In this document: positions 1 to 64,000 of the stretch, piece by piece | How positions within the stretch are numbered: position 1 is the first letter of the stretch | How the letters are laid out: the number at the start of each line of letters is the position of its first letter | NCBI GenBank assembly: GCA_964016885.1 | Contig: OZ024764.1 | Location: forward strand, 11,532,001 to 11,596,000 | Source of the DNA: Eledone cirrhosa | Lineage: Eukaryota | Direction of reading: 5' to 3' | DNA length: 64,000 bases | Made by a program: the position numbers and the translations under genes | Notes under the pieces: generated by a model | Databases searched by the model: none | The model's input: only the letters and a program-made list of their open reading frames with translations | What the model was told of the DNA's origin: nothing

Positions 1-11519: not shown

Positions 11520-13713
11520 GTCTTTTACACACGCACACACTTCCACCAACATCAAAACATCTTGGCAGATCTTTGTAGACACTGTCACAAATATATGTAC
11601 AAAACACACCCCACCAAAACCTGTGAACAAAACCAAGTGCAGTATCCCCCAAAACAGAAAAACAATTATCAGAAAAATAAAAAGAACAAACAAAAAAATT
11701 AACACACTAAAATACTGCCAACAGCAACACACACATTCAATGGCTATCACACTGCTTGAGTCAAACAAATATAACCTCCAGCAATGCATGATGACCATCA
11801 TCAATAACCAGAGAATAGCTGAAGAGAGGTGGGCCATTGAGAAAATCAAACTCAACCCCAAAGTGTTCTTCTCATTCGCTAAAAAACACAAGGTCACCGT
11901 CTCCACTGTTGGCCCCTTAGTTGACGAAAATGGCACACTCCAGGTCAATGCCAAAACCATGGGTGAGATACTACAGAAACAATACTGCTCTGTGTTCAGC
12001 AACCCTGATATGGCCGATCTAAGCAATATCAGTGATATTAACCTCCAACTCACTATATCAGACATAACGTTTGGTGCCCCTGATGTCTTAGCGGCAATAA
12101 ACAAAATTAAACAGAATTCAGCAGTAGGCCCCGACAGGTTCCCTGCTTGTGTCCTGAAGGCGTGTCGACACCAACTTGCAACTGCTCTTGCTGATCTGTG
12201 GAGGAACTCACTGGACACTGGTTATATTCCTGAAAACTTGCTGCCCCAGTCCGTTGTCCCAGTCTTCAAAAAGGGAAATAAGTCCCTTGCAGTGAACTAC
12301 CGTCCGATCTCACTCACCTCTCATATTATCAAGGTATTTGAGAGGGTGGTGAGATCACGAATAACCCACTTTCTTGAAAGCAATGGCCTGCTGAACTCCA
12401 ACCAACATGGGTTCCGTAATGGAAGGGACTGCCTAACGCAGCTCCTGCATCACTTTGACAATGTTTTGAGAGCCTTGGGAGAGGGCTCCAACACTGATGT
12501 CATCTACCTTGACTTCAGCAAGGCCTTCGACAGGCTTGATTATAAGATTCTACTGAAAAAACTATCCAATGTTGGTGTCTCTGGAAGGTTACTACAGTGG
12601 ATCAAATGTTTCCTGACAGGCAGAACCCAGCATGTTGTAGTCGAAGGAGTAAAATCAAGCCCTGCCAAAGTCAGCAGTGGCATCCCACAAGGCACTGGGT
12701 TGGGCCCACATCTTTTCATCATCTACATTAATGACGTTACTGACATCATCAAACACAGTAACATCAGAATCTTCGCAGATGATTCCAAGTTCCAAAGGGT
12801 CATCAATGCGGTGGGTGACCGGACTTGCCTTCAGTCAGACCTACTGGCTGTTATCCAATGGGCAGAGATGAATAATATGCTGTTGAATGAGGATAAATTT
12901 GAACTAATCCACTTTGGAAAAAAAAAATGCCCTGAAACTACCATAGTCTCTTCCTTCGGGTGAAACTCTAGTGGCTTCCAATAACATCAGAGACCTGGGA
13001 GTAATTGCGGACAACAATATAAGCTGGGCCACTCATATAAACAGCAAAGTTGATATGGCCCGCAGAATGTGTTCCTGGATTCTCAGAACTTTCCAGTCGA
13101 GAGATATCCACACTGTTGTCCTTCTCTTCTCCACTTTTGCCCGACCCCACCTTGAATACTGTTGTCCACTGTATCATGAAAGTTGAAGCACCCCAAAGGT
13201 CAATTACAAAAAAAGATAGATGGCATGACAGGCCTTGACTATTGGGGTCGTTTAGAAAAGCTCAAACTTTATTCTCTTCAACGTCGCCGTGAGCGCTACA
13301 TTATCTGTATGATGTGGAAAATATTCCATCAGCTTAGCCCAAATGATGTTGGCATCACCTTTAGTGTACACCCAAGGCTTGGGCCCTGTGTTATCCGCCC
13401 ACAACAAAAATCCCACTCGCATCACATGACAACAATACGGCACAATTATTTCACCTCAATTGGCCCTGCTCTCTTTAACATTACACCAAAACACATCAAA
13501 GCAGAGACAGGCCCCATCAAGTTGAAGAAGTCTTTGGATAAATTCCTTCAAGAAATCCCGGATAAGCTTCCCACACCCGGATATGTCTCCATAAACAATA
13601 ACTCTCTGCTTCAGTGGGCCATGGTGCCCAAACACTGATTTGTAAGACTTCGCCAGGTGGTGCTATTAAGTTAGACATGGCCTGGGCCAATACTGGCCGA
13701 AACCTATCAAAGT
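11520..13713 (+). mobile_element. 5'-truncated CR1-group LINE, RT domain, frameshifted
   Basis: ORF 11623-12963 has NYRPISLTS, QHGFR, YLDFSKAFD, GIPQGTGLGP and FADD; it continues in other frames (12971-13186 RPHLEYC; 13183-13638 LYSLQRRRER); no endonuclease domain; (TA)n flanks. Confidence 0.95.
11623..12963 (+). pseudogene. Non-LTR reverse transcriptase (CR1 group), disrupted at the A-run ~12918-12927
   Basis: RT motifs as above; frame lost after IHFGKKK. Confidence 0.9.
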
Positions 13714-13815
13714 TATATATATATATATGTATGTATACGAATGTGTGTATGTATATATATATATATATATATATATTTGTGTATGTGTGTGTATATATAT
13801 ATATATGTATATATT

Positions 13816-14068
13816 GGTTGTCTATTTTCAGGGTATGTCAATATTTATTTATAAAACTAATTCTGTATTCTATTTTATCTGATGAAAGCGCACCATAATT
13901 TGCCTTGGTGGCCCTTGAAATATGTATAATAAAATAAATATGGTTTTATAAATATAGTTTCCATTTATTAATATATTGTATATTTACTCCACTAAACTGT
14001 TGAGTGCTTTATATCAGTTATAAAAAATTTTTAAGTTTGTTGAATCCCAACAAATTGAATATAAGCTC

Positions 14069-14070
<2 letters not shown>
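13816..14070 (+). mobile_element. Single-arm copy of the Penelope-like pLTR family also found at 17257
   Basis: Matches 17450-17670; hammerhead at 13872-13935; tail actc-cactaaactgtt-gagtgc. Confidence 0.75.
13872..13935 (+). ncRNA. Type-I hammerhead ribozyme motif
   Basis: attttat-CTGATGA-aag..cacca..tggtg..ctt-GAAA-tatgta-TA-ataaaat. Confidence 0.75.
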
Positions 14071-15915
<1,845 letters not shown>

Positions 15916-16157
15916 CATTGTGAGCTAGGCTTTACCATACATCATATGCCATATGTCATACAACAGAATACACAAAGACATACTTTACCTTCGTCATAAA
16001 CTCAGATTATCAGGAAATATCACTGTGATATATCCATGACATATCACACGGCTGAGAGAATGTCCTTCTCGTTCATTTTTCTATATTTTTCTTATACTGA
16101 TAGACATGTCTAATATCGCTAGAAGAAAAATGTTGATTAGGTTTTTATTACATTGCG

Positions 16158-16290
16158 AGGCTGCGAATTGGTACAGTGGTTACAATGTCAGAAAGCTTTC
16201 TGCTTTCTGAATTCAAATCCTGCCGAGCTCAACTTTGCCTTTCATCCATTCAAGGTAGATGAAAAAAATACCAGTTTAATACTGGGGTTG
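16158..16290 (+). mobile_element. Old copy of tRNA-headed SINE family B
   Basis: ttcaaatcc B-box followed by 'aactttgcctttcatcc...aaataccagt'. Confidence 0.65.
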
Positions 16291-16556
16291 ATTGTTTTTC
16301 TCTATATCTTTCTCACTCTCTATCCTTCCATGGTTAGGTGATGAATAAAACCACCATACTTCCTGAAAAGTGATAGACAGTCTGTTTCTTGATGTTTGGC
16401 GTTTATCAAAACCATACACTCACCTGCCGCCGCTGAAAATTATAGAAGGTGGATTCTTATAGAATTCCAGTAATAATCAGGAGCTGATATACAGAGTGAT
16501 TGCCGGTCCAACAAAAATTAGGTATCAGGATTGCTGCTCTGAAATAGCGATGTATA

Positions 16557-17035
16557 CATGAATGTATGTATAGTATATTTGGCAATATACCGTATATTTA
16601 ATTACTAACATTTAGAAGACCATACACTATCAGTTTTAAACAGTGACTATGTCACTTACTTATTTTGTCAGCCACTCTCTCTGCTTTCGCTAAAAAGAAG
16701 TAAGTGACATAGTCACTACTTTAAAACTGATATATCAAATGGTCTTCTAAATGTTATTAATTAAACATACAGTATATTGCCAGATATACTATACATACAT
16801 TCATGCGTGGCTCTGATGATTGCCAAACAGCGTGAAACAGACTGTCAGCTTCTCTCCCTTATTTCACCGAAAAGAAGTAAGAGACATAGTCACTACTTTA
16901 AAACTGATATCGAATGGTCTTCTAAATGGTTTTAATTAAACATACGGTATATTGCTAAATATATTATACATACATTTATATATAAACATTGAGTTCTTCA
17001 TACGGATTGGACACCACCGTATATTTTGGTAGATT
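16557..17035 (+). mobile_element. Penelope-like pLTR structure: inverted arm plus two direct copies joined by a hammerhead
   Basis: 16557-16666 is inverted relative to 16692-16805; 16667-16805 is repeated at 16844-16980. Confidence 0.75.
16807..16852 (+). ncRNA. Type-I hammerhead ribozyme motif (GUC site)
   Basis: gtggct-CTGATGA-ttgc caaaca gcgt-GAAA-cagactg-TC-agc; the upstream repeat copy reads gtc-agccac, completing a 6-bp stem I. Confidence 0.8.
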
Positions 17036-17061
17036 TATCTACACACATTTATATATATATA

Positions 17062-17255
17062 TCATCATCATCATCATCATCATCATTTTACGTCCGCTTT
17101 TCCCTGCTTGCAAGGGTGGGACGGGTCTTATTCAGCACAGCATCTCTCCACTCGTCACGGTCCCCTCGTCATCTCCACCGTGAGCTTCAATGATCTGAGG
17201 TCTGTTATCACCACCTCCGCCCATGTTTTTCGTGGTCTTCCTTTACCACGTCTTC
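17062..17255 (-). mobile_element. RTE LINE extreme 3' fragment
   Basis: Homologous to 7257-7430; ends ...cttgcaagcagggaaaagcggacgtaaaatgatgatg. Confidence 0.85.
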
Positions 17256-17256
17256 T

Positions 17257-17670
17257 ATATACAATATATTAATAAATGGAAACTATATTTATAAAACCAT
17301 ATTTATTTTATTATACATATTTCAAGGGCAACCAAGGCAAATTATGGTGCGCTTTCATCAGATAAAATACAGATTTGTTTTATAAATAAATATTGACATA
17401 CCCGGAAAAAAGACAACCTTAACGGTTGGAACTTCCTGGATAGAACACCGGGTATGTCAATATTTATTTATAAAACAAATCTGTATTTTATCTGAAGAAA
17501 GCGCACCATAATTTGCCTTGGTTTCCCTTGAAATATGCATAATATAATAAAATAAATATGGTTTTATAAATATAGTTTCCATTTATTAATATATTGTGTA
17601 TTTACTCCACTAACTTGTTGAGTGCTTTATATCAGTTATAAAAATGTTTAAATTAAATATAACCTCTGCA
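17257..17670 (+). mobile_element. Fold-back Penelope-like element with a hammerhead in each arm and a 3' tail
   Basis: 17257-17405 is inverted relative to 17448-17601; hammerhead motifs at 17305-17368 (-) and 17485-17553 (+). Confidence 0.8.
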
Positions 17671-17724
17671 TATATATATATATATATATATATATCAACA
17701 TCACTACACAAACATGTATATGTG

Positions 17725-18255
17725 TGTGTAGTGATGTTGATGGTAATATTGGTAGTGATGATGGTGATGGTGGTGGTATTGGTAGGGATGATGATGATGG
17801 TGGTGATGATGATTGAACACAGGGACAGCTGGGGGTCTCGTTAAAACTGATCCTTGATCAATATATTTAAATTTGATAGAATTTACCGGAATTCTAACGA
17901 TCCATTTTAGAGTAGCATGTTGTGAAGGTTGGGTTTGGTGGTGGTGGTGAGGGTGGTAGTAGTGATAGTGGTAGTGGTAGTGATAGTGGCAGTGGTGGTG
18001 GTAGTAGTGGTGGCGAGGGTGGTAGTAGTGGTGGTAGTGGCAGTGGTGGTGGTAGTAGCGGTGGTGGTGGTGGCGAGGATGTTGTAGTGGTGAGGGTGAT
18101 AGTAGCGGTGATGGTGACGGTGGTGGTGGCGAGGGTGTTGTAGTGGTGAGGGTGGTAGTAGTGGTGGTAGTAGCGGTGGTGGTGACGGTGGTGATGGCGA
18201 AGCTGTTGTAGTGGTGAGGGTGGTAGTAGTGGTGGTTGATGGTGGCGGTGGTGAA
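17725..18255. repeat. (GGT/GTA/GAT)n trinucleotide field
   Basis: Direct reading. Confidence 0.85.
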
Positions 18256-18318
18256 GGAGAAATTGTCCATAAGTTTGTATTTTGCCTGTGTGTGTATGTA
18301 TATGGGAATGTGTGTTTT

Positions 18319-18389
<71 letters not shown>

Positions 18390-18489
18390 ATATGTCAATA
18401 TATATATATATGTGTATATATTTCCCTTTTACATTATTCATAGTGGATATATTTATTATTCTGGAAATTCACATTTATAATAATGATAA

Positions 18490-18978
18490 TAATTGTTTCT
18501 ACTTTTGGCACAAGGCCAGCAATTACCCCAGTGTATTACTGGTACTTTATTTTATCTACCCCGTCCCCCCACAATAATAATTGTTTCTACTTTTGGCACA
18601 AGGCCAGCATTTATCCCAGTACATTACTGGTACTTTATTTTATCAACCCCGTAAGGATGAAAAGCAAAGTTAACCTCGGTGGGATTTGAGCTCAGATCAT
18701 AAACGGCCGTAACTCTATGCTCCATAGCAGCATGGCATCCGACCCTCTACCGATACTGCCACTCCACAATGATTTCTAGTATAGGCACAAGGCCAGTAAC
18801 TTGGGGGGAGGAGAAAGTCGATTAAATCGCCCCCAGTACATTACTGGTACTTTATTTTATCGACCCTGTAAGGATGAAAGGCAAAATTAAGCTCAGCGAG
18901 ATTTGAACTCAGAACGTAAAGGGCCGTAACTCTATGCCGCAAAGCATGGCGTCTGATGGTCTACCAATACTACCAATT
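18490..18978 (-). mobile_element. Cluster of three SINE family B copies (one partial)
   Basis: Repeated 'ttgtttctacttttggcacaaggccagc...tactggtactttattttatc...aaggatgaaa...ggatttga'. Confidence 0.85.
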
Positions 18979-19179
18979 CTTTATTTATTGGCCATAAGGT
19001 CCTACATATAGGGGACAATACAAAAACAGGTTCAGTTGGGGGAAGGGGGGGTTACAAAAATGGGGATGGTGGTGATGATGATGATGATGATGATGATGGG
19101 GATCATGATTATAATGATGATGATGATGATGGTTTATCTCGTATAAGCAGGAAATGTGAATAAATAATGTTTTAATAAT

Positions 19180-19861
19180 AATAACAACAACCACACCAAC
19201 ACCAACAATAACAACAACACCACCACCAACAACAACCACACCACCAACAACAACAACCACACCACCACCAACAACACCAACCACACCACCACCACCAACA
19301 ACAACAATAACAACACCAACCACACCACCACCAACAACAACCACACCACCACCACCAACAACAACAATAACAACACCAACCACACCACCACCACCACCAA
19401 CAACAACAACCACACCACCAACAACAACACCACCAACCACACCACCACCACCACCAACAACAACAACCACACCACCAACAACAACAATAACAACAACAAC
19501 ACCACCAACCACACCACCACCACCACCAACAACAACCACACCAACAACAACAATAACAACACCAACCACACCACCACCAACAACCACACCACCACCACCA
19601 ACAACAACAACAATAACAACAACAGCAACCACACCACCAACAACAACACCAACAACAATGACACCACCAACAACAACAATAACAACACCAACCACACCAC
19701 CACCAACAACAATAACAACACCAACCACACCACCAACACCAACAACAACAACCAACAACAACAATAACAACACCAACACCAACAACAACAACCAACAACA
19801 CCAACCACACCACCACCAACAACAACAATAACAACACCAACCACACCACCACCAACAACCA

Positions 19862-19894
<33 letters not shown>

Positions 19895-21815
19895 CAACAG
19901 CAACCACACCACCAACAACAACACCAACAATAACAATGACACCACCAACAACAACCACACCAACCACACCACCAACAACAACACCAACAATAACAATGAC
20001 ACCACCAACAACAACCACACCAACCACACCACCAACAACAACAATAACAACACCAACCACACCACCAACAACAACAACCAACAACAACAATAACAACACC
20101 AACAACAACAACCAACAACACCAACCACACCACCAACACCAACAACAACAATAACAACACCAACCACACCACCAACACCAACAACAACACCAACAACAAC
20201 ACCAACAATAACACCAACAACACCAACAACAATACTGATAATAAATTCTTTGTGTTTCCATGTCGTTTGTTGAATATTTATAAATGATCTTTAAATGTTT
20301 TGCACAGTTGTGGTGGTGGTGGTGGTGTGGTGTGGTGTGGTGGTGGTGTGGTGGTGGTGGTAGTGGTGGTGGTGGTGTTGTAGTGGTGGTGGTGTGGTGG
20401 TGGTGTGGTATTTGTGTATGGTGTGGTGTGGTGTGGTGATGGTGATGGTTGTGGTGTGGTATGTCTGGGGTAGTGATGGAGGTATGGTGTGGGGTAGTGC
20501 AGTGTGGTGTGGTGTGGTGGTAGTAGTATTATGGTGTTCTTTACAAAGATCAACAGATGTAGTGGTGTGAGTTGTGGTGTGGTATGTTATGGTGAATGAT
20601 AGTTTTGTGGTGGTGGTGGCTGTGATGGTGGTGTTGGTTGTGGTGGTGGTGTTGGCTCTGGTGGTGGTGGTGATGGTGATGGTGATGGCTGTGATGGTGG
20701 TGGTGGTTATGGTAGTGGTTGTGGTGATGGTGGTGGCTGTGATGGTGGTGGTGGTGTTGGTGTTGTGGTGGTAGTGTTGGTGTTGTGGTGGTGGTGGTGG
20801 TTATGGTAGTGGTGGTGGTTATGGTAGTGGTGGTGGCTGCGATGGTGTTGGTGTTGTGGTGGTGGTGGCGGTGGTGTTGTGGTGGTAGTGGTGGTGTTGG
20901 TGTTGTGGTGGTGGTGGTGGTTATGGTAGTGGTTGTGGTTGTGGTGATGGTGGTGGCTGTGATGGTGGTGGTGGTGGTGTTGGTGTTGTGGTGGTTATGG
21001 TAGTGGTGGTGTTGGTGTTGTGGTGGTGGTGGTGGTTATGGTAGTGGTGGTGGTTATGGTAGTGTTGGTTATGGTAGTGGTGGTGGCTCTGGTGGTGGTG
21101 GTGGTGATGGTGATGGTGATGGTGATGGCTGTGATGGTGGTGGTGGTTATGGTAGTGGTTGTGGTTGTGGTGATGGTGGTGGTGGTGGTGTTGGTGTTGT
21201 GGTGGTTATGGTAGTGGTGGTGTTGGTATTGTGGTGGTGGTGGTGGTGGTTATGGTAGTGGTGGTGGTTATGGTAGTGTTGGTTATGGTAGTGGTTGTGG
21301 TTGTGGTGGTGGCTGCGATGGTGTTGGTGTTGTGGTGGTGGTGGTGTTGTGGTTGTGGTGGTGGCTGTGATGGTAATGGTGGTGGTGGTGGATTGATGGT
21401 AGTGGTTGTGATGGTAGTGGTGGTGGTTGTGGTTGTGGTGGTGGCTGCGATGGTGTTGGTGTTGTGGTGGTGGTGGTGTTGGTGTTGTGGTGGTGGCTGT
21501 GATGGTAATGGTGGTGGTGGTGGATTGATGGTAGTGGTTGTGATGGTAGTGGTGGTGGTTGTGGTTGTGGTGGTGGCTGCGATGGTGTTGGTGTTGTGGT
21601 GGTGGTGGTGGTTATGGTAGTGGTGGTGGTTATGGTAGTGTTGTTATGGTAGTGTTGGTGGTAGTGGTGGTGGTTGTGGTTGTGGTGGTGGCTGCGATGG
21701 TGTTGGTGTTGTGGTTGTGATGGTGATGGTGTTGTGGTTGTGGTGGTGGTTGTGATGGTAATGGTGGTGGTGGTGGATTGATGGTAGTGGTGGTAGTTCT
21801 GATGATGGTAGTGTT
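19180..21815. repeat. (CCA/ACA)n field followed by (TGG)n field
   Basis: Direct reading. Confidence 0.9.
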
Positions 21816-21971
21816 TATGTGAGGTACAAATTATGTAGTTTTGTGTATTGAAACATTTTTTTTTTAAATGTGATAAAAGTTTAGAAAGTATTTCTCTAGA
21901 AATGTTAGCATGACTGTCTATATACTGTTCTGTTGAAACTGGTAGATTGAGCCTCTGTAGAAGCCTTACAC

Positions 21972-22025
<54 letters not shown>

Positions 22026-22361
22026 GGAGGTACATGGCTTAGTGGTTAGAGCATTGGCCTTGCAATCGAAAGGTTGTGAGTTCAATTCTAAGACCGGGTG
22101 ATGTGTTGTTTCCTTGAGCAAGACACTTTATTTCACATTGCTCCAGTTTACTCAGCTGTAGAAATGAGATGATAGGGACTGGGGTCCCTATCATTCCACT
22201 GCAAAGTGGTCGTGGAGGTGCCACGGCAAAAAAGCACCCAGCACTCACTGTAAATGAGGTTGGTGTTAGGAAGGGCATCCAGCTGTAGAAATCAAGCCAG
22301 AATTAGTTCCCGTCCCACCCTTGCAAGCAGGGAAAAGCGGATGTAAAATGATGATGATGAT
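22026..22361 (+). mobile_element. Full-length tRNA-derived SINE family A with RTE-type tail
   Basis: A box tggcttagtgg, B box gttcaattc, 'ccttgagcaagacact' block, one 49-bp unit, ...gcggatgtaaaatgatgatg; inserted in (TA)n. Confidence 0.9.
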
Positions 22362-22383
22362 ATATATATATATATATATATAT

Positions 22384-22512
22384 AAGTTTGTCCCAGGTTC
22401 AATCGGAGGTAACCACAGTAAGTAAGGTACTCAATACATAGCAGAGTATAAATGTTTTAATATAGAAAAGCTTCTACAGGACTAGAACTGTTTCATTCGG
22501 TAGAAATCATCA
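22384..22512 (-). mobile_element. 5'-truncated Penelope-like terminus with partial hammerhead
   Basis: Minus strand: TGATGA-tttctaccgaat-GAAA-cag ttctagtc ctg-TA, then tail actctgctatgtattgagtac; same family at 35997, 44040 and 47098. Confidence 0.7.
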
Positions 22513-22555
22513 TAATTAAATATATATTACATAATTAAATATATATATATTTTTT

Positions 22556-22840
22556 CTAGGGCGGGTAAAATTCCCGAGATCCATGGACGAGTTCTCGCCA
22601 GCGGTCTCTGTCCCTCATTATCGCTGCCATGTCCTGCGTCTCCAACAGACCAGTGTCTGTCCTTAGGGCATCAACATACGTTAACCTTGGTCTTCCTCTT
22701 CCAGTGTGTCCATGCAGGGGCTCCCAAAGGAGCACTGAGTGCAATGTCAACTCTGGATGTCGGTGAGCATGTCCAGCTAACCTCAGTCTCCTCTGTGTCA
22801 CTTTTGAGCTGACTTTTGGGAGGCTCCCGTACAGCTCCCA
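22556..22840 (-). mobile_element. 3' ORF fragment of a second RTE-like LINE family
   Basis: LYGSLPKVSSKVTQRRLRLAGHAHRH...LLWEP...GRGRPRLTYVD. Confidence 0.8.
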
Positions 22841-22964
22841 TATACACATTTATATATATATGTGTGTGTGTGTGTCTGTGTGTGTGTGTGTGTGTCCATA
22901 CAACAATAAAAACAAGTTTGGGTATGGTGCTTTTTGTTGTGACACCTACACGACCATTTTACCA

Positions 22965-25026
22965 CACAACACTGCCACCAACACCACTACCACCACTGCA
23001 ACATCAGTAACAACAACAACAGCCACAACAACACCTCAACAACAACAACCACCACAACAACAACAACAACAACAATAATAATAATAACAACAGCCACAAC
23101 AACAACAACAACAGCCACAACAACACCTCAACAACAACAATAATAATAACAGCCATAACACCACAACAACGGTAACAACAACAACCACAACAACAACCAT
23201 AACAGCCACAACAACTATCACAACAGCCACAACAACAACAACAACAGCCACAACAACAATAATAATAATAACAACAACAACAGCCACAACAACACCTCAA
23301 CAACAACAACAACAATAATAATAACAGCCATAACACCACAACAATGGTAACAACAACAACCACAACAACAACCATAACAGCCACAACAACTATCACAACA
23401 GCCACAACAATAACAACAGCCACAACAACAATAATAATAATAACAACAACAACAGCCACAACAACACCTCAACAACAAAAACAACAATAATAATAACAGC
23501 CATAACACCACAACAACGGTAACAACAACAACCACAACAACAACCATAACAGCCACAACTATCACAACAGCCACAACAACAGCAACAACAGCCACAACAA
23601 CAATAATAATAATAACAACAACAGCCACAACAACACCTCAACAACAACAACAACAATAATAACAGCCATAACACCACAACAATGGTAACAACAACAACCA
23701 CAACAACAACCATAACAGCCACAACTATCACAACAGCCACAACAACAATAACAACAGCCACAACAACAATAATAATAACAACAACAACAGCCACAACAAC
23801 AATAATAATAACAACAACAACAGCCACAACAACACCTCAACAACAACAACAACAATAATAATAACAGCCATAACACCACAACAACGGTAACAACAACCAC
23901 AACAACAACCATAACAGCCACAACAACTATCACAACAGCCACAACAACAACAACAACAGCCACAACAACAATAATAATAATAATAACAACAACAGCCACA
24001 ACAACACCTCAACAACAACAACCACCACAACAACAACAACAATAATAATAACAGCCATAACACCACAACAACGGTAACAACAACAACCACAACAACAACC
24101 ATAACAGCCACAACAACTATCACAACAGCCACAACAACAACAACAACAACAACAATAATAATAACAACAACAACAGCCACAACAACACCTCAACAACAAC
24201 AACCACCACAACAACAACAACAATAATAATAACAGCCATAACACCACAACAACAACCATAACAGCCACAACAACTATCACAACAGCCACAACAACAACAA
24301 CAACAGCCACAACAACAATAATAATAATAATAACAACAGCCACAACAACACCTCAACAACAACAACCACCACAACAACAACAACAACAATAATAATAACA
24401 GCCATAACACCACAACAACGGTAACAACAACAACCACAACAACAACCATAACAGCCACAACAACTATCACAACAGCCACAACAACAACAACAACAGCCAC
24501 AACAACAATAATAATAATAACAACAACAACAGCCACAACAACACCTCAACAACAACCACCACAACAACAACAACAATAATAATAACAGCCACAACACCAC
24601 AACAACGGTAACAACAACCACAACAACAACCATAACAGCCACAACAACTATCACAACAGCCACAACAACAACAACAACAGCCACAACAACAATAATAATA
24701 ATAATAACAACAGCCACAACAACACCTCAACAACAACAACAACCACCACAACAATAATAATAACAGCCATAACACCACAACAACGGTAACAACAACAACC
24801 ACAACAACAACCATAACAGCCACAACAACTATCACAACAGCCACAACAACAACAACAACAGCAATAAAAACAGCAATAACAACAACCGCCACCACCACCA
24901 CAACAACCACAACAACAACCATAACAGCCACAACAACTATCACAACAGCCACAACAACAACAACAACAATAAAAACAGCAATAACAACAACCGCCACCAC
25001 CACCACAACAACAACAACAACAACAA
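22965..25026. repeat. (ACA)n-based array with a ~170-200 bp higher-order unit
   Basis: Anchors acacctcaac / aacggtaac / actatcac recur about 10 times. Confidence 0.9.
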
Positions 25027-25261
25027 TTAAATGATAATTAATCACGTTAATTAGAAAATTTAAAATACTGGGGAAAACACTAATTCTTGAGAGAAAGCTT
25101 GAAAAACAATATAACAACAACTTCAACAGCAACAACAAACTGCCCCACCACACCCTCTGCCCTGCACCACCCCATGGGAGAAAAAATTAAGGCTCTACTT
25201 CCCCCCCCCCTCCAAGTTAGAGTGATTGAAGTAACATATTCCTGCATAATTTAATAATAAT

Positions 25262-25585
25262 GCTTTCAAATTTTGGCACTAGGCCAGCATTTAATACCCC
25301 AGTGTATTACTGGTACTTTATTTTATCGACCCCCCCCCCCCTTCTCCCCCCGTAAGGTAAGGCAAGGATGAAAGGCAAAGTTAACCTCGGCGGGATTTGA
25401 ACTCAGAACGTAAAGGGCCACCACTCTGTGCTGCAAAGCATGGCGTCTGATGCTCTGCTGATACTGCTAAACCTCTACTTTTCGCACAAGGCCAGCAATT
25501 AACCTCAGTACATTACTGGTACTTGATTTTATCGACCCCAGCAGGAATTTGAACTCACAACGTAAAGGGCCATAACATTATGCCA
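25262..25585 (-). mobile_element. SINE family B copies (one near full length, one partial)
   Basis: Same motifs as 18490-18978. Confidence 0.8.
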
Positions 25586-25589
25586 CAGC

Positions 25590-25648
25590 TACTACTACTA
25601 CTACTACTAGAAGTAGAAGTGGTATTAGTAGCAGTAGTAATGGAAGTG

Positions 25649-25689
<41 letters not shown>

Positions 25690-26278
25690 GGTGGTGGTAG
25701 TAACACTTGTAATAATAGCAGCAGCAGCAGTAGCAGCAACAGTAGTAGTGTTAGTAGTAGTACTGCAGTAGTAGTAGCAGTAGTAGTAGTAGTAGTAGTG
25801 GTGGTGGTGGTAGTAACACTTGTAGTAGTAGCAGCAACAGCAGTAGTAGTAGTAGTAGTGGTGGTGGTGGTGGTGGTGGTAGTAACACTTGTAGTAATAG
25901 TAGCAGTAGTAGTAGTAGTGGTGGTGGTGGTAGTAACACTTGTAGTAATAGTAGTAGTAGTAGCAGCAGCAGTAGTAGTAGCTGTAGCAGCAACAGTAGT
26001 AGTGTTAGTAGTAGTAGTAGTAGTGGTGGTGGTGGTGGTAGTAACACTTGTAGTAATAGTAGTAGTAGCAGCAGTAGTAGTAGTAGTAGTAGTAGTAGCA
26101 GCAGTAGTAGTAGCTGTAGCAGCAACAGTAGTAGTGTTAGTAGTAGTAGTAGTAGTGGTGGTGGTGGTGGTGGTGGTAGTAACACTTGTAGTAATAGTAG
26201 TAGTAGTAGCAGCAGCAGTAGTAGTAGTAGTAGTAGTAGCAGCAGTAGTAGTAGCTGTAGCAGCAACAGTAGTAGTGT

Positions 26279-26318
<40 letters not shown>

Positions 26319-26440
26319 GGTGGTAGTAACACTTGTAGTAATAGTAGTAGTAGTAGCAGCAGCAGTAGTAGTAGTAGTAGCAGTAGCAGCAGTAGTAGTA
26401 GCTGTAGCAGCAACAGTAGTAGTGTTAGTAGTAGTACTGC

Positions 26441-26479
<39 letters not shown>

Positions 26480-26839
26480 GGTGGTAGTAACACTTGTAGT
26501 AATAGTAGTAGTAGCAGCAGCAGTAGTAGTAGCAGTAGCAGCAACAGTAGTAGTGTTAGTAGTAGTACTGCAGTAGTAGTAGTAGTAGTAGTGGTGGTGG
26601 TGGTGGTAGTAACACTTGTAGTAATAGTAGTAGTAGCAGCAGCAGTAGTAGTAGCTGTAGCAGCAACAGTAGTAGTGTTAGTAGTAGTACTGTAGTAGTA
26701 GTAGTAGTAGTGGTGGTGGTGGTAGTAAAACTTGTAGTAGTAGTAGTAGTAGTAGTAGTAATAGCAGTAGTAGTAGTAGCAGCAGCAGCAGTAGTAGTAG
26801 CTGTAGCAGCAACAGTAGTAGTGTTAGTAGTAGTACTGC

Positions 26840-26872
<33 letters not shown>

Positions 26873-56804: not shown

Positions 56805-58768
56805 CATTTACATTACTCTATATATACTATTGTATTTTCACAGTAAAGGCTTTACCTCACATAATATCTCACATAACATTTACATTACTCTATATATACT
56901 ATTGTATTTTCACAGTAAAGGATTTACCTCACATAATATCTCACATAACATTTACATTACGCTATATATACTATTGTATTTTCACAGTAAAGGCTTTACC
57001 TCACATAATATCTCACATAACATTTACATTACTCTATATATACTATTGTATTGTCACAGTAAAGGCTTTACCTCACATAATATCTCACATAACATTTACA
57101 TTACTCTATATATACTATTGTATTTTCACAGTAAAGGCTTTACCTCACATAATATCTCACATAACATTTACATTACTCTATATATACTATTGTATTTTCA
57201 CAGTAAAGGCTTTACCTCACATAATATCTCACATAACATTTACATTACTCTATATATACTATTGTATTTTCACAGTAAAGGATTTACCTCACATAATATC
57301 TCACATAACATTTACATTACTCTATATATACTATTGTATTTTCACAGTAAAGGCTTTACCTCACATAATATCTCACATAACATTTACATTACTCTATATA
57401 TACTATGTATTTTCACAGTAAAGGCTTTACCTCACATAATATCTCACATAACATTTACATTACTCTATATATACTATTGTATTTTCACAGTAAAGGCTTT
57501 ACCTCACATAATATCTCGCGTAACATTTACATTACTCTATATATACTATTGTATTTTCACAGTAAAGGCTTTACCTCCCATAATATCTCGCATAACATTT
57601 ACATTACTCTATATATACTATTATATTTTCATGGTAACGGCTTTACCTCACATAATATCTCACATAACATTTACATTACTCTATATATACTATTGTATTT
57701 TCACAGTAAAGGCTTTACCTCACATAATGTCTCACATAACATTTACATTACTCTATATATACTATTGTATTTCACAGTAAAGGCTTTACCTCACATAATA
57801 TCTCACATAACATTTACATTACTCTATATATACTATTGTATTTTCACAGTAACGGCTTTACCTCACATAATATCTCGCGTAACATTTACATTACTCTATA
57901 TATACTATTGTATTTTCACAGTAAAGGCTTTACCTTACATAATATCTCACATAACATTTACATTACTCTATATATACTATTGTATTTTCACAGTAAAGGC
58001 TTTACCTCCCATAATATCTCGCATAACATTTACATTACTCTATATATACTATTGTATTTTCACAGTAACGGCTTTACCTCACATAATATCTCACATAACA
58101 TTTACATTACTCTATATATACTATTGTATTTTCACAGTAAAGGCTTTACCTCCCATAATATCTCGCATAACATTTACATTACTCTATATATACTATTGTA
58201 TTTTCACAGTAAAGGCTTTACCTCACATAATATCTCGCGTAACATTTACATTACTCTATATATACTATTGTATTTTCACAGTAAAGGCTTTACCTCCCAT
58301 AATATCTCGCATAACATTTACATTACTCTATATATACTATTGTATTTTCACAGTAACGGCTTTACCTCACATAATATCTCGCGTAACATTTACATTACTC
58401 TATATATACTATTGTATTTTCACAGTAAAGGCTTTACCTTACATAATATCTCACATAACATTTACATTACTCTATATATACTATTGTATTTTCACAGTAA
58501 AGGCTTTACCTCCCATAATATCTCGCATAACATTTACATTACTCTATATATACTATTGTATTTTCACAGTAACGGCTTTACCTCACATAATATCTCACAT
58601 AACATTTACATTACTCTATATATACTATTGTATTTTCACAGTAAAGGCTTTACCTCCCATAATATCTCGCATAACATTTACATTACTCTATATATACTAT
58701 TGTATTTTCACAGTAAAGGCTTTACCTCACATAATATCTCACATAATATCAAATCTACAAGATTTTGA
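56805..58768 (+). repeat. 72-bp satellite array (~27 copies), inverted relative to 48490-50190
   Basis: Same unit; same outer junction aatatcaaatcta..agattttg. Confidence 0.95.
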
Positions 58769-58824
58769 CGAAGGTGATGCACTGGAAAAGCAGGTATCCA
58801 ACTCTCTTCCAAAGGTGTTGAGTA

Positions 58825-59160
58825 CGGTGGTAGCCCTACGGCCAAGGACACCAGAAGTTTCCATTGCTACAGGTAGCCAACTCTGTAGGGAGGTGGTCCT
58901 AGGGCCAAGGACACCAGAAGTCTCCCTTGCTACAGGTAGCTAATTCTGTGCTGATGGTGGTAAGTAAGGTGGTAGCCCTAGGGCCAAGGACACCAGAAGT
59001 CTCCCTTGCTACAGGTAGCCAACTCTGTGCTGATGGTGGTGAGTAGGGAGGTGGTCCTAGGTCCTAGGGCCAAGAAAAGCAGAAGTCTGTGCTGATTGAT
59101 GGTGGTGAGTAGGGAGGTAGTCCTAAGGCCAAGAAAACCAGAAGTCTCCACTGCCACGGG
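58825..59160. repeat. Degenerate ~60-85-bp tandem repeat, ~5 copies
   Basis: ggccaagga/aaaccagaagtctcc..tgctacaggtagc recurs. Confidence 0.75.
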
Positions 59161-59591
59161 CACAACTGCAAACCTGTCGGAGAACGACCGCTTGTGATTG
59201 CTAAGTAAAGGTTGTAACCATCCTTCCAAGTAGTTTTACCCCTGCCCACTCTGCTGCCACACTTGTTTTACCATTCCTAGCTTGGTTAATCTGTCTTTAA
59301 CATCAATATTGGTGCTATGGCTAAAAATGTCTGAAATCTGAGCTACAGAATCGGTCAAATTCTCTGACAAGACACTGAAAAACTAAGCCAGTTGTAAAAA
59401 TAGGTATGTCTCAACTTTAAGCTAATACTGTTGCTGTTGTCGTTGTGGTGGTGGTGGTGGTGGTGGTGGTAGTGGTTTGGTGTGGTGGTGGTGACGGCGT
59501 GGTGCAGTGGTGGTGGTGACGGCGTGGTGCAGTGGTGGTGGTGTGGTGGTGGTGACGGTGATGGTGTGGTGCAGTGGTAGTGGTGGTGTTG

Positions 59592-59636
<45 letters not shown>

Positions 59637-59718
59637 TACATATACATAATATATATATACATAATATGCAAGCAAGGAAAAGCGGACGTAAAATGATGAT
59701 GATATATATATATATATA

Positions 59719-60162
59719 TCATCATCATCATCATCATCATCAACGTTTAACGTCCGTGTTCCACGCTTGCATGGGTTTGGACGGGGGTAGTCCCACTTGA
59801 GGCAAGAGTGATTGTCTTGCTCGCATAGGACTGTCTGGCAGGTTTTCTACAGTTGGATGCCCTTCCTAACACCAACCACATTTACAGTGTGGGTCTGGGA
59901 GGTTTTTACCGTGTTACCTACACGGCCACATTACAGCGTGGACTGTGTGTTTTTTTGTCATGACACCTACACGATCTCGTTTGTTTCGGCCTGGATGGCG
60001 CGGCACCAACATAACTTTACATGGAACGGGGTGGTGTGGATGGGGTGGGGGTGGTGGCGGGACGGGGTGTAGTTTGTTAGAGATGCCTACTGGCAAGGCG
60101 GGTCTTCTCTGTTACTGAGTACCGCCAAAGGTCACGGTCCAGTGACATTGTCTTGGAGAGGT
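59719..60162 (-). mobile_element. RTE-tailed SINE-like element, unexpanded (two 49-bp units)
   Basis: Matches 1804-2060. Confidence 0.85.
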
Positions 60163-60294
60163 GTAAGTATATATATATATATATACATACACACACACAC
60201 ATATATATATACATATATAGTTGTAAGGTTTATTATATATATATATATATACACACAATGGTAAAACAAAAAGTAATGTATAATATTAATAATA

Positions 60295-60465
60295 ATTGTT
60301 TCTACTTTTGGCACAAGGCCAGCAATAAACCAGTGTATTACTGGTACTTTATTTTATCAACCTCGTAAGGATGAAAGACAAAGTTAACCTCGGTGGGATT
60401 TAAACTCAGAATGTAAAGGGCCATAACTCTATGCTGCAGTGCATGGCGTCTGACGCTCTACCGAT
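60295..60465 (-). mobile_element. SINE family B
   Basis: Family motifs. Confidence 0.85.
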
Positions 60466-60499
60466 AATAATAATGATTCCACATCTGATTCTGACCTAG

Positions 60500-62347
60500 A
60501 GACAGTAGGCCCCTCCAAACCTAATATACACCCCCAACCCACTACCCCTATTCCATCCTCCCACTCCCGCCAACACCACCCTATAAAGTTATGTTGGTAC
60601 CACAACATCCAGTCCAAACTAATGAGGTCGTGTAGGTGTTACGACAAAATAACACACAGTCCACACTGTAATGTGGCCCTGTAGGTAACACAGTAAAAAG
60701 GCTTCCAGTCTACACTGTAAGGTGGTAGTGTAGGAGACACAGTAAAAAGGCTCCCAGTCCACGCTGTAAAGTGGTCATGTAGGAGACACAGTAAAAAGGC
60801 TCCCAGTCCACGCTGTAAAGTGGTCATGTAGGAGACACAGTAAAAAGGCTCCCAGTCCACACTGTAAGGTGGTCATGTAGGAGACACAGTAAAAAGGCTC
60901 CCAGTCCACGCTGTAAAGTGGTCATGTAGGAGACACAGTAAAAAGGCTCCCAGTCCACACTGTAAAGGGGTCATGTAGGAGACACAGTAAAAAGGCTCCC
61001 AGTCCACACTGTAAGGTGGTCATGTAGGAGACACAGTAAAAAGGCTCCCAGTCCACGCTGTAAAGTGGCCATGTAGGAGACACAGTAAAAAGGCTCCCAG
61101 TCCACACTGTAAAGTGGTCATGTAGGAGACACAGTAAAAAGGCTCCCAGTCCACACTGTAAAGTGGTCATGTAGGAGACATGGTAAAAAGGCTCCCAGTC
61201 CACGCTGTAAGGTGGATGTGTAGGAGACACAGTAAAAAGGCTCCCAGTCCACACTGTAAAGTGGTCTTGTAGGAGACACAGTAAAAAGGCTCCCAGTCCA
61301 CACTGTTAAGGGGTCATGTAGGAGACACGGTAAAAAGGCTCCCAGTCCACACTGTAAAGTGGTCATGTAGGAGACACGGTAAAAAGGCTCCCAGTCCACG
61401 CTGTATAGTGGTCATGTAGGAGACACGGTAAAAACCTCCCAGTCCACACTGTATAGTGGTCATGTAGGAGACACAGTAAAAAGGCTCCCAGTCCACACTG
61501 TAAAAGGGTCGTGTAGGAGACACAGTAAAAAGGCTCCCAGTCCACGCTGTAAAGTGGTCATGTAGGAGACACGGTAAAAAGGCTCCCAGTCCACGCTGTA
61601 TAGTGGTCATGTAGGAGACACGGTAAAAACCTCCCAGTCCACACTGTATAGTGGTCATGTAGGAGACACAGTAAAAAGGCTCCCAGTCCACACTGTAAAG
61701 GGGTCGTGTAGGAGACACAGTAAAAAGGCTCCCAGTCCACACTGTAAAGGGGTCGTGTAGGAGACACAGTAAAAAGGCTCCCAGTCCACGCTGTAAAGTG
61801 GTCATGTAGGAGACACGGTAAAAAGGCTCCCAGTCCACGCTGTAAAGTGGTCATGTAGGAGACACGGTAAAAAGGCTCCCAGTCCACGCTGTATAGTGGT
61901 CATGTAGGAGACACGGTAAAAAGGCTCCCAGTCCACGCTGTAAAGTGGTCATGTAGGAGACACGGTAAAAAGGCTCCCAGTCCACACTGTAAAGTGGTCA
62001 TGTAGGAGACACGGTAAAAACCTCCCAGTCCACGCTGTAAGGTGGATGTGTAGGAGACACAGTAAAAAGGCTCCCAGTCCACACTGTAAAGTGGTCATGT
62101 AGGAGACACGGTAAAAAGGCTCCCAGTCCACACTGTAAAGTGGTCATGTAGGTGACACAGTAAAAACCTCCCAGTCCACACTGTAAATGTGGTTGGTGTT
62201 AGGAAGGGCATCCAGCCGTAGAAAACCTGCCCGACAGTCCTATACAAGTGAGACATGGTAACCCGATCAATCTTGCCTCAAGTGGGACAATTACCGCCTA
62301 ACCCATGGTAGTGTGGAAGATAGGCGTTAAACAATGATGATGATGAT
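60500..62347 (+). mobile_element. RTE-tailed SINE-like element with ~31 internal 49-bp units
   Basis: 5' part is homologous (inverted) to 59900-60095; array 60655-62190; 3' end ggaagggcatccagccgtagaaa...cgttaaacaatgatgatg. Confidence 0.85.
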
Positions 62348-62738
62348 CTGAAGTATTTCCAGCAGAAGAAATGTCTTTTGTGTAATAAAACAACAATGTA
62401 TTTTCATTTTTTTTTTACTACTTTGGTGTGATCTTTTGATCACATGGATTTAGGAGTTAATCTACTATTGTTGTGGTTGTTGTTGTTGTTGTGGTTGTTG
62501 TTGTTGTGGTTGTTGTTGTGGTGGTGGTGGTTGTTGTTGTGGTGGCTGTTTTTGTTATTAAAACTGGGAAGGTCAAATAATTTATATATATATATATGTA
62601 TGTATGTGTATATATATATATATGTATGTATATATATATGTATGTATGTATGTATATATATATGTATGTATGTATATATATATATATGTATGTATATATA
62701 TATATATGTATGTATATATGTATATATATATATGTATG

Positions 62739-62771
<33 letters not shown>

Positions 62772-62873
62772 ATAGCTGTATGTATATATATGTATGTATA
62801 TATATATATATATGTATGTATATATATGTATATATATATATATATATATAGATAGATAGAGAGAGAATGACGA

Positions 62874-62929
<56 letters not shown>

Positions 62930-63180
62930 GAGATGGAGAGAGAGGGAGAATGACAAGATGGAGAGAGAGAGAGAGAGAGAGAGAGCATTAAATAAAGCTA
63001 CTTGTAAGAGAACATTTTCATTGTAAGGAAATGTCATTGTAAATAATGTTAGCTTCTGTATTGTTGTTGCTGTTGTTTGATGGAGTGTTTGTTGTAACAT
63101 TTGCTTCAATAATGTCCTTGAATGTGGTGCTCCAGTTTGGCCGCAGTCTAAAGACTGAAAGCAGTAGAAGAATGAAAGAA

Positions 63181-63211
<31 letters not shown>

Positions 63212-63221
63212 CATCATTATT

Positions 63222-63612
63222 GAGGGTCGGACGATTGGCAGTATCGGTGGAGGGCGGTGGATTGGCAGTATCGGTAGAGGGTCGGACGCCATGCTTTCCA
63301 GCATAGTTACGTCCCTTTACGATCTGAGTTCAAATCCCGCCGAGGTTGACTTTGCCTTTCGTCCTTACAGGGGTCGATAAAATAAAGTACCAGTAATGCA
63401 CTGGGTAATTGCTGACCTTGTGCCTAAAGTAGAAACAATTATTGAGGGTCGGACGCCATGCTTTGACCCATAGTGTTACGGCCCTTGCCATTCTGAGTTC
63501 GAATCCCGCCGAGGTTGACTTTGCCTTTCATCCTTAAGGGGTCGATAAAAATAAAGTACCAGTAATACACTGGGGTAATTGCTGGCCTTGTGCCTAAAGT
63601 AGAAACAATTAT
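63222..63612 (+). mobile_element. Two tandem SINE family B copies
   Basis: 63252-63440 is full length; 63444-63612 is 5'-truncated. Confidence 0.9.
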
Positions 63613-63723
63613 TATTGTTGTCATTTTATGTCCACTTACCATGGTGGAGGAGTTTGGACTCCATATATACATGTATGTATATATATATATATATACATGT
63701 ATGTATATATATATATACATGTA

Positions 63724-63758
<35 letters not shown>

Positions 63759-63946
63759 GAACGAGTAGGACCCCGAGGGCTGAGCTCAAGCCGTTTCGAC
63801 GGCTAATTCTGTCCAGAATTAGCCGTCGAAACGGCTTGAGCTCAGCCATCGGGGTCCTACTCGTTCCTATTACCCACTCTACTACCCTAAGTATTGAGTA
63901 CTTTGGTGCGTTATGGTCCACCTGGTTCCTTACCACATTTCCTTTG
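63759..63946 (+). mobile_element. Fold-back element: near-perfect 108-bp hairpin plus tail
   Basis: 63759-63866 is a palindrome centred on ttctg-tc-cagaa; tail has actc-tactaccctaagtatt-gagtac. Confidence 0.8.
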
Positions 63947-63959
63947 TTTTATATATATA

Positions 63960-64000
<41 letters not shown>

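What the first reader, a model, noticed from the sequence alone, without database searches (positions are those of the whole stretch)
16376..17035. Repeat unit begins at the ribozyme cleavage triplet
The first direct copy starts at 16667 with gtc-agccac, the GUC site plus the 3' strand of stem I. The full hammerhead (16807-16852) joins it to the second copy, giving a ~177-nt cleavage-to-cleavage monomer. This is the footprint expected if a ribozyme-cut or circular RNA was reverse-transcribed, as in non-LTR retrozymes. An inverted arm precedes it, and a decayed antisense hammerhead copy lies at ~16376-16414.
Basis: partly seen in the sequence, partly recalled or inferred. Interest (0 to 1): 0.75.

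Follow-up and report, generated by a model that had tools for sequence, protein, structure and literature searches.

The report
Hammerhead repeat spread by Penelope machinery
This is one scrambled copy of a 315-base, protein-free repeat with a hammerhead-ribozyme motif that occurs thousands of times in this animal genome; its copies share fixed right ends and scattered left ends, so it was likely copied by the enzymes of Penelope-type jumping genes rather than starting at the ribozyme cut as first proposed.

Summary
The coordinates are right, but the 177-nt monomer is not. The locus is one insertion of a dispersed family (2,046 exact hits of a 31-mer) whose hammerhead-to-hammerhead period is 315 nt. 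The 177-nt spacing is a junction seen only here among the 40 best-scoring candidates.

In 83 loci not chosen for their 5' end, 3 of 153 segments start within 3 nt of the cut (3.85 expected) and about 100 cover it. Genome-wide about 1.5% of anchored copies start at +1, within the range of a control region (mean 0.9%, peak 2.5%).

What is fixed is the 3' end: 127 of 153 segments stop at two sites about 34 nt apart, mostly beside (TA)n, and 27 of 32 inverted pairs use one site each. That is the Penelope-like (PLE) 'tail' footprint; RT+GIY-YIG PLEs in this genome show the same geometry.

Verdict: a new non-LTR-retrozyme-type family, likely moved in trans by a PLE. Cleavage, circular RNA and the partner are untested or not found. 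The scan noted similar elements in other genomes.

The parts
16376..16665 (-). Inverted piece of the element: unit positions 25-315, ending at the GUC of its hammerhead (about 9% from the family consensus)
16376..16414 (-). Antisense hammerhead, U3-A8 core variant, stem II broken, 3' strand of stem I missing or badly decayed
16666..16803 (+). First sense piece: unit 312/313 to about 133 (3' site A); begins 3-4 nt before the scissile bond and has no hammerhead core upstream
16804..16984 (+). Second sense piece: unit 273 to site A; partial-tandem partner, 13% different from the first piece and lacking the distal half of stem I
16807..16852 (+). Type I hammerhead motif: stem I 5' strand 16807-12, core 16813-19, stem II 16820-33 (U-U first pair, seen in 43 of 155 family copies), palindromic stem III 16837-45, predicted cut after 16846

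Best explanation
The locus is one tandem-plus-inverted insertion of a 315-nt protein-free repeat with a type I hammerhead motif, likely mobilised in trans by a Penelope-like element (PLE). Shown: period, dispersal, two fixed 3' ends, scattered 5' ends, read-through across the cut site for up to about 3.5 units, covarying ribozyme core. Inferred mechanism: read-through transcripts of tandem copies self-cleave and probably circularise; a PLE RT-endonuclease nicks (TA)n DNA and primes inside the RNA at about 132 or 166 nt past the cut, often on both DNA strands, one at each site; cDNA runs back through the ligated or uncut hammerhead and stops at variable points, giving truncated, partial-tandem and head-to-head copies. 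In the window an inversion happened to break within 3-4 nt of the cut, and a second truncated copy created the 177-nt spacing.
For: Period 315 nt, 39% GC, stop codons in all six frames. 127 of 153 3' ends fall in two clusters, 72 and 55; 98 of these 127 touch (TA)4 against 149 of 1,700 random flank windows. 47 of 83 loci are head-to-head; 27 of 32 pairs with both ends canonical use one site each (P=4e-5), matching the 30-40-bp tail at one end described for PLEs (PMC8557442 passages) and two internal RT starts (PMC11167929). RT+GIY-YIG PLEs in this genome have pLTR hammerheads and two 3' ends at (TA)n. Core 3-8 pair: CG 111, UA 21, mixed 12, other 11 of 155; 89% of cells paired in the hammerhead model. 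The consensus folds as a circle at z -7.8. The unit closes on itself: 45 seamless crossings of 169/168 in 152 segments, and no shared abutting upstream extension among 175 flanks apart from re-fetched or duplicated loci. Units inside one insertion are closer than between loci (7.5% vs 9.8%, 36 pairs).
Against: No PLE sharing sequence with the unit was found in the 50 GIY-YIG loci examined (of 150 listed, 10,597 candidates), so the partner is unidentified. No long arrays: the longest run is about 1,100 nt and only 6 of 153 unbiased segments span two cut sites. Some insertions have very unlike units (L124, 18%), which one circle would not give. Copies are related, so core covariation may be one or two events; overall covariation beyond the core is weak (174 of 500 shuffles reach the count of doubly changed pairs). 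In vitro, 8 of 9 predicted Xenopus retrozymes did not cleave and the anole PLE did not need cleavage.
Confidence: 0.8

Rival explanations
1. One reading: copies start at the ribozyme cut because a cleaved 177-nt monomer or circle is the template.
For: In this copy the sense arm starts at unit 312/313 and the antisense arm ends at 315. 8 of 28 truncations in unit 314-10 sit exactly at +1 (nominal P about 0.01, post hoc). The single core could formally pair with the upstream GUC in a type III fold, which scores better than its own site in a short transcript (-29.4 vs -24.5 kcal/mol).
Against: Period is 315; 177 junction unique among 40 best candidates; 3 vs 3.85 expected 5' ends; +1 rate 1.5% against control mean 0.9% and peak 2.5%; only 1 true 3' end next to the cut among 557 anchored copies; both hammerhead folds lose to the free fold (-38.4), and the inverted arm blocks the type III fold (-52 vs -145).
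Confidence: 0.05
2. The repeat is only the terminal pLTR fragment of an autonomous PLE not yet found, and the tandems are ordinary partial-tandem insertions of truncated copies of it.
For: All insertion features are those of PLEs; two earlier scan notes reached this reading for other genomes; only 50 GIY-YIG loci were examined.
Against: Upstream of unit 169 copies continue into the same unit at one fixed junction (45 crossings in 152 segments), up to 3.5 units; no shared ORF-like extension in 175 flanks; tblastn of six PLE proteins hit only 4 of 145 element loci, and in the three read out the PLE piece is separated from the element by (TA)n.
Confidence: 0.1
3. The template is a linear, uncut tandem transcript; the hammerhead is a passenger inherited from a PLE pLTR and no circle is involved. 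Compatible with PLE mobilisation, differs only in the ribozyme's role.
For: Read-through and within-insertion similarity fit a homogeneous tandem source equally well; heterogeneous arrays exist (L124); anole PLE uses unprocessed RNA in vitro.
Against: Compensated core variant and a long stem I closed across the cut site; strong circular fold, better for sense than antisense (z -7.8 vs -4.8); no long source array found; mollusc retrozymes of 350-390 nt do form circles.
Confidence: 0.35
4. A DNA-level satellite, MITE or rolling-circle DNA element with a chance hammerhead-like motif.
For: Inverted arms superficially resemble terminal inverted repeats; clear target duplications are mostly absent (9 of 83 candidates, mostly low complexity).
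Against: One fixed end and one variable end per piece, arms of unequal length, two alternative 3' ends; full hammerhead core intact in 103 of 155 copies with C3-G8/U3-A8 swap.
Confidence: 0.03

Closest known systems
Animal non-LTR retrozymes (Cervera and de la Pena 2020, PMC7229834; Li, Clavereau and Pollet 2026, bioRxiv 10.64898/2026.07.22.740005)
   Same: Type I hammerhead in a roughly 300-nt, low-GC, non-coding unit that occurs in tandem and is predicted to be highly self-paired as a circle; co-occurs with PLEs.
   Different: Here mostly dispersed partial and inverted copies, at most about 3.5 units; no pLTR homologue found; cleavage and circles untested. In the parts I read, those papers argue PLE mobilisation from co-occurrence and pLTR homology, not from insertion ends.
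Endonuclease-positive Penelope-like elements and their pLTR hammerheads (PMC4209133; PMC8557442; PAc of Anolis, PMC11167929)
   Same: 5' truncation, partial tandems, inverted 5' copy, two 3' ends about 34 nt apart with the tail on one end only, AT-rich or microsatellite targets, U3-A8 core variant, palindromic stem III.
   Different: No ORF; the unit closes on itself at a fixed junction instead of running into an RT-GIY-YIG ORF.
Non-autonomous Chlamys-type PLE derivatives such as MRC1 (PMC8557442 passage)
   Same: Non-coding, multicopy head-to-tail insertions with PLE-type structure.
   Different: Those resemble an autonomous family at the 3' end and their clade is reported to lack canonical hammerheads; here a hammerhead is present and no partner was found.

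Membership tests
Non-LTR retrozyme | Type I hammerhead with conserved core | tested here: met
   Core intact in 103 of 155 distinct copies; stems paired in 89% of cells. No Rfam hit.
Non-LTR retrozyme | Short tandem unit (about 150-400 nt), low GC | tested here: met
   315 nt, 39% GC; runs up to about 1,100 nt.
Non-LTR retrozyme | No protein coding | tested here: met
   Stops in all six frames of the dimer.
Non-LTR retrozyme | Two consecutive units each with a complete hammerhead (Li et al. 'active' criterion) | tested here: inconclusive
   6 of 153 unbiased segments span two cut sites and more, but intactness of both cores was not scored; the window copy has one sense hammerhead and fails.
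Non-LTR retrozyme | Self-cleavage in vitro | not testable with these tools
   Needs an assay.
Non-LTR retrozyme | Expressed as monomeric linear and circular RNA | not testable with these tools
Non-LTR retrozyme | No PBS or PPT | not tested
   Not searched.
Penelope-like element (autonomous) | ORF with RT and GIY-YIG endonuclease | tested here: not met
   None in the unit; no tblastn hit of six PLE proteins in the window.
Penelope-like element (insertion footprint) | 5' truncation, partial tandems, inverted 5' copy | tested here: met
   47 of 83 loci head-to-head; 5' ends spread over the unit.
Penelope-like element (insertion footprint) | 30-40-bp tail present at one end only | tested here: met
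   Two 3' sites about 34 nt apart; 27 of 32 pairs use one each.
Penelope-like element (insertion footprint) | AT-rich or microsatellite target | tested here: met
   98 of 127 vs 149 of 1,700.
Non-autonomous PLE derivative | Sequence similarity to the pLTR of an autonomous PLE | tested here: inconclusive
   None in 50 GIY-YIG loci out of thousands of candidates.

The most novel reading that the evidence does not exclude
The family is a retrozyme whose thousands of copies record its replication: a PLE enzyme primes at two internal sites on a ribozyme-made 315-nt circle, runs through the ligated cut, and tends to stop when it comes round to the priming site again (5' ends at unit 169-173: 10 seen, 2.6 expected), with a small class starting exactly at the cut. 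This would be direct genomic evidence for the proposed PLE-retrozyme partnership and for a circular template.
Probability: 0.3. Interest if true: 0.62.

Novelty: new member of a known kind. Interest (0 to 1): 0.38.

Why it matters
Which enzyme moves animal retrozymes, and whether the template is a circle, is still stated as a hypothesis in the papers read. This family carries the PLE two-start 'tail' footprint on a protein-free unit, sits in a genome with long RT+GIY-YIG PLE reading frames, and has thousands of copies, so the question can be tested by counting ends and by an in vitro priming assay. The window copy itself is an ordinary, probably inactive insertion.

Tried and rejected
Rfam at gathering and E-value thresholds: no hammerhead family. 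Pfam family PF26215 is not in the library; PF01541 was used instead. Search for the autonomous partner: no homology in 50 GIY-YIG loci beyond three separate insertions of the element; no shared abutting extension in 175 flanks. Long source arrays: none among the 40 best candidates for a 604-nt query. Target-site duplications: 9 of 83 candidates of 7 nt or more, one of 13 nt, the rest low complexity. 3' ends at the cut as a family feature: rejected. One search used a mis-registered structure string and is void; one search replaces it; the last five distal-stem rows are off by one and were not used. The strand skew (669 vs 404) was not seen with an overlapping anchor (599 vs 583) and is unexplained, possibly a search artefact. 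The 5'-end peak at unit 83-87 is an artefact of the anchor starting at 88. Sequence look-up in earlier scan findings returned nothing. Literature searches listed no paper on this family or on insertion-end mapping of retrozymes; supplements and Repbase/Dfam were not seen, so it may already be catalogued.

Full report
Observation. The described pieces exist: two direct copies 175-177 nt apart, an inverted arm, a hammerhead motif at 16807-16852 and an antisense one at 16376-16414. Rfam does not recognise the motif, and the window hammerhead does not fold into the active shape on its own. The window lies in a 3.0-Gb animal genome; its repeats remind me of an octopus, which is recalled and untested.

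The family. A 194-nt query gave 2,359 candidates, 40 scored. Exact motifs gave 2,046 (31-mer), 1,182 and 2,665 hits (17-mers). With exact-match fractions of 30/92, 25/95 and 37/63 this means roughly 4,500-6,300 segments, a lower bound. A consensus from 115 loci converged on a unit of 315 nt, 39% GC, with stops in all six frames; I number it from the base after GUC. Mapped on it, the window reads: antisense 25-315 (16376-16665), sense 312 to about 133 (16666-16803), sense 273 to about 138 (16804-16984). The 177-nt spacing is therefore a junction between a piece ending at the family's usual 3' end and a truncated piece; only the window matched across it among the 40 best candidates. The three pieces differ from each other by 10-16%.

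I took the first 100 places of a motif at unit 88-118, which does not select on the 5' end; they fall in 85 fetched loci on one contig, 83 after dropping two overlaps. Segments under 25 nt and short microsatellite look-alikes were dropped and collinear pieces merged, leaving 153. Within 3 nt of the cut there were 3 5' ends against 3.85 expected, within 10 nt 7 against 11.6; 100 segment passes cover the site. Genome-wide, patterns that exclude the normal upstream sequence found 9 matches among 1,073 anchored copies, 7 of them truncations. A wider pattern gave 48 matches among 1,182; by eye 18 are indel or substitution variants, 2 ambiguous and 28 truncations, of which 8 start at +1. With a rough sensitivity of 0.45 this is 1.5% of copies, against 0.34% per neighbouring position (nominal P about 0.01, post hoc). 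In a control region (unit 200-213) I classed the first 100 of 264 matches by eye: about 71 truncations, 1 to 14 per position, mean 0.9% and peak 2.5% of 2,665 copies. So there is no pile-up at GUC; a small class starting at +1 is possible but not shown. For 3' ends, 5 matches among 557 copies held one true termination beside the cut, so the window's inversion at the cut is not a family trait. It resembles twin priming (term recalled from L1 work); similar near-matching breakpoints occur elsewhere in the unit, e.g. L068 and L046.

What is fixed. 72 of 153 3' ends fall at unit 126-150 and 55 at 160-180. Flanking (TA)n mimics the unit, so the true ends are near 132 and 166, about 34 nt apart (read from flanks). 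98 of these 127 ends touch (TA)4, against 149 of 1,700 random flank windows. 47 of 83 loci are head-to-head; of 32 pairs with both ends canonical, 27 use one site each (P=4e-5); 17 further pairs have one non-canonical end. PLE insertions are described as 5'-truncated, partial-tandem, often with an inverted copy and a 30-40-bp tail at one end (PMC8557442, passages), and an anole PLE primes at two internal RNA sites on AT-rich DNA (PMC11167929, parts 1-2 of 4).

Candidate enzymes. GIY-YIG gave 150 listed matches from 10,597 candidates. Of seven long frames scanned, all hit RVT_1 at E below 0.001 (two above the curated cut-off) and five hit GIY-YIG. The L176 family has a hammerhead in each flanking repeat, and it and the L179 family end at two sites beside (TA)n or similar repeats. 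None of the 50 loci examined shares pLTR sequence with the unit. The unit behaves as self-contained: 45 seamless crossings of the 169/168 junction in 152 segments, runs up to 1,103 nt, and no shared abutting upstream extension in 175 flanks other than re-fetched or duplicated loci. Because the junction lies at 3' site B, I infer that the unit was born as a partial-tandem PLE end.

The ribozyme. In 155 distinct copies the 3-8 core pair is C-G in 111, U-A in 21, mixed in 12 and other in 11; 103 have a fully intact core. The U3-A8 variant and dimeric action through a palindromic stem III are described for PLE hammerheads (PMC4209133, part 1 of 4). On 22 aligned copies 89% of cells pair, against 45-52% for slid controls, but covariation beyond the core is modest and copies are related. 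The consensus folds as a circle at -91.6 kcal/mol against -57.8 for 60 shuffles, antisense z -4.8. The window's own hammerhead lacks the distal stem I and is probably weak or dead (inference).

Template. Successive units in one insertion differ by 7.5% against 9.8% between loci (36 pairs), inverted arms by 7.3% against 11.7% (34 pairs), after dropping 11 duplicated loci; L118 has units 0.7% apart, L124 18%. This fits a circle or a homogeneous tandem transcript and does not separate them. 5' ends at unit 169-173, just past site B, were noticed in the unbiased set (6) and seen again in the best-hit loci (4 vs 0.86); together 10 vs 2.6 expected. The scan-wide P is 0.11 for the unbiased set and 0.44 for the best-hit set, so this is a lead only.

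Known or new. Non-LTR retrozymes are tandem type I hammerhead repeats of about 300 nt, expressed as circles in coral, mussel and axolotl, with PLEs named as the likely mobiliser (PMC7229834, passages and sections 14 and 17). A 2026 preprint argues PLE origin from co-occurrence and pLTR homology in vertebrates and leaves the mechanism open (parts 1-3 of 5). Four searches listed nothing on this family; supplements and repeat databases were not seen. Earlier scan notes describe like elements in other genomes; they sharpened the 'pLTR fragment' rival, which I tested here.

Noticed in passing
window 17257-17601: Palindromic element (arms 96-98% complementary) of a second dispersed family with a hammerhead-like core near 17486-17535 and apparently two alternative 3' ends; 16 other fetched loci hit it.
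   Followed up: partly
unit 169-173 (L039, L042, L054, L071, L080, L103, L008, L022, L119, L122): Excess of 5' ends just past 3' site B, 10 vs 2.6 expected; possible stop of RT on returning to the priming site.
   Followed up: partly
L176:2773-8815, L177:2488-5019, L178:1775-5062, L179:4222-6129: Penelope-like elements with open frames of 636-1,096 aa; L176 has 98% identical flanking repeats each with a U3-A8 hammerhead.
   Followed up: partly
L186:7718-9501; L182:108; L185:8481; L190:2853: At least three more hammerhead-bearing repeat families in this genome, one as three copies about 500 nt apart.
   Followed up: no
window 16195-16320 and 17030-17255: Flanks are common interspersed repeats (69 and 23 fetched loci hit); the left looks like a tRNA-derived SINE and the right like the 3' end of an RTE-type LINE (labels recalled).
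   Followed up: no
window 33466-33529: Weak Rfam tRNA match (29.9 bits), probably a SINE head.
   Followed up: no
L120, L123, L133, L145; L036 and L045: Element copies with shared flanks, indicating segmental duplications.
   Followed up: no
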